Part shown: positions 1-64,000 of the stretch, piece by piece
Position numbering within the stretch: position 1 is the stretch's first letter
Layout: each line of letters begins with the position of its first letter
DNA from: Candidatus Latescibacterota bacterium
GTDB taxonomy: Bacteria > Latescibacterota > UBA2968 > UBA8231
NCBI GenBank assembly: GCA_965217585.1
Contig: OZ244561.1
Location: 3,520,001-3,584,000, forward strand
Direction of reading: 5' to 3'
Length of the DNA: 64,000 nucleotides
Made by a program: the position numbers and the translations under genes
Notes under the pieces: model-generated
What the model was told of the DNA's origin: nothing
What the model saw: the letters and a program-made list of their open reading frames with translations, nothing else
Databases searched by the model: none

Positions 1-1
1 G

Positions 2-1627
2 CTCTTTCCCCACCACTTCCAGCGCCTCCACCAGCCATTGGGTCCACTGTCGCCAAAATGGACTCCCCTGTGGTCCCGCCAACTGGTGGCGCTGGCTCGG
101 GTCCAAGGCGAGTCCTTGGCGCAGGTGCCCGTCCGTCCGTTCCAGCCGTTCCGACTGGTGCGCGATGCGGGCCAAGTGGAGGTGCATTTCCGCGGCGAAC
201 TCGCCATCTGGGGCCTTTTCGAGGGCGCGGTCGAAAGCCCGCTCCGCCTCGTCCCAGCGGCCTACCTGCACATAGCCCATGCCAACCGCGGCGTAAACGC
301 GCGGGTGATAGGGATACGCCCGGTGGCCCTCGTATAGTTCGAGTCCTTGGTCGAGCCGGCCAGCGCCGCTGTAGAAGTAGATGAGATTGCTGGCTTCGTT
401 GACCTTTTGGCTGAGCCGCCACGCTGCTTCCATGTGCTGGACGGCCGCCTCGATATCGTCCGCCCGGTACGCCAGATGGGTGGCCAGTTGGCGATGGGCC
501 GAATAAGCCCAAAAGGTGGTCTGGTCGCGGTGCAGGACACTCTGATACACCGGCATGGCTTCGCCGTGGCGATTTAGCCGCGACAGACACAGGCCGTAAT
601 CGTACCGCACGGCCTGGTTTTCGGGCATCTGTTGCAAAGCGGCCTCCAGCAGGGCCAGCGCCTGGGCGAAATCCCGGGCTCCCCGCAGCAACCGCGCTTT
701 GCAGTACAGGGCCTCCCCATCGGCTCGATCGGCCGCCAGGCGACGGTCGGCCAAGTCGAGCAGTTTCCGCCTTAGCTCTTCACCCTGTGCCTCAAAACCG
801 GGTTGGCGGTAGGCCAGTTCCAGTTCGGCGAGTACTTCGAGGGACTTGGGCGCGGCTTGGGCGGCCCGTTCCAAAGCACCCACTTGGTCCGAGCCGGGCC
901 AGCCAAAGGGGTCGTACGTGCGGCCCCATTCGAGTAGGGCGGTTAGATGTTCGGGCTCCAAGTCCAATATCTCGTTGAAATGGGCTTGGGCCGCTTCGTA
1001 GCGCATGTGGAGTCGGTCGTCCCGACCGCTTTTGAGCAGGTGAGCGACTACATGCGCGGCAAAGTCGTCGGGTAGGGCGCTGCGTTGTTGCTTGGCCATG
1101 ACTAGGGCCTCCCTTCGCAAGTGCCGACGGGCTCGATACAGCCGCTGCTTGACGCTGGCCGGGGTCGCGCCCAGATCGCGTGCCACGGCCTCCAGTGGCA
1201 GCCCATCGACATAGTGGAGCAGAAAGGCGGTGGCACTGGCCAGGGGCAATTGGTCTAGCAGGCTGGCAACGGGGCCGGGCACACCGCTCCCCAATGTGCG
1301 GTCGTCCTCTACGGCGTCTCCGTAGCGGGCGTGCGCCTCGACTCGACGCCGGTGGGCGCGCAGCATATTGAGACTGCGACGCCGCACCGCCGTGCGCAAC
1401 CAATGGCCAACTTTGACCGGCTCGCGCAGTTGATCGAAGCGCTTTAAGGCCCCAATCAGGGCCTCCTGCACCGCGTCAAGGGCCTCGTCGTGCGAGCCCA
1501 AGTACCCCAGCGCATCCCGGTACAATAGGTGCTGATAGCGCTGGACGAGCGCCTCAAAGGCGGCCAAGTCCCCTGCGGCTGCGGCTTGGGCCAGCGAGCC
1601 ATCGCCGATTTCTGCGGTATCTTTCAT
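2..1627 (-). CDS. ECF sigma-70 factor with long C-terminal TPR-like extension (runs off the left edge)
   Basis: Hand translation from ATG 1627 (absent from the ORF track because no stop lies in the window): AAAGDLAAFEALVQRYQ, DAVQEALIGALKRFDQLREP (sigma2), LEAVARDLG...SVKQRLYRAR (sigma4), then TPR-like helices (AQALALLEAAL...PENQAVRYDYG). Confidence 0.85.
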   Translation of the reverse strand, partial: MKDTAEIGDGSLAQAAAAGDLAAFEALVQRYQHLLYRDALGYLGSHDEALDAVQEALIGALKRFDQLREPVKVGHWLRTAVRRRSLNMLRAHRRRVEAHARYGDAVEDDRTLGSGVPGPVASLLDQLPLASATAFLLHYVDGLPLEAVARDLGATPASVKQRLYRARRHLRREALVMAKQQRSALPDDFAAHVVAHLLKSGRDDRLHMRYEAAQAHFNEILDLEPEHLTALLEWGRTYDPFGWPGSDQVGALERAAQAAPKSLEVLAELELAYRQPGFEAQGEELRRKLLDLADRRLAADRADGEALYCKARLLRGARDFAQALALLEAALQQMPENQAVRYDYGLCLSRLNRHGEAMPVYQSVLHRDQTTFWAYSAHRQLATHLAYRADDIEAAVQHMEAAWRLSQKVNEASNLIYFYSGAGRLDQGLELYEGHRAYPYHPRVYAAVGMGYVQVGRWDEAERAFDRALEKAPDGEFAAEMHLHLARIAHQSERLERTDGHLRQGLALDPSQRHQLAGPQGSPFWRQWTQWLVEALEVVGKE

Positions 1628-1639
1628 GGTTCGCTATAG

Positions 1640-1667
1640 TAGACCCCTCAACGTTGGTTATGGTAAC
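1640..1667 (-). promoter_or_regulatory. Putative ECF-type (autoregulatory) promoter
   Basis: Minus strand GTTACC-N16-GGTCTA, 12 nt upstream of the ECF start codon; ECF-like geometry. Confidence 0.4.
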
Positions 1668-1741
1668 GCTCTACCTAGTTTTTTCAACTTGGTAAACCCT
1701 AAATTAGGTCGCCTTCTGAAAGCTGGAGGTCTGCTCTGATA

Positions 1742-1774
1742 TTGCTCTTGACCTGTTTGCGGTCTATATTTGGT
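1742..1774 (+). promoter_or_regulatory. Sigma70 promoter and operator of the Phd/ParE TA operon
   Basis: TTGCTC(1742)-17 bp-TATATT(1765); GACC-N7-GGTC palindrome in the spacer; SD AAGGAGG before ATG 1792. Confidence 0.55.
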
Positions 1775-1791
1775 CCGAAAAGGAGGTGCCC

Positions 1792-2055
1792 ATGAAATTG
1801 TCCAGCCAGATCAAGCCGATTAGCTACCTCAAGGCCCACGCCGCTGAGATCGTGCGCACACTTGGGGATCAGCAGGAGCCCTTAATCATTACCCAAAATG
1901 GCGAAGCTAAGGTGGTTATGCAGGATATCGACAGCTACGAGCAGATGCAGGAAACGGTTGCGTTGCTCAAGATCCTCGCGCTGGGTAGCCGCCAGATCGA
2001 AGCGGGTCAGGTGCAACCGGCCGCCGATGTCGTCGCACGGCTTCGGGAGCGGTGA
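1792..2055 (+). CDS. Phd/YefM family antitoxin
   Basis: IKPISYLKAHAAEIVRTL...PLIITQNGEAKVVMQDI is the Phd/YefM pattern. Confidence 0.9.
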   Translation: MKLSSQIKPISYLKAHAAEIVRTLGDQQEPLIITQNGEAKVVMQDIDSYEQMQETVALLKILALGSRQIEAGQVQPAADVVARLRER

Positions 2056-2066
2056 CAGGCTCGCTG

Positions 2067-2393
2067 ATGGCTTTCTTGGTTCAGTTGACCGATGACGCGA
2101 CGCGCGACTTGGAGGATATCTGCGATTACATCGATCGGGATGATGAACCGGGTCGGGCGGATTATGTGCTGGAGCAGTTCGAAAAGGCTTTCAGCAGCCT
2201 ATCCGAGTATCCCGAGCGCGGGAACTACCCGACGGAACTGCTGGACATTGGGATTCGGGAATACCGCGAGATATTCTTTAGGCCCTACCGCATCATCTAT
2301 CGGGTGATGGAAAATAACGTCTATGTGCTCTTGATCGCCGATGGGCGACGCGATATGCAGACATTGTTACAGCGGCGCTTGCTGCGGGCATAA
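2067..2393 (+). CDS. RelE/ParE family toxin
   Basis: LTDDATRDLEDICDYI...YPERG...YRIIYRV...IADGRRDM; directly after the antitoxin (alternative GTG start at 2052). Confidence 0.9.
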   Translation: MAFLVQLTDDATRDLEDICDYIDRDDEPGRADYVLEQFEKAFSSLSEYPERGNYPTELLDIGIREYREIFFRPYRIIYRVMENNVYVLLIADGRRDMQTLLQRRLLRA

Positions 2394-2423
2394 GACCCAT
2401 TCTCTCCGGCAGAATCGCTTACC

Positions 2424-2717
2424 TCAAACAGGTTGAGGCTCGTAGCGCTCGACTTCGATTTCATCCTCGCGTGCTCGCGCCTGAGCGACGTCGTAGGCCG
2501 CTTGCAGCCGTATCCAAGTCTCCGTTGTAGAGCCGAAGGCTTTCGCGAGCCGGACCGCCATGTCGGCCGAAATGCGGGTGCGACAATTCACCAAGTTCGA
2601 GAGGGCTTGGCGACTGACGCCGAGGATCCTCGCGCCTTCGGTGACGTTGAGGCCGAGCGGCTCCAGACAGGACACGCGCACGACCTTGCCAGGATGCGGC
2701 GGGTTTTTCATGGGCAT
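2424..2717 (-). CDS. higA: HigA family antitoxin (orphan, no adjacent HigB)
   Basis: MKNPPHPG...LNVTEGARILGVSRQALSNLVN...ISADMAVRLAKAFGSTTETWIRLQAAYD. Confidence 0.85.
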   Translation of the reverse strand: MPMKNPPHPGKVVRVSCLEPLGLNVTEGARILGVSRQALSNLVNCRTRISADMAVRLAKAFGSTTETWIRLQAAYDVAQARAREDEIEVERYEPQPV

Positions 2718-2751
2718 GTCGGTTTTCCCTTTGTCAAGAACGAGAATCTAC

Positions 2752-2883
2752 GATCAAAAGCCCATCTTGCGCGAGTGGTTCGGCTTGGCTTCGCACTCGG
2801 CGCGCAGCAATTCGGCGAGAGCATTCGGGTCTTGTAGTTGTAGGTGGCCGAGATTTCGGCTTTTCGTCGGACTAAGGCAAAGT
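2752..2883 (-). repeat. Diverged copy of the last ~130 bp of the AAA ATPase gene
   Basis: Aligns with 4867-4993 with mostly synonymous changes, a 6-bp insertion and a 1-bp deletion. Confidence 0.9.
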
Positions 2884-3695
2884 TGGCCGGTGCGTAGCTT
2901 GTGCAGATCGACTTGTGTCTCGGCACTGAGCAGACGCCGGACGAGCTGCATCTTGGACATTTTCGGGCTGAAGATTACCACCCCGCCCCCGGTATCCACG
3001 GCTGCGTTGAGCGCCAAGTTCAGCGCCAGTGCCGTCTTACCCACGCCTGGGCACGCTGCTAGCACGATTAGATCGCCCTTCTGAAGGCCGGAGGTACACT
3101 CGTTAAGATCGACAAACCCCGTATCGATCCCAGAGACTGCGCTGGCTTTGCTGTGGGCACGCTCAATCTGTTCGAGTGCGTCGCCCATGACCGTCTCCAG
3201 TGACTCAATCCCGCTTCCAATCCAGTTTTCGCCGATAGCAAAAAGGCGCTTCTCGGCGCTGTCGATCAGCTCCAGCATGTCCTCGCTGCCTTTATAGGCT
3301 TGCTCGATGATGTAGCTGGCGGTCTCGATGAGCCGGCGGCTGAGTGCCTTTTCTAAGACGATCCGCGCGTGGACATCGATGTTGGCAGGGGTGGCGACCT
3401 TGGCGACTAGCTCGGCCAGATAGACGGCTCCACCGACGTCATTGAGTTGGTCACGGTCCTTGAGTTCTTCGGCCAAGGTGAACTGATCGACGGCCACGCC
3501 ACGTTCGTAGAGGCTGAGCATGACCTCGAAGATCAGGCTGTGCGAAGCGTTGTAAAAGCAGCTTGGGTCGAGGACTTCGATGGCATGGCCGACGGTGCGC
3601 TCCTCGAGCATCATCGCCCCCAACACAGCCTGCTCTATCTCGATGGCCTGCGGTGGCGTGCGCTCTGGGTGCTGAGTATCAACAGTTGCGATCAT
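2754..3695 (-). pseudogene. dnaB: Truncated DnaB helicase copy fused in frame to the AAA C-terminal remnant
   Basis: PPQAIEIEQAVLGAMML, SGIDTGFVDL...GLQKGDLIVLAACPGVGKT; DnaB similarity stops at ~KLRTGQL (~2884); ends ECEAKPNHSRKMGF like the AAA protein. Confidence 0.85.
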
Positions 3696-3831
3696 AGGTC
3701 CTTTTTTAGAGCGCCCCTCACACGCTGCCGATTGTGACCTGAAAGGCGGCGGTATGTGCTCCTAAAGCTAGGGCTAGGCAGGAGGCAAAAATGGTGCGGA
3801 TCACAGAAGGCGCGGAACGCCGCTCTCGACT

Positions 3832-3859
3832 GATCAAAAGCCCATCTTGCGCGAGTGGT
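3832..3859 (-). repeat. 28-bp third copy of the AAA gene 3' end
   Basis: GATCAAAAGCCCATCTTGCGCGAGTGGT is identical to 2752-2779. Confidence 0.9.
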
Positions 3860-3880
3860 CTCCATGAAGTCGATGCCATA

Positions 3881-4837
3881 CTATTGGGGCAGGCTAACCA
3901 AGCGCTCGGCAAGCTCTAGCGCATCCACCGGCCAGTAGCACTCTGGGCGAGGTCGACAGACATTGGGATTCCCCTCCTTTGGTCGGCAGTTCAAGAGCCG
4001 GTCCACCCACCGTTCGGGCACGGCCTCTCGTCCATGCACTGCGCCCAGAAGCGCTCCGCAGATGGCGGCGTTGGTGTCGGTGTCACCGCCCCTATGGACG
4101 GTATCCACGACAGCTTCCTCGAAATTCTCGGCGTGGAGCAGTTGCCATAGCGCGTTACGGAACGCCGTCAGAACCCAGCCTTGCTGGTGCATATACTCCG
4201 CGGGCGGTGCCGTGGCTGCGCCGTTGATGGCCGACATGAGCGTCGGTTCCGCTGGGATATTCTCGGCCCACGTCTTTATCCGTTCGTATAGCTCCTGCGG
4301 TTCGCATCCGGTGCGGACCGCGTAGGCGATGGCCGAGGCGTATAGCGAATTGGCTTGCTGGCAGACCGGATGGGGATGCGTGAGCGCCGCGTCCTCGCAC
4401 GCCCATTCCGCCACCTTTTCTAATCCGTAGTTCGCGCCGAAGATGCCCAGCGGGCTGATCCGCATCATGGCTCCATTCGCTTGGCTGTTCCAATCGCGTT
4501 CTCCTAGGAGACCGCTGCGGGTGGTGAAACCGCAGTCGAATGGACCAGAGTTCAACCAGCCAATATAGGCTTCGAGGGCAAGCGTTTGATCGTATCTCTT
4601 GTGCTGCGCCAGTACTCGGGCTAGGGCTAGCGCCATTTCGGAATCGTCCGTCGGCTGCCCAGCGATCGTATCCCAGGTCTCGCTGTCCTCGAGATCTCGG
4701 ACTCCGGCGGGGTACTTGAACTGAATATCCTCGGGGCTTTGGAATTCCACTAGGCTACCCAGCGAATCCCCTGCAAGTTGGCCCAGCAAGCAACCTTGAG
4801 CTCGAAAGAGGATGCGGTCTCTTTGCATATTAGTCAT
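3881..4837 (-). CDS. ADP-ribosylglycohydrolase (DraG/ARH family)
   Basis: GQLAGDSLG, GQPTDDSEMA, ANGAMMRISP, GGDTDTNAAICGALLGA. Confidence 0.92.
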   Translation of the reverse strand: MTNMQRDRILFRAQGCLLGQLAGDSLGSLVEFQSPEDIQFKYPAGVRDLEDSETWDTIAGQPTDDSEMALALARVLAQHKRYDQTLALEAYIGWLNSGPFDCGFTTRSGLLGERDWNSQANGAMMRISPLGIFGANYGLEKVAEWACEDAALTHPHPVCQQANSLYASAIAYAVRTGCEPQELYERIKTWAENIPAEPTLMSAINGAATAPPAEYMHQQGWVLTAFRNALWQLLHAENFEEAVVDTVHRGGDTDTNAAICGALLGAVHGREAVPERWVDRLLNCRPKEGNPNVCRPRPECYWPVDALELAERLVSLPQ

Positions 4838-4867
4838 TAATCATCCCTTCGTTATCCATATCCATAA

Positions 4868-6946
4868 TCAAAAGCCCATCCTGCGCGAATGGTTCGGCTT
4901 GGCTTCGCACTCGGTACGCAGCAATTCGGCGAGAGCCTTAGCGTCTTGCAGGTGGCCGAGGATTTCGGCTTTTCGGCGGACTACGGCGAAATCGCCTGGG
5001 GTTAGGGTGGAAAGGTCGCCGATTTCGGGCGGAGCTTCGAGCGCGAAATAGGTGTGGAACGCCGCTTGCGACTGGTCGGGGGTGAGATAGTCGAGTGCGA
5101 TTTTGAAGGTGAAGCGGCGCAGTGTGGCCGGGTCGAGGTTTTCGCCGAAGTTGGTCGTACATGCGAACGGCAGGGGATGGCTCTCCATCCAAGTCAGCAT
5201 TTCGTTGACTTGGCTGACCTCCCAGGAGCGCACGGCACCCCGACGGTCGGCGAGCAGGGAGTCGGCCTCGTCAAAGACGAGGATGGAGCCTTCGGCACGG
5301 GCTTCGGAGAAGGCAGCGGCGATCTGCTGTTCGGTTTGGCCGACCCACATCGACATTAGGTCGGAGGCACGCTTTTGGGTGACTTGGAGGCCGAGGCGTT
5401 CGGCTAGGTAGCGGACGAATGCGCTCTTGCCGGTGCCGGGTGGACCTTGCAGACAGAGAGAAAAATGCTTGCCGCCGCTTTTTACGATGCGATCCACGAA
5501 GCCGACCGGGTCAATGTCGGCCCGGACCAGGACGGGGTCGAATCTCTCGGGAGGCCCCTGGTTTGCGGGGGGCTTCTCGCCCGAAATCACCCGCGACAAG
5601 CTGCGTACGCCGAGGCGCACTGCGGTGAGGTCTCCGCCGCAGAGACTCGCGCCGGCGATGGCACTGGACGCTACGCCCGGCGTCACATCGAACTCCTTGG
5701 CTAGGGAGCGCGCATCTTCCTCGGTCGCTTTGATATCGTGGCGCGCCAACTCCCGTTTCCAGATGCGCTCCCGAACTCGGCACGGTGGCAGACGCAGTTC
5801 TAGGGTAAAGGTCATACGGCGCAGAACGGTTTGACAGGTCTCCCGGGCGGAGTTGGAGGTCCACAGCGTCGGTACTGGTGTGCGTTCGAGTATCCTGTTT
5901 AGGAACACCTTGGAGCCGCCGGACCGGAGATGGGAAAAGCCACCCGGTGAGAACGGCATCCAGCCTGAGCTTGGGTCCGAGAGGATGTCCTCCATCTCGT
6001 CAAAGAGCAGGATTGATCCTCGACTCGGAGCCAATAGGCGCTGGGCGAGCCGAAGTTCTTGGAGCCGCTCGCGCCGGTCGGGATCGCGGCCTCGCTCGTC
6101 CTCTTCGCCGACACTGTAGAGGTTCACCCCGAGCCAGACGGCCAGCGTCTTGCAAAACTCGGTCTTGCCGGTTCCCGGTGGGCCGCACACCAAGATATTC
6201 ACGCCCGGTGTGCCAGTGGATAGTGTGCCTTTGACCAACTTTTCGATGTGGTCACGATCCTCCTCCACATGATCGAAATCGGACCACTCTAGCTCACCCG
6301 GGGTGGCCGTGTCGAGCAGCAGGCGACACACGTCGAAATCGCTGTCGTCTGGGACGTAAGCTAGCCGGAGCAGTCGCTTGACGATCTCGATATCGCCGTC
6401 GTCATCGACGGACACAAGCCCCGACTTCACAAGCGGTGCATCGGCCGCGAATCGGGCGCGGAATGCGCCCGCCGGTACGCCGAAAATGCAGGGTAGGACG
6501 GGGTTCATGACGTTGAAAAATCTATGTCTGTGGTAGTGACGGCCAGATTCGAAAGAGTCGATCAGGGACACAAAAATCGGCTGCGTTTCGTGGCGCAGCA
6601 AAATCTCTAGGATCGCGATGTCCTCCGGCGCGAGGTCCACCTCCCGTCCGAGCCGCCGTAGCAGCCGCGCCGTGTGGTCTTTTCTCGCACCTTCGCAAGC
6701 TACTGCGTGCTCTTTTTCTAGGGTCTTTCGCAGGTGCTTCCACTCTCGTGCGGACACCTTTTCGTGGTGGCTGCTCTCCCGGTGGTCCCCCGGCTTCTCG
6801 TTCTCGTCACTGAGCGCGAGGATGTCGTGGTTCTCGGCGACCCATTCGGCCAGATCTTCCTTCTTTCCCGGGAAGGCGCGGTGGAAGCGCGAGGCGGCGT
6901 TGGAGAGGTAAAAGAGAATAAGCTGTCGTTCGTAGGCGTTGAGCAT
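4868..6946 (-). CDS. Tandem AAA+ ATPase with N-terminal helical region
   Basis: Two Walker A/B sets: GPPGTGKT/LLFDEMED and GPPGTGKS/LVFDEADS; LDPATLRRF arginine finger; C-terminal MGF. Confidence 0.9.
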   Translation of the reverse strand: MLNAYERQLILFYLSNAASRFHRAFPGKKEDLAEWVAENHDILALSDENEKPGDHRESSHHEKVSAREWKHLRKTLEKEHAVACEGARKDHTARLLRRLGREVDLAPEDIAILEILLRHETQPIFVSLIDSFESGRHYHRHRFFNVMNPVLPCIFGVPAGAFRARFAADAPLVKSGLVSVDDDGDIEIVKRLLRLAYVPDDSDFDVCRLLLDTATPGELEWSDFDHVEEDRDHIEKLVKGTLSTGTPGVNILVCGPPGTGKTEFCKTLAVWLGVNLYSVGEEDERGRDPDRRERLQELRLAQRLLAPSRGSILLFDEMEDILSDPSSGWMPFSPGGFSHLRSGGSKVFLNRILERTPVPTLWTSNSARETCQTVLRRMTFTLELRLPPCRVRERIWKRELARHDIKATEEDARSLAKEFDVTPGVASSAIAGASLCGGDLTAVRLGVRSLSRVISGEKPPANQGPPERFDPVLVRADIDPVGFVDRIVKSGGKHFSLCLQGPPGTGKSAFVRYLAERLGLQVTQKRASDLMSMWVGQTEQQIAAAFSEARAEGSILVFDEADSLLADRRGAVRSWEVSQVNEMLTWMESHPLPFACTTNFGENLDPATLRRFTFKIALDYLTPDQSQAAFHTYFALEAPPEIGDLSTLTPGDFAVVRRKAEILGHLQDAKALAELLRTECEAKPNHSRRMGF

Positions 6947-6973
6947 GGTTTCTTCTCCGAAATGATACAGTGC

Positions 6974-7462
6974 TTACTGGGACACTAAAATCGCCAGATT
7001 GACATCTATCCCGTCAAAGTAAGATTCTAGCGCGATAGCTAGGAGGTCCCTGTTAGGGTCCGTGATCCAGAGCATACCCTCGATGATGGTGAGGATCGGC
7101 GTCTCCAACTCGTCCTCTTCGGGTACGATTGATACCGCAAACACTAAGAGATAGTCTAGCGGAATGTATGCTACTGCGTCAGGTCCGAGGTCGGGGAATG
7201 CTGTCTTGAGATAAAGGGCTTGAAAGGTTGTTGGCGTTATCCGGTCATCCTCTATGAAGATGTTGCCGTTCTCGTCATAGAGGGAACGGGATAGTTGCCG
7301 CTCGATGATGATCCCTTCTCTAGGCGGTCCGATTTCGCCTTGTGGTCCGACCTCGCCCTGTGGCCCTTGCGGCCCCGCTGGCCCCATCGGTCCCGCCGGG
7401 CCTTCGCAGGCGACAAGGCCGAAGGCCAACATAGCTACGAAAAAAGAAAAGCGAGTAAGCAC
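6974..7462 (-). CDS. Collagen-like lipoprotein
   Basis: Signal peptide with lipobox LVAC, then Gly-X-Y run GPAGPMGPAGPQGPQGEVGPQGEIGPP; SD AAGGAGG. Confidence 0.8.
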   Translation of the reverse strand: MLTRFSFFVAMLAFGLVACEGPAGPMGPAGPQGPQGEVGPQGEIGPPREGIIIERQLSRSLYDENGNIFIEDDRITPTTFQALYLKTAFPDLGPDAVAYIPLDYLLVFAVSIVPEEDELETPILTIIEGMLWITDPNRDLLAIALESYFDGIDVNLAILVSQ

Positions 7463-7494
7463 TGCACACCTCCTTAATAGTTGTGGGAAAGGAA

Positions 7495-7545
7495 ACTTAC
7501 TTAGGAGGTGCGACAGATCATGTCGCAGGCAGAAACTTTTTTATA
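7495..7545 (-). promoter_or_regulatory. Palindromic operator/promoter, copy 1 (WYL/PafBC-like geometry)
   Basis: TGCGACA-N5-TGTCGCA at 7509-7527; minus strand TGTCGC-N10-TAAGTT; ~48-bp block repeated at 8672-8719. Confidence 0.6.
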
Positions 7546-7724
7546 AAAAGATCAATTTTAGTCAAAATCGTCCGTCTGACCACGCTTGCGACTAAGGGGA
7601 TACCGGACGAAAAAGGGCCCTGTAATAGGCTCTGTATGGTTAGGAGAATTTTGCCAGGAAGGATCGGCGCATGAGGATGCTTAAGACGCACCTTTAGAAG
7701 GCAGGTATCGATGGTGCGGGAGGT

Positions 7725-8279
7725 TTATGCATCTTTCAACTCTAACAAAAGATCAAAGAGAGCTTCTGCTGTCTTGAGGAGAGACTTGTCATCAGACCAA
7801 ACCGGATCGCCCTCAATTTGACTTTCGTAATTCGCGTTACATGGTAAGCAGTCCGTAAAAGAATCAATGGTCCCTTTGAGAAAATTCTTGATTTTGACGA
7901 TCAGACCGTCTTTGTCCATGAGGACACCATCCTCGAATAAGGCTAAGAGGGCAATACCCACACGATTGAGATCGTGTTTAGTATCCCAAAAATCGTGTTC
8001 AATATAGTCATAATCCTCATCCCCCCAATCCTCATTCTTTTTGAGCCATTTTTCGATTTTGACAACCATCTCGGCACTGTTCACGAAGACATCATCCTCG
8101 AACAAGGCCAAGAGGGCTTCTTTGATTTTGACGATCAGACCGTCTTTGTCCATGAGGATGCCATCCTCGAATAAGGCCAAGAGGGCAAGGGCCGCACGCT
8201 CGGCATCATATAGCAACCCTAAATCATTCACAAGGTGATCCGCAGATGGACGCAGACAGACGCAGAATAGTAGAAACAA
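7725..8279 (-). CDS. Hypothetical acidic protein with three internal ~22-aa repeats (start uncertain)
   Basis: ALLALFEDG(I/V)LMDKDGLIVKIK twice and ALLALFEDDVFVNSAEMVVKIE once; repeats visible in the DNA. Confidence 0.5.
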   Translation of the reverse strand: MFLLFCVCLRPSADHLVNDLGLLYDAERAALALLALFEDGILMDKDGLIVKIKEALLALFEDDVFVNSAEMVVKIEKWLKKNEDWGDEDYDYIEHDFWDTKHDLNRVGIALLALFEDGVLMDKDGLIVKIKNFLKGTIDSFTDCLPCNANYESQIEGDPVWSDDKSLLKTAEALFDLLLELKDA

Positions 8280-8306
8280 GACGATCCACAGATCGAATCG
8301 TTTAAG

Positions 8307-8486
8307 TCATTCAGGACTGCTATAGGAATCAATCTGACCAGGAGAAAGTTCGTCGCCGCAATCGAGGCAGTACGAAGCGCGAACTTCGATATTGTCCTCG
8401 ATTAGCTTCTCGGTTTTGAGTAAACTCTTGCTTTTGATAACTATTCCGTTTCTGTTCACTTTGCAGTGCTTCTCTCTTTTGGGCAT
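8307..8486 (-). CDS. Small Cys-containing ORF (59 aa), possibly a decayed zinc ribbon
   Basis: Hand translation MPKREKHCKV...SYCLDCGDELSPGQIDSYSSPE; an upstream out-of-frame MRCPK start suggests a frameshift. Confidence 0.3.
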   Translation of the reverse strand: MPKREKHCKVNRNGIVIKSKSLLKTEKLIEDNIEVRASYCLDCGDELSPGQIDSYSSPE

Positions 8487-8669
8487 CTCATACCGATTTG
8501 ACTTTTTAGTGTCCTAATTACCCTCTTCTCTTGGGGGAGACTTATTAGGACAGACGATTAGCAAAACGGTATCAGACTCCTTTTAGGGTTCAAAGAGGAT
8601 TATGAGGATGCCGTCTTAGTCATAGAGAGAATTAGACAACCTCTGATTAATCGTTGTAGTAATGGATGA

Positions 8670-8719
8670 ATTTACTTAGGAGGTGCGACAGATCACGTCG
8701 CAGGCAGAGATTTTTTATA
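8670..8719 (-). promoter_or_regulatory. Palindromic operator/promoter, copy 2
   Basis: TGCGAC-AGATCAC-GTCGCA at 8684-8702; minus strand TGTCGC-N10-TAAATT. Confidence 0.6.
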
Positions 8720-8826
8720 GACGCTAGTGTCAGGTACGCTTTGATAATACCCGAGGCGACATGAACCGGGTCTAATAAGTTGGGAAATGACTATGGGAAA
8801 CGACTAGTTGACGAGTAGAGGCTAAT

Positions 8827-9522
8827 TCATGGCCAAGACACGTGGTCCATGTCGCCGACGTTTATGAACACGTCTTTCACGTTCTCGGAAACCCATCGGG
8901 AATGGGGTATGCCGAGATGCTTGGTGGCGTGCGCGATTGCGGCTTCCCATTCTTCCCGCGAGACGGGATCCCTGTCACAGACCGTCGGATCGTTTAGGAA
9001 GTAGACGAACACTAAGCAGGCGTTGATGTTGTTCAACTCCCTCAGTAGGTAGAGGTGCGCCAGTCTGTTGGCGTACTGGTAGAAGCACTGTGACCAGTCA
9101 GTCTCGGACGTAACGCCCATAAACTCCTTAGTCTCCGCCAGCGCTGCCTTGATTTTCTTAAGGGAGGTTCCTGTTGCACCAGTGGGATTGGTGTCGAACT
9201 CGGGGATATTCGCCTTGGCTTCCAGCAAGAGAAAACGTTCACTGCTAGTCCGAGCTAGCCCATCCCACTGTGGTCCCTTCCTAGGCCAGAAGTCCTTGAG
9301 CGACCGGCTGTTGAGGCTCACATTAAGGCGCTCTATGAATTGCTCGTCTCGGTATTCGGCGAAACTGTCGCATTCCAACGGAGAAAGCCACTCGATCTTT
9401 TCACCGGAGCAAAGACCAAGTTCGTTGACGATGGCCGAGTTTATGACTTCGGGGCAGCGGTTGACGGCTATCTGTAGCCAACGCTGGCTGCCGCGTTGGG
9501 CTGCGGACTGTTCTGTTCTCAT
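8827..9522 (-). CDS. Hypothetical protein, probable PD-(D/E)XK nuclease fold
   Basis: FWPRKGPQWDGLA...LLLEAKAN (D...ExK), YQYANRLAHL; SD AAGGAG. Confidence 0.6.
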   Translation of the reverse strand: MRTEQSAAQRGSQRWLQIAVNRCPEVINSAIVNELGLCSGEKIEWLSPLECDSFAEYRDEQFIERLNVSLNSRSLKDFWPRKGPQWDGLARTSSERFLLLEAKANIPEFDTNPTGATGTSLKKIKAALAETKEFMGVTSETDWSQCFYQYANRLAHLYLLRELNNINACLVFVYFLNDPTVCDRDPVSREEWEAAIAHATKHLGIPHSRWVSENVKDVFINVGDMDHVSWP

Positions 9523-9595
9523 ATCTATCTCCTTTTTATTTACAGTAACGGGTGAATTTACTCCGGTTATCGATGGTCTCGGTCAGGTCGATACT

Positions 9596-9741
9596 TCACG
9601 CATCTTCCCATTCAGATGGTGGCGACTGAGCAGACAGCTTTGATCCAAGATACGCAAGGTACATTTCGGCAATCCTGTCTTGGGCAACAACTTCGAACTT
9701 CACTGGGCGATCTATATCACGCTGTAGTTCTTCCCCTATTA
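9596..9741 (-). pseudogene. C-terminal fragment of the Mrr-like endonuclease split by IS630
   Basis: Removing the IS restores RRRLYL-IGEELQRDIDRPVKFEVVAQDRIAEMYLAYLG...EDA* in frame. Confidence 0.8.
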
Positions 9742-10840
9742 TTGACCTCTGCATTTTTAAAGGAATAGTTATATATTCATTTATATGCGACCTATATATG
9801 CGACCTAAAGGTAGTGCCGATCGGCTGGAATATCGTCGTCAATGGGCGGCTCAGTTGCTTGAGGAAGGCAAAGGCGTCAACGAAGTAGCTCGTCTGGTCC
9901 AAGTCTCCCCCTCCTCGGTGTCTCGTTGGAAGGCGATGAAAGCGCAAGCCGGCGAGGAGGGGCTCAAAGCCAAACCGCATCCGGGGCGGGGCTGTCAGTT
10001 GAGCCCCCAAGACCAGGATCAGTTGAAGCAGCTTCTGCTTCAGGGCCCTCAGGCGGCTGGCTTGATACGGCGCTGTGGACCTGTGGGCGTGTAGCGCAGG
10101 TCATTGCACAGACGTTTGGGGTGTCCTATCATCCCGATCATGTAGGTCGTCTGCTGCATGGGTTGGGTTTTTCGTGCCAGTATCCCCAGCAACGCGCCCG
10201 GGAACGGGACGAGGAAGCCATCCGTCCATGGCGCTTGGTCGAGTGGCCACGGATTAAAAAAAAGCCCGACAAAAAGGGGTGACCATCGCCTGGATCGATC
10301 AGAGCGGCTTTATGTTGCAACCCACCCGTCGCCGAACAGGGGCTTTGCGGGGCCACACGCCCCTGCACAAGGTGTGGGATCGCCACGATCGCTTGTCGGT
10401 TCAGGCCGCCGTTACGCTGCCGCCTCAGCGCCAGCGGTTGGGTGTTTATTTCCGAATGTATGAGCATAATATTGACCGGCAGGATGTGGGGTCCTTTGTC
10501 GGTCATCTGCTGCGTATGATACGGCGCAAGGTCGTGCTCATTTTGGATCGGTGGAGTGTGCATCGCGCCGCGGTGGCGATCTTGCAGAAAAGGGATCCGG
10601 ATCGACTCACCATCGAATGGGTACCCGCCTATGCACCCGAATTGAATCCGACTGAACAGGTCTGGAATCATACCAAGTATGGCGATCTAGCCAACTTCAT
10701 TCCAGACCACATCGAGGACTTAGCAGATGCGGTCTGCATGTCGATCACCGCCCAGCATCATGATAACAACCTGATTCGAGGCTTCTTCAAGTATGCACAA
10801 CTTGAACTTTAAAACATTCCTTTATATTTGCAGTCCTCAA
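9742..10840 (+). mobile_element. IS630 family insertion sequence
   Basis: TA duplication at 9740-41 and 10841-42; imperfect IRs TTGACCTCTGCATTTTTAAAGGAAT and TTGAGGACTGCAAATATAAAGGAAT; HTH plus DDE transposase inside. Confidence 0.88.
9798..10812 (+). pseudogene. IS630 transposase in three frames (probably inactive)
   Basis: HTH (9798-), winged-helix segment DTALWTCGRVAQVI after a frameshift near 10062, A8 slippery site near 10256-10263, DDE part WIDQSG...LILDRWSVH...PAYAPELNPTEQVW. Confidence 0.85.
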
Positions 10841-10842
10841 TA

Positions 10843-11686
10843 AATAGAGCCTCCTTCGATACTCATCAGTCAAATCGCCTAAAATAAAAAGGATGGCTAC
10901 TTCAGAGCGGGAATTCTTGATACATCTTACTAGATCTTCGATAGGGCGGTCGTCTTCCACTCTCCCGGTATGATTCTTGCATTGGATCGGAATGCCGTCT
11001 TGTAAAATCTCACCAGTGAGCGGATTCCTCACACTGACAAGCAGATCCCAACCCTTTCTCGTATCCCGCTTCTCCTTGACCTCAACATAGGGAAGATTTT
11101 TACAGAGGTGGGCAACGAACTTCTCGAACTCCTTCCCAGGCCACTGTTCAGAGATCGACCGTATGGTCCGGCAGCGAATTTCCTTCTCCGTCTCTTCGAG
11201 CGTAAGAGCGTCACTTCTTTTTTTTGAAAGATCTAGTTCACCTTTCCCCGCACGAGTTGCGAGATTCTGTAGGGCACGGATAGATCGCTTTGGGTATATC
11301 TCATAGTAGTTTCCACGTTTGGTTAAATCATTTCGTAGAGCAGGAGTAACCTCAGCACAGTCGAGCGGAATCGGAGTTGGAGTAAGGGGACGGACATGCA
11401 GTACATGTCTGAAGTCAAGTGAGCCGTCATCCCGCCTGTACCCGTCATCGGCGAAATCGTACCCGGGTTCTATTACCTCTCCTATGACGAACTGTCTCAT
11501 TGGTTGTTCGAATTGCATTACAATGCGGTCGCCGACCTCGATATGCCGAACCAGAAACTGGCAGTACCGCCAGACGATCGCCTCTTCAGCAGTCAGTGTA
11601 GTCTTCCTCTCTAGTATTCTCAGATCTGCACGGCTTTGGTGCATGAATCGTCGGTTTTTCTTGTGTTCATTGGTTGAATAAAGACA
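10843..11686 (-). pseudogene. Mrr-like (type IV) restriction endonuclease, 5' end cut by IS5 and 3' end split by IS630
   Basis: FEKFVAHL...GWDLLV...IPIQCKNH (D...QxK); N-terminal IEVGDRIVM...IGEV...YDF domain; frame stays open up to the IS5 end. Confidence 0.7.
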
Positions 11687-12809
11687 GGTTCCTTAGTAGT
11701 TTGGGCAGGACCTTTTTGGCAAAAAATCCATGCTTTCTCGTCCAAGGAACCTGTCATGCCCAAGGTATCGTCTTCTTCCTCCCCGGTCAAGTTTGCTCGC
11801 GGTCGCCCGAAGGTCGTATACCGGGTGCGTAATGGGTCTGCCTACGAGGCCGGCCTTAAACAGCGGGGGAGTCTGACGGTGTGGTTTAGCCCCCAAGCGG
11901 TTCAAGCTTGGTATTATCAAGGGCCCTCCCAGCGGGGAGCGCAATACACCTTTTCGGATGGAGCCATCCAAACGGCGTTGACGCTACGGATGCTCTATCA
12001 TTTGCCGCTGCGCCAAACCGAGGGCTTTGTCAGCTCCATCTTGGCCTTGATGGGACTGGATCTACAGGGGCCCGATCACACGACCTGGTCTCGCCGTCAG
12101 GCGGATTTGGCGGTGGATCTACCGCCCCAGCGTACCGACCAACCCCTGCACTTGGTGGTTGACTCGACGGGGCTGAAAGTGTATGGGGAAGGCGAGTGGA
12201 AGGTGCGTCAGCACGGTTGGACGAAGCGGCGCGCATGGCGCAAATTGCACCTAGGGGTCAACGAGGCTACCGGCGAAATCGTCGCACAGACCTTGACCAC
12301 CAACCGCCGAGATGATGCCTCGCAGGTGGAGCCGTTGCTGCAGCAAGTCGAAGCGTCCGTGGTCGCGTTGGGTGGCGATGGAGCCTATGATAAGCGCAAG
12401 GTCTTCGACGCGTTGGCCGCGCCCGATCAAGGCCGGCCTATTCGCCCGATCATTCCGCCGCGCAAGGACGCCAAAATCGAGCAACATGGCAACACTCACG
12501 CCGAGCCGTTACCCCGCGATGAGACGATTCGAGCGATCCGCCAACGGGGCCGTCGAACCTGGAAAAACGACAGCGGCTATCATCGCCGCTCGATCGCCGA
12601 AACGCAGATAGGCCGCTATAAACAGATACTCGGCGATACCTTACGCGCCCGAACCTTACCCCACCAACAGACCGAAACACGGTTGGGTTGTGCGGTACTT
12701 AACCGACTGCTCGCGTTGGCCAAACCCGAGTCCTATCCGATCACAAAAAAAGCGTAAACCAAAAAACCAAGAGGCCAACACAGCCGACCTGGTTTCATGC
12801 AACAAAGCC
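11687..12809 (+). mobile_element. IS5 family (IS903 group) element, no target duplication
   Basis: Right end reverse complement GGCTTTGTTGCATG; left end GGTTCCTTAGTAG is only a weak match, so the boundary is approximate. Confidence 0.75.
11756..12757 (+). CDS. IS5 family transposase
   Basis: YEAGLKQRGSLTVW, LPLRQTEGF, VVDSTGLKVYGEGEW, DGAYD, YHRRSIAETQIGRYK. Confidence 0.93.
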   Translation: MPKVSSSSSPVKFARGRPKVVYRVRNGSAYEAGLKQRGSLTVWFSPQAVQAWYYQGPSQRGAQYTFSDGAIQTALTLRMLYHLPLRQTEGFVSSILALMGLDLQGPDHTTWSRRQADLAVDLPPQRTDQPLHLVVDSTGLKVYGEGEWKVRQHGWTKRRAWRKLHLGVNEATGEIVAQTLTTNRRDDASQVEPLLQQVEASVVALGGDGAYDKRKVFDALAAPDQGRPIRPIIPPRKDAKIEQHGNTHAEPLPRDETIRAIRQRGRRTWKNDSGYHRRSIAETQIGRYKQILGDTLRARTLPHQQTETRLGCAVLNRLLALAKPESYPITKKA

Positions 12810-13917
12810 CCAGAAAGTCGATGATTTTCCCACCGATGTGTCGGGTCGCAAGTACGTGCGCCAATGCCCGATCCAACCGGGAGGCGTCGCCTTGCTCCAG
12901 ATCATCTAGATTCAGCACTTCTGTGTTCAGGTACATGTCCAATTCGCGGCGCAAAAAGCTGCCCAAGTCCTTGTGGATGAAGTAGTCAAAACTATTCTTG
13001 GCCGTGTATCGCTCGACGTGCTTCTCCAACAGCGTGCGATCATCATTGGTGTCCGTGGGGGCTGGCACAACTAATAGTACTAGCCAGTCCGAGGCTACTG
13101 CCTTGAGTATCCGACTGACCACTGCCTCGTTGATCCTTCCCTGTTGTCTAACACCATTGCCCGTCCACGTCTGCTTCTCGCTATCGGTCAGCGGACGGTG
13201 TTCGAAGCGCACAATGAGCGAGCCATCCTTAACCGCAATGGCATCATTGCCGCCCGCGAGTACAAAACGACGCTTCTTGCTGTCGGCTTCCTTGATATTG
13301 TCTTTCTCGTTGTCGGCTGCCGCGATCTCAAAACGTACGCGCGTCTCCGCTTCTCCTGTGCCCACTGTGAAGACATAAGAGGCGTAGTTCTCTGTCGTCT
13401 TGACGTAGTATTGATCTGCGTTGGCCCAGTGCAGCTTAACTTCCTCGCCGTCGTAAGGGATAAGGTAAGCCGCCCGCCCGCCGCTTGAGTAACGACGCTG
13501 CGAGATGAAGTCGCCCTCGGCGTAGTAGCGAGAAAAAAAGTTGGCGAGATGGTTGTACACGTCGGCCTCGGCATCCGCGTCACGCTTTGCCTCGGCGAGC
13601 CGTGCACGGAGATCTTGGACTATTTCGTTCCCGTCAGGGTCAACTCTCAGGCCCCGCAAGGTTTCGATAGTCTCGTTCAGTTTCTCTTCTATTTCAGTGA
13701 CTTGATTGCCCGTGAGCCCCTCCAACGCCTCTTTCACCTGCGGCAGCAGATCATTGTCGAGAAATGCCGAGATTTCGCTGGCCTTCATGTTCATGATGCG
13801 ATACAGGCCGAAGTCGAGGTCGCCGCGGTCGAGCTGGAACATCTCGCGCAGCAGGGCCTTCAGCCGGTCGAGCTTGCCGGTGGCGCTAGGGACAATGGAT
13901 GACGTCGAAGCGTTCAT
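12810..13917 (-). pseudogene. mod: Type III R-M Mod subunit, N-terminal part only
   Basis: Paralogous to the N-terminus of 28988-32074 (DLDFGLYRIMN, FFSRYY.GDFISQRRYS, LHWANADQYYVKT, FIHKDL); cut by IS5 before DPPY. Confidence 0.88.
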
Positions 13918-14045
13918 GGAATGACCTATGGGTTGGGGTAACGCAGAACGCGAAAACGAGCGAGATCAATCTTGAAAAATCACGCCCTTCAATAGTACAC
14001 AGTCAAACTAATACACCTGAACTCCTGCCATACAAACAGCCCCGC

Positions 14046-14909
14046 TCAGCGCTCCAACCACCCCGGCAAGCGAATTTCAGCAGACTGGTGCCAGGCCGTC
14101 AGGTAGAGCGAGGCCGTAAAGCGCACGGAGGTGCGGGCGCGTGCCTCGGCAAAGGCGCGCATCTGAGAATCTTCTTCGTCGTCCCACTGGTCCAGTAGCG
14201 CATACACTTCTTCTACCAACCCATTGCTCTCTTCGATCTGATTGACGATCTCCTCCATCAGCGAATCCGAAAAGTCCTCTAACTCTTGCCTTGCCGCCAA
14301 ATCCTCGGGTGCAAAGCCGAGCCGCTCCACTGAGGAATCCACCTTTTCGTGGATGCCCTTACCCATAACCGTGCCGTCCTCCTGCTCCTTACCGTCGAAG
14401 TACCGGGTCGCGTGCAGGGGCTGGCAAATGTCTTCGGCATAGTGGGCGAGAATGCCCGCATAGACGAGACATTTCTGCTGAATCGCCTCGTTCTCCGGCC
14501 ACTTGCGATGCTCGGCAAAGGCCACGGCCAACCGTCCGGTCCACTCGGCAATGGCGTATGGGGCCATCCCGACCTTGGTCGGATCCAATTCCAGCTCTTG
14601 GCACATGGTAATAAAGTCAAAGCGCTGCGGCGGAATCTCTCGTCCCTCAAGGTACTCTAGGTCGAAATAGTGCTCTCCGTGTTCGGCGTGGCTCAGCAAG
14701 GGGGCACCCCGATTCTTAAACAGATCTGGATCGAAGACCGTATGGCTGGCGATGTTGCCGCCTTGGCGAAAGAAAGCCGGCACGTCCTCTGGCAGGGCCA
14801 GCACGGCTCCCTCGGTCAGAATCCCGTGCCCATCCCCCCACCAAGCTTGGGCTGGAACAGCCACCAAGCCAGCGACGACTGCAATCCATATTGCGCGGAT
14901 CGTTCTCAT
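14046..14909 (-). CDS. Secreted S1/P1 nuclease or Zn-dependent phospholipase C-like protein
   Basis: Signal peptide ending AQA, mature N-terminus WWGDGH, HYFDLE, HYAEDICQPLH, IHEKVD. Confidence 0.75.
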   Translation of the reverse strand: MRTIRAIWIAVVAGLVAVPAQAWWGDGHGILTEGAVLALPEDVPAFFRQGGNIASHTVFDPDLFKNRGAPLLSHAEHGEHYFDLEYLEGREIPPQRFDFITMCQELELDPTKVGMAPYAIAEWTGRLAVAFAEHRKWPENEAIQQKCLVYAGILAHYAEDICQPLHATRYFDGKEQEDGTVMGKGIHEKVDSSVERLGFAPEDLAARQELEDFSDSLMEEIVNQIEESNGLVEEVYALLDQWDDEEDSQMRAFAEARARTSVRFTASLYLTAWHQSAEIRLPGWLER

Positions 14910-14989
14910 GGTTCGCTCTCCTTTCTTTGTGCAAATTACACGATGGTTCCTAAGCAGGCCGCCAACAACCCTCAACCGCGAGGATTCCC

Positions 14990-15817
14990 ATGAAACTCTC
15001 GCTCTCGGTCCGCGTGGCCGAAAAATTCCACGCCAAGCGCGAAGCCAATATGACGCTCGAACAATTGGCCGCCCTCGCCACTCGCCACGGGTACCGCGGG
15101 CTGTGTATGCGCGCCTCGCAAGTGGGCGTCCACAGCCCGCCAGAGACGGTTGCCGCTGCTCGCGCCCTCCTCGGCCGCTACTCGCTGACCGTCTCCATGC
15201 TCACCGGCGACTTCCCCATCCCGGAAAACTCCGACCAAGGGCCGGATGCCCTCCGCAATATAACGCCCTATCTCGATCTGGCCGAACAGCTCGGCGCTCC
15301 GCTGCTGCGCGTCTGCCTGAAAAAGGACGAAGATATCGCTTGGGCCCGCCGCGCGGCCGACGAAGCCGCCGAGCGCGATATGCGCCTAGCACACCAGTGC
15401 CACACCCGCAGTCTCTTCGAGGAAATCGACCGCTCGCTGCAAGTTTTGGCGAGCATTGGCCGCCCCAACTTTGGCCTGATTTACGAACCGGCCAACCTAG
15501 AGCTATGCGGCCAGCCTTATGGGCTGAATGCCATCCGTCGCCTGATGCCGCACATATTCAATGTGTATCTGCAAAATCAGGTTTTGGCCGCCGATGGCCC
15601 GGACGGACTCGATACGTGGTGCCGCGGCGAGGTGCAGTTCCGCCAGATCCCCTTGTGGGAGGAAGGGGGCATTAGCTTCCCGCCGCTGATGGACGCGCTG
15701 CGCGCGGTCGGCTACGAGGGCTATGTGACGGTTCATCAGGCTTCGGCCGACTTGGGTACTGAAGCCGCGGTCCGCGAGAGCGCCCGCTATCTCAAGCGGC
15801 TGTTGGCGACCAATTGA
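14990..15817 (+). CDS. Sugar phosphate isomerase/epimerase (TIM barrel)
   Basis: AP-endonuclease-2-like layout: NFGLIYEPANL, PLWEEGGISF...GYEGYVTVHQ. Confidence 0.75.
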   Translation: MKLSLSVRVAEKFHAKREANMTLEQLAALATRHGYRGLCMRASQVGVHSPPETVAAARALLGRYSLTVSMLTGDFPIPENSDQGPDALRNITPYLDLAEQLGAPLLRVCLKKDEDIAWARRAADEAAERDMRLAHQCHTRSLFEEIDRSLQVLASIGRPNFGLIYEPANLELCGQPYGLNAIRRLMPHIFNVYLQNQVLAADGPDGLDTWCRGEVQFRQIPLWEEGGISFPPLMDALRAVGYEGYVTVHQASADLGTEAAVRESARYLKRLLATN

Positions 15818-15890
15818 CGACGACTATACGTACCTTGATATTTAAATGTTTGTTCGCAAACCCTCTCACAGTAAGAAAAGGAGAACCATC

Positions 15891-16526
15891 ATGGCTATCC
15901 GACTCGGCGACGAAGCCCCGGATTTCAACGCGGCAACCACCGCAGGCCCCATCAACTTTCACGAATGGCTCGGCGATTCTTGGGGGGTGTTCTTTTCCCA
16001 CCCTGCCGACTTCACCCCGGTCTGCACCACGGAGTTAGGTGTCGTGGCCAATATCGAAGAGGAGTTCAAAAAGCGCGGCGTCAAGATCATCGCCTTGAGC
16101 GTCAACTCGGTTGACGACCACGAAGGCTGGATCGCCGACATCAACGAAACCCAAAACGCCAATGTCGGCTTCCCACTGATCGCCGATCCCGAACGCAAGG
16201 TCGCCGAGCTCTACGACATGATCCACCCCAACGCGCTCGACAATATGACCGTGCGCTCGGTTTTTGTCATCGGCCCAGACAAAAAGGTCAAGCTGACGCT
16301 GACTTACCCGGCCTCGACCGGCCGCAATTTCGACGAAATTTTGCGCGTGATTGACTCGCTGCAACTGACGGCCAATTACTCGGTCGCCACTCCGGCCAAC
16401 TGGCAAGACGGCGACGACTGCATCGTGGTCCCGGCCGTCTCGGACGAGGAAGCTACTGAGAAATTTCCCCGGGGCTTCACGGCGGTTAAGCCCTACCTGC
16501 GCATCACGCCGCAGCCCAATAAGTAA
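15891..16526 (+). CDS. 1-Cys peroxiredoxin (Prx6)
   Basis: FSHPADFTPVCTTE; YPASTGRNFDEILR; ATPANW. Confidence 0.95.
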   Translation: MAIRLGDEAPDFNAATTAGPINFHEWLGDSWGVFFSHPADFTPVCTTELGVVANIEEEFKKRGVKIIALSVNSVDDHEGWIADINETQNANVGFPLIADPERKVAELYDMIHPNALDNMTVRSVFVIGPDKKVKLTLTYPASTGRNFDEILRVIDSLQLTANYSVATPANWQDGDDCIVVPAVSDEEATEKFPRGFTAVKPYLRITPQPNK

Positions 16527-16529
16527 GCG

Positions 16530-17618
16530 ATGAATTCAACTTGGGCTGGCAGGCTGGTTTGGGCGGGTTTGTTGGCCGCGCTGACGTGGTGTGCGGCGGC
16601 CAATGCGGAATCCCTAACCGTGGTGTCTTGGGGCGGTTCGTATGCGCGCGCCTGCGTAAAAGGCTATCACGAAGCGTTTACGGCCGAGACGGGCATTGAA
16701 GTTCGCTTGGAGGACTACAACGGCGGCCTCGCCCAATTGCGCGCCCAAGTGGATGCGGGGGCCGTGTATTGGGACGTGGTAGATATGGAGCTCGCCGATG
16801 CTATGACCGGCTGCGACGAGGGCGTTCTCGAAGTGCTGGACTTTGAGCTGCCTCTTGGGGCGAATGGCGAATCGCCCGAGGACGATTTTTACCCGGAAAC
16901 TGTGAGCGAGTGCGGCATCGGCTCGTTGTTCTACTCGACCGTCTATGCGTACCACGCGGACCATTATAAGGAGCGTAAACCAGAGACCATCGCCGACTTT
17001 TTCGACCTTGAGGCGTTCCCGGGCCGGCGCGGGATGCGGCGCGTACCGGCCGTAAACTTAGAGTTCGCCCTGATGGCCGACGGAGTGCCTCGGGATGAGG
17101 TGTACGCCACCCTTGACACGCCCGAAGGGGTCAGTCGCGCATTTCGCAAGCTCGACACCATCAAGGATCAGGTGGTATGGTGGGAAGCGGCTGCGCAGCC
17201 GCCGCAGATGCTCGCCGATGGCGAAGTGGTGATGACCACGGCGTACAACGGGCGCATATTCAACGCGCAGGTCTTGGAGAAGCAGCTGTTTACTATCGTC
17301 TGGGACGGCCAGGTGCTGGACACGGGCCAACTCGTCATCGCGGCGGGGGCACCGAATTTGGAGGCCGCGCGCAAGTTCCTCGCCTTTGCGGCGCGGCCGT
17401 CGTCCATGGCCGGCGTGGGCCGCTACATCGCCTATGCACCGGCGCGCCGGTCGGGCATGGATCTGATCTCGGTCCACGCCGAGACCGGCGAGGAGATGGC
17501 CCCGCACATGCCCACCTATCCAGCCAACGCGGCGGGAGCGCTGCGCAGCGACTGGCGCTGGTGGAGCGACAATATGGACGAGATGAACGAGCGCTTCAGC
17601 GCTTGGCTGGCGCGCTAG
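16530..17618 (+). CDS. ABC transporter substrate-binding protein (polyamine-like)
   Basis: Signal peptide; LTVVSWGGSY, DFFDLEAFPGRRGMR, EFALMADGV, AYNGRIF. Confidence 0.88.
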   Translation: MNSTWAGRLVWAGLLAALTWCAAANAESLTVVSWGGSYARACVKGYHEAFTAETGIEVRLEDYNGGLAQLRAQVDAGAVYWDVVDMELADAMTGCDEGVLEVLDFELPLGANGESPEDDFYPETVSECGIGSLFYSTVYAYHADHYKERKPETIADFFDLEAFPGRRGMRRVPAVNLEFALMADGVPRDEVYATLDTPEGVSRAFRKLDTIKDQVVWWEAAAQPPQMLADGEVVMTTAYNGRIFNAQVLEKQLFTIVWDGQVLDTGQLVIAAGAPNLEAARKFLAFAARPSSMAGVGRYIAYAPARRSGMDLISVHAETGEEMAPHMPTYPANAAGALRSDWRWWSDNMDEMNERFSAWLAR

Positions 17619-17641
17619 CAGCGGAAAAAGCTGTTTGATAG

Positions 17642-17677
17642 TGGGCCGGGGCATCTGTATTTGCCTCGGCCCATTTT
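17642..17677. terminator. Intrinsic terminator between convergent genes
   Basis: TGGGCCGGGGCA-loop-TGCCTCGGCCCA followed by TTTT. Confidence 0.7.
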
Positions 17678-18514
17678 CTATAATTCGGCGAAAATAGCCT
17701 CTATGTCAGCCGTTTTTTGCCACTTGGCGAATTCTTTGTCCATCTTAGGCGACCACTTGCGATCCACCTCTCCGGGCGTGTAGCGGCCGTCGGCAATGCT
17801 CTTCTTGCCCCAATAGTCTCGCAGGCGGATGTTTTCGGACGACTCCACGACCTCGTGGGCGTATTGCGGCGGCACGAAAATCACGCCCGTGGGGGTCGCC
17901 AGCACGATATCGCCCGGCATACAGGTCGCCGCCCCCACCCGCACCGGGCCGTTGATCTCGGCCATGGTTACCTCGCCGATTGCCGAGGGATGCAGTCCCT
18001 TGCAGAGCACGTTGATCGGCAACTGGCGCACGCGGTGATCGTCGCGGATACCGCCATCGACGACTAGGCCCGTATCATCGGTGTTGGCCGCGATCGCCGT
18101 GCCGAGATTGTCGCCGATAAAGGTCCCGCGCAGCACCTTGCCGAACAGATCGACGACCAACACGTCGTTGGCGACTAAGGTGTCGATGACCCAGCTATTC
18201 TGGCCGCCGATCCGCCCGTGCCGCTCGCCTTCGGCCTGCACGACGCCGTCGAAGTCGGGTCGGTGCGGGATATAGCGGGCCGTCACCGCGCGGCCGACTA
18301 GCACGCGGCTTGGATGCAGGTTGATCCAGTCGCCTTCGAACTGAAACGAATGCCCCTTGCCCATCAGCACTCCCCAGGCTTCCTCGATGGTCACCCGCTT
18401 CATCCGCTCGACGATGTCGCCCTCGACTTTGGGCCGCCCGTCGCGAAAGCGCGGGCCTGCGTACGCACTCGTTATGCTCTTTATTTTGCTCGGTGCGTTG
18501 AGTTCAAACGCCAT
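17678..18514 (-). CDS. RraA/HMG aldolase family protein
   Basis: FIGDNLGTAI, GLVVDGGIRD, PGDIVLATPTGVIFVP. Confidence 0.85.
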   Translation of the reverse strand: MAFELNAPSKIKSITSAYAGPRFRDGRPKVEGDIVERMKRVTIEEAWGVLMGKGHSFQFEGDWINLHPSRVLVGRAVTARYIPHRPDFDGVVQAEGERHGRIGGQNSWVIDTLVANDVLVVDLFGKVLRGTFIGDNLGTAIAANTDDTGLVVDGGIRDDHRVRQLPINVLCKGLHPSAIGEVTMAEINGPVRVGAATCMPGDIVLATPTGVIFVPPQYAHEVVESSENIRLRDYWGKKSIADGRYTPGEVDRKWSPKMDKEFAKWQKTADIEAIFAEL

Positions 18515-18621
18515 GGTCGCTCCTTCGATAAAATAAAAAAATGGCCGCGCATCCTTTGCGGACCGCGACCAAGCTAATACATCTCGTCCGAGCGTCAACC
18601 CGGCGGAATGGTGGAACGGGA

Positions 18622-19047
18622 CTAAAAGGGCAGATCGTCGTGGTTGGGGCCGGCCGCAGGGGCGGCGGCGAGTGCATGGCCGTTGCTCTCAGCGGCCTCG
18701 GCATCCTCGGCAGCCCGTTCTGCGCCGAGCATTTTCATGGTGTTGGCGACGATTTCAGTGGCCTGACGCTTGTGCCCCTGCTGATCTTCCCAAGAGCGCG
18801 TTTGCAGCTTGCCCTCGATGTAGACCTTGCTGCCCTTTTTTAGGTACTGACCAGCGATTTCGGCGAGGCGCTGCCACAGGACGATGCGGTGCCATTCGGT
18901 CCGCTCTTGGCGCTGCCCGTTCTTGTCGTTCCACGACTCGCTGGTGGCCAAGCTGAAGTTGGCAACCTGAGCGCCGCTGGGGGTAAAGCGCGTCTCGGGA
19001 TCGGATCCTAAGTTGCCGATGAGTAAGATCTTGTTGAGACTAGACAT
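18622..19047 (-). CDS. ssb: Single-stranded DNA-binding protein
   Basis: [44 protein letters not shown]-terminal DDLPF. Confidence 0.95.
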
Positions 19048-19051
19048 ATTA

Positions 19052-19282
19052 CTACTCCTTGTCGTGCCCGTTGGGCGTGGTGAATCGGTTGTGCCAGCTG
19101 AGATAATCCTGCTTCCATTCGCTGCGCTTGCGGCGCTTGCGTGCTTGGGGCGTCTCGATGCCGTAGCGGCGACAGAGGCGGCTGAAGCTGCCCGGGGCAA
19201 TGCCCAAGGCCGAGCCGGCGTCGTGGTTGCTGGCGTACATCCGCGCGGCGCGTTCAATGCGATCTTTTGCGATAGGCGGCAT
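19052..19282 (-). CDS. Small basic protein with probable helix-turn-helix
   Basis: [25 protein letters not shown]; SD AAGGAG; 4 nt from the ssb start. Confidence 0.7.
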
Positions 19283-19304
19283 GAGTTTCTCCTTTTGTGC
19301 CAGA

Positions 19305-19448
19305 TTAGGCTAGGTAGCGGAAAACGGGAAAGCTCCAGACGACGAATATTGCTCCTGTACACAGCGGTCCTAGCCGGCCCACTTGGCGCTGGGCACGCTT
19401 GTTTTTGCTCAACTCGCGTAAGGCGTGAAACGCAAAAATCGGGTTCAT
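19305..19448 (-). CDS. 47-aa small ORF with hydrophobic C-terminus
   Basis: Hand translation [47 protein letters not shown]; SD AGGAG. Confidence 0.45.
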
Positions 19449-19474
19449 TGCTCTGCTCTCCTATGGCCAGCGTA

Positions 19475-19558
19475 TCAGTTGAGAAGCGGTTTCACCGCGA
19501 ATACGAAGAGGCTGACGAGGGCGTACATCAGGCCCTGGCTGATGATCTCGCGTCGCAT
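19475..19558 (-). CDS. 27-aa single-TM peptide
   Basis: [27 protein letters not shown]; SD AAGGAG about 9 nt upstream. Confidence 0.5.
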
Positions 19559-19644
19559 GTGGTTTTGCTCCTTGCGATGAGGTCCATGGTGCTTGGCTTT
19601 CCAACGTAAAAAAGGCCTTTTTTTACTTCGATTACCTGCACAAA

Positions 19645-19673
19645 AAGATAGTAAACATTTGTATATAAGTCAA
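19645..19673 (-). promoter_or_regulatory. Sigma70 promoter with a possible LexA-like box in the spacer
   Basis: TTGACT-17 bp-TATCTT; spacer contains AAAC-ATTT-GTAT, similar to GAAC-N4-GTTC. Confidence 0.5.
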
Positions 19674-19905
19674 GAAATTTGCTTCCTTTTTGCGCCCCGT
19701 TTTACGGGGTTTTTCCCATCTGGCCAAAAAACAATAACTTATTGATATGAAAAAACTTTTTCAGCTTAATAAATTTCCGTTAATAAATGACCGAACAAGA
19801 GTTTCCCCGGCCTGCAAACGCGGTAGTGCCCTGCGGTGCTTCGTTTGTTAGATTATGGGCACTAATGGCACAACGGCTACCAGCCTACGAGAAAGGAGAA
19901 AAGCC

Positions 19906-20319
19906 ATGAGTACGGTACTCGTCCACATTGGCGTCCGAGCCACGGATCTCGAAAAGACCATCCGCTTTTGGCGCGACGGCCTCGGCCTGCCCGTGGTCTC
20001 GACCCACGAGAATTGCTACGACCTCAGCGACGGCCACCACAACTTCCGAGTCTTCCAGCACAACGGCCCGGCCCGCCCGGACCACGTTAGCGGGATGCTC
20101 GACTACCTGCACATCGGCGTGCGGGTGCCTGACCTCGCAGAAGCCGGCCGCCGCCTGTTGGACATGGGCTATGAAATTTTTTCCGATGGTTTGGGAGGTA
20201 AAGAGCCGGTCGATGTCCACAACATCCACGAAGGAGCCTTCAAGGTCGAAGACCCGGACGGCATTACCGTGGACGTGACGGCCAGCGACGACCAATGGCC
20301 TGGCGCGGTCCTCAAATAG
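19906..20319 (+). CDS. VOC/glyoxalase family protein
   Basis: HIGVRATDLEKTIRFW...HIGVRVPD...VEDPDGITVDV. Confidence 0.85.
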   Translation: MSTVLVHIGVRATDLEKTIRFWRDGLGLPVVSTHENCYDLSDGHHNFRVFQHNGPARPDHVSGMLDYLHIGVRVPDLAEAGRRLLDMGYEIFSDGLGGKEPVDVHNIHEGAFKVEDPDGITVDVTASDDQWPGAVLK

Positions 20320-20361
20320 CCCGACTCCATCCCAATCCTTACCCCTAATCGAGAGGATCTA

Positions 20362-21762
20362 ATGCCAGCCAAAAAGACCAACGTCATTATCTTCGGCATC
20401 GACAGCCTGCGCGCCGATCGCATGAGCTGTTATGGCTACCACCGCCAGACCACGCCCCATATCGACCGCTTTGCCGCAGACGCCGTGCTCTTTGAAAAGA
20501 CCTACTCGGCCCACATTCCCACGACCTCGGCCTACGCCTCCATGCTCACCGGCCTCGACTGCTTCGGCACCAGCGTCGTGGCCCTGCGCCACCGCGGCGG
20601 CCTGCCCAAAAAGATCCGCACCCTGCCCGAGATCCTGCGCAGCAGCGGCTACAACACCTCGTGCGTTGGATTCACGGGCAATCCCAGTTCGCGCGGCTTC
20701 AGCCGCTATTTGGACTACCCGGGTTGGGGCACCTTTGCCGAAGGCCGCAGCCCCAAGGCCGAAAACCTCAACCAAGTCGCCATCCCCGAGCTGGAACGGC
20801 TCGCGCGCTCGAAGAAGCCCTTCTTCCTCTTCTTGCGCCACATGGATCCGCACGCCCCCTATCTGCCGCCGGCCCCCTTTGAGCGAATGTTTTACAGCGG
20901 CAACGAATTCGACCCCAAAAACAAGAGCATGGAGCCGGTGTTTAACTTCAAGCCCTTCTGCGACTTCTTTGCCGGTTGGATGCCGCCCGGGGTGCGCGAC
21001 CGCCACTACGTGGACGCCCAGTACGACGGTGCCGTCGCCTATATGGACGCCTGCATTCAGCGCATTCTCACCCGCGTCGAAGAGCTGGGCTTGGGCGACA
21101 ATACCTTAATCGTCATCAACGGCGACCACGGCGAGACCCTGTACGAGCACGAGTGCTGGTACGACCACCACGGCCTCTACGAAAACACGCTGCACGTGCC
21201 GCAGATCATCCGCCTGCCCGGCAAGCTGCCCACCGGCAAGCGCGTCGCGGGCAGCGCGCTGCACCAAGACTTGGTGCCTACCGTGCTCAAGCTCCTCAAC
21301 ATCCGCACGGACATCGCGTTTGACGGCCAGTCGCTGCTGCCGCTGATCGCGGGCCAAAGGGCCTCCAACTACTCGGACTTTTACATCACGGAATGCACTT
21401 GGATGCGCAAGCACGGCTGGCGCACCCCGGAGTGGAAGCTGATCGTCGCGTTAGAGCCGGACTTCCACTTCAAGCCCGAAGTCGAGCTCTACAACTTGGT
21501 CGCCGATCCACTGGAGCTGAAAAACTTGGCCAAAAAAGAGCCGGGGATCGTTGGCACTCTGAAGGAGCGGATGGAGGCTTGGATTGCCAAACGCGAGCGG
21601 GAGACGGGCGCGACCAACCCGATGTTCACCAATTTGCAATGGCATGGCTCGAAGACGCACGAGGGGCCATTCGAAACTTCGCAGCAGGCGTACGACACCC
21701 TGCACATTGGTTCGGTGGGGGCGGCAAACAAATTGCAGGCGGGTAATAAAAAGGGGCCGTAG
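20362..21762 (+). CDS. Sulfatase-like hydrolase (non-canonical active-site motif)
   Basis: NVIIFGIDSLRAD, PTTSAYASMLTG, HMDPHAPY, GDHGE, LHVPQII, ELYNLVADPLE. Confidence 0.88.
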   Translation: MPAKKTNVIIFGIDSLRADRMSCYGYHRQTTPHIDRFAADAVLFEKTYSAHIPTTSAYASMLTGLDCFGTSVVALRHRGGLPKKIRTLPEILRSSGYNTSCVGFTGNPSSRGFSRYLDYPGWGTFAEGRSPKAENLNQVAIPELERLARSKKPFFLFLRHMDPHAPYLPPAPFERMFYSGNEFDPKNKSMEPVFNFKPFCDFFAGWMPPGVRDRHYVDAQYDGAVAYMDACIQRILTRVEELGLGDNTLIVINGDHGETLYEHECWYDHHGLYENTLHVPQIIRLPGKLPTGKRVAGSALHQDLVPTVLKLLNIRTDIAFDGQSLLPLIAGQRASNYSDFYITECTWMRKHGWRTPEWKLIVALEPDFHFKPEVELYNLVADPLELKNLAKKEPGIVGTLKERMEAWIAKRERETGATNPMFTNLQWHGSKTHEGPFETSQQAYDTLHIGSVGAANKLQAGNKKGP

Positions 21763-21842
21763 CGGCACCATGCGTTCTTGTGCAGGCGGTACTCGGTCCT
21801 ACATTGTCGAAGACCAGGCGCAATTTTAGAGGGAAATGCACT

Positions 21843-22409
21843 ATGACCACACAGCCGCAAAACCGCGCCTTCACGGTCGGCGAATACTACCGCATGGCCG
21901 AGGCAGACATCCTCACCGAGGAGGACCGAGTTGAGCTTCTCGCCGGGCAGATTGTCGCCATGAGCCCCATTGGCAGCCGCCACGCCGCTTGTGTCGATCG
22001 ACTCAACGGCTTATTGCATCGCCAGCCAGAACAGGCCTTCATCGTGCGAGTGCAAAGCCCCATCGCCCTCGACGCGTACTCTGAACCGGAGCCTGATCTA
22101 GTGCTGCTCCACCCCCGCGCCGACTTCTACGCGGAGGCCCATCCGTCGGCGGTCGATGTGCTGCTGGCCATCGTAGTCGCCGATACGTCGGCCGACTACG
22201 ACCGCGAGGTCAAGCTGCCGCTCTACGCTCAGGCCGGCCTTCCCGAAGTGTGGCTGATCGACCCCCGCGTACGCGGGGGCCGCATCGAAGTGTACGCCCG
22301 GCCCCAAGGCGGTGCGTACCAACAGCGCATCGAAGTCACAGCCGACACCACCCTCACCTCGCCGACGATCCCCCAGATCGCATTGGCTGCCGCTGACTTG
22401 TTAGGCTGA
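21843..22409 (+). CDS. Uma2 family endonuclease-like protein
   Basis: FTVGEYYRM, VELLAGQIVAMSPIG, SEPEPDL, DREVKLPLYAQAGLPEVW. Confidence 0.9.
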   Translation: MTTQPQNRAFTVGEYYRMAEADILTEEDRVELLAGQIVAMSPIGSRHAACVDRLNGLLHRQPEQAFIVRVQSPIALDAYSEPEPDLVLLHPRADFYAEAHPSAVDVLLAIVVADTSADYDREVKLPLYAQAGLPEVWLIDPRVRGGRIEVYARPQGGAYQQRIEVTADTTLTSPTIPQIALAAADLLG

Positions 22410-22411
22410 TG

Positions 22412-23557
22412 TTACGCCCCCTTTGCCCACGCCCAATCCAGCCACGGGACTAGCGCCTCGATGTCGCTGGTTTCCACGGTGCCTCCTCCCCAGATCCGCA
22501 GGCCGGGGGGCGCGGCGCGGTAGCCGTTGATGTCGTAGGCAACGCCTTCGTCCTCCAATATGGCGACGAGAGCTTTGACCTTTGCCCTCTGCGCGTCCTC
22601 GGTTAAACAGGTAAACCACGCATCGGCGATTCGCAGGCAAATCGACGTACTAGAGCGAATCGCTCGGCGCGCGGGTAAAAACGCGATCCACTCGCTTGCG
22701 GCTTCCCACTGCTCTAGCACCGCGAGGTTGGCCTGCGTGCGCCGCACGAGTTCGGGCAAGCCGCCGATGCTTTCGGCCCAGCGCAGCCCGTCGAGCGCGT
22801 CTTCCACGCACAGTAGGGAGGGCGTGTTGATGGTGTCGCCTTTGAACAGGGCCTCGTTGAGCTGGCCGCCTTGGGTCATGCGGAAGAGTTTGGGCACGGG
22901 CCAAGGCGGCGTGAAGTTTAGGAGCCGCTCGACCGCCCGCGGACTCAGGATGAGCATTCCGTGCGCGGCCTCGCCGCCCATGACCTTTTGCCAAGAGTAG
23001 GTGACTACGTCGAGCTTTTCCCAGGGCAGGTCCACGGCGAAGACCGCGGACGTCGCATCGCAAATCACTAGGCCCTCGCGGTCAGCGGCGATCCACTCGC
23101 CATCGGGCACCTTCACCCCGGAGGTCGTGCCGTTCCACGCAAAGACCACGTCGCGGTCGCAGTCGATCAAGGACAGGTCGGGTAGCTCCCCGAAGTCAGC
23201 GTCGAAGACGCGCACGTCCTCTAGTCGCAAGTGTTGGGTAATGTCCGTCACCCAGCCCTTGCTGAAGCTTTCCCAAGACAGGACATCGACGCCTCGGACG
23301 CCTAGCATCGACCACAGGCACATCTCTACGGCACCCGTATCTGAACCCGGCACTACGGCCATGCGATAGTCGGCCGGTACTCCCAGTAGCGCACGCGACC
23401 GCTCGATGACTTCTTGCAGTTTGGCCCGCCCGATTGCGGCGCGGTGCGAGCGCCCCACGGCCGCTTCCTTTAGAGCAGCAAGATTCCACCCGGGGCGCTT
23501 GGCGCAGGGACCAGAGGAAAAGCAGGGATTTTGCGGTTTGACTGCTGGCTTGGTCAT
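22412..23557 (-). CDS. serC: Phosphoserine aminotransferase (Methanosarcina/alphaproteobacterial type)
   Basis: [51 protein letters not shown]. Confidence 0.93.
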
Positions 23558-24322
23558 CTACTCGGTCCGCGCCAGCATTCCACCATCCACCGTCAACGTG
23601 GTCCCAGTGATGAAAGACGCCTCGTCCGAGGCGAGGAACAGCACCGCATTGGCGATGTCCTCGCCCGTGCCCAAGCGCTGAGCCGGCACCATCTTGGCGT
23701 AGCGCACGCGCTCTTCCTCTGGCACTTGTAGATCGTCCCACAGGGGCGTCAGGATAGCTCCGGGGAGCACGGCGCAGACGCGGATGTCCGGCCCGTAGTC
23801 AATGGCGAGGGTCCGCGTCAGGCCCAAAACCCCGGCCTTGGCCGCGTCGTAGGCCGTGGCCGTGGCGAAACTCACCAGCGAATGCACCGAGCCGGTGTTG
23901 ATAATCACCCCGCCTCCGGTCTTGCGCATGACTGGGATGCCGTATTTGGCGGCGAGAAAAATTGCCTTCAAGCCGATGTTTAAGGTGCCGTCCCAATCCT
24001 TTTCGTCGAGCTCGGTCGCCGGGCCGTGGCGGAACCATATTGCGTTGTTGTGGACGATATCTACGCGGCCAAAGGCTTCTTCGGTGCGCACGAACATTTC
24101 GATGACCTCGGCGGACTCGCCCACATCGGTGCGGACGAAAATGGCTTCGCCTCCGTCGGCGTTGATTTTATCGACGACCCGCTGGCCGCCGTCGGCGTTG
24201 ACATCTGCCACGCAGACGGACGCGCCTTCGCGCGCCAGAACTTGCGCGGTGACTTCCCCGATTCCCGAGGCTGCGCCTGTTACAATGGCCGCCTTACCGG
24301 CGATTCGACCTTTACTGCTCAT
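23558..24322 (-). CDS. SDR family oxidoreductase
   Basis: TGAASGIG, YDAAK (YxxxK), LFLASDEASFITG. Confidence 0.92.
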   Translation of the reverse strand: MSSKGRIAGKAAIVTGAASGIGEVTAQVLAREGASVCVADVNADGGQRVVDKINADGGEAIFVRTDVGESAEVIEMFVRTEEAFGRVDIVHNNAIWFRHGPATELDEKDWDGTLNIGLKAIFLAAKYGIPVMRKTGGGVIINTGSVHSLVSFATATAYDAAKAGVLGLTRTLAIDYGPDIRVCAVLPGAILTPLWDDLQVPEEERVRYAKMVPAQRLGTGEDIANAVLFLASDEASFITGTTLTVDGGMLARTE

Positions 24323-24337
24323 AGTTGGTCTCCTGTT

Positions 24338-27300
24338 TCAGAAGTTGGATATGCTGTCTGTAAGTATTCTCTTTATATAGTCGTATTGCTCGTTGCGCTC
24401 GGCGAACAGAATATGCGCGTCGGCAAACCGCGCCTTATCCCAAGTGCCATCGTCGTATCGCTTATAAAGGTCTCGGTAAGACGTTGCGGAAACGATGTAC
24501 GAGTCCAGCGTCACGTCCTGCTGCTGACTCCTCGTGCCGATCTCCTTCGCCAATCCCGGCAGCCTTTCGTGAAGCCGCGCCTTGTCGTCGTGCTGGTATG
24601 CTTTTGCGTGGATCATTCCGTGCGGTTCCACAAAGACGATGTGCTGTTTTTTTCCCTTTTTGATCCAGAGGATGAAATCGGGATAGAAGCCGCTCGTCTC
24701 AAAGAAGCCAACGCCCGCCCCACGGCTTAGATTCCGTAGGAGGAACACTTCTACCCCGGCGAGGGATTGGTCGCATTCGGCTGTCCAATAGGCTTTCACA
24801 TCCTTGACGAACCGCTGTTCGTTCTCGTTCAACGCTGGGGGTGCGCTCTTTACTTTGTCGCCCTTCTCAATCAATAGAGGCTGATAGAGATGCCGGTCAA
24901 AGTGAAAGCGGGGCAGTTCCTCTGTTTCTTCTGCGTACAGCCGCTCGCCTTCAACGATCAGCCTTTCAATTTCGTCGATTAATGCGTGCTCGGATTGCCG
25001 GATGCTGACCACGTATTGGCCCTTGGCCTCTGGCTCACGGCTAAAACTCAAATTCGGATCGCGTTCGTCTAGGGGCTTATAGACCATATGCTGCGATTCC
25101 CAACGCTGCCGATGTACCCGATAGAAGGCGTCCACGTACTTCCGCAAAATACAGGTTGCCGCCTCTTGTAGGCGATCCACGTCTTTAATCGACTGTGGCC
25201 GAACAACCGTATCTTCCGCAATCAGACGGTACAGATCCCCATCCGCGATAATCTGCCGTGGTACATCCGGCTGCACGATCAAGTTGTCGCGGCCTTTCTG
25301 TTCCTTGTATTCGAGCAAGTCGAGATACGCCTGCTCCCAATCGATCAGGCGTAGGCTTTTGGGGGGAATAGACTGCTCGGCACCTGAATGGGCTCCAACC
25401 CCGGCGAGGCCAGTAGGATCGCTCTCTAAGGCTTGGACCTTCAAGGACATATCGACACGAACCGTCACGTTCTGGTTGGGCTCTAGGCGAATATCTTCCT
25501 CCGTGGCGAAGTCGCGCTCATCTGGCACCCTGGGGATCACCAACCCCTTTTGTAGCAAGTTCTCGTTGGGACGGATGAACAGCGGCAGTTCCCGGTATGC
25601 TTCGGTCTCCACGCCTTCCCGCTCCAAGTAATTACGGAACTGATCCATGTAGTTGGCACGCACCGCGAAGATGTTGAGCGTCTCCAGCAAGCCAATGTGA
25701 TCGGGGTGGTTGCCATCCAGCGCCACGCTCCGCTTGAGGCTAGCGCCTTTACCTCGCAAGCGTACCCCGCGTCCGAAGATCTGGATGATTTCCGACCCTT
25801 CGCTGCGTCCGATGTTCAGCAGGCCCATGTTCGAAACACGCCAGGAACTCCAGCCCTCTATAAATTTCTTCGCGCCAATGAGTACCTCGATCTTGGTATG
25901 CGTCTCATTGATGCCATCGAATAGAGAGCCAACCAGTGCGTCCTCTTCCAGCGTTAGACCGGCGTCGTCGGATTCCACTAGATTCTTGAATGCGCTGATG
26001 TCGCCAATGTAGATGAGACCGAAGTAGGATTGGGCACCGCTTGCCTTGAGACCCAATTCGCCATCGGCCCCTCGGATCGCGCACAAGTGCAATCCGCCTC
26101 CGGTCGGGGCGTGGAATACCTTTTTTAGTATGTCTTGGTACATCTCATCGGAGGGTTGCTCCATTGCCCGCAGGTACGCGAGTTTGCTCGCGAACACGTC
26201 TTGACCATCTGGCGCGATCAAACCGCTCTCGCCTTTGACGAGTCGCTCAATGGCCGACAGCACCCAACTGCCCTCGTTTTCTAGAACGCGATGTAGGAAC
26301 CGCGCTACTGTCAGCACGTCGCTACGTTTCTGCCGATCCTTGGAATACACCGCGTTCACTGTGCTACCTACAAAGACCCACAGCGGCCGTTCCAAGTGAT
26401 AAGGTCGCAACGCTTGAGCGTGCTCGGCGAACACGCATTGCTGTTCGTAGAACGACAGTAGGTTGCCAAGCAGAAGCCTCTCTGTCTCCTCCTCGATCGT
26501 CTCCTCCAAGAGGTTGAGCACGCGGAAGTCCTTGCCGTACCCGTCGCCGTGGAAGTAGCGGTACGAGTAGTCGAAGACGATGGCTTTCCCGTACTCCACT
26601 GTAAGCTCGTCCTTACGCGCCGCGGTTAGAGCTTGGCCGAACGTGGCACTGTATTCAAAGGTAAAGCCACGCTCGCCTAGCGCGTCACGGAAGCGGCGCC
26701 ACGTCTCTCCTCCCGACCCTTTGTGACCCTCATCGACGAAAATTAGATTGTTACCCTCGAATGCCTCGACGGGTACTCTCACCCCGCCGCCGCGCTTTTG
26801 CTCGATTAGCTTGGTTATTTCAATAACCTGTACCATGTCGTGTGCGCCCATCATAAGGCCGCTCTCGTCGAGGTCGAATCTCCGGCAGGGGATATCCGAG
26901 GCCGTCATCTCTTCGAGATGCTGTTCGCTCAGCCCTTCGTTGGGGGTAATCAACAGCACGTTGTCTAGGGGCTGATTATTGTAGTGCAGGAATTGGCGGT
27001 AATTGAGGTGCATGATGAGGGTTTTGCCGCTGCCGGTCGCCATCCAAAAGGCCAGTTTTTTCAGGTCGGATTCGGAAAACGGCTCACCGGCATCGTAATC
27101 AGCGACAAAATCATTAAGCGAGCGGAGTGTCTCTCCACGGCGATTGAAGTATCCATCGAGGAACACCTCCGCGTAGAGCACCGCCAAATACTGGAAGTAA
27201 CGCAAGGTAATCGGCTCAGAACGGCGGGCGTTCATGACGTGCAGATGGTTGCGGATATTGTCGTCGTACCGGGCCAAGGCGTCCGGCGAAATACCCACTG

Positions 27301-27499
27301 CGTCCCCACGGCTTATCAGCCGGTGATAGACAAAGCTGCGGCCTTCGGCATCGAATCCCTCATCAGATTCCTTCATATCCGCCAGTAGGTCGCGGTTGTG
27401 CTTGTAGCCAAACTGCCGGTTGAGCCATGCTAGCAGGACTAGGTGTTGCTCCAAGCTGGCGATTTGTACAGGCGGCACGATCCTATGCCTCTTCACCAA
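24338..27499 (-). CDS. res: Type III restriction enzyme Res subunit
   Basis: MATGSGKT, VDEGHKG, YSATFGQ, QIFGRGVR, nuclease YPDFILW...FVEPHG. Confidence 0.92.
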   Translation of the reverse strand: MVKRHRIVPPVQIASLEQHLVLLAWLNRQFGYKHNRDLLADMKESDEGFDAEGRSFVYHRLISRGDAVGISPDALARYDDNIRNHLHVMNARRSEPITLRYFQYLAVLYAEVFLDGYFNRRGETLRSLNDFVADYDAGEPFSESDLKKLAFWMATGSGKTLIMHLNYRQFLHYNNQPLDNVLLITPNEGLSEQHLEEMTASDIPCRRFDLDESGLMMGAHDMVQVIEITKLIEQKRGGGVRVPVEAFEGNNLIFVDEGHKGSGGETWRRFRDALGERGFTFEYSATFGQALTAARKDELTVEYGKAIVFDYSYRYFHGDGYGKDFRVLNLLEETIEEETERLLLGNLLSFYEQQCVFAEHAQALRPYHLERPLWVFVGSTVNAVYSKDRQKRSDVLTVARFLHRVLENEGSWVLSAIERLVKGESGLIAPDGQDVFASKLAYLRAMEQPSDEMYQDILKKVFHAPTGGGLHLCAIRGADGELGLKASGAQSYFGLIYIGDISAFKNLVESDDAGLTLEEDALVGSLFDGINETHTKIEVLIGAKKFIEGWSSWRVSNMGLLNIGRSEGSEIIQIFGRGVRLRGKGASLKRSVALDGNHPDHIGLLETLNIFAVRANYMDQFRNYLEREGVETEAYRELPLFIRPNENLLQKGLVIPRVPDERDFATEEDIRLEPNQNVTVRVDMSLKVQALESDPTGLAGVGAHSGAEQSIPPKSLRLIDWEQAYLDLLEYKEQKGRDNLIVQPDVPRQIIADGDLYRLIAEDTVVRPQSIKDVDRLQEAATCILRKYVDAFYRVHRQRWESQHMVYKPLDERDPNLSFSREPEAKGQYVVSIRQSEHALIDEIERLIVEGERLYAEETEELPRFHFDRHLYQPLLIEKGDKVKSAPPALNENEQRFVKDVKAYWTAECDQSLAGVEVFLLRNLSRGAGVGFFETSGFYPDFILWIKKGKKQHIVFVEPHGMIHAKAYQHDDKARLHERLPGLAKEIGTRSQQQDVTLDSYIVSATSYRDLYKRYDDGTWDKARFADAHILFAERNEQYDYIKRILTDSISNF

Positions 27500-27827
27500 C
27501 GATGGCTTTCAGTCGCTCAGTGAGCGGCGGCAAGTCGTTCTGAATAATCTGCCACAGAATATCGAGATTAATGTCATCGTAGCCGTGAACTAGTCGATTA
27601 CGCAGGCCGATAATTTGGGGCCAGGGAATCTCTTGGTGGCGCTGCTGTGTCTCCTCGGAAACGCGGTTGGCCGCTTCGCCCACAATCTCTACCAATTTCT
27701 GCAGGGCGAGTTGCATTACTCGGTCTTCTATCAAGTCATTCAGACTCGTCTCGCCGGACAGAGCGACAGCTTCCTTGGCGTGGATGAGCATGTCCACGAG
27801 ACTTACTCGGTCATCACGCCTGCTCAT
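27483..27827 (-). CDS. HepT-like (DUF86) HEPN ribonuclease
   Basis: EIVGEAA, IPWPQIIGLRNRLVHGY (RX4HXY intact). Confidence 0.92.
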   Translation of the reverse strand: MSRRDDRVSLVDMLIHAKEAVALSGETSLNDLIEDRVMQLALQKLVEIVGEAANRVSEETQQRHQEIPWPQIIGLRNRLVHGYDDINLDILWQIIQNDLPPLTERLKAIVGEEA

Positions 27828-28125
27828 ACTGCACCTCTGCCGAATTGAGTATCTCCTCCCGGAGTAGCCAATTGCGGCTGCTTTCGATTCCTCCGAAGGT
27901 GTACATATCCACTTGCCGGCCGAGTATCTCTGACAACTCGTCCTGCATAGTGATGAACTCCAGCCCTGGCGTTTGGCCTGGCTCGAAATCCACGATTACA
28001 TCCACATCGCTCTCAGGCGTGAAGTCGTCGCGCAGTACCGAGCCGAACAGAGCCATACGCCGGATGTGATTGCGCCGACAAAATTTAGCGATCTCGTCTT
28101 TTGGGATTTCGATTCGCGCACTCAT
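27814..28125 (-). CDS. Minimal nucleotidyltransferase (MntA-like antitoxin)
   Basis: LFGSVLRDDFTPESDVDV (GSX10DXD). Confidence 0.92.
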   Translation of the reverse strand: MSARIEIPKDEIAKFCRRNHIRRMALFGSVLRDDFTPESDVDVIVDFEPGQTPGLEFITMQDELSEILGRQVDMYTFGGIESSRNWLLREEILNSAEVQYEQA

Positions 28126-28170
28126 GGCGTTATTCCTGAAAACATTGTGTCATTTCTTTATTGACGTTGC

Positions 28171-28575
28171 TCATGATCTATTTTCGTAAATCAACTTTTC
28201 AGCCCAACTCACGACTGTTTCGGCGAGGCCAATAACCTGCCGATATTCTTCGTCATCGACGGGTTCACTACTCATAGGATATCGAGATTCAACAGCATAG
28301 TCTGTTAGGGCTGCACTTTCTTCTACCTCTTGAGAAACATCGATACTTTCGGGTAAGAGATCGAGCAATGTTCTGATATTGTGTGTTCTAGGGAAATCAA
28401 TTTCAAGAAATATCAAAACGGCTTTCAGTGTCTTTTCAGCAGCTTGCTGGGCATGGAAACAGAGATTCTCCAGCAAGACACCTTCCGGTTTTTCTATGCG
28501 GGCAAGCTCCAAGTCGCTCTTAGCGTAACGAAGCCAATCCTCAGCGCTACCTGGAACACGAGATTCAGTGTCCAT
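28171..28575 (-). CDS. HEPN domain protein
   Basis: WLRYAKSDLELA, CFHAQQAAEKTLKA, RTHNI, YAVESRYP. Confidence 0.9.
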   Translation of the reverse strand: MDTESRVPGSAEDWLRYAKSDLELARIEKPEGVLLENLCFHAQQAAEKTLKAVLIFLEIDFPRTHNIRTLLDLLPESIDVSQEVEESAALTDYAVESRYPMSSEPVDDEEYRQVIGLAETVVSWAEKLIYENRS

Positions 28576-28960
28576 AAATCTCTATACCTTCCTTTAAAGC
28601 GCTTTTATAGATCAGGCCCCTATTATCCTTGTGCTTTTCCAAATCCTGCGGGGTTGCTACTACAATATCAAAAGGCACACCTAAACCCGTAATTTCCCGA
28701 TACAGCTTCTGCGCCGTTCTCCGTCGGTGAACACCCTCGGGCATGACTACGAGCAGATCGATGTCGCTATGCTCTCCTGCGTCTCCTCTGGCGGCTGAGC
28801 CAAAGAGGATTATTTGTAGAGGATTTACACTTTTTACGATGTCGCCGACCAATTTATCTATGACCGTGCAAGCCGTTTTATCTTTGCTTCCAGCGAGGCT
28901 TCGACGGTCGGGTCCATCAGTCGCTTCTTCAATAGTGTTGTTCATGGTATGTTCCTGCAA
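28565..28960 (-). CDS. Minimal nucleotidyltransferase
   Basis: IILFGSAARGDAGEHSDIDLLVV; start may be 28945. Confidence 0.9.
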   Translation of the reverse strand: MQEHTMNNTIEEATDGPDRRSLAGSKDKTACTVIDKLVGDIVKSVNPLQIILFGSAARGDAGEHSDIDLLVVMPEGVHRRRTAQKLYREITGLGVPFDIVVATPQDLEKHKDNRGLIYKSALKEGIEIYGH

Positions 28961-28987
28961 TCCTCAGTGTCGTCGTGTGAGTCCTTC

Positions 28988-31900
28988 TTATGCCTGTGTC
29001 TCTGCAAACATTCGTCGCTTGAAGACAGGCTCTAGTGCCTTGGCCTCGCGGATGAATGAGTCGCCGTTGACATAGACCTCGTCCGCGCCGTCGGTCAATT
29101 TCTGCTCGGCCACGAACTCCTTGTCTCGCACCAGAGCCTCCTTGTTCCAGCCTTGGGTTTCTCGCCAGATGACGGCGAGCCGCTGCTGGTCAATCTGGCC
29201 GCGATAGACCAAGTATCGCCGGTCGTCGTCGTGATGTACTCGTCGCGTCTCGACGCGCAGGCCGAGCAAATAGTTGAATGTCTCCGGGATGTCGGCGACC
29301 TGTTGCCGTGTCTGGCCGTCAGCGTGGATGTTTAGAGTATAGCGGAAGGGCTGCGATAGCTTCTCCACGTTCAGCAGGGTCGCGCTACGCTTGGTTTCCC
29401 ATTGGAGCATGTACTTGAGCAAATAGTCGTCGAACTGCAACGCTTGCTGCGCGGAAACCTCGTCGAAGTCGATGTTGTTCAGCGCGTCCTCATAGCTTTC
29501 GAGGCGCATATACTTGACAATATGCGGCCCTCGCTCAGCCTCTTGAGGTGTTGCCATGCGCTTGGGCTTGCCGTCCTTCCATTCGGGCGTGAATGCGACC
29601 TTTTTGATACGCGGTAGGAGTACGGTGTCGAAGTGGTCGCCCATCTCGACAAGGATGAACTTGCGTCGACCACCATCCTCACGATTCAGGTTGATGACTG
29701 CGTGGCCGGTGGTGCCAGAGCCGGCGAAGTAGTCGAGGATCGTCGAAGCCTCTCTACTCCAATAACGAAGACAATCTATGATCAAGTGCATTGATTTAGG
29801 ATAGCTGAATCGTTGATCTCCGACAACATCAATGAGGAGCTTAGTTCCATGAGTTGTGGCAGAGTACTTTGAGTCAGCCCATAGCGTTTTGGGTTTCTTT
29901 CCTTTGGGCATTCTAGATTTCTTGACGATCTCGAATCTTCCCGCTTTTTCAATGACCGAAATATCGCCACTCTTAATGTCACGACGTGCACCGTCTGGAT
30001 TGTTACGCCAAATTCGCCGCTCCCCTTTTGGGTCAATAGGCCAGATTTCTTCAGCATCCTCGAACGAATCGACACTCACTCGTTTAGTGTTTCGGTCAAT
30101 GTAGAGCGGATACCACTGCCCCGGTCGGTCAGACGGACGCGAATTACCTCCCCTCCGACGCAGGTTGTCCCAAAGAAAAAATCCTGTCTCGTCCTTATGG
30201 TTATACGCTTCTCTCTCTTCGGTCGTCAGGTCGCGTACCTGCATTTCCGTTTGTTCAATATCGTTTGCGTAAACATGACAGTAGTCGTGACTGAGCGCAG
30301 GTGTATTGGGGCGTATGTTTTGTCCTGCGGGGTTTACTTCAATGGCAATAGTCGCAATTCGATTATCTTCTCCAAAACATGTGTCCAGAACACTCCGAAG
30401 TTTCCATGTTTCTGTATCATCAATAGCACACTGCAACACACCTTGCTTGACCAAAAGCAACCTCGCTATGGCCATTCGATTTTGGATCATTGCCAGCCAT
30501 GATGAGTGCTTGTATGCGTTCTTGTAAACAAACGTGTTTTCGCTCGTATTGTAGGGCGGGTCAATGTAGATGGTGTTCACCTGCTCCCGATAGCGTTCCT
30601 GCAATAGATTCAACGCCTGCCAATTCTCGCTGTGTATCAACACCCCATCCGTCATTTCCTCCAAATCGTCAAAGCCGCCCAACAGCCGATCCATAAAACC
30701 TTGACTGAAATGTTTGGAATCAAGGACAAGTGTGGAGTGCGCCTTCAAGAACGCGACACGCTTGCCCGTCTTGTCCTTGCCCGAGTTGAACAAGTCGATT
30801 TGATCTTCGTCAATGCTGAATAGCGCCTTCCACTCGTCCCACTGCGCCTCGCACCCGGCGATGTCGGCATAAAAGCTCTTGGCAATATTGCCCACAGTTA
30901 TGCAGTATTGCATCTCAGTGACGAACTTCCGTTTCTCCCACAACATTTTCTGGAAGTTCTCAATTTGGTCCAAAAAGTCGATAATCTGGCTACCGACAGC
31001 TTTGATAACCCGCATCATCTGAAACCAGCCCTCAGCGCGATCCTCGCCGGCCGTTTCCATCTGGTCGAGATTCAGCACCTCGTTCTTCAGGTAAAAATCC
31101 AACTCGCGGGAGAGAAAGCCCTTCAGATCCTTGTGAATGAAGAAGTCCGACGTGTTACGCCGAGTATATTGACGTAAGTGGTGTTCGAGAAAGGAGACGG
31201 CCTGACCATCGTCGTTTCGGGGTTTTTCACCTGTTAGGGCCGCCAGCGCATCAGGTGCCTTATCTAACTGCTTGGGAATCTCCTCCACAGCTCTAGTGAT
31301 GATGGTCTCCTGCTGATTCTTCTTGCCGTAGGTAATTCCCTCCTGTTCAGTCAGGGGCCGATACTCAAGCGGAATGTCGAGTCGCCTAGCCTCCTCGTCC
31401 CAAGTAGATGCCTCGGTGCACGGCAGAAAAAACCGCTTGTCGTCCTTGACGTTGTCCTGCTCGACGTCGGCGGCCTGAAGCTTGAAATGTACGGTGATGT
31501 CGCGCACTGCAAACGAATAATCACGGAAATGCTCGCCGGTCTTGATGTAGTATTGGTCGCTATTGGCCCAATGGAGATGCACTTCTTCGCCGTTGTACGG
31601 AATGGCGTAGCGTTGACGTTTGGAGTACCGACGCTTGGAGATGAAATCGCCGTCTTGGTAGTAGCGGCTAAAGAAGGCATACAAGTGGTTGAAGATCGCC
31701 GCTTCGAGAGCGTCGCGGCCTTGACCGCCTGCGGATTTCGCCTTCAACTCTAGGTATTCCTTACCAAGCGGCGTGCTGTGATACCTCTCTGCCAGATTCC
31801 CATCAGCATCGATGGCGTCGTCCCCAAGGTTTCCCCCAATTCGCTGACGAACTTCCTGTAATTCTTCCTCCGCCTGTGCTTGCTCGGCCAACGCGCCGCT

Positions 31901-32074
31901 GTCCAGTTGCTCGGCTACCGCTTTCGGCAAATCATCGGTTATGAATCGCTCAATGACCTCCCGCTTGCGGTTCATAATACTGTATATGCCAAAGTCCAAA
32001 TCGGCGCAGTCGAACTGGAACAACTCGCGCAAAAGCGTCTGGAACTTGGCGAGGGGATTGGTCATACTCATCAC
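28988..32074 (-). CDS. mod: Type III R-M methyltransferase (Mod)
   Basis: IYIDPPYNT, YPKS, LDYFAGSGTTG in beta-class order; long N-terminal extension. Confidence 0.93.
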   Translation of the reverse strand: MMSMTNPLAKFQTLLRELFQFDCADLDFGIYSIMNRKREVIERFITDDLPKAVAEQLDSGALAEQAQAEEELQEVRQRIGGNLGDDAIDADGNLAERYHSTPLGKEYLELKAKSAGGQGRDALEAAIFNHLYAFFSRYYQDGDFISKRRYSKRQRYAIPYNGEEVHLHWANSDQYYIKTGEHFRDYSFAVRDITVHFKLQAADVEQDNVKDDKRFFLPCTEASTWDEEARRLDIPLEYRPLTEQEGITYGKKNQQETIITRAVEEIPKQLDKAPDALAALTGEKPRNDDGQAVSFLEHHLRQYTRRNTSDFFIHKDLKGFLSRELDFYLKNEVLNLDQMETAGEDRAEGWFQMMRVIKAVGSQIIDFLDQIENFQKMLWEKRKFVTEMQYCITVGNIAKSFYADIAGCEAQWDEWKALFSIDEDQIDLFNSGKDKTGKRVAFLKAHSTLVLDSKHFSQGFMDRLLGGFDDLEEMTDGVLIHSENWQALNLLQERYREQVNTIYIDPPYNTSENTFVYKNAYKHSSWLAMIQNRMAIARLLLVKQGVLQCAIDDTETWKLRSVLDTCFGEDNRIATIAIEVNPAGQNIRPNTPALSHDYCHVYANDIEQTEMQVRDLTTEEREAYNHKDETGFFLWDNLRRRGGNSRPSDRPGQWYPLYIDRNTKRVSVDSFEDAEEIWPIDPKGERRIWRNNPDGARRDIKSGDISVIEKAGRFEIVKKSRMPKGKKPKTLWADSKYSATTHGTKLLIDVVGDQRFSYPKSMHLIIDCLRYWSREASTILDYFAGSGTTGHAVINLNREDGGRRKFILVEMGDHFDTVLLPRIKKVAFTPEWKDGKPKRMATPQEAERGPHIVKYMRLESYEDALNNIDFDEVSAQQALQFDDYLLKYMLQWETKRSATLLNVEKLSQPFRYTLNIHADGQTRQQVADIPETFNYLLGLRVETRRVHHDDDRRYLVYRGQIDQQRLAVIWRETQGWNKEALVRDKEFVAEQKLTDGADEVYVNGDSFIREAKALEPVFKRRMFAETQA

Positions 32075-32166
32075 CTTTTAAGTCAGGGTCAGTCCACTAG
32101 TAAGTCGCCTGAAACGGCGTGAAATTCAGCATATTGTGCTTATATCCAAATGCTACCGAATGGCCT

Positions 32167-32511
32167 TCACACGTGCAATTGCAAGTCGAACACGAGTTCC
32201 ATATTGGCCCACCACTCGCCCTCTTTGGCCTCGGGCACCTGCTGCTGAAAGGTCCGCATCAGTTCGTCCCACTCCTTCGCTTTGGGGTTTTGCTCGACGT
32301 AGCGCGGGAAGTCGCGGGCTGGATCGAATTCGTCAGTGGCGGTCATGTACATGAACATCCGCTGACCCAAGAGAAAGATTTTCATGTCGGTGATGCCGAC
32401 CTCGCCTAGCCCCTGAAGCGGCTCGGGCCAGGGATCGGCGTGATATGCTTTGTACTGGGCGATCAGCTCGGGATCGTCCTTCAACTCAATGGTTAGGCCA
32501 AAGTGTTGCAT
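32167..32511 (-). CDS. L-rhamnose mutarotase family protein
   Basis: ELKDDPELIAQYKAYH..PWPE...WWANMELVFDL. Confidence 0.85.
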   Translation of the reverse strand: MQHFGLTIELKDDPELIAQYKAYHADPWPEPLQGLGEVGITDMKIFLLGQRMFMYMTATDEFDPARDFPRYVEQNPKAKEWDELMRTFQQQVPEAKEGEWWANMELVFDLQLHV

Positions 32512-33833
32512 TGCGTTTCTCCTTGGTTTTCAGCGCGATAGGCTGCGGCCAAAAGCGACACGGGGTGGACGACGTCCACGGCGACTTGTGCGCGGCGGAC
32601 GCCGTACTGGAGTTGGATGGCGCAGCCCGTGTTGCCCGTAGCCACTGCGGTCGCGCCGGTCGCGCACACGTGCGCCATCTTGCGGTCGAGTAGCTGCATA
32701 GACAGTTCGGGCTGGGTGATGTTGTAGATGCCGGCGCTGCCGCAGCACCAGTCGGATTCTACCAGCGGCACGAGCTCCAAATTGGGCACGGCTTGGAGCA
32801 CCTCGCGCGGGGCCGCGGAAACCCGCTGCCCGTGCTTGAGGTGGCACGACTCGTGGTAGGCGACCTGTTGTGGAGGCATTGCGGCGCGGGGCTGGCGCAA
32901 GCCGATGTCGGCAAGCCACTCGTGGACGTCCTTTACTTTTGCGCTCCACGCCGCGGCCCGCTCCGCATAGGTGGGGTCGTCGGCTAGCAAGCGGTCGTAG
33001 TGCTTACAGTGCAAGCCGCAGCCACCGGCGTTGACGACGATTGCGTCCAAGTTCTCGGCATCAAAGGCGTCGATGTTGAGCCGCGCCTGCTGCCGCGCCT
33101 GTTCGACCGCGCCGTTGTGCGCGTGCAGCGAGCCGCAACACGCTTGGCCTTCCGGCAGCAGCACTTGGCAGCCGTTGTGCTGCAAGACGCATATTGTATC
33201 GGCGTTTACCTCGGCAAAGGATATGTCTTGGACGCAGCCGGCCAACAGCGCGACTCGGTAGCGCGGTGTGGGCGGATTCGCCTGCTGCAAACTTTGGCGA
33301 TACAACTGGTCGGTAAAGCGCGGGGAGATCTGCGGTGCCAGCGGCTCCAGGTCCCCCAAGCCAAAGGGCAGCAGCCTGAGGAGGCCGCTGCGGCGCGCCA
33401 GCGTTTGCAGGCCGCTGCGCTGGAATATGCGCAGCAAGCGCGCTACTGCCCGCAGGCGCGTCTGTTTGGCAAAAAGCCAGCCGAGGACCCAACGGCGCAC
33501 AAAATTCCGCACTGTGCCGTCGAGCAAGCCCTGCCGTTCCACTTCGGCGCGTGCATTTTCAAATAGCGCGGCGTAATCCACGCCAGCCGGGCACGCGGTC
33601 TGACAGGCGAGGCAGCCGAGGCAGAAGTACATCTCTTCGGCAAAGGTCTTACTTGCCTCCAACTCGCCATCGGCTATGGCCCGCATCATGGCGATCCGCC
33701 CCCTCGGCGAAGAGCGCTCGTGCAGGGTCGCGTCGTACGTCGGGCAGGTCGGCAGGCAGAGGCCGCAGTGCATGCACTGCTGGAGGACCGAGTAATCCAA
33801 GTCTTGGAGCAAGTTCAGGCCGTCGTCGCTCAA
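32493..33833 (-). CDS. glcF: Glycolate oxidase iron-sulfur subunit
   Basis: CMHCGLCLPTCPTY, CLGCLACQTACP, two CCG domains; TTG start overlaps the glcD stop. Confidence 0.9.
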   Translation of the reverse strand: MSDDGLNLLQDLDYSVLQQCMHCGLCLPTCPTYDATLHERSSPRGRIAMMRAIADGELEASKTFAEEMYFCLGCLACQTACPAGVDYAALFENARAEVERQGLLDGTVRNFVRRWVLGWLFAKQTRLRAVARLLRIFQRSGLQTLARRSGLLRLLPFGLGDLEPLAPQISPRFTDQLYRQSLQQANPPTPRYRVALLAGCVQDISFAEVNADTICVLQHNGCQVLLPEGQACCGSLHAHNGAVEQARQQARLNIDAFDAENLDAIVVNAGGCGLHCKHYDRLLADDPTYAERAAAWSAKVKDVHEWLADIGLRQPRAAMPPQQVAYHESCHLKHGQRVSAAPREVLQAVPNLELVPLVESDWCCGSAGIYNITQPELSMQLLDRKMAHVCATGATAVATGNTGCAIQLQYGVRRAQVAVDVVHPVSLLAAAYRAENQGETQCNTLA

Positions 33834-35209
33834 TCGAACATATTCCCTGGGTTTAGGATGCCCTTGGGGTCGAAGGCGGTTTTGACCCGCTTGAGAACTT
33901 CCAGCCCCACCGGCCCGAGTTGCCCCGGCAAGTAGGGCTTTTTGGCCAAGCCGACCCCGTGCTCGCCGGTGATGGTGCCGCCCAATGCCACGGCGTGGGC
34001 AAAAACCTCGGCCATGGCCTTTTCGACGCGGGCCATTTCCGCAGCGTCGCGCTCGTCGCACAGGAAGGTGGGGTGCAGGTTGCCGTCGCCGAAATGGCCG
34101 AAGGTCCCCACCCGCACTTGGTGCCGCTGGCCGACCTCCTGCACGTAGGCGACCATGGCCGCTAGCTCGCTGCGCGGCACGGTGACGTCCTCCAGCACGA
34201 CCGTCGGTGCCAGTCGCGCCAGCGCACTAAAGGCCGTGCGTCGGGCTGCGGCAAGCTGTTGGGCTTCTGCTTCTGAAGCGGCTAGCCGCACCGAGCGAGC
34301 GCCGCCCTCGCGGGCAATGGCCTCGATTTGAGCGGCCTGCTCGGCGACCTGCGCCGGGTGCCCATCTACTTCCATCAGCAGCACGGCCGCGCAATCCGTC
34401 GGTAGGCCAATGCCGGCGTGGGCCTCCACGCATTCGATGGTAGTGCGGTCGAGGAATTCGAGAGTGCAGGGGATGATTTTGTGCGCGATGATCGCCGAGA
34501 CCGTGGCCGCCGCCTGCGTCATTTCGTCGTAGAGGCCGAGCAAGGTCTTCTTGCTCGCAGGTGCCGGGACCAGCTTCAGCACGATCTTGGTAATGACCCC
34601 CAGCATTCCCTCAGAGCCGACGAAGAGATCCTTGAGCGTGAACCCCGCCACGTCCTTGACGCATTTGTTGCCGGTTTCCAACACCCGCCCGTCGGCTAAG
34701 ACGACCTCTAGCCCCATCACGTAGTCGCGCGTCACGCCGTATTTTAACCCGCGCAGCCCCCCGGAATTGTTGGCCACATTGCCGCCGATAGTCGAGATCT
34801 TGATCGAGCCGGGATCTGGGGGATAAAATAGGCCAGCGGCTTGGGCCGCGTCGGCGATCTGCTGAGTGAGAACGCCCGGTTGGACGACCATGACCAGGTT
34901 GGCCGCGTCCAACTCTAGGATTTGGTTGAGCCGGACCAAGCAAAGCGCGACCCCTCCTTGCGAGGGCACCGACCCCCCGGCCAACCCAGTGCCCGAGCCG
35001 CGCGGCACCACGGGTACCTCTCGCTGGTTGCACAGGGCCAAGAGTTGAGCTATCTCCTCCCGACTTTCCGGCAACGCCACGCAAGCGGGTCGCTGGTGCA
35101 GCAGAGCGGTCCCGTCGAAGGCATAGACGCTGCAATCCTCGGCCGAGGTCAAAAGCTGATCCTCGCGTAAAAAGGTGCCGAGATCGCTTATTAGGGCGGC
35201 GTGATCCAT
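33830..35209 (-). CDS. glcD: Glycolate oxidase FAD subunit
   Basis: PRGSGTGLAGG, YPPDPGS, GSEGMLG, GHFGDGNLH, GEHGVG. Confidence 0.92.
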   Translation of the reverse strand: MDHAALISDLGTFLREDQLLTSAEDCSVYAFDGTALLHQRPACVALPESREEIAQLLALCNQREVPVVPRGSGTGLAGGSVPSQGGVALCLVRLNQILELDAANLVMVVQPGVLTQQIADAAQAAGLFYPPDPGSIKISTIGGNVANNSGGLRGLKYGVTRDYVMGLEVVLADGRVLETGNKCVKDVAGFTLKDLFVGSEGMLGVITKIVLKLVPAPASKKTLLGLYDEMTQAAATVSAIIAHKIIPCTLEFLDRTTIECVEAHAGIGLPTDCAAVLLMEVDGHPAQVAEQAAQIEAIAREGGARSVRLAASEAEAQQLAAARRTAFSALARLAPTVVLEDVTVPRSELAAMVAYVQEVGQRHQVRVGTFGHFGDGNLHPTFLCDERDAAEMARVEKAMAEVFAHAVALGGTITGEHGVGLAKKPYLPGQLGPVGLEVLKRVKTAFDPKGILNPGNMFD

Positions 35210-35229
35210 TGCAGGCCTGGACGCAGTAG

Positions 35230-35922
35230 CTACAACTCGTCGGACAGGTGCTCGGTGCGGTTGAGATATTTGACGACTGTGGTGCCGCCGGGCGTGAGCG
35301 CGATGCGGGTGATGGCCGTGTTCTCGTGCTCGTAATAGGTGCCGTCGTCCAGTACCTGGTTACCTAGGGCCGAAAGCAACAGGCTCATAAAGCCGCCGTG
35401 GGTCACGAAGCCAATGCGCGTCTCTTCCCCTGCCCGCGCTAGCAAGTCTGCGGCTACGCCGATAGCACGGCGCTGGGCCTGCTGATCCGTTTCCTTGCCC
35501 GCGTCCCACCATCCGTCTTCGCCGACTTCCGCTGACGCGACGCTGGTGGGAAAACGCGCGGCAATTTCCGCCCGCGTCAGGCCGGGATAGCCAACGACTC
35601 CCCGCTCGCCGCCGTGGTCGAGGTAAATGCCACCCATCTCGTGAATAGCTACCCAGATCTCCGACTTCGATTCCATTGCCTGCCCGATCGCTTGCGCTGT
35701 GTGCAGGGTGCGGATCATTGGACTGCAATAAAGCCGATCGAAAAAGGGCCGATCCTCTGCGCGCTCGGCCGGGGCTAAGTGCAACCCTTCTGCTATATAC
35801 GAGGCTACCCGCTCGGCCTGTGCTCGGCCATTAGCGGTCAATTCGGGATCGGCGACGCGCTGGCTGACATCGGCTAGCGCATTGTTGGTGGACTCGCCGT
35901 GGCGGATCAGAAATAGGTCCAT
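35230..35922 (-). CDS. Histidine phosphatase family protein (in-frame duplicated N-terminus extends to 36000)
   Basis: LIRHGES, SPMIRTLHTA, VTHGGF; the inner ATG has the better SD (AAGGA). Confidence 0.88.
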   Translation of the reverse strand: MDLFLIRHGESTNNALADVSQRVADPELTANGRAQAERVASYIAEGLHLAPAERAEDRPFFDRLYCSPMIRTLHTAQAIGQAMESKSEIWVAIHEMGGIYLDHGGERGVVGYPGLTRAEIAARFPTSVASAEVGEDGWWDAGKETDQQAQRRAIGVAADLLARAGEETRIGFVTHGGFMSLLLSALGNQVLDDGTYYEHENTAITRIALTPGGTTVVKYLNRTEHLSDEL

Positions 35923-36022
35923 GGCATCCTTGACAGTAGTATGGTTATCGATCAGCGCATTGTTGGTGGACTCGCCGTGGCGGATCAGAAGCAAGTCCAT
36001 GGCATTCTTGACAGTAGTATGG
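35876..36022. repeat. Direct repeat of 69 bp (35876-35944 and 35954-36022)
   Basis: 78-bp offset, 4 mismatches by hand alignment; covers the start codon and the RHG motif. Confidence 0.9.
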
Positions 36023-36068
36023 ATAGTGGTTAGTGGTTAATGACCACCTATTTCCCACCACTAATGCT

Positions 36069-37556
36069 ATGGATATTAAAGTAATTCAAGGAGCCATTCA
36101 AGAACAGGACGCGGACGTCCTCGTGGTCAACCTCTTTGCTGGAGCGCGTCCAGGCGGCGCTACGGGCGCGGTTGACCAAGCCCTCGGCGGCCAAATCTCG
36201 GCGGCGATTGACTTAGGCGACTTCGAGGGCAAGGCCGGCCAGACCCTGCTGCTTTACACGCACGGCCAGATCCCAGCACCGCGCGTCCTCGTCGTTGGCT
36301 TAGGCGAGCAGGAGGGCTTTGACCTCGAACGGGCGCGCCGCGCCGCTGGCACGGCCATCGGCACCCTCGGTGGCTTGGGTGCCAAGAGCGCGGCCACCAT
36401 CCTGCACGGCACGGGCGCGGGCAACCTGCCCGTCGAGCCGGCCGCCCAAGCTGTGGCCGAAGCATCGCTGTTGGCGGCCTATCGCTTTGACGAGTACCGA
36501 TCTCACCCCCGCCCGCAGCCGTTGGCCAAGCTGCACATCGTAGAATTTGACTCGACTAAGCTCAAAGAGGCGCGGCGCGGTGTTCGCCGGGGCCGCGCTC
36601 TCGCCGAGGCCACCTGCCTCGCCCGCGACTTGGTCAACCATCCCGGCGGCGAAGTTACACCGGCCTACTTGGCCCGCACGGCCCGCCGCCTAGCCAAAAC
36701 CTACGATCTGCGCTGCCGGGTCTTCGGCGCAAAGGGTTTGGCCGAGCTAGGTATGGACGCCCTGATGGCCGTTGGTCAGGGCAGTGCCAATAAGCCGCGT
36801 TTCATTGTCCTTGAACACGGCCCCCACGAGGGTACTCCGCTGGTATTTGTCGGCAAGGGCATCACCTTCGACAGCGGCGGTCTCTCGCTCAAAACTGTTG
36901 AGGGCATCCGCACGATGAAGACCGACATGTCCGGCGCCGCTGCTGTCTTGGGCGCGATGCAGGCGGTGGCCGCGCTCGGCCTCAAACGGCGGGTCGTCGG
37001 CCTGATTGCCGCTGCCGAGAACATGCCCTCCAGCACCGCCTTCCGCCCCGACGATGTGCTGCGCACCCTCGCCGGCAAGACCATTGAGATCATCAGTACG
37101 GACGCCGAAGGCCGCCTCGTCTTGGCCGACGCACTGGCTTACGCCACCCGCTACGAGCCAACCGCGGTCGTCGATTTGGCTACCCTCACCGGCGCTTGCG
37201 TAATCGCGCTGGGGCATCACGCTTCGGGCCTGTTTGCCAACGACGACGACTTGGCGGATCAGCTGCTCGCCGCCGGGGAGCAGACTGGCGAGCGGCTCTG
37301 GCGTCTGCCGCTGTGGCCCGAGTATCGCGACCAGATCGACAGCGACATTGCCGACATGAAAAACTCAGGCGGTCGGCCAGCAGGTGCCAGTACAGCCGCG
37401 GCGCTTTTGGCCGAGTTCGCCGACTACTCCTGGGCGCACCTCGACATCGCCGGCACCGCTTGGTGCGAAAAGGCCAAACCCTACGTGCCGCGAGGCGGCG
37501 TCGGCATCGGCGTGCGCCTGTTGACCCAACTTGCCCTCGATTGGAGCCCATCATGA
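36069..37556 (+). CDS. pepA: Leucyl aminopeptidase (M17)
   Basis: VGKGITFDSGG, MKTDMSGAA, STDAEGRLVLAD, WAHLDIAG. Confidence 0.95.
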   Translation: MDIKVIQGAIQEQDADVLVVNLFAGARPGGATGAVDQALGGQISAAIDLGDFEGKAGQTLLLYTHGQIPAPRVLVVGLGEQEGFDLERARRAAGTAIGTLGGLGAKSAATILHGTGAGNLPVEPAAQAVAEASLLAAYRFDEYRSHPRPQPLAKLHIVEFDSTKLKEARRGVRRGRALAEATCLARDLVNHPGGEVTPAYLARTARRLAKTYDLRCRVFGAKGLAELGMDALMAVGQGSANKPRFIVLEHGPHEGTPLVFVGKGITFDSGGLSLKTVEGIRTMKTDMSGAAAVLGAMQAVAALGLKRRVVGLIAAAENMPSSTAFRPDDVLRTLAGKTIEIISTDAEGRLVLADALAYATRYEPTAVVDLATLTGACVIALGHHASGLFANDDDLADQLLAAGEQTGERLWRLPLWPEYRDQIDSDIADMKNSGGRPAGASTAAALLAEFADYSWAHLDIAGTAWCEKAKPYVPRGGVGIGVRLLTQLALDWSPS

Positions 37557-38545
37557 CTATTCGCACGATCCACGTAGGGGCTGGTGGCCGCGGCCGCTGG
37601 CCCCTAAACCGCTTCCGCGACCGCACTGACTTCGAGGCTGTCGCCTTAGTCGATGTTAGTGCAGAAAATCTCGCGGTGGCGCGGGAGACTACCGGCCTAG
37701 GCGAAGAGGCGTGTTTTTCTGCGCTCGCCGACGCCCTGCAAGCCGTCGAAGCCGACGCCGTGGTGGTCATTACACCGCCCGACCTGCACGCCGGTCAATG
37801 TATAGAGGCAGTCCGTGCCGGTAAGCACGTACTGGTCGAAAAGCCTTTCACCAAAGACCTCAGCCAAGCTCGGCAAATCGTCGCTGAGGCAGCCGAGCGT
37901 GGCCTCAAGGTCGCCGTCACCCAGAACGCTCGCTACTATCCGCCGGTCTTGACCATCCGTCGCCTACTGCAAAGCGGCGAATTAGGCCACCCTTCCTTTG
38001 GCCTGATGACCAAATACGGCTGGCGCCCGCGGGTTCACCATTCGGGCGCGGACCAACACGCCTATTTGTGGGAGCGCGGCATCCACGACTTCGACCAGTT
38101 GCGTCACCTGCTCAGCACCGAGCCGCGACGGCTGTTCTGCCACAGTTTCAACCCGCCCTGGAGCCCGTACAGCGGCGGCGCGGCCATCGACGGCTGGATC
38201 GAGTTCCACAACGGCACTACGTTCAATTTCCAATGCACCTTCGCCACCCACAAAGGCGGCTCTAGTTGGCGGCTGGACTGCGAGAAGGGTACGGTCGAAG
38301 AGATCTCCGGCGGCTTGGCGATCCGGCGGCCTGGAGCCGATGCAGACGAGATCGTGCCGATGGACGAAAACCCCCATCCCGAGGAAGTCCTCTTAGACGG
38401 CTTCCGCGACTACGTGCTCAACGACGTGGAGCCGTCCTTCTCCGGCCCGCGCAATTTGGCTACTGTGGGCCTGATCAACGCCTTAGGGGCCTCGTCAGAG
38501 CAAGGCGTGGTAATCGACTTCGACGAATATATGGCCGCCGAATAG
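37553..38545 (+). CDS. Gfo/Idh/MocA oxidoreductase
   Basis: VGAGGRG, GKHVLVEKP, GIHDFD. Confidence 0.88.
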   Translation: MTIRTIHVGAGGRGRWPLNRFRDRTDFEAVALVDVSAENLAVARETTGLGEEACFSALADALQAVEADAVVVITPPDLHAGQCIEAVRAGKHVLVEKPFTKDLSQARQIVAEAAERGLKVAVTQNARYYPPVLTIRRLLQSGELGHPSFGLMTKYGWRPRVHHSGADQHAYLWERGIHDFDQLRHLLSTEPRRLFCHSFNPPWSPYSGGAAIDGWIEFHNGTTFNFQCTFATHKGGSSWRLDCEKGTVEEISGGLAIRRPGADADEIVPMDENPHPEEVLLDGFRDYVLNDVEPSFSGPRNLATVGLINALGASSEQGVVIDFDEYMAAE

Positions 38546-38550
38546 AGGGC

Positions 38551-39591
38551 GTGCCACTGGATAAAGCAATGGACGAACAGACCGCCCGCCGCCTGCACCA
38601 AGACTCCTTAGTCATCGACTCGCACAACGACAGCATCGTCGCTCTGATCCGTCGGGGCATGTCTTTAGACGGAACACAGCGCATTGACTTCCACCAGCGC
38701 GACGGTGCTGTTGCTTATTTGCGCCAGTACCAGTCGCTGGACGACGGCGTTCAGCTCGACTTGCCCAAGGCGCGCGAGGGCGGACTAGACGCGGCGTTTT
38801 TCGCCGTTGACTGCACCCGCCCTTGGGGCAATCACTTGCTCTACTGCATGGACGCCTTGGGCTATTTTTTGCAAGAAGTGGAAGAGTACAGTGGGGGCAT
38901 TGCCGTGGCACGCAGCGCGGCTGATATTGAGCGCGCCCGCGCCGAGGGCCGCCTAGCGGCCATACTGGCGGTGGAAAACAGCGATGCGCTGGAGAAAAGC
39001 CCCTATGTCCTGCCGCTGCTCTACCAACTGGGCGTCCGCGCCATGACCCTCACCCACAGCACCCGCTCTTGGGCCGGAGATGGCTGCGAGGTCGCGGGCG
39101 GCGGCGGCTTGACCGGCTTTGGCCGCCAGCTCCTAGCGCAGATGAACGAGTTGGGCGTGGTCGTCGATGTATCGCATCTCAACGAGCCGGGCTTTTGGGA
39201 CGTGGCCCAAGCGGCTCAAGCTCCTTTTATGGCCACCCATAGCTGCTGCCGCGCCCTCTGCGACCACCCGCGCAACCTCCGCGACGAGCAACTGCGTGCC
39301 CTCGCCGAAAAGGGCGGGGTAGTGAGTATCACCTTTGTCCCGCCCTTTATCGACGCGCACAACCCCACCTTCGACGGCCTGCTCGACCACATTGAGCACG
39401 CGGTCGCCGTCGCTGGCATCGATCACGTCGGCTTGGGGTCGGATTTTGACGGCGGCGGCTTGCTCTTGGAAGATGCGACCTGTCTCCCGGACATTGCGGT
39501 GGGCTTGGTTGCCCGCGGCTATGCCGAAGCCGATGTCCGCAAGATTCTCGGCGCGAACCAGCTCCGGCTCCTGCAACAGGTCATCGGCTGA
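38551..39591 (+). CDS. Membrane dipeptidase (M19)
   Basis: IDSHND, DVSHLN, HPRNLRD, HVGLGSDFDG; start at 38551 or 38569. Confidence 0.9.
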   Translation: MPLDKAMDEQTARRLHQDSLVIDSHNDSIVALIRRGMSLDGTQRIDFHQRDGAVAYLRQYQSLDDGVQLDLPKAREGGLDAAFFAVDCTRPWGNHLLYCMDALGYFLQEVEEYSGGIAVARSAADIERARAEGRLAAILAVENSDALEKSPYVLPLLYQLGVRAMTLTHSTRSWAGDGCEVAGGGGLTGFGRQLLAQMNELGVVVDVSHLNEPGFWDVAQAAQAPFMATHSCCRALCDHPRNLRDEQLRALAEKGGVVSITFVPPFIDAHNPTFDGLLDHIEHAVAVAGIDHVGLGSDFDGGGLLLEDATCLPDIAVGLVARGYAEADVRKILGANQLRLLQQVIG

Positions 39592-41080
39592 GGCCGTAGA
39601 GCGCCCCGAACTTCTCCTGCAAATAGGCGATGAAGTAATCGGCACTCAGCTTCGCGCCCGTCACCTCCTCGACCAATTCGCTGGCCGTCGCCCGTGAGCC
39701 GCGGGCGTGGATTTTCTCGTTGAGCCAAGTTTTGAGCGGCCCGAGTACGCCCCGCGCGATCTGTGCTTCGAGATCGGGCAAGTCCTGGTGGGCTTGGTGA
39801 AAAAACTGGGCCGCGTACAGGTTGCCCAGCGCGTAGGTCGGGAAATAGCCCAGCAGTCCGCAGGACCAGTGCGTGTCTTGGAGTACACCACGGGCGTCGT
39901 CGGGCGGGCGGATGCCTAAGTATTGCTCCATCCGCTCGTTCCACACCGCGGGCAACTCAGCCACGGCAACCCGCTCCTCAATCAGGTCGCACTCCAGTTC
40001 AAAACGCAGCAGGATGTGGAGGTTGTACGTCACCTCGTCGGCCTCTACCCGGATCAGCGAAGGCTCGACTTGATTGACCGCCGCGTAAAAGGCGTCTAGA
40101 TCAACCGCGCTGAGCTGCTGGGGAAAAAGCGCTCGTAGCTTGGGCAGGTAGTGAGTCCAAAAGGCTTTGCTGCGGCCGACCATGTTCTCCCACAGCCGCG
40201 ATTGCGACTCGTGTATCCCCAGCGAGACGCTTGCGCCGGCCGGGGTGCCGCTGGCGGCGGCGGGCAGGCCTTGTTCGTACAGTCCGTGCCCGCCCTCGTG
40301 GATGGTGCCAAAGAGCGCGCCGGGTAGCCAGTCGGCACTGTAGCGCGTCGTCAGCCGCACGTCATCGCGGGACGTGCCCGAGCAAAACGGATGCACTGCC
40401 AAGTCGAGCCGTCCGGCCTGCATGTCGAAGCCCATGTCCGCCAGTACCTGCCGTCCCAAAAGCTCCTGTTGCTCGATGGGGTATTCTTGGTCGAGTACGC
40501 CCCGCGCTGGGTACTGCCCGGTGGCAGCGATTTGTTCGACTAGCGGCACGAGTTGGGCTTTGAGCTGGTCGAAGACCGGGGCAATCTCCTCGGCTCGCGC
40601 ATAAGGCTCGTACTCGTCGAGCAGCGCATTGTACATCGCGCCTTCGTAACCGACCCGCTCGGCCACTTCTCTTTTGAGCGCAACTATTTTCTCCAGCCAA
40701 GGCTGGAAGAGCGCGAAGTCCGATTTTTTGCGCGCCTCGACCCAAGCCTCGTGCCCCAAGGACTCGGTCTGGCTCAGCTCGACGACCAGTTCCTTGGGCA
40801 GCTTGAGCGACCGGCTCTGCTGGCGGTCGATTTCGCGGACGTTGACGGCCGCGTCGCCTGTTAGCTCGGCGTCCTTGAGGTCTGCTACGAGTGCGACCAA
40901 CTCCGGTGCGGTGAGCCGCTCGTGGTACAGACCGGCGAAGGTCCCCAGCGCGCTGGCCCGCATGGCCGCGCCCCGTGGCGGCATGTAGGTCTCTTGATCC
41001 CAGCTCATCAGCCCCTGTGCGTGGCTTATATCGGCCAGTTCGGAGAGCCGTTCTACAAAGATTTCATACGTCCTGCTCAT
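39581..41080 (-). CDS. Carboxypeptidase M32
   Basis: WDQETYMP, HPFC, HEGGH, HESQSR, IRVEADE, GYFPTY. Confidence 0.95.
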   Translation of the reverse strand: MSRTYEIFVERLSELADISHAQGLMSWDQETYMPPRGAAMRASALGTFAGLYHERLTAPELVALVADLKDAELTGDAAVNVREIDRQQSRSLKLPKELVVELSQTESLGHEAWVEARKKSDFALFQPWLEKIVALKREVAERVGYEGAMYNALLDEYEPYARAEEIAPVFDQLKAQLVPLVEQIAATGQYPARGVLDQEYPIEQQELLGRQVLADMGFDMQAGRLDLAVHPFCSGTSRDDVRLTTRYSADWLPGALFGTIHEGGHGLYEQGLPAAASGTPAGASVSLGIHESQSRLWENMVGRSKAFWTHYLPKLRALFPQQLSAVDLDAFYAAVNQVEPSLIRVEADEVTYNLHILLRFELECDLIEERVAVAELPAVWNERMEQYLGIRPPDDARGVLQDTHWSCGLLGYFPTYALGNLYAAQFFHQAHQDLPDLEAQIARGVLGPLKTWLNEKIHARGSRATASELVEEVTGAKLSADYFIAYLQEKFGALYGLSR

Positions 41081-41186
41081 GGCATTGCCTTTCTTTGGAT
41101 TGGATTAAATTAATGGTTGCTCGTCTGCGAGTTTTTGCGTGTCTTCTGTCAATCAATCTGTGACCCCATCATCCTCGGAGGCCCCC

Positions 41187-42416
41187 ATGAAGATCACTCA
41201 CGCTGAATCCATTGCCCTCAACATCCCATTCTACGCCGAGCACGTCACCCGCGCCATGCAGCGCGCTTCGACCCACGACGAGCGCGTGTGGGTCGTGCGC
41301 TTAGAGACGGACAACGGCCTCGTGGGCTGGGCCGACAACCACGGCCAGCCATCGGTCGATGGCCTCGTCGGGCAAAACCCAGCCAGCCTGATAAACCGCG
41401 ACGATATTGGCTTTGGCCCGCAAGTCGCTTGCCTCGACCTAGTGGGCCAAGACAACGGCGTGCCCGTACACGAACTGCTCGGCGTCAAGCTCCGCGACCG
41501 CTGCCCCATATCTTGGTGGGACATAGATATGCCACCCCAAGACTGGGTCGCCGAGGCCGAGGAATCGCTAAGGCGCGGGTACACCTGCATTAAGATGAAG
41601 GCCCGCCCTTGGCGCGACATCATCGCCCAAACCGATGCGGTCGCCAAGGTCGTCCCAGCCGACTACAAATTCGACGTGGACTTCAACGGCTTCTTGCTCA
41701 ACCAAGCCAAGGCCGAAATCACCCTGCAAAAACTCGACGAAAACCCCAATGTCGGCATGTACGAAAGTCCGTTTTACCTGCACTCGGACGTAGATGGGGC
41801 ACGGATTTTGCGCGAGCGGGTGCGCAAACCCATTGTCGAGCACTACCAAGACCAGTATCTGCGCAACGACTGCTGCGACGGCTTCGTCATCGGCGGCGGC
41901 GCGACCGATACCCGGCGGTCGGCAACCCTCGCGGCCGCCCAGAACAAACCCTTTTGGCTCCAGCTCGTCGGCGCTGGCTTAACCACCACTTATGCGGCGC
42001 ACCTCGGCTCGGTACTCTCGCACGCCCAACTGCCCTATATTACCTGCCACGAGCTGTGGGAGGACGACCTGCTGCAAGAGCCTATCGAGGTCCGCGATGG
42101 CTATATGCCAGTTCCAGACGCGCCTGGCTTGGGCGTCTCCGTGGATGAAGAGGCGATTGCAACCTACCGAGTGGATCCCGCAGAGCCGACGCCCAAGCAC
42201 CACTACTTGGCCCAAAAGCGCATTCTCCGCGTGTACTGGCCGGGCGACAGCAAAGAGCGGGAGTGGGAATTTACTGCGGAAGACCGCTATCAGCGGGCCT
42301 TCTACGCTGGCAACATTCCCGGCTTTGAGCAAGGCGTCGATTTGGAGGTGATTGAGGACGACAACAGCGCGGCCTTCCAAAAGCGGCACGAGGAGCTGGT
42401 GGCGCAAGGGCGCTAG
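41187..42416 (+). CDS. Mandelate racemase/enolase superfamily protein
   Basis: KMK, DVDFNG, YESP, PDAPGLGVSVD. Confidence 0.85.
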   Translation: MKITHAESIALNIPFYAEHVTRAMQRASTHDERVWVVRLETDNGLVGWADNHGQPSVDGLVGQNPASLINRDDIGFGPQVACLDLVGQDNGVPVHELLGVKLRDRCPISWWDIDMPPQDWVAEAEESLRRGYTCIKMKARPWRDIIAQTDAVAKVVPADYKFDVDFNGFLLNQAKAEITLQKLDENPNVGMYESPFYLHSDVDGARILRERVRKPIVEHYQDQYLRNDCCDGFVIGGGATDTRRSATLAAAQNKPFWLQLVGAGLTTTYAAHLGSVLSHAQLPYITCHELWEDDLLQEPIEVRDGYMPVPDAPGLGVSVDEEAIATYRVDPAEPTPKHHYLAQKRILRVYWPGDSKEREWEFTAEDRYQRAFYAGNIPGFEQGVDLEVIEDDNSAAFQKRHEELVAQGR

Positions 42417-43423
42417 TCCCGTTGTCGGGCGATGGCTTCGTAATCCGTCAGTGCATAGCCGATGCCCACGTAATCGAGCAGGTTGAGCAGCGCTCGCAGC
42501 GCCACTCCGAACCCATCGACGCCGCTGAAGCCGCCAAACTGCCCGCCGCCCTTTAGGTGCGGCTCCAGGTCGAGGAACACGCCGGGAACCCCCTTCTGCT
42601 TCAGCTCGTGCTCTAGGGCTGGGATGCGGGTGCGGAAGTCGCGCAATATGGCCTCGTGCCCGGAATCGCCACGGTCGGCGGGCACAAAGTTTTTGAGCCG
42701 CTCCTCGTCCACGGTGCCCTCCCATTGGAGAGTTGGGTCGATCTTGTAATCCTTGATGTGCATCCAGCCAATTCCCGCGCGCATCGCATGATACTCGGCT
42801 AGGGTTTCGACCGCGGTGAAGTTTTGGCTCGACAGATTGCCGCCGTCGAAAATCAGGCACAGGTTGGGGTGGTCCACCATCTTGTAGAGCTTTTGCAGGA
42901 GCCGTCCGTTCTGGCCGACGAGATTGGCCTCGACCTCTAAGCCGAAAATGGTCCCGCCTCGACTGCAGACCTCGGCGATTTGTGCTAGCCGTTCGGCAGC
43001 CGGCTCCACGTAATTGGCTGGATCCTCGCCCTGGGGATGGTAAAACGAGAACCCGCGGATCAGCCGCGTCTCGAACTCGCCGGCCAGATCCACGGCCCGC
43101 TGCACGTCCTGTTGCAAGTACTGGTCGAACGGGATGTAGGCATTGGTCGAGCCGTCTTCCACATCGAGCAGCTTGACCTTGCCAATCGGCGAGCCGATCG
43201 AGGCTACCGCAATCCCGAATTCGCCGTGCAATTGGCGCAGCCGTGCTATCTCGGGCTGCGTTAGCTGCATCGCGTTTTTGACGCCCTGCCCCATGTCCAC
43301 AAAGCGCAAGCTGTAGTGCGACATGCCCAGCGTCGCGAGCATGGTTAGCTGGGCTTCGGCCTTTTTGTCAGCCGGCCCCTCGTCGGCAAAGCCGCTGATG
43401 ATCACCTTGGGTGTTTCGCGCAT
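42413..43423 (-). CDS. Sugar phosphate isomerase/epimerase
   Basis: ISGFADE, IGSPIGK, IRGFSFY, HIKDY, LEPHL. Confidence 0.85.
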   Translation of the reverse strand: MRETPKVIISGFADEGPADKKAEAQLTMLATLGMSHYSLRFVDMGQGVKNAMQLTQPEIARLRQLHGEFGIAVASIGSPIGKVKLLDVEDGSTNAYIPFDQYLQQDVQRAVDLAGEFETRLIRGFSFYHPQGEDPANYVEPAAERLAQIAEVCSRGGTIFGLEVEANLVGQNGRLLQKLYKMVDHPNLCLIFDGGNLSSQNFTAVETLAEYHAMRAGIGWMHIKDYKIDPTLQWEGTVDEERLKNFVPADRGDSGHEAILRDFRTRIPALEHELKQKGVPGVFLDLEPHLKGGGQFGGFSGVDGFGVALRALLNLLDYVGIGYALTDYEAIARQRD

Positions 43424-43540
43424 AATACTCTCCTAAGATTTTCCTAAGTATAGAGCTTGGACAAACCTTGACAAAACGCACCCTCGCTGCTGTCTTAGGG
43501 CGTCCTCCGAACCAATCGAATCGCACAGACGAAACTAAGA

Positions 43541-46096
43541 ATGAAACCTCTACATCGCCTCAATATTATCCCATCTCTGCCCGAGCAGTTGACGCCGCTG
43601 TGGGAGCTGGGGCACAACCTCTGGTGGACTTGGAGCAAGGAGACCATCCGCACCCTCTACCAGATTGACCCGGAAACGTGGACCGAGAGTCAGCGCAATC
43701 CCCTGCGCTTTTGGGCTTCCCTGCGGCCGGAGCAGCTCGACGCCCTAATCGCCGACGAGCAACTGCGAGATCGCATCGAGCGCGTCGTCGAGCAATTCGA
43801 GGGCTATTTGTCTCATCCGACGTGGTTTGGCCAGACACACGGCGAGAGCCAGTTGCAGGTTGCGTACTTCTCGGCGGAATTCGGCTTGACCGAGAGCCTA
43901 CGCATTTATTCTGGCGGCTTGGGCGTGCTCGCCGGCGACCATCTTAAGGCCGCTAGCGATCTAGGCATTCCCCTCGTCGGGGTCGGCTTGCTCTACCGAG
44001 AGGGCTATTTCCACCAAGCCCTCAACGCCGACGGCTGGCAGATAGAGCAAAACCCGGAAAACGACTTCTATCAAATGCCCGTGCAGCCGGTCCATGGCCG
44101 AGGCGGAGAGCACTTGACCATTGATATCCCCTTCGCTCATGGCTTGGTGCAGGCGCGGATCTGGCAGGTGCAGGTGGGCCGGGTGCGGCTCTATTTGCTC
44201 GATACCGACCTCGACGAAAACGCCCCTGCGGACCGCGATATTACCGCTCGTCTCTATGGCGGCGACACGGCCATGCGCATCCGGCAGGAGATTCTCCTCG
44301 GCATCGGCGGCCTGCGCGCCCTCCAGGCCGTGGGCGTCGAACCTACCGTCTGCCACATGAACGAGGGGCACTCGGCCTTTTTGGCCCTAGAGCGGATTCG
44401 CCGGCTCATGGCCGAGCACGGCTATTCGTTTGCCACGGCCCGCGAGGCTAGCATCGTCGGCAATGTGTTCACCACGCACACCCCGGTCGCGGCGGGCAAC
44501 GACTGGTTCCCCGCGCACTTGGTCGAGGCGCACTTGGGCTATTTCCGCGAGTGGCTCGGCCTGTCGCACGAGGAATTTATCGGCTTGGGCCGGGTTAATC
44601 CCCGCGATCCCCACGCCGACTTCTGCATGACGGTCTTGGCGCTTAGGCTATCGGGCCGGGCCAATGGCGTCAGTCGCCTGCACGGCGCGGTTAGCCGCCG
44701 CATGTGGCAGGGCCTGTGGCCCGACTTCTCAGAGCACGAAATCCCCATCGGCCACGTCACCAACGGCGTCCATCTCCACACGTGGATCTCGCTGGAAATG
44801 GCCGAGCTGTTCGACCGCCATCTCGGCGACGCCTGGCGCTTTGTCTCGGCCGACGAGAGCGATTGGGCCCCGGTCTATCAGATCCCCGACCGCGAGCTGT
44901 GGGACACGCACCAGCACCGGCGCAAGCGGCTGATTGACGTAACCCGCCATCACCTGCGCCAGCAGATGCAGGGCCAGGGCGCGCCAGCAGCCAAAATTGA
45001 ACAGGCTCTAGCGCGGTTAGACCCCGAGGTGCTGACTATTGGTTTTGCCCGCCGCTTTGCCACCTACAAGCGCGGCAACCTGATTTTTCGCAATATCGAG
45101 CGGCTCAAGGCCCTGTTTTCCGACGCGCAGCGGCCCTTGCAGATTCTCTTCGCCGGCAAGGCCCACCCCCGCGACGACGCCGGCAAGGAGCTGATTCGCC
45201 AGATCGTCCACCTCGCGCGGCAAGCGCCCTTTAATGGCCGGATTTTCTTTTTGCAAGACTACGACATGAACCTCGCCCGCTACTTGGTGCAAGGGTGCGA
45301 TGTCTGGCTCAACAACCCCCGCCGCCCCTTGGAGGCTTCGGGCACGTCTGGCATGAAGGCTGCGGTCAACGGCGTGCTCAACGTCAGCGTATTCGATGGC
45401 TGGTGGGACGAAGCCTGCGACAAGCACGCTGGTTGGACTATTGGCCGCGGCGAGGACTACGACGACGAACGCTACCAAGACGAGGTCGAGTCCAACTCGC
45501 TCTATGACCTGCTAGAGACTGAGGTTCTCCCACTCTTCTACCAGCGCGATGCGGACGGATTGCCCGGCGGTTGGATCGGTCGCATGAAGGAGACCATCGT
45601 CCAGCTTGCGCCGCAGTACAACACGCACCGCATGGTGCGCGAGTACACCGAGCGATTCTACTTGCCCGGGCAAGCCCGCTTTGCGGAATTGGCGGCCGAT
45701 CGCGAGCGGGTGCAGCAGTTGACGCATTGGAAGTCGCACGTGCGCTCCAAGTGGGCGCAGGTCCAGATTGGCGAGGTGGATGCCGAATTTCCGCGGCTGC
45801 TCAAGGTGGGGATGAAGGTGCCGTTGCGCGCCGCGGTGGCCTTGGGCGAGCTAACGCCAGAGGATGTCCGCGTCGAGATCTACGCCGGCCGCCTCAACGC
45901 CCAGCGCGAGTTCGCGCAGACCGAGGTGTACCCGCTGGAATTGGCCGGTCCCAACGGCGACGGTACCTACCACTTCGTCGGCACCTTCACGTGCGCAGCG
46001 GCCGGCTCGTACGGCTACACCCTGCGCGTGGTGCCCTCGCACCCCGACTTGCGAAATCCCTTGGAGATGGGGTTGGTTCACTGGGCGAGGGGGTAG
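43541..46096 (+). CDS. glgP: Alpha-glucan phosphorylase
   Basis: YSGGLGVLAGDHLK, HMNEGH, ARRFATYKR, EASGTSGMK. Confidence 0.96.
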   Translation: MKPLHRLNIIPSLPEQLTPLWELGHNLWWTWSKETIRTLYQIDPETWTESQRNPLRFWASLRPEQLDALIADEQLRDRIERVVEQFEGYLSHPTWFGQTHGESQLQVAYFSAEFGLTESLRIYSGGLGVLAGDHLKAASDLGIPLVGVGLLYREGYFHQALNADGWQIEQNPENDFYQMPVQPVHGRGGEHLTIDIPFAHGLVQARIWQVQVGRVRLYLLDTDLDENAPADRDITARLYGGDTAMRIRQEILLGIGGLRALQAVGVEPTVCHMNEGHSAFLALERIRRLMAEHGYSFATAREASIVGNVFTTHTPVAAGNDWFPAHLVEAHLGYFREWLGLSHEEFIGLGRVNPRDPHADFCMTVLALRLSGRANGVSRLHGAVSRRMWQGLWPDFSEHEIPIGHVTNGVHLHTWISLEMAELFDRHLGDAWRFVSADESDWAPVYQIPDRELWDTHQHRRKRLIDVTRHHLRQQMQGQGAPAAKIEQALARLDPEVLTIGFARRFATYKRGNLIFRNIERLKALFSDAQRPLQILFAGKAHPRDDAGKELIRQIVHLARQAPFNGRIFFLQDYDMNLARYLVQGCDVWLNNPRRPLEASGTSGMKAAVNGVLNVSVFDGWWDEACDKHAGWTIGRGEDYDDERYQDEVESNSLYDLLETEVLPLFYQRDADGLPGGWIGRMKETIVQLAPQYNTHRMVREYTERFYLPGQARFAELAADRERVQQLTHWKSHVRSKWAQVQIGEVDAEFPRLLKVGMKVPLRAAVALGELTPEDVRVEIYAGRLNAQREFAQTEVYPLELAGPNGDGTYHFVGTFTCAAAGSYGYTLRVVPSHPDLRNPLEMGLVHWARG

Positions 46097-46151
46097 GGGA
46101 TGCTCAGGGATGTGAGCTAGAAAAAATAAAAGAAATAGCTTCTCCGAGGTC

Positions 46152-48419
46152 TTATTCGATCTCTGAGGTATATATCGGCTCGGGAATGCCTTCAAGCGAA
46201 CAGAAATTGCTCACTTGGTCAGCTAAGACCTTACCAGCAGGCGCATTGCCGTTGGGATAAATCCTAAAGCTATGTATATCCGCTTGGCTTGCGTCTACTT
46301 CATATCCTAGATCGGCTAATGCTTGAATAGTTATTGCGGTTAAGGCGGCACTGCCTCCAGAGGCGTTGGTGGACATTAGTTCATTGTACATGACTGCACC
46401 GCGCCAATGATGAGGTGTAGGTCCTTGTTCGACGGGAACCTTTTTGCCTCTATAGCTTTGTCCCCCCAAATCATTAAAGGCTTGAATCGCTCTTGAGCCG
46501 ATAAAGTGCGTATCGGATACGTAATCGGTTTCTGAGCCAGGATTTTTTAGTAATCCTAGCTCATCCCATATCGTTCCGATTCCAAGAACATGGCCTATTT
46601 CATGTACGAGCACTAATTCATGCAACCATCCACTTTTGGCTATTTCTACGCATCCAATAGCGGGCAGTTGACTGTCTCGTACTAAATGTGGATAGCCTTT
46701 CCCAAGAGGGCCGTCCTCTTCATGTTCAAAGACCGTTACATAAATACGCAGGTCGTCAATTTTATCACCGGCTGCAATATGGATGGGTTGGTTCCCACAC
46801 GCCGATTGGAAATCATGCTTGAGTGTGTAGTCAGGTATATCCTGTTGAATGATTTGTTCCCAACGCGTTCTTACAGGATCCCAATAGAAAGGAATACCAC
46901 CTGGAAGATCATCGAAAAATTCATTCGCTTCGCCAAGAAAGACGAACTCAATATTAAAGGTCCCCGCAGGAAAATCCCAGTGAACAACTGTTCCACGAGC
47001 CTGTAAGGCGGGTATTGTCTTTTTAATAGAATTCTCTGAGAGGGACGAGCCTCGCAAGTCCACGTATTCTAACATCAGATTTTCTAAGGGAGTAATGTCT
47101 TCTAAGCTTTCAGCAGTTACCTCGGGAAAGGAAAAGTCAAGTGTCTTAAGGTTGGTCAGGTGTTGCATAACGGAAATATCCGTTAGTTTGGGAACTCTTA
47201 TAACTAGGACGCTAAGACTCGTCAAGCCTTGCAATCCTGAAATAGCGGTAAGCAAAGGCCCATCTATATGTAATTGGTTGAGATGCTTTAAGTTGTTCAA
47301 AGATGGCAAACTAGCCGCATGGGTTCTCAACGATAGCCACTCTAGGTTAGTTAATTGAGAAAGAGCATCCGCATTTTGAATTGGGTGGCCACGTACACTC
47401 AGAGATTTAAGTTTCGTCAACGACGCAAGAGGTGCGATCCCGGTTAGTTTACCTATAATCTCCTCTTCAAATGAACCATCTGCATAATGATGTAAAAGTT
47501 CACCGCCACTAATGTATAACTCTGTTAGATTCGTGGCCGCTTCCATCCCTGTTAGAGAGACGATCTCTTTATTTTCGATAGTCAACCGTTCCAAAGAAGC
47601 CATATCGCCCCAAGTAATCGTTGCCCCCGATTGTTTGTTGAGGGCTTCTTCGAGAATTGTTCTAAGCGCCTGATCGGGGACTGAAACAGGGCTGTTTTGA
47701 TCGACTACTACAGAGAATGTATTCTGATTATCAGCCTCCGTCTGGGTCGTAAATTGATGTCCCTCTATCCACTCGGATGCCCCCTGACTGTTTTCGGCTC
47801 GCACGGCCCAGCGATACGTCGTGTTCGGCTCCAATTCACTGATGGTATTATATAGTCCCGTCCCTCTATGCGGTTCGAGTTGCCAACGACCGTTGGGCAC
47901 CTTCTTGTAGTTTAGATCGTAGTCGGTCGCTCCTTCAGAGGCGTCCCACCGAACCGTACACTCCGAACTGGTTGGCGTGTCGAATCGCAGATTGGTTGGC
48001 GGGGCCGGATTTGCCAAAGTAGCTACCGAGGTGTCATCCTCCGTCTGGGTCGTAAATTGAGGTCCTTCTACCCACGCGGATGCTCCCTGACTATTTTCGG
48101 CTCGCACAGCCCAACGATACGTCGTATTCGGCTCCAATTCATTGATGGTATTGTATAGTCTCGTCCCTTTATGCGGTTCGAGTTGCCAACGACCGTTGGG
48201 CACCTTCTTGTAGTTTAGATCGTAGTCAGTCGCTCCTTCAGAGACATCCCAGCGCACGCGACAGGAGGTACTAGTGGGATCGTCGAATCGCAGGTTGGTA
48301 GGCGGAGCCGGGTTTGCCAAAGCAGCTACTGTTTTGCCAGCTGGTGAAAGCGGCGCGGGTTTATCCTTCGAGCAGGAAAGGGCTAAAAACGATAGGGCGA
48401 GCAAGATAATGCGTAGCAT
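46152..48419 (-). CDS. Lipoprotein: 2x fibronectin III, LRR, leishmanolysin-like (M8) zinc protease
   Basis: Lipobox ALSC; PTNL...YRWAVRAEN twice; LTGMEAATNLTEL and LTNLEWLSL repeats; HEIGHVLGIG, HW...NELMS. Confidence 0.88.
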   Translation of the reverse strand: MLRIILLALSFLALSCSKDKPAPLSPAGKTVAALANPAPPTNLRFDDPTSTSCRVRWDVSEGATDYDLNYKKVPNGRWQLEPHKGTRLYNTINELEPNTTYRWAVRAENSQGASAWVEGPQFTTQTEDDTSVATLANPAPPTNLRFDTPTSSECTVRWDASEGATDYDLNYKKVPNGRWQLEPHRGTGLYNTISELEPNTTYRWAVRAENSQGASEWIEGHQFTTQTEADNQNTFSVVVDQNSPVSVPDQALRTILEEALNKQSGATITWGDMASLERLTIENKEIVSLTGMEAATNLTELYISGGELLHHYADGSFEEEIIGKLTGIAPLASLTKLKSLSVRGHPIQNADALSQLTNLEWLSLRTHAASLPSLNNLKHLNQLHIDGPLLTAISGLQGLTSLSVLVIRVPKLTDISVMQHLTNLKTLDFSFPEVTAESLEDITPLENLMLEYVDLRGSSLSENSIKKTIPALQARGTVVHWDFPAGTFNIEFVFLGEANEFFDDLPGGIPFYWDPVRTRWEQIIQQDIPDYTLKHDFQSACGNQPIHIAAGDKIDDLRIYVTVFEHEEDGPLGKGYPHLVRDSQLPAIGCVEIAKSGWLHELVLVHEIGHVLGIGTIWDELGLLKNPGSETDYVSDTHFIGSRAIQAFNDLGGQSYRGKKVPVEQGPTPHHWRGAVMYNELMSTNASGGSAALTAITIQALADLGYEVDASQADIHSFRIYPNGNAPAGKVLADQVSNFCSLEGIPEPIYTSEIE
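47735..48329. repeat. Tandem duplication of the FN3 module (47735-48026 and 48038-48329)
   Basis: 303-bp period, near-identical DNA. Confidence 0.9.
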
Positions 48420-48457
48420 GGGTAGCTCCTTCGTCAATTTTCGGAAAGTGGGTCTTG

Positions 48458-48486
48458 AATGTAATTGCTCAAGATCAGAATTACAA
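48458..48486 (-). promoter_or_regulatory. Sigma70 promoter overlapped by an inverted repeat
   Basis: TTGTAA-17 bp-TACATT; TGTAATT-N12-AATTACA at 48460-48485. Confidence 0.5.
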
Positions 48487-48572
48487 TCGTTTTCAAGGCC
48501 TGAGTTTAACCTTAACTATTGGTATTGAATATCGGCGTAAGCTATCCGGCGTTTTCAATTGGCTGGTGGAGC

Positions 48573-48602
48573 TTGACTGAGCGTATCGTTTGCCGTTACG
48601 TT
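48573..48602 (+). promoter_or_regulatory. higBA promoter/operator, probably leaderless
   Basis: TTGACT-18 bp-TACGTT, 5 nt before the ATG, no SD; palindrome CGTATCG-N5-CGTTACG. Confidence 0.55.
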
Positions 48603-48607
48603 GACAC

Positions 48608-48889
48608 ATGATCAAGAGCTTTGCGGACAAGCGCACTGCGGCGATCTTTTCAGGTCATGCCGTTCGCGGCATGCCCATGCAACTCCAGCGACGAGCGCGG
48701 GTGAAGCTACTGGCGATTGACGCGGCTGGTCGGCTTGGCGATCTGCACACGCCGCCCGGCAATCGCCTTGAAACTTTGCGGGCAGATCGTCGCGGTCAAT
48801 ACAGTATTCGCGTCAATGACCGATGGCGTATCTGCTTCGTTTGGCGCGATGGGGAAGCGTGGGAGGTCGAGATTGTTGACTACCATTGA
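48608..48889 (+). CDS. higB: HigB family toxin
   Basis: MIKSFADK...PPGNRLETL..DRRGQYSIRVNDRWRICF...VEIVDYH. Confidence 0.93.
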   Translation: MIKSFADKRTAAIFSGHAVRGMPMQLQRRARVKLLAIDAAGRLGDLHTPPGNRLETLRADRRGQYSIRVNDRWRICFVWRDGEAWEVEIVDYH

Positions 48890-48897
48890 GGAGGCAA

Positions 48898-49278
48898 ATG
48901 AATATGACTATCAAGCGGGAAGAACTGGACAGGCGGGAGGTCGATTTCTCGGATGTGGCTTCTGGACGACGGCTGCCGCCGGTGCATCCCGGCGAGATTC
49001 TGCGCGACGAATTCCTGACGCCCATGGAGATCAGCGTGTACCGACTTGCCCAAGCGATCAAGGTTTCGCGTCCGCGACTGAACGATATTGTGCGCGGACG
49101 CCGCGGTATCACGACCGATACTGCGCTGCGCCTTGGGCGCTACTTCGGCATGACGCCTGAGTTCTGGATCAATCTTCAGACGCGCTACGATCTCGATGTC
49201 GCCGAGCGCACGACGCGTCGCCAGATCGAGCGAGAGGTAGAGCCGCATGCTGCTCTGGACGAGACGGCCCTAGATTGA
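48898..49278 (+). CDS. higA: HigA family antitoxin
   Basis: [14 protein letters not shown]...[24 protein letters not shown]. Confidence 0.93.
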
Positions 49279-49311
49279 TGGGCGATATTCATGCCCGGCC
49301 AATCCCACCTG

Positions 49312-49394
49312 CCGCTTGGCCGCCCACACGGTGTTGTAGAGCAACAGCGCGATCGTCATCGGCCTGACTCCATTGGGCATGGGCGTGATCGCGC
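49312..49394 (-). repeat. Diverged remnant of the folD 3' end
   Basis: 83 bp matching 53133-53215 with 5 transitions. Confidence 0.92.
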
Positions 49395-49471
49395 TCTAAT
49401 TTCCCGAGATCAACAGTAGTCTGCCCCAACCGCAAGTTCCGCGCCTAACTTTGGCGGTTTAGGGTGAGATT

Positions 49472-49837
49472 TCAAACTGAGTCACTATCCTCTAAAGGTT
49501 GTTGGCTCGTCGTCAGTGAATCGGCGAGGGTGGTTACGATGGATTTCTCATCCCGTTTCGACAGCTTCCCGACTTTGCGTACCACCGATTTATTATCGAG
49601 CGTGAAGAGCTTGAGGCGGATTTTGTAAGGCACATTGAGACCGGCTTCCTGCCAATCCTCAATGACTACATCGCTTGGCCATTTGTTTTTCGTGCTCGTA
49701 ATCATGGCGAAGATCGTTTGCTTGTGAACCTTATTGAAGCTCACTGAAGAGACGACTAGCGCTGGGCGGCGTTTCTTTTCATTGAGGTCTGCGAAGGGGA
49801 AGGGAACGACGACGACATCGAACGGATCAAAGGTCAC
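49472..49837 (-). CDS. PemK/MazF family toxin
   Basis: GTG start; FDVVVVPFPFAD...KRRPALVVS...AMITS...WQEAGL; overlaps the R-M gene end by 11 nt. Confidence 0.9.
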   Translation of the reverse strand: MTFDPFDVVVVPFPFADLNEKKRRPALVVSSVSFNKVHKQTIFAMITSTKNKWPSDVVIEDWQEAGLNVPYKIRLKLFTLDNKSVVRKVGKLSKRDEKSIVTTLADSLTTSQQPLEDSDSV

Positions 49838-52800
49838 GCCAAGCCTCCTCATCTTCTGGAGAAGTCCATTCTTCGCTCATCGTCTGATAAAGACCACGCA
49901 GGTAATCGTCCTGAACTAGTGGCCAGCCGCCGTAGGCGTCTATTGTTTTGTCAATGCTGGCCATGATGCGCGGCGTCTCGGCCAAGGCCGCGCAGAGACG
50001 GCGGTAGTGGGCAATGTCGTCGTATGAGAGGGTGCGGTTTTTGCGGTCCTTGAGCCACTTCTCTGCCGACTGGTAGCCACCAATGGTGAATTCCCATGTA
50101 TCTGGTGCAACGCCGTCAAAATACTGCTCGCTGTTGATCCACACCCGCTTCTGTGACGGCGCATAACGCACCTTTTCTACGCGATTGTCGCCAGCGACCG
50201 GAAAGGCGGGGGTCTCGCCGTCATTGGCTTCCATTAAGTGCAAGGCCGTAAGCCGCTTCCCAAACGCGGCGAGCGACTCAAACAGCGCACCGCAGTTGGT
50301 CACGGGAACGCGGGGAAAATCTGACTTGAGGAAGTCAGCGTAGCGGCGGCGGTATTCTGGGCTGTGGAGCACTGCGTAGAGGTAGTGGAGTACATCTTCC
50401 GGGCCGAAGGTAGTTTTGAGGTCGCCGGTGCCTTCGGGGATGAAGTCGAGAGTGGTGGCGGAGGAGAAGGCTTTGACGAAATCGGAGTTCAGGTTGGGGA
50501 CGCGCCTCTCACCGACACGCGCAGATTTTTTTGTTGAATAGATATAGAGCGGGAAGAGACAGTTCCCACCACGTCGAAACAAATTTAAATCCGAGGAAAA
50601 TTTTGAAGCAAAAACGATCTCCCAAGTGTCGGAACCAATAACTTGACCAGCACGGCCGACGCACAACCCCAAGTTCGGGCCTGCCAACATGTGGCGCATG
50701 ACGCGCTCGCGTCTGTGGACAGCGACGTTGCGGTCGAATACTGTGGCCCGGACATCGAACGGTCGGTAGAGGACTGGTTTGATTTGCCCGCGCCAAGAGC
50801 CGCCCGCTAGTTCCTGTTTCGCCCGGTCGTACTGCCATTGATTCTGTGAACACAGACGCCATTGGGCACGTGCCTCATCTTCCGATGAGGTGGCGAGTAA
50901 ACGCTCGACTTTGGTCGCCGCTTCTTCAGGTGTCCATGAGATGGCGAATTGATCGTGCGTAGTTACGATGCCCGGTGCTGGATCGCCATTCGGCGAAAAA
51001 ATCGAGGGGATAGACCACGCCGCCTCGTACTCTTCGATCAATTCTTCGTCGCGCGGAATAAACAGATACAGCGGTGGCTTAGGTGAAAGCTCCGTCCAAT
51101 CAGTAGTTTCAGCGCTGTTGGCGGCGAGCCAGCCATATTTCCCGCCATCTGGACCCGCCTCGCGCTCGCCCCACAAGTCGGCGTGAAACACCTTGGCTGG
51201 GCCGTTGTCGGCATCTTTGCATTTGACGAACAGACCAATGGCGACCCCCTGCTGAATGTCGAACACATTTTCGTCGTTACCGCCATCAGGGGTTTGCTCC
51301 TTCTTCTTGGCGTTGCCGTGCAGATCGAGCAAATAGATCTCGTCAAAGGTTTCCATCAAGCTGCGGCGCATCCCACGAAAGGTCGGGTTGTCCAAGTAGC
51401 TGTGGTTGGTCACGAAGCCGAGCACACCCTCGCCGGTGCGCTCAATGCGCCATTGGGTAAAGCGAATGAATTTCACGTAATCGTCGCTGAGCCACTTAGC
51501 TTGCGCCGGTCTTTCTAATTCGGGGAAACCCTGCTTGTAGCTACCGATCAACTCCGCAATCCACGCGCTCTTGTTGGCGGAGTGTCCGGAATAGGGCGGG
51601 TTGCCCATCACGACCATTACCGGCTTTTCTTGCTTGGCCTCATAAGCACTGGTCGCTTCACGCACAATTTCGGGAGCAAAGAGCGGGAAGCTATGCCCTT
51701 CGTCCGGCCCTTCTAAGGCATTGGTGAGGAAGACATTAAGCCGCTCGCCGGTGGGCATGGCAAAGCCGCGGTCCGTACCGCCAATTTCGAGCGCGAGTTT
51801 TAGATGACAGATCGAATAAGGGGCCATCAGCAGTTCAAACCCGAACAGGCGCGGCAAAAGGTGCTTCTGCACGTAGCCGGGCCAAGCACCGCCTAACCCC
51901 TTCGCCTCAATGGTCTCGCGGATGGTGGCGACTACTTCGCGCAGGAAGGTTCCCGTCCCCGCCGCCGGATCGAGAATCATCACCCGCGGACGGGGAGATC
52001 CGCCGTTTTCGGACGCGACCGTTGCCGTGTCGGCTAGCCCATCGGCTAAGCCAAACCGATCACGCAATAAGTGATCCACGCTCCGCACGATGTAAGACAC
52101 CACGGGTTCGGGCGTATAGTACACGCCGCGCATCTCACGCAGGTGCGGATCATAAGCCGCCAAGAAATCCTCGTAGAAATGCACCACTGGGTCTTCTTGC
52201 CGGGTCTTCTTGCCGAACTCGGACAGGATAGACGCCATGTCCGCCCGGTCTAGCAAGTACGCCAGATCATCGACAATCCAAGCGATCCGCTCGTCCATTC
52301 CCGGGCCGGCAATCCGCCCGAAGACATCTCGCAAAAAGGGCGTGGTCTCGGCAAACGCGGCTGACTGGCGGGTAAAAGGTCCATTGGCGGGTTCGTGCCG
52401 GCACCGTGCCGCAAACAGCCCATAAGCGGCCGTCTGCGCCTGCAGATCGGCGAAGTCTGCTTCCGACAAGCCGGCGATGAGTACCTCTCGGTAGCCGGTG
52501 AGCATGCTGTGGAGGGGGCCGGCCTGAGCTTCTTGAGCAAAGATGCGCTCAATGCTGTCACGGAGTAGCCGCGCCTTGGCCGCCATGCGCTCGGCCAGTT
52601 CACGCGGCCGGCCGATGGACTGCGGGTCGGCGTCAAAGAACGCGGTGAACAATTCGGCGACTTGGCGGGTACCAGCTTGGTCAATAGCGATCCGATCTCG
52701 GCTGTCGATGTGTGCAAGCCGCGCCTTCAGGCGCAAGTCCCCTTCTACATACCAGCGAAACTCTAAATAATCGGTCAGAATCAGATTCGGCAGGCTCTCG

Positions 52801-53093
52801 CGGTAGCGCTTCAGTTGCGTGTCTTTCTCGACAAGATCTAAGGGTACGCCGACATCCTTGCATTCGACATGGCCGATGGGTACCCCTCCCCGCTCGACGA
52901 TAAAATCGGGCGCACCGCAAGCGATGCGCTTAGGCTCATTGAGGGCACGGACTTGTTGGCCACCCAACCCCTGAATCAGATTCTCAAGGGCCGAGCGGTA
53001 GCTATGCTCGGTCGCCTGCTTGGTAGCAAAGGTAGTCTTCAGGCTATTGCAATACGCCTGGAGAGGACTGCTAAGGGCCTGTTTTGTCGTCAT
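49827..53093 (-). CDS. Single-chain type IIG/IIL R-M enzyme (nuclease, N6-MTase, ISP-type TRD) with antitoxin-like tail
   Basis: APDF...HVECKD, GVYYTPEPVV, LDPAAGTGTF, GNPPYS, YLYAVLHSPEYRRRY, IGGYQ..KWLKDRK; no helicase motifs seen. Confidence 0.9.
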   Translation of the reverse strand: MTTKQALSSPLQAYCNSLKTTFATKQATEHSYRSALENLIQGLGGQQVRALNEPKRIACGAPDFIVERGGVPIGHVECKDVGVPLDLVEKDTQLKRYRESLPNLILTDYLEFRWYVEGDLRLKARLAHIDSRDRIAIDQAGTRQVAELFTAFFDADPQSIGRPRELAERMAAKARLLRDSIERIFAQEAQAGPLHSMLTGYREVLIAGLSEADFADLQAQTAAYGLFAARCRHEPANGPFTRQSAAFAETTPFLRDVFGRIAGPGMDERIAWIVDDLAYLLDRADMASILSEFGKKTRQEDPVVHFYEDFLAAYDPHLREMRGVYYTPEPVVSYIVRSVDHLLRDRFGLADGLADTATVASENGGSPRPRVMILDPAAGTGTFLREVVATIRETIEAKGLGGAWPGYVQKHLLPRLFGFELLMAPYSICHLKLALEIGGTDRGFAMPTGERLNVFLTNALEGPDEGHSFPLFAPEIVREATSAYEAKQEKPVMVVMGNPPYSGHSANKSAWIAELIGSYKQGFPELERPAQAKWLSDDYVKFIRFTQWRIERTGEGVLGFVTNHSYLDNPTFRGMRRSLMETFDEIYLLDLHGNAKKKEQTPDGGNDENVFDIQQGVAIGLFVKCKDADNGPAKVFHADLWGEREAGPDGGKYGWLAANSAETTDWTELSPKPPLYLFIPRDEELIEEYEAAWSIPSIFSPNGDPAPGIVTTHDQFAISWTPEEAATKVERLLATSSEDEARAQWRLCSQNQWQYDRAKQELAGGSWRGQIKPVLYRPFDVRATVFDRNVAVHRRERVMRHMLAGPNLGLCVGRAGQVIGSDTWEIVFASKFSSDLNLFRRGGNCLFPLYIYSTKKSARVGERRVPNLNSDFVKAFSSATTLDFIPEGTGDLKTTFGPEDVLHYLYAVLHSPEYRRRYADFLKSDFPRVPVTNCGALFESLAAFGKRLTALHLMEANDGETPAFPVAGDNRVEKVRYAPSQKRVWINSEQYFDGVAPDTWEFTIGGYQSAEKWLKDRKNRTLSYDDIAHYRRLCAALAETPRIMASIDKTIDAYGGWPLVQDDYLRGLYQTMSEEWTSPEDEEAWRDL

Positions 53094-53114
53094 ATCAAGT
53101 TCCCCTTTGCAACA

Positions 53115-53999
53115 CTACGATAGCCCGCACTTCCGCTTGGCCGCCCACACGGTATTGTAGAGCAACAGCGCGATCGTCATTGGCCCGACTCCGTTGGGCA
53201 CGGGCGTGATCGCGCGGACCTTGGGGCGCACCTGTTTGTAATCCACGTCGCCGACGAGTCGCCAGCCGCGTTCGCGCGAGGGGTCGTCCACTTGGTTGAT
53301 GCCCACGTCGATTACTACAGCCCCTTCTTTGACCATATCCGTCGTGATCCCGCGAGGAAATCCAGCCGCCACCACTAGGATGTCCGCTTGGCGCGTGAAG
53401 TGCCCGAGGTCGCGGGTGCCGGTGTGGCACAAGGTCACTGTGGCATTGGCCCCGGCCGCCTTGTGCCCCAGCAAGATGGCTACGGGCCGCCCCACGAGCG
53501 TGCTCCGGCCGACCACGACCACGTGCTGGCCGTCCACCTCGATTCCACTGCGGCTGAGGATCTGCAAGACCCCGTGCGGCGTACAGGGCCAAAAGCACTC
53601 CTCCTGTCGCACGAGGCGGCCCAAATTGACCGGGTGCAAGCCATCGACATCCTTGTTTGGGTCAATGGCGTTGAGGACTTGTTGCTCGTCTTGGCTCGGC
53701 AGTGGTAGCTGTATCAAGATGCCGTGGATCGCGTCGGCGGCGTTGAGCTGCTCGACAGTGGCTAGTACGTCCTCGGTCGCAATAGTGGCCGGCAGATCTA
53801 CTTGCTCGGAGTGAATTCCGAGGGCTTCGCAGGCTCGGCCCTTGGCTCGTACATAGGACTGCGAGGCTGGGTCGTCCCCCACCAGCACGACCGCCAAGCC
53901 CGGCACCAGACCGTGCTCCTGTTTCAGGTGCGCGATGTCCGTCCGCAGCTCTTCTTGCACTTGGGCCGCAATCGCCCGGCCATCGAGTCGCTCGCCCAT
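53115..53999 (-). CDS. folD: Methylenetetrahydrofolate dehydrogenase/cyclohydrolase
   Basis: GDDPASQSYVRAK, KDVDGLHP, PCTP, VGRSTLVGRP, ITPVPNGVGPMT. Confidence 0.96.
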   Translation of the reverse strand: MGERLDGRAIAAQVQEELRTDIAHLKQEHGLVPGLAVVLVGDDPASQSYVRAKGRACEALGIHSEQVDLPATIATEDVLATVEQLNAADAIHGILIQLPLPSQDEQQVLNAIDPNKDVDGLHPVNLGRLVRQEECFWPCTPHGVLQILSRSGIEVDGQHVVVVGRSTLVGRPVAILLGHKAAGANATVTLCHTGTRDLGHFTRQADILVVAAGFPRGITTDMVKEGAVVIDVGINQVDDPSRERGWRLVGDVDYKQVRPKVRAITPVPNGVGPMTIALLLYNTVWAAKRKCGLS

Positions 54000-55360
54000 T
54001 ACGCGCCTTTCGGTTGCAGGACGCTTTTCTGCACAACCCGTTGCAGGGCTTCGGGGACCTGTACTGTGCCGTCGGGTTGTTGATAGTTGTCCAGAATGGC
54101 GATCAGCAGTCGGCCCATCGCGCAACCTGTGTCGTTGACGAGGTGGCAAAACCCCCGCCCGCTCGCGCCCTTGTAGCGGATGTTCAAGCGCCGGGCCTGA
54201 TAGTCGGTGGCATTGGTGTCGGTCATTACCTCCATGAACTCGCCCGCCCCGGCCATCCACACTTCCATGTCTCGCTGCCGATGGCTGGCCAGATAGCCCG
54301 CGTCGCCGTGGCACTTATCGACGACCCGGTAGGGCAAGGCCAGCTTTTGCAGGAGCCATTCGTTGATTTGGCCGAATTCCTCGTACAGGGCCGCGGACTG
54401 ATCGGGCAGGCACACGGCGTTCATTTCGATTTTATCGAATTGGTGCATGCGCTTGATGCCCTTCACGTCTTGGCCCCAAGACCCGGCTTCCGAGCGAAAG
54501 CAGGCCGTATAGGCGAAGAGCTTGACGGGTAGCTCGGCTGCGTCCAAGGTCTGCTCCATGAAGTAGCTGAAATTGGCCGGCTCGGACGATCCGACGAGGA
54601 AAAGCTCAGCCCCTTCTTCTACGTTATCGGTCTTGATGGCATAGACTTGGTCGCGCCCTTCGGGAAAGTGCGAAGTGCCGTACAGCGAGCGCTCCCGCAC
54701 TAGGAGAGGCGGCACGAACATCTCGTACCCGCGCGCTAAAAGCTCGTCGATGAGGAGCTGGCTCAGGGCGTATTGCATCCGCGCGACATCGCCGCGCAAA
54801 TAGGCAAAGCGCGAGCCGGAGACTTGGCCGCCCTGCAAGGTGTCGATGCCACCTAATTTGACGCCTAGCTCTGCGTGGTGCAGCGGCGCAAAGGCGTCGT
54901 CTTGGGCGTGTAGCGGGCGCTTGGGCATGTACTGGGCACTGGTGTTCCCGCGGCCCAGTTTGTCGGCCGCTAGGTAGCCCTGCCCAGGAATCCAGGCATT
55001 CTCCTCGACGTTGTCCTCCTCACCCGCTCCGGCGGGCATGTCGGGATGCGGCCAGTTGGGAAACCAATCCATGATTCCCTGCCACTCGGTGACGACGGTT
55101 CCCAACTCGTGCTCCAGCACCCGCCCGCGCTCGCGCAACTCCCGCCCCTTTTCCCGCGCTGCGTCCGGGTCAGTGCGGCCGAGCCGCGCTAGTTGCTTTT
55201 TCTCGCTGTTGAGCGCGTCGATGTCTCGCTGCAGCTTTTGCCGCGCCGCGTCGAGGGCCAACCAGCGATCCACATTGGCTTTGGCCGGGTCAACCTTGCG
55301 CACTCGTATCGCCTCGCGCATGGCGTCGGGATTGGTGCGCACGGCCTTTGCGTCGATCAT
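53999..55360 (-). CDS. serS: Serine-tRNA ligase
   Basis: N-terminal coiled arm, CFRSEAG...RMHQFDKIE, DYQARRLNIRY, GRLLIAILDNYQ. Confidence 0.93.
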   Translation of the reverse strand: MIDAKAVRTNPDAMREAIRVRKVDPAKANVDRWLALDAARQKLQRDIDALNSEKKQLARLGRTDPDAAREKGRELRERGRVLEHELGTVVTEWQGIMDWFPNWPHPDMPAGAGEEDNVEENAWIPGQGYLAADKLGRGNTSAQYMPKRPLHAQDDAFAPLHHAELGVKLGGIDTLQGGQVSGSRFAYLRGDVARMQYALSQLLIDELLARGYEMFVPPLLVRERSLYGTSHFPEGRDQVYAIKTDNVEEGAELFLVGSSEPANFSYFMEQTLDAAELPVKLFAYTACFRSEAGSWGQDVKGIKRMHQFDKIEMNAVCLPDQSAALYEEFGQINEWLLQKLALPYRVVDKCHGDAGYLASHRQRDMEVWMAGAGEFMEVMTDTNATDYQARRLNIRYKGASGRGFCHLVNDTGCAMGRLLIAILDNYQQPDGTVQVPEALQRVVQKSVLQPKGA

Positions 55361-55456
55361 AGATTCTTGCTCTCAGTTTTGGGTCAAAAATGGGTTAAAA
55401 ATAAGAACGCCGCTGGCGCGAATCGTGGCAATATCGCGGGGGCCAAGGACCTTGTA

Positions 55457-56380
55457 TCAGCTTTTCGGAGCGATCTTTTGCAGCCACTGGTCCCTCCCAC
55501 CATAGGCGGCAAACACGGCTTCGAGCAAGAGCCGCACGGCTTGGCCAAAGTAGCGGCCCCGCCGCCAGGCCACGCCGATTTCGCGCTCAAAGGCCACGTC
55601 GCGCACATCCACTGTTTTGAGCGCGCCGCTCGCCAGTGACTCGCGGATGGTCAGTCGCGGCAAAAACGAGATGCCCACCCCGGCCTCCACCAACTTGCGC
55701 ATGGCCTCTGGGCTACGCAGTTCCATCACCGCGCCCGGCACCAGACCGGCTTCGGCGAGCTGTTCGTCAACTACCTTGCGCGAGACCGAGTCGGCGTGAA
55801 AGAGGATCAGAGGCTCTTCCACCACTTCGGCGAGGGCGACGGACTCGCACCGGGCGAAGCGATGCTCTGGCCCGACGACCAAGGGCATGTCGTCGCGGTA
55901 AATCGGCACGGCGTCGATTTTGGGATGGGTATAGGGCAGGTGGATCAGCGCAAATTCAGAGCGCTGGATCAGCAGATCGTCGATGAGGTAACGCGAGGGG
56001 GCGACTTGGGTCTTGAGCGCGACGCCTGGATAGCGGCGCATGTATTCTTTGAGAATTTCCGGTAGGAGATAGATGACGGCCGCGTCCACCGCCCCAAACT
56101 GAAAGCCCCCTCCCGGCTCTAGGTCGCTCCGCTGAAGCCGCTCGCCCGCCTCCTCCAGCAGGTCCTCGACTTGGACGGCATAACTCAGCAGCAGGCGGCC
56201 TTCAGTCGTCAGGGCCACGTGCCGATTGTCGCGGTTGAAGAGCTGGACCCCCATGCTCTTCTCCAGTTCCAAAACCGCGCTGGAAACCGTCGGCTGGGTC
56301 ACGTTCATCTGGCGCGCCGCTGGGGTAAAGCCGCCCGTGCGCGCCACGGCGAGAAAGTAGCGCAGGTGTTGCAGGTTCAT
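55457..56380 (-). CDS. LysR family regulator
   Basis: LRYFLAVA...FTPAARQMNVTQPTVS...LE...LFNR; VEAGVGISFLP. Confidence 0.93.
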   Translation of the reverse strand: MNLQHLRYFLAVARTGGFTPAARQMNVTQPTVSSAVLELEKSMGVQLFNRDNRHVALTTEGRLLLSYAVQVEDLLEEAGERLQRSDLEPGGGFQFGAVDAAVIYLLPEILKEYMRRYPGVALKTQVAPSRYLIDDLLIQRSEFALIHLPYTHPKIDAVPIYRDDMPLVVGPEHRFARCESVALAEVVEEPLILFHADSVSRKVVDEQLAEAGLVPGAVMELRSPEAMRKLVEAGVGISFLPRLTIRESLASGALKTVDVRDVAFEREIGVAWRRGRYFGQAVRLLLEAVFAAYGGRDQWLQKIAPKS

Positions 56381-56404
56381 GGACGCAGCGCGCCGTGTGC
56401 AGTG

Positions 56405-57286
56405 TTAGGTGGGCTGCGCGGCTTTCACCGATCCGAAGGTCGAGTGGCGCAATACGGTCTGGGTAGCGTAGATGGAGCCGCCGACCTTGGCCCCGGGCAT
56501 CGGCATGCTCACGGGCACGTCGGCGACGCGGATGTGCCGGCTCGGCTCGCCGCGCACGAAGGTCCGGCAGTAGCCCTCCCAGTCGGGCGCTGGTACCAAG
56601 GGCCAGGAATCGCCAGCGCAATACTGCAAGAGCAGGAGTCGGCGCGGATGCGGCGAGGTGTTGGGCAGGGAGCCGTGCAGGGCGCGGACGTGATGGATGG
56701 AGATGCCGCCGGCTTTTAGCTCGACCTTTTCGGCGGTGGAGTCGTCGAAATCCGTCGCGGTCACCGCACCGGCAAAATGGCCGTCGAGGTGGTGGTTGTA
56801 GATCGGCCCCTTGTGCGACTTAGGGATGACCAGCAAGCAGCCGTTTGTCTCGTTCATATCGTCGATGCACACCCCCACGGCGAGCAGGTCGTCGTTGGTG
56901 TGTGGATAAAAAGCCCAGTCCTGATGCCACTCCACCGGGCTGCCGAACTCACCGGATTTCATGTTGAGCTTGTCGCCGTTGGTGCGGATTCGCGGGCCGA
57001 TTAACTCGGCGACGATATCCACAATCCGCTCGTGGTGCAGGGTGCTGCGGTAGGTCTCGTGCTGGGCGACCGGGCTTTTGAGCCGCCGCAGCTTGGGGTT
57101 GTCGGGCGCGTGCCCCGGCTCCAAGTCGAATACGGGATCGCTTTCGGTGGCGGTCCGCGACTGCTCGACGAACTCGTTGGTGACCTGCCGCAGCGCCTCT
57201 ACTTCTCCGGGGGACAATACCCCCTCGACGCCGAGGTAGCCCTTTTCGTGGTAGCTGGCGATCTGTTCTTGTGTCAACATGGCCAT
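56405..57286 (-). CDS. Phytanoyl-CoA dioxygenase family protein
   Basis: WHQDW, NGCLLVIPKSH, LHGSLPN. Confidence 0.9.
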   Translation of the reverse strand: MAMLTQEQIASYHEKGYLGVEGVLSPGEVEALRQVTNEFVEQSRTATESDPVFDLEPGHAPDNPKLRRLKSPVAQHETYRSTLHHERIVDIVAELIGPRIRTNGDKLNMKSGEFGSPVEWHQDWAFYPHTNDDLLAVGVCIDDMNETNGCLLVIPKSHKGPIYNHHLDGHFAGAVTATDFDDSTAEKVELKAGGISIHHVRALHGSLPNTSPHPRRLLLLQYCAGDSWPLVPAPDWEGYCRTFVRGEPSRHIRVADVPVSMPMPGAKVGGSIYATQTVLRHSTFGSVKAAQPT

Positions 57287-57293
57287 TTCTCCG

Positions 57294-58037
57294 TTATTTT
57301 AGCCTGAGTATTTCGCGCTGTTGCTCGGGTAATGCCTCGTAGATTTCGTCGCTGAAGCGCAGGTGCTGTCCGCCCCAGTCGGGCATATATCCTGTACTGT
57401 AGCAATAATATAGGGTCCGGCGAGGGCGACCGGAAGTATTGACCCGCGAGCCGTGGGTCAACGCCTCGGTAAAGATGATGGCGTCCCCGGCGGCTGCCGG
57501 CACTGCTTGTAGCGCCGGATTTTCGTCTGGGTGCTGGCCCCAAGGCCTAGGGAAGTTGCTTTTGTGAGCACCGGGGATTACTGAGAAACAACCGTCTTGC
57601 TCGGCGCAGTCGAGCAGGGGAAAGACCGCCTTAGTCAGGGTCGAGACCATCTGCCCGTTGCGGCAGTGATACTGACACTTGGGGATGATGGGCGTGCCGT
57701 GCATGTGCAGGCCAGTGTAGCCGCCGCCCCAGCGATAGATCGCATAGGTGTGGTTGAGTCGGTATGGCCCCCCGGTGACTGTGGCGACGACATCTAGGAC
57801 CGCGGGAATATCGATCAACGGGCGGAGGACTTCGTCCCCTTCGAGAATGTTTGAAATATAGAGGTTCTGCTGCGTGCGCTGGTCGCCCAAACACAGCGGT
57901 GGTGGGTAATCGGCCTCGTCCATAGTCTCGAAGCGGTCCAGAACCTGGTTGCAGGCGGCGACCACCGCTGCGGGCACGACGCCCTTGAGGACGATGTAGC
58001 CCTGCAAGTCGAAGAGGTACTGCTGTTGAGCATCCAT
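57294..58037 (-). CDS. Phytanoyl-CoA dioxygenase family protein
   Basis: YLFDLQGY, GLHMHG, IPGAHKS, EALTHGS. Confidence 0.85.
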   Translation of the reverse strand: MDAQQQYLFDLQGYIVLKGVVPAAVVAACNQVLDRFETMDEADYPPPLCLGDQRTQQNLYISNILEGDEVLRPLIDIPAVLDVVATVTGGPYRLNHTYAIYRWGGGYTGLHMHGTPIIPKCQYHCRNGQMVSTLTKAVFPLLDCAEQDGCFSVIPGAHKSNFPRPWGQHPDENPALQAVPAAAGDAIIFTEALTHGSRVNTSGRPRRTLYYCYSTGYMPDWGGQHLRFSDEIYEALPEQQREILRLK

Positions 58038-58203
58038 GGTGTGTTTCCTTTGCTGGTGTTGCACATTCTCGCGCTTAGTGCCTATCATCAACCCTTTATT
58101 TGAATGTGCGCTGACGGTTGGTACACAAAGCAAGAAATTGCCCCTTGCCGGATAATAGGGCAAGCAGCCGACCGGGCCGCGCCCAAATGGAGGGCCTGCA
58201 CTT

Positions 58204-58998
58204 GTGCCTGACGCCAATTACGATAATCCCTGGTGGCCGCTGATATACGACCCGTGGAACGAGCGGGGCGGAAGGCAGCAGACGCACGAGCGCGAGTTCC
58301 AATTCTACAGCATGCAGCTCGCCGGAGAGACGGGCCCGGTCCTCGAAGCGGCTTGCGGCACTGGTTCGATTCTGCTCCGCCTTTTGCGCCAGGGCGTTGA
58401 CATCAGGGGTTTCGATTGCGCCGCAGGGATGCTGGCCGTTTTGCGCCGCAAGGCAGCGGCCTTGGGGTTGGGCGATATCGACCGCCGCGTCTGTTGTCAA
58501 GACATGGTTGACTTCTGCTACGACCAGCCCTTTGCGGCCATCCTAATTCCGGCCAGCTCGTTCATGCTCTTGCCCAGCCAGGCAGCCCAAATCGCCTGTC
58601 TTGAACGCATCCGCGCCCATCTGGTGCCTGGTGGGCGGCTACTAATGAACTTCTACATCCCGTCGCTTGCCGGCGACCTGCTGGCCCACGTCGATCCGTC
58701 CCCGTCGCTGGAGGAATTCGGCGAATTCCCCCATCCTCAAACAGGCCGCCAAATCAGCGTCTGGTTCAAAAAGACCGTCGATCTGGGTGAGCAAACTGAG
58801 CACTACCAGTGGTTTTTTGCCTACGATGGAGAAACAGCGGCAGTGTCCATGACGGCGCGGTGGATCTACAAAGAAGAATTTCAGCTATTGCTGCGCCTAG
58901 TAGGATTTAGCCGCTGGCAGCTTTTTGGCACCCACGACGGCCAGCCGTACGCGGGTTCAAAAGAGACCGGGACGACGTACTGGGTCGTCGAGCGCTGA
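58204..58998 (+). CDS. Class I SAM-dependent methyltransferase
   Basis: VLEAACGTGS, GFD..AGML, HLVPGGRL. Confidence 0.88.
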   Translation: MPDANYDNPWWPLIYDPWNERGGRQQTHEREFQFYSMQLAGETGPVLEAACGTGSILLRLLRQGVDIRGFDCAAGMLAVLRRKAAALGLGDIDRRVCCQDMVDFCYDQPFAAILIPASSFMLLPSQAAQIACLERIRAHLVPGGRLLMNFYIPSLAGDLLAHVDPSPSLEEFGEFPHPQTGRQISVWFKKTVDLGEQTEHYQWFFAYDGETAAVSMTARWIYKEEFQLLLRLVGFSRWQLFGTHDGQPYAGSKETGTTYWVVER

Positions 58999-59119
58999 GC
59001 GAATCAAGGCGATAAACGCCTCTGAAATCGGCTGCTGGTCGCCGCCAAAGCAGCTTGCATCCCCGCCCGCAATTACAGAAATTATGTCCGTTCATTGCAA
59101 GGAGAATTGAGGGCCTATT

Positions 59120-59608
59120 TTGCTAAACGCGCCGCGCAGAACGCTTAGTCTTTTCGTCCTGTTGTTTTTGACCTGGCTACTTTTGTCGGGCATTTACACG
59201 GGCCTGCTCTTGGGCTTGGGCGCTCTCTCGTGCCTTGTGGTCGTCGCCGTCTGCCGCCGCATGAAGATCATCGATCCCGAAGGGCACCCCAATCACCTGA
59301 TCCCCGGCCTACTGCGCTATATGCCTTGGCTCCTCTGGGCGATAGTCAAAGCCAATATCGATGTCGCGCGGCGGATCGTGCATCCTCGGCTGCCGATGGC
59401 ACCCCGCGTAATCCGAGTCGAGGCAAGCCAAAAAACCCACTTGGGGCAAGTCATTTACGCCAACTCCATCACCCTGACGCCGGGCACGGTCGCCGTTGAG
59501 ACCGACGAAGGCACCATTGATGTCCACGCCTTGACCCGCGAAGCCGCTGAGGACGTGCGCTCTGGGGCCATGGACAGCCGCGTAACCGACATGGAGGGGG
59601 AGAGCTAG
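59120..59608 (+). CDS. mrpE: Mrp Na+/H+ antiporter subunit E
   Basis: KANIDVA, YANSITLTPGT, VHAL. Confidence 0.9.
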   Translation: MLNAPRRTLSLFVLLFLTWLLLSGIYTGLLLGLGALSCLVVVAVCRRMKIIDPEGHPNHLIPGLLRYMPWLLWAIVKANIDVARRIVHPRLPMAPRVIRVEASQKTHLGQVIYANSITLTPGTVAVETDEGTIDVHALTREAAEDVRSGAMDSRVTDMEGES

Positions 59609-59874
59609 TGTTCGCCGCGGCGATGATCGGGGTGCTGGCCACCATGCTGCTGGCCTTGGTTCGCGCCCTAAAAGGCCCCACCGTGTACGATCGCGTGCTC
59701 GCCGTCAATATGTTCGGCACCAAGACCGTGCTGCTTTTGTCGGTCATCGGCTTTTTGACCGGCCGGCCCGACTTTCTCGACTTGGGGCTGGTCTATGCGC
59801 TAATCAATTTCATCGGCACCATCGCCATCCTCAAATACGTCTCGACCGTTGGCGAGGAAGAGGCCCACGCCTGA
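59608..59874 (+). CDS. mrpF: Mrp subunit F
   Basis: GPTVYDRVLA, ALINFIGT. Confidence 0.9.
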   Translation: MFAAAMIGVLATMLLALVRALKGPTVYDRVLAVNMFGTKTVLLLSVIGFLTGRPDFLDLGLVYALINFIGTIAILKYVSTVGEEEAHA

Positions 59875-60188
59875 TGGAAGCACTGATCTACTATGCTAGC
59901 TGGGCCTGTCTGCTGTTGGGGGCTGGCTTTTGCTTCGTTGGCGGATTGGGTCTCCTGCGGTTGCCCGACTTCTACAGCCGCATGCACGGCGGCGGTGTCA
60001 CCGATACGTTGGGCGCAGGTTTGATCCTCTTGGGGCTTATGTTCCAGAGCGGCCTGTCGCTGACAACCGTCAAGCTGGTGATGATCGCGCTCTTCTTGCT
60101 GCTGGCCGGTCCCGTGGCCACCCACGCCATCGCCCGCGCGGCGCGGCACAGTGGGCTTGCGCCCCAAGGCACTGGGGAGGAACAGTGA
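59874..60188 (+). CDS. mrpG: Mrp subunit G
   Basis: GLLRLPDFYSRMH, PVATHAIA. Confidence 0.9.
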   Translation: MEALIYYASWACLLLGAGFCFVGGLGLLRLPDFYSRMHGGGVTDTLGAGLILLGLMFQSGLSLTTVKLVMIALFLLLAGPVATHAIARAARHSGLAPQGTGEEQ

Positions 60189-61159
60189 CTGCGCTAATTG
60201 ACATCGACGTCGTGTTGATGACGTTCCTCGCCGTTATCGCCGTGGCCATTATCCAGGTGCGGGACCTTTTTGCTGCGGTAGTGCTCACCGGCATCTTCAG
60301 CCTGCTTTCGGCTTGTATCTTTACCTCGCTCGATGCAGTCGATGTGGCTTTCACCGAAGCGGCGGTGGGTGCTGGCTTGGCGACGGTCCTCTTCTTGGCT
60401 GCGCTCTCTTCGACCGGGCCTAGGGAAAAGACCCAACACCAACACTCTTGGAGCGGCCTCTGCGTGTGTCTCCTGACTGGCGGTGCGCTCATCTATGGTA
60501 CGCTGGATATGCCGCATTTGGGCGATCCTAACGCTCCGGTCCACCAGCACGTAGCCCCTCGCTATATCGCCGAGTCCCCCGAGGAAATTGGCATTCCCAA
60601 CATGGTCACCTCCGTGTTGGCCAGCTACCGGGGCTACGACACCTTGGGCGAGGTGACGGTGATTTTTACCGCTGGGCTAGCAGTGATCCTGCTTTTGCGC
60701 GGCAGCGGCGCTAGACTGGATGCGGCCGCCGACCAAGCGATGCGACACGCGATGATTCTCCGCGTCGTCTCCAAGCTCTTCATCCCGCTGATTCTGCTCT
60801 TTGCCCTCTACGTGCAGTTCCACGGCGACTTCGGCCCCGGTGGCGGTTTCCAGGCGGGCGTGCTCTTTGCCGCGGCCTTTATTCTTTACGCCTTAATCTA
60901 CGGGGTCGAGGAAGCGCGCCGAGTGGCCCCACCGGGCCGCGTTCAAGTCTTTTTCGCCTTGGGGCTCCTGCTCTACATCGGCACTGGTTTGGCCTGCCTC
61001 TTGGCCGGGGGCAATTTCCTCGAATACAAGGTGCTGGCCAACGAGCCTACCCACGGCGAGCACTACGGCATTTTGCTGATTGAGCTCGGGGTCGGCATCA
61101 CCGTCGCCGCAGTCGTCATTAACACCTTCTGCTACTTCGCCAGCCGAGGGCGGCCATGA
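60185..61159 (+). CDS. mrpB: Mrp subunit B with N-terminal DUF4040
   Basis: DVAFTEAAVGAG, YRGYDTLGE, PGGGFQAG; GTG start overlaps the mrpG stop. Confidence 0.88.
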   Translation: MTALIDIDVVLMTFLAVIAVAIIQVRDLFAAVVLTGIFSLLSACIFTSLDAVDVAFTEAAVGAGLATVLFLAALSSTGPREKTQHQHSWSGLCVCLLTGGALIYGTLDMPHLGDPNAPVHQHVAPRYIAESPEEIGIPNMVTSVLASYRGYDTLGEVTVIFTAGLAVILLLRGSGARLDAAADQAMRHAMILRVVSKLFIPLILLFALYVQFHGDFGPGGGFQAGVLFAAAFILYALIYGVEEARRVAPPGRVQVFFALGLLLYIGTGLACLLAGGNFLEYKVLANEPTHGEHYGILLIELGVGITVAAVVINTFCYFASRGRP

Positions 61160-61512
61160 GTTCGTTCCTCGGTCTGTACAACTACTGGATCGTCATTTTC
61201 CTGATGATGGCCGGCTTCTACAACGTCATTGCCCGCGGCAACCTGATTCGGAAACTAGTCGGTCTCAATATCTTCCAGACCTCGGTCTTTTTGCTCTACA
61301 TCAGCATGGGCAAAGTCGAGGGGGGGACCGCGCCCATCCTCGCCGAAGGCGTGACGACGTACTCCAACCCATTGCCCCACGTCCTCATCCTCACTGCCAT
61401 CGTCGTCGGCATCGCCACCACCGCTGTGGGGTTGGCGCTGGTGGTGCGCATCCGCGCGGCCTACGGGACCATCGAAGAGGACGAGATCCAACGCCGGGAA
61501 GAGGGGTTGTGA
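61156..61512 (+). CDS. mrpC: Mrp subunit C
   Basis: NPLPHVLILTAIVVG. Confidence 0.92.
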   Translation: MSSFLGLYNYWIVIFLMMAGFYNVIARGNLIRKLVGLNIFQTSVFLLYISMGKVEGGTAPILAEGVTTYSNPLPHVLILTAIVVGIATTAVGLALVVRIRAAYGTIEEDEIQRREEGL

Positions 61513-62990
61513 TCGCCGCCCATCTACCCGCCTTGCAGATCGTCTTGCCGCTTGCCGCTGCGCCTCTCTGCCTATTGCTGCGTCCGCGGCGCTTGCTATG
61601 GCCGTTTGTCGTGGCCGTCGGCTGGGGCACGCTGGCACTGGCCGTGCTGCTATTGCAGCAAGTACTCTCCTATGGCCCCATCTCCTATGCCTTGGGCGGT
61701 TGGAGCGCGCCTTGGGGTATCGAGTTCCGGGTAGATGTCCTCAATGCGTATCTGATCCTGCTGGTGGCGCTGATCGGGGCCGTGGTCCTGACCTACGCGC
61801 CAGCGAGTGCGGCGCGCGAAGTCGAAGCGGATCGCCATCCGTATTTCTGCGCGATCTTCCTGCTTTGTCTCGCTGGCTTGCTGGGCATTGCCATTACCGG
61901 TGACGTCTTTAACGTCTTCGTCTTTATGGAGATCTCGTCGCTTTCGGCGTATGGACTCATCAGCCTCGGCCGGGATCGCCGCGCCCTTATGGCGACGTAT
62001 AACTACCTGATCTTGGGCACGATCGGCGCGACCTTTATCCTGATCGGCATCGGCCTGATGTACGTGATGACTGGCACCCTCAACATGGCCGATCTCGCCA
62101 CGCGGATCGAAGCCGTTGACCACACCCGCACCATCCATGTGGCCTTTGCCTTTATAAGCGTTGGCTTCACCCTCAAGATGGCGCTTTTCCCGCTGCATAT
62201 ATGGTTGCCCAACGCCTATACCTATGCCCCTTCGGCCGTTACCGCCTTTATCGCGGCGACTGCCACCAAGATCGCAGTGTACGCCTTCTTGCGCTTCGTC
62301 TTCACGATTTTTGGCGCGGACTTCGCCTTTGGCACCATGCACCTCGATGTCCTGCTCTTGCCGCTGGTGCTCCTAGGCATTTTCATCGCCTCGGCCGTAG
62401 CCATCTACCAGACCGATCTCAAGCGGCTTTTGGCCTATTCAAGCGTGGCTCAGATCGGCTACGTAATGCTCGGCATTAGCTTAGGCTCGGCCACTGGGCT
62501 GACTGCTGGCATCGTTCACCTCTTCAATCACGCGCTGATGAAGGCGGCCCTTTTCCTGGCCGCTGGCTGCATCTTCTTTCGCGTCAACTCTCTGCAATTG
62601 GCCGACCTCAGCGGGTTGGGCAAGCGCCTGCCGCTGACTTCGTGCGCCTTTGTCATCGCTGGCTTGGGATTGGTTGGCGTGCCGTTTACCGTGGGCTTTA
62701 TCAGCAAGTGGTACTTGATTTTGGGCGCGCTGGAGCACGGCTGGTGGCCGGTGGCCGCGTTAGTGGTGATCAGCTCGCTGCTGGCGCTGGTCTATATCTG
62801 GCGCTTTGTCGAGATCGCCTATTTCCGCCCGGTGCCCGAAGATGCCGCGCCCGTCGCCGAAGCCCCCCTCTCGATGCAGCTTCCCGTTTGGCTGCTCATC
62901 GCGCTTACCATCGGCTTGGGGGTGCAAACCTCGTTGACGGCTGGGGTTGCCCGCAAGGCGGCGCACTGGCTCTTGGGTGCTGCGCCATGA
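61509..62990 (+). CDS. mrpD: Mrp subunit D
   Basis: DVFNVFVFMEI, PLHIWLPNAY, KRLLAYSS, HALMKAALF. Confidence 0.92.
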   Translation: MIAAHLPALQIVLPLAAAPLCLLLRPRRLLWPFVVAVGWGTLALAVLLLQQVLSYGPISYALGGWSAPWGIEFRVDVLNAYLILLVALIGAVVLTYAPASAAREVEADRHPYFCAIFLLCLAGLLGIAITGDVFNVFVFMEISSLSAYGLISLGRDRRALMATYNYLILGTIGATFILIGIGLMYVMTGTLNMADLATRIEAVDHTRTIHVAFAFISVGFTLKMALFPLHIWLPNAYTYAPSAVTAFIAATATKIAVYAFLRFVFTIFGADFAFGTMHLDVLLLPLVLLGIFIASAVAIYQTDLKRLLAYSSVAQIGYVMLGISLGSATGLTAGIVHLFNHALMKAALFLAAGCIFFRVNSLQLADLSGLGKRLPLTSCAFVIAGLGLVGVPFTVGFISKWYLILGALEHGWWPVAALVVISSLLALVYIWRFVEIAYFRPVPEDAAPVAEAPLSMQLPVWLLIALTIGLGVQTSLTAGVARKAAHWLLGAAP

Positions 62991-64000
62991 GTGCCGCCAC
63001 CGCCATTATCGCGGCCGTCCTCCTACCGTTAGGCGTCGCGCCACTGATCGCCCTTTTGGGTCGCCGCCCCAACCTGCGCGAGACCGCGACCCTGCTCGCT
63101 GGGCTAGGCACCTTTGCCGCCGTCTGCACCCTAGTACCCAGAGTCGCCGCAGGAGACCGACCGATGGTGCATCTGGTGGAGGTCTCCCCGGGTCTGTCGT
63201 TAGTTTTTGAGGTCGAGCCACTCGGCGCGCTCTTTGCGCTGATCGCCGCTGGACTGTGGATGGCGACCTCGGTGTACTCCATCGGCTACATGCGGGGCCA
63301 CCACGAGGAAAACCAGACCCGCTTTTTTGCCTTCTTTGCCTTGGCGATCGCCGCGGCCTTGGGGGCTGCCTTCGCCGGCAACATGCTGACGCTGTTTTTC
63401 TGCTATGAGGCGCTGACGCTGTCAACCTATCCGCTGGTCACCCACCACCGCAGCGCGGAGGCCAAAGCGGGGGGCCGCGTCTATATGGGGGTACTGCTTT
63501 CGACCTCGATCTGCTTCCTGCTGCTGGCGATGGTCGCTACCTACCACCTCACCGGCACGCTCGCCTTCGTCCCCGGCGGCATCCTCGCCGGCAAGGCCCC
63601 GACCTGGATTCTCGGCGTCCTGCTCTTTCTCTATGCCTTCGGCACGGGTAAGGCCGCGCTGATGCCCTTCCACCGCTGGCTCCCCGCGGCCATGGTCGCT
63701 CCGGCCCCGGTCAGCGCCCTGCTGCACGCGGTGGCCGTGGTCAAGGCCGGCGTTTTCACCATCCTCAAAGTGGTCGTCTATATCTTCGGTATCGACCTGC
63801 TCGCCGACACCGGCTTAGGCACGTATCTGGCCTACGTGGCCTGTGCCACGATTCTCATTGGCTCGTTGGTGGCCATGACCAAGGACAACCTCAAGGCCCG
63901 CTTGGCGTATTCCACTGTCAGTCAGCTCTCCTACATCGTCCTCGGCGCGGCCTTGGCCAATAGTTGGGGCATCCTCGGCGGCAGTCTGCACATCGCCATG
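62987..64000 (+). CDS. Second MrpD/MrpA-like subunit (runs off the right edge)
   Basis: Hand translation: YSIGYMRGHHE, GKAALMPFHRWLPAAMVAP.PVSALLHAVAVVKAG, KARLAYSTVSQLSY. Confidence 0.88.
   Translation, partial: MSAATAIIAAVLLPLGVAPLIALLGRRPNLRETATLLAGLGTFAAVCTLVPRVAAGDRPMVHLVEVSPGLSLVFEVEPLGALFALIAAGLWMATSVYSIGYMRGHHEENQTRFFAFFALAIAAALGAAFAGNMLTLFFCYEALTLSTYPLVTHHRSAEAKAGGRVYMGVLLSTSICFLLLAMVATYHLTGTLAFVPGGILAGKAPTWILGVLLFLYAFGTGKAALMPFHRWLPAAMVAPAPVSALLHAVAVVKAGVFTILKVVVYIFGIDLLADTGLGTYLAYVACATILIGSLVAMTKDNLKARLAYSTVSQLSYIVLGAALANSWGILGGSLHIAM

Follow-up and report, generated by a model that had tools for sequence, protein, structure and literature searches.

Organization of the locus

The analysed window (64,000 nucleotides of contig OZ244561.1 from a Candidatus Latescibacterota bacterium) carries a restriction-modification (R-M) gene whose 3' end overlaps a pemK/mazF-type toxin gene (Table 1). 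The R-M open reading frame (ORF) matches the PADLOC model REase_MTase_IIG (PDLC03610; E = 1.5e-275) and contains Pfam matches to N6_Mtase (aa 299-508), Eco57I and Type_ISP_C. Near its N-terminus lies a PD...ExK motif, presumably of the nuclease type found in Type IIG enzymes. With nuclease and gamma-type N6-adenine methyltransferase motifs and a specificity domain in one polypeptide, the predicted product is a Type IIG enzyme.

Beyond the residues IDAYGGWPL, the ORF continues in frame for 29 aa (VQDDYLRGLYQTMSEEWTSPEDEEAWRDL) to a TGA stop codon (49829..49827), with the coordinates and translation given in an earlier sequence-only reading of the locus. The end point of 88 of the 97 untailed R-M homologues lies 29 aa before the end of this ORF. 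In an AlphaFold2 model of the R-M protein, block means of pLDDT are 80-96 over most of the 180 residues preceding the tail, and the value drops to ~56 within it. The sequence-only reading had reported no separate antitoxin gene, and the ORF list of the locus indeed contains none between or beside the R-M gene and pemK; nor does Pfam find a MazE_antitoxin domain in the C-terminal 47 aa of the R-M product. The same reading had also placed the R-M stop on the start codon of pemK. The two frames do overlap, by 11 nt (49837..49827), though the stop does not sit on the GTG itself (49837..49835).

The toxin gene ends at 49474..49472. Its profile matches the structures of Bacillus subtilis EndoA and Mycobacterium tuberculosis MazF6 (E ~6e-4), and no NTPase domain is found in the 121-aa protein with Pfam. 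Residues R24 and T47 of PemK, taken to belong to the catalytic site by analogy with B. subtilis MazF, do not vary in any of the 22 aligned homologues, and R24 aligns with the arginine in the RP(V/A)L motif that EndoA/MazF of B. subtilis carries. Judged by this conservation, the toxin looks active. A scan of positions 49200-53500 returned two promoter-like sequences (1.4 expected) and five terminator-like sequences (4.6 expected), counts that give no usable signal. Contigs from four runs recorded as metatranscriptomes match the R-M/pemK region (88-95% alike); one of 1125 nt (X15) covers 49469-50562 and so takes in pemK entirely, the junction and 730 nt of R-M sequence, and another of 1310 nt (X20) matches 49731-50702. 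As DNA may be present in such libraries, these contigs are only a weak hint of transcription or of a single transcript.

Table 1. Features of the R-M/pemK locus (positions in the window).
Feature	Coordinates	Strand	Details	Basis
Type IIG R-M gene	49827..53093	minus	1088 aa including the tail, then stop codon	ORF list
PD...ExK motif, N-terminal	52857..52910	minus	aa 62-79, PDFIVERGGVPIGHVECK	regular expression on translated ORF
Methyltransferase motifs	51591..51971	minus	DPAAGTGTF (aa 375) to NPPY (aa 498-501)	N6_Mtase / Eco57I Pfam matches
Type_ISP_C specificity domain	49962..50975	minus	aa 707-1044	Pfam, E = 6.9e-81
Antitoxin-derived tail	49830..49916	minus	29 aa, aa 1060-1088, VQDDYLRGLYQTMSEEWTSPEDEEAWRDL	BLASTP to free antitoxin L021:1287-1508
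pemK/mazF-type toxin gene	49472..49837	minus	121 aa	Pfam PemK_toxin, E = 5.2e-15
pemK Shine-Dalgarno	49844..49849	minus	AGGAGG, inside tail codons (EEA); 6-nt spacer to GTG	
86-nt direct repeat, upstream copy	53130..53215		within 3' end of folD	repeat search, 93% identity
86-nt direct repeat, downstream copy	49309..49394		displaced native folD 3' end; cassette boundary	

Insertion of the cassette at folD

The R-M gene and pemK lie in a cassette of 3735 bp (49395..53129) between the 86-bp repeats. In relatives with an empty site (G129, G142 and G124), folD runs straight into the downstream-repeat sequence, followed by higA. The insert is shorter than 20 kb, the duplication exceeds 30 bp and the repeat can be aligned to the empty site of a relative, the features by which R-M insertions with long target duplication are recognized (PMC2853133, main text). 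R-M units of this kind, described by Nobusato, Furuta and Kobayashi, likewise combine restriction and modification functions, a target duplication and an empty site with the lack of an integrase or transposase; the present cassette differs in also carrying a toxin wired to the R-M enzyme. The locus is a variable spot for defence and toxin-antitoxin genes, adjacent to higBA and differing by indels between relatives.

Origin of the tail

The tail resembles the C-terminus of free MazE-family antitoxins. Against the 74-aa antitoxin encoded at L021:1287-1508, 21 of 28 residues are identical (75%; BLASTP, E = 8e-14), which bears out the similarity to PemK-associated antitoxins that the sequence-only reading had proposed. 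The tail aligns to aa 48-74, the last 27 aa of this antitoxin, in which the Pfam MazE_antitoxin domain spans aa 4-47 (E = 2.7e-9); the alignment thus begins directly after the domain. L021 is one of three loci (L021-L023) that hold the closest unfused relatives of PemK (57-61% identical), each with a free antitoxin upstream. The antitoxin frame of 22 free-standing relatives ends 8 nt inside pemK, and the R-M stop is found at the same place. Across unfused relatives, tail similarity follows toxin similarity: identity over the tail window is 56%, 41-44% and 21-24% where PemK identity is 58-61%, 47-48% and 38-45%, respectively.

A profile of the tail, searched against 1.84 billion proteins at E<=0.001, matched 362 of them. 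Among the best 150 of these 362 matches, 142 are no longer than 110 aa and 128 carry an EW motif 6-14 aa from the C-terminal end, most commonly in the ending ...TLSEW.S.EDEEAYRDL. The ending LSEW.S..DEEA(Y/W)RDL, which the sequence-only reading had given for antitoxins of this PemK subfamily, is thus a real one. On these alignments the tail is judged to be antitoxin-derived.

Further large carriers of the tail were not found among the same best 150 matches, where the sole protein longer than 200 aa is an R-M fragment. Four matches among 35 candidate longer proteins, retrieved with the free antitoxin as query, proved to be over-long ORF calls or fragments, and PemK matches in long open frames in G039 and G151 were rejected as fusions, ordinary small antitoxins being present. 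A 161-aa ABC-ATPase-like fragment (P0340) has the tail motif at its end.

Among the 120 best protein-database homologues of the R-M enzyme, 23 have the tail, and the same fusion occurs in seven other species-level genomes of the genus. It is therefore neither unique to this assembly, a possibility that had been raised, nor an assembly artefact. The last 150 aa of the R-M protein, used as a metagenome query, recovered six loci, all untailed and distant. Two R-M homologues (P0070 and P0093) end in a different extension of 42-45 aa. A further homologue, P0052, was considered as an ancestral untailed enzyme and rejected; since its ending matches that of the G141 allele, which has a stop at the junction after loss of pemK, it is read as secondarily untailed.

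Conservation and decay of the tail within the genus

The genus was compared across 31 genomes, of which eight species genomes keep pemK and two have it deleted. The search for recurrence advised by the sequence-only reading thus found the combination of tailed R-M gene and pemK in eight genomes of the genus, under purifying selection. The dN/dS ratio is 0.18 for the tail, 0.23 for PemK and 0.42 for the preceding 300 R-M codons. It falls to 0.105 in the first 20 tail codons, which precede the ribosome-binding site of pemK and in which 11 of the 15 variable sites are third positions. These values indicate protein-level purifying selection on the tail, although its conservation is partly nucleotide-level because the last ~9 codons also encode the ribosome-binding site and start of pemK. 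The tail is also near-identical on R-M alleles that share just 63-79% identity over aa 700-1088, and in G145 on a copy that lies at a different locus.

The tail is in frame in all eight genomes with intact pemK, including three (G134, G140 and G146) in which the catalytic half of the R-M enzyme is lost and the tail and pemK are kept. In G134 and G140, an in-frame deletion of ~670 codons retains the R-M start codon and aa 679-1088 with the tail; in G146, only a 330-aa C-terminal ORF with the tail is left, adjoining a transposase gene. The chance that the G134/G140 deletion came out in frame by luck is one in three. Where pemK is reduced to 6-9 codons, the constraint on the tail appears relaxed: the tail has two substitutions in G118, and in G141 a CAG>TAG change exactly at the junction and four further substitutions. 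This pattern, with the tail kept in 8/8 genomes alongside pemK and decaying without it, accords with the earlier proposal that the R-M polypeptide supplies the antitoxin. The eight and two genomes are kin, and only a handful of events are informative: a single fusion, a single in-frame deletion, an IS-linked truncation and two deletions of pemK.

The same observations weigh on the view that the tail is a functionless deletion leftover, with PemK inactive or neutralized in trans by another MazE-type antitoxin. Such a relic would fit a genome that encodes one or more other MazE/PemK pairs (L010, toxin 41% identical) and a fusion whose copies all go back to one event in one genus. However, it is hard to reconcile with purifying selection on the tail (dN/dS ~0.1) and PemK, with decay of the tail only where pemK is gone and with invariant PemK catalytic-site residues, and the paralogous antitoxin at L010 is of a clearly different tail type; this view is considered highly improbable. 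A chance in-frame deletion, offered earlier as the alternative to a functional fusion, describes the origin of the fusion but not its present state, because the fusion is conserved.

A second capture by Tiamat-like proteins

Proteins resembling Tiamat (TmtA) have at their C-terminus a tail related to another type of small antitoxin (29/46 identical; E = 2e-20). A pemK gene overlaps the stop codon in all ten tailed TmtA-like loci, whereas 16 of 17 untailed loci have no pemK and the remaining one has a separate antitoxin with pemK. Tiamat is recognized by TmtA models and an N-terminal ATPase domain of the GHKL/Sacsin type; the carrier matches TmtA in PADLOC (PDLC03972; E = 1.6e-63) over just aa 32-696 against a 1302-position profile, has a Pfam match to SACS (E = 4e-15) and adjoins a DrmD-like helicase. 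This capture involves an unrelated antitoxin type and is independent of that by the R-M enzyme. The tailed form spans clusters 54-100% identical, a breadth that suggests a lasting benefit. In G056 and G058, a ~60-codon remnant of the TmtA-like gene precedes pemK, and the pair persists.

Proposed neutralization of PemK by the R-M protein

The tailed R-M enzyme and PemK are, on comparative evidence, a real and conserved variant of type II toxin-antitoxin architecture. The locus is likely to be a MazEF/PemIK-type module in which a toxin-binding tail on the R-M protein has replaced the antitoxin gene and silences PemK; the R-M enzyme itself probably keeps the neighbouring RNase in check. An in-frame fusion would have deleted the AbrB/SpoVT DNA-binding domain of a ~74-aa MazE-family antitoxin, leaving its toxin-binding C-terminal segment of 28 aa attached to the end of the Type IIG enzyme encoded upstream. 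With that domain and the antitoxin gene gone, antitoxin autoregulation would be lost. The toxin gene would have kept its original arrangement, with its own Shine-Dalgarno in the tail codons and the 11-nt overlap, so that pemK would be made by ribosomes fresh from translating the tail. The flexible acidic tail may then bind the PemK dimer and block its RNase site in the manner of the MazE C-terminus. Prediction of a complex of two PemK chains with the 44-aa tail region, using custom alignments, scored 0.75, too close to the 0.71 of one unrelated control to count either way. MazF is inhibited by a 23-aa peptide from the C-terminus of MazE, and also by a 35-aa version built into a different polypeptide as a fusion (excerpt of PMC3281143).

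As long as pemK is active, the cell would have to go on translating the R-M frame as far as the tail. Were the R-M gene disrupted by a nonsense or frameshift mutation, or the cassette lost, the RNase would be freed, so that the toxin may act as an addiction element or frame lock on the mobile 3.7-kb R-M cassette. Classical addiction requires a labile antitoxin, and a 1088-aa carrier is not obviously one, which counts against the addiction reading. As a means of preserving R-M function, the frame lock would also perform poorly, since three of eight carriers have no R-M catalytic domains.

Neutralization could instead be due to a small peptide initiated within the R-M gene (e.g. at Met1041 or Met1073), the full-length protein being irrelevant. 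There is an in-frame ATG 19 codons upstream of the tail and another inside it, and in the G056 and G058 remnants a short product must suffice because only ~65 open codons precede pemK. Intragenic antitoxins are reportedly known for Rpn proteins. However, neither internal ATG is preceded by a Shine-Dalgarno-like sequence, while pemK has a perfect AGGAGG; Met1041 is no feature of the fusion, as untailed homologues also conserve it; and the original start and frame survive the large deletion of G134 and G140. An intragenic antitoxin is thus quite unlikely here, and neutralization by the R-M protein as a whole is preferred.

On top of this neutralization, with which it is compatible, the pair could serve as a dead-man's switch: a phage that inhibits, degrades or shuts off the R-M enzyme would cause the tail to release the RNase and infection would be aborted, as with PrrC and EcoprrI. 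The idea of R-M guardians, with PrrC and PARIS among them, is accepted (excerpt of PMC12707154). Such a guard would need an architecture in which a defence enzyme tethers a toxin, and the locus lies in a variable defence spot adjoining higBA. Two unrelated defence-type carriers, the Type IIG enzyme and the TmtA-like protein beside a DrmD-like helicase, gained tails independently, and the spread of the tailed TmtA form again suggests a lasting benefit. Against this, nothing in the data links toxin release to the state of the R-M enzyme, and the tail involves no known anti-restriction target site. The pair also persists in G134, G140 and G146 without R-M nuclease and methylase domains and in G056 and G058 with only a ~60-codon TmtA-like remnant, so carrier activity appears unneeded for its maintenance. 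As three of the eight PemK-bearing genomes keep tail and toxin without R-M function, plain toxin-antitoxin addiction fits at least as well, and the PrrC-like guard is speculative and rather doubtful.

Relationship to known systems and significance

In MazEF/PemIK systems (Kis-Kid), with their AbrB-fold antitoxins, a PemK/MazF toxin is likewise preceded by antitoxin-coding sequence that overlaps its start, and the acidic, Trp-containing C-terminal segment of the antitoxin is homologous to the R-M tail. However, those systems have a separate antitoxin gene and an autoregulating AbrB/SpoVT domain, both absent here, where the neutralizing segment would be the tail of a 1060-aa Type IIG enzyme and the antitoxin, without the AbrB dimerization domain, would be monovalent. 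PrrC with the Type Ic enzyme EcoprrI is likewise an RNase toxin embedded in an R-M locus and presumably silenced by the R-M protein (excerpt of PMC12707154). PrrC, in contrast, is an unrelated ATPase-type anticodon nuclease that binds EcoprrI non-covalently, involves no antitoxin-derived peptide and is triggered by the T4 Stp peptide, whereas here the toxin is a MazF-type RNase and the link a grafted MazE tail. In engineered MazF zymogens and MazEp, a short C-terminal MazE peptide, free or fused, also silences MazF (excerpt of PMC3281143; for a peptide inhibitor see also the abstract of PMC12557383); these are laboratory constructs, while the tailed R-M enzyme is a natural fusion to a defence enzyme, kept by selection. 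CapRel-type fused systems and HicA-SMC or HicA-HicB fusions similarly recombine toxin-antitoxin parts with other domains in defence islands (excerpt of PMC10865869), but in those the fused part is the toxin domain, or a single chain comprises both toxin and antitoxin, whereas here only the antitoxin tail is carried, on a third protein, and the toxin is separate. Full-text literature searches for such fusions turned up no account of an R-M or Tiamat protein that ends in an antitoxin tail, though supplements might list such extensions or cassettes; the main text of the Tiamat preprint contains neither MazF nor PemK (0 occurrences each).

Roles in addiction and defence are ascribed to toxin-antitoxin pairs and to R-M systems alike, though the two are viewed as separate genes. 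A tail on a defence enzyme would be a simple physical link from the integrity or abundance of a defence protein to activation of an RNase, and would let a toxin keep watch over the reading frame of a 3-kb gene beside it. A single-polypeptide R-M enzyme presumably cannot easily cause post-segregational killing alone, and the tail may offer such an enzyme a route to acquire addiction. That Tiamat-like proteins have made a second capture, and a more widespread one, points to a general principle. In its broadest form, which is put forward tentatively and may well go too far, antitoxin-tail capture would be a recurrent route by which MazF/PemK RNases are wired to large anti-phage enzymes, with the defence protein as antitoxin and its truncation, proteolysis, shut-off or inhibition during infection unleashing the RNase. 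If true, carrier and toxin would form a covalently wired guard or dead-man's switch, at once policing the loss of defence genes and backing defence by abortive infection.

Architecture of the R-M/pemK locus

The 1088-aa protein encoded between folD and pemK is by its sequence a Type IIG restriction-modification (R-M) enzyme. It matches the PADLOC profile REase_MTase_IIG (E 1.5e-275), contains the Pfam domains N6_Mtase (aa 299-508) and Type_ISP_C (aa 707-1044, E 6.9e-81), and carries the motifs PD...ExK (aa 62-79), DPAAGTGTF (aa 375) and NPPY (aa 498). The adjoining PemK matches its Pfam family (E 5.2e-15) and most likely starts at GTG 49837, a codon that all close relatives share and that follows AGGAGG across a 6-nt spacer. 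The two ORFs overlap by 11 nt, with the stop codon of the R-M gene (49829..49827) placed 8 nt into pemK. The absence of a separate antitoxin gene, noted in the sequence-only reading, is borne out by the ORFs of the window, none of which encodes an antitoxin beside the R-M gene and pemK. Elsewhere in the window, a gene for a 761-aa exported protein contains two tandem copies that are 88% identical and 303 nt apart, corresponding to its repeated ...NLRFD..TS..C.VRWD... domains.

Features of the window and loci encoding TmtA-like proteins in the phylum
Feature	Position	Strand	Remark
folD	53115..54314	-	upstream of R-M gene, 21-nt gap
R-M gene, 1088-aa ORF	49827..53093	-	between folD and PemK/MazF-family gene
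pemK	49837..49472	-	just downstream of R-M gene
86-nt direct repeat, two copies	49309-49394 and 53130-53215		93% identical; duplicates folD 3' end
higB/higA	48608-49278	+	HigB 93 aa; HigA 130 aa, HTH
Exported protein gene	46152..48437	-	761 aa
Two tandem 296-nt copies	47731-48329		within exported protein gene
TmtA-like locus of G053	L063 (G053:C1:4570000-4578500) 4251..7806
Further TmtA-like loci in set	L100-L105, L109, L121-L123

Origin of the C-terminal tail

The last 29 residues of the R-M protein (the tail) are, as judged by homology, the segment of a MazE-type antitoxin that binds the toxin, stripped of the DNA-binding domain. A PemK search over 168 genomes of the phylum gave matches in 56, and the upstream frame was read at the 30 loci listed. 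Among these, the closest PemKs away from an R-M gene (57-61% identical) occur in three genomes of the same genus (G125, G123 and G120), each preceded by a 74-aa protein with a Pfam MazE_antitoxin domain (AbrB/SpoVT; aa 4-47, E 2.7e-9) and with ...DDYLQGLSEVMSEWASPEDEEAWRDL as its last 27 aa. BLASTP aligns the R-M tail to this antitoxin with 21/28 identities (E 8e-14), beginning one residue past the DNA-binding domain. The antitoxin stop falls 8 nt into pemK in these three pairs and in 19 more free-standing ones, just as the R-M stop does in the window, and remoter PemKs (38-48% identical) are accompanied by remoter tails that align in the same pattern. A profile of the tail only, run against 1.84 billion proteins, matches 362 at E<=0.001; among the best 150 of these, 142 are <=110 aa, 128 have an EW motif 6-14 residues before the end, and the sole match >200 aa is a fragment of the window's R-M protein. 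Together with the antitoxin homology, these matches show that the C-terminal antitoxin motif cited in the sequence-only reading was correct. The same antitoxin motif (...TLSEWASAEDEAAYRDL) forms the C-terminus of the 161-aa database protein P0340, a fragment that resembles ABC ATPases and has a Walker A motif; this protein represents either a further fusion or an ORF that was called wrongly.

The tailed enzyme recurs beyond the window. With R-M aa 700-1088 as query, 8000 candidates were scored and 5844 reached E<=0.001; the same tail is present in 23 of the best 120, and 8 of the genus's 31 genomes have both tail and pemK. Most of the 97 untailed proteins in this set (88) stop 2-12 residues past a conserved G-x-W-P motif, the remainder having other extensions of 25-182 residues (8) or a variant motif (1). 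Confidence in the AlphaFold2 model for aa 700-1088 is high as far as the end of the long final helix, at block means of 88-94, and falls to ~56 across the last 29 residues, which fits a flexible appendage. Tail-bearing alleles are as low as 63-79% identical over aa 700-1088, yet their last 75 residues are near-identical; the tail stays paired with pemK on different R-M alleles and at different sites. Other homologues may represent further C-terminal captures: P0070 and P0093, one named as Acidimicrobiales, have a different 42-45-aa extension ending ...LAGFEFEDRE(N/S)AWR, and the 1315-aa P0046 is recorded with a LexA-like Peptidase_S24 domain.

A second tail on TmtA-like proteins

In another family of the phylum (genome G053), the gene for a 1073-aa protein of Sacsin/GHKL type runs 8 nt into another pemK before it ends, with no antitoxin gene at the locus. 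Both PADLOC TmtA (Tiamat; E 1.6e-63) and Pfam SACS match the protein, and a DrmD-like SNF2 helicase is encoded nearby. A scan of the phylum for the last 250 aa of this protein identified 27 loci in 25 genomes, ten of which (seven full-length genes and three short remnants) have a tail of ~40 aa (...DRSDTWSEQDQKDLT.ASL.YA..LYPEEEDLV). pemK is present at all 10 of the tailed loci and begins 5 nt ahead of the carrier's stop; at 16 of the 17 loci without a tail, at least the first 1392 nt downstream contain no pemK. At the 17th (G082), a separate gene 4 nt past the stop encodes a 73-aa antitoxin and is followed by pemK; aa 28-73 of this antitoxin align with the TmtA-like tail (29/46 identities, E 2e-20). 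It has no Pfam domain and so is of a different type from the MazE-type antitoxin. In the remnants of G056 and G058, stops interrupt the upstream frame ~65 codons before the end, with tail and pemK retained. In the protein database, 42 of the best 120 C-terminal homologues are tailed (54-100% identity). On these alignments, the TmtA-like tail is a second, independent antitoxin-tail capture. A term search of one Tiamat preprint finds mention of neither MazF nor PemK.

Insertion of the cassette and RNA-library contigs

The direct repeats bracket exactly the R-M gene and pemK, a cassette of 3735 bp with no integrase. In G129, G142 and G124 the site is empty, folD running through its native 3' end (the downstream repeat copy) directly into higA. 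The cassette corresponds to an 'R-M insertion with long target duplication' by the published criteria (PMC2853133). In G145 the R-M/pemK unit occupies a different locus, between topoisomerase-like and methyltransferase-like genes, and the folD site is empty. The HigB/HigA pair adjoins the cassette on the opposite strand; since higBA is also absent in other relatives, the site that follows folD is a variable spot for TA/defence genes.

Four runs on record as metatranscriptomes (with the labels marine or sponge metagenome, plus two coded organisms) supply contigs that are 88-95% alike to the window over 49469-50702. A single such contig takes in pemK, the junction and a stretch of the R-M gene, though it cannot prove transcription. 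One relative lacks 49353-49468 of the window.

Variation and selection within the genus

The genus comprises 31 species-level genomes including the window's. The genomes are metagenome-assembled with an estimated contamination of 7-13%; most are single long contigs, and the locus is syntenic among them. Loci from the genome contigs and loci from the genome searches belong to the same genomes and are counted once. The eight genomes with a window-type pemK all have the in-frame tail and an open upstream ORF, the R-M gene being full-length in five (G000, G137, G144, G133 and G145). G134 and G140 share a ~670-codon deletion that joins codon 8 in frame to codon 679 and keeps the original start; this natural deletion form is 412 aa long. 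In G146 (L006/L050) the R-M gene is split: codons 1-723 still adjoin folD, and ~175 kb away a C-terminal 330-aa ORF, belonging to a different specificity allele, lies with tail and pemK beside a transposase gene. Two genomes have lost pemK. G118 retains ~6 pemK codons and an intact tail with two substitutions; G141 retains ~9, has TAG in place of CAG as the tail codon directly behind ...GGWPLV (a stop after V1060), and differs at four other tail residues. The database protein P0052 also ends ...GGWPLV, and given this identical ending is best read as secondarily untailed. In G131, ~100 nt of the R-M 5' end are left. An intact pemK with a broken tail occurs in none of the 31 genomes. With so few events, all in related genomes, this co-variation is suggestive rather than statistical.

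Pairwise Nei-Gojobori estimates across the eight carriers give dN/dS of 0.18 for the 29 tail codons, 0.105 for the first 20 of them (those ahead of the pemK ribosome-binding site), 0.23 for PemK and 0.20 for the 75 R-M codons preceding the tail; the value for the preceding 300 codons, from six genomes, is 0.42. Third positions account for 11 of the tail's 15 variable nucleotide positions. All 22 of 22 aligned homologues share PemK R24 and T47, residues with a catalytic role in this family; R24 corresponds in alignment to the arginine of the EndoA R-P-V/A-L motif (B. subtilis).

Proposed mechanism and role

As described in one study, the acidic MazE C-terminus wraps round the MazF dimer, a 23-aa C-terminal MazE peptide inhibits MazF, and a 35-aa version is effective when fused into another polypeptide (PMC3281143). 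By homology, the tail would block the RNase site of the PemK dimer by binding to it, and this predicted neutralisation is the most likely way in which the R-M/pemK arrangement works. Given such binding and the MazE peptide precedents, the R-M polypeptide would be the antitoxin carrier, with pemK translation presumably coupled to it. A mutation halting translation ahead of the tail would then free the toxin, which would explain why R-M losses take the form of in-frame deletion or truncation with a new start, and why the junction stop is limited to a genome where pemK is already gone. The sequence-only reading had proposed a PrrC-like guard, in which phage would trigger the release of PemK; this speculative idea is made less likely by genomes in which tail and pemK persist although the carrier has lost its catalytic domains. 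Beyond neutralisation, the arrangement could either give a mobile single-polypeptide R-M unit a means of addiction or act as such a phage-triggered guard.
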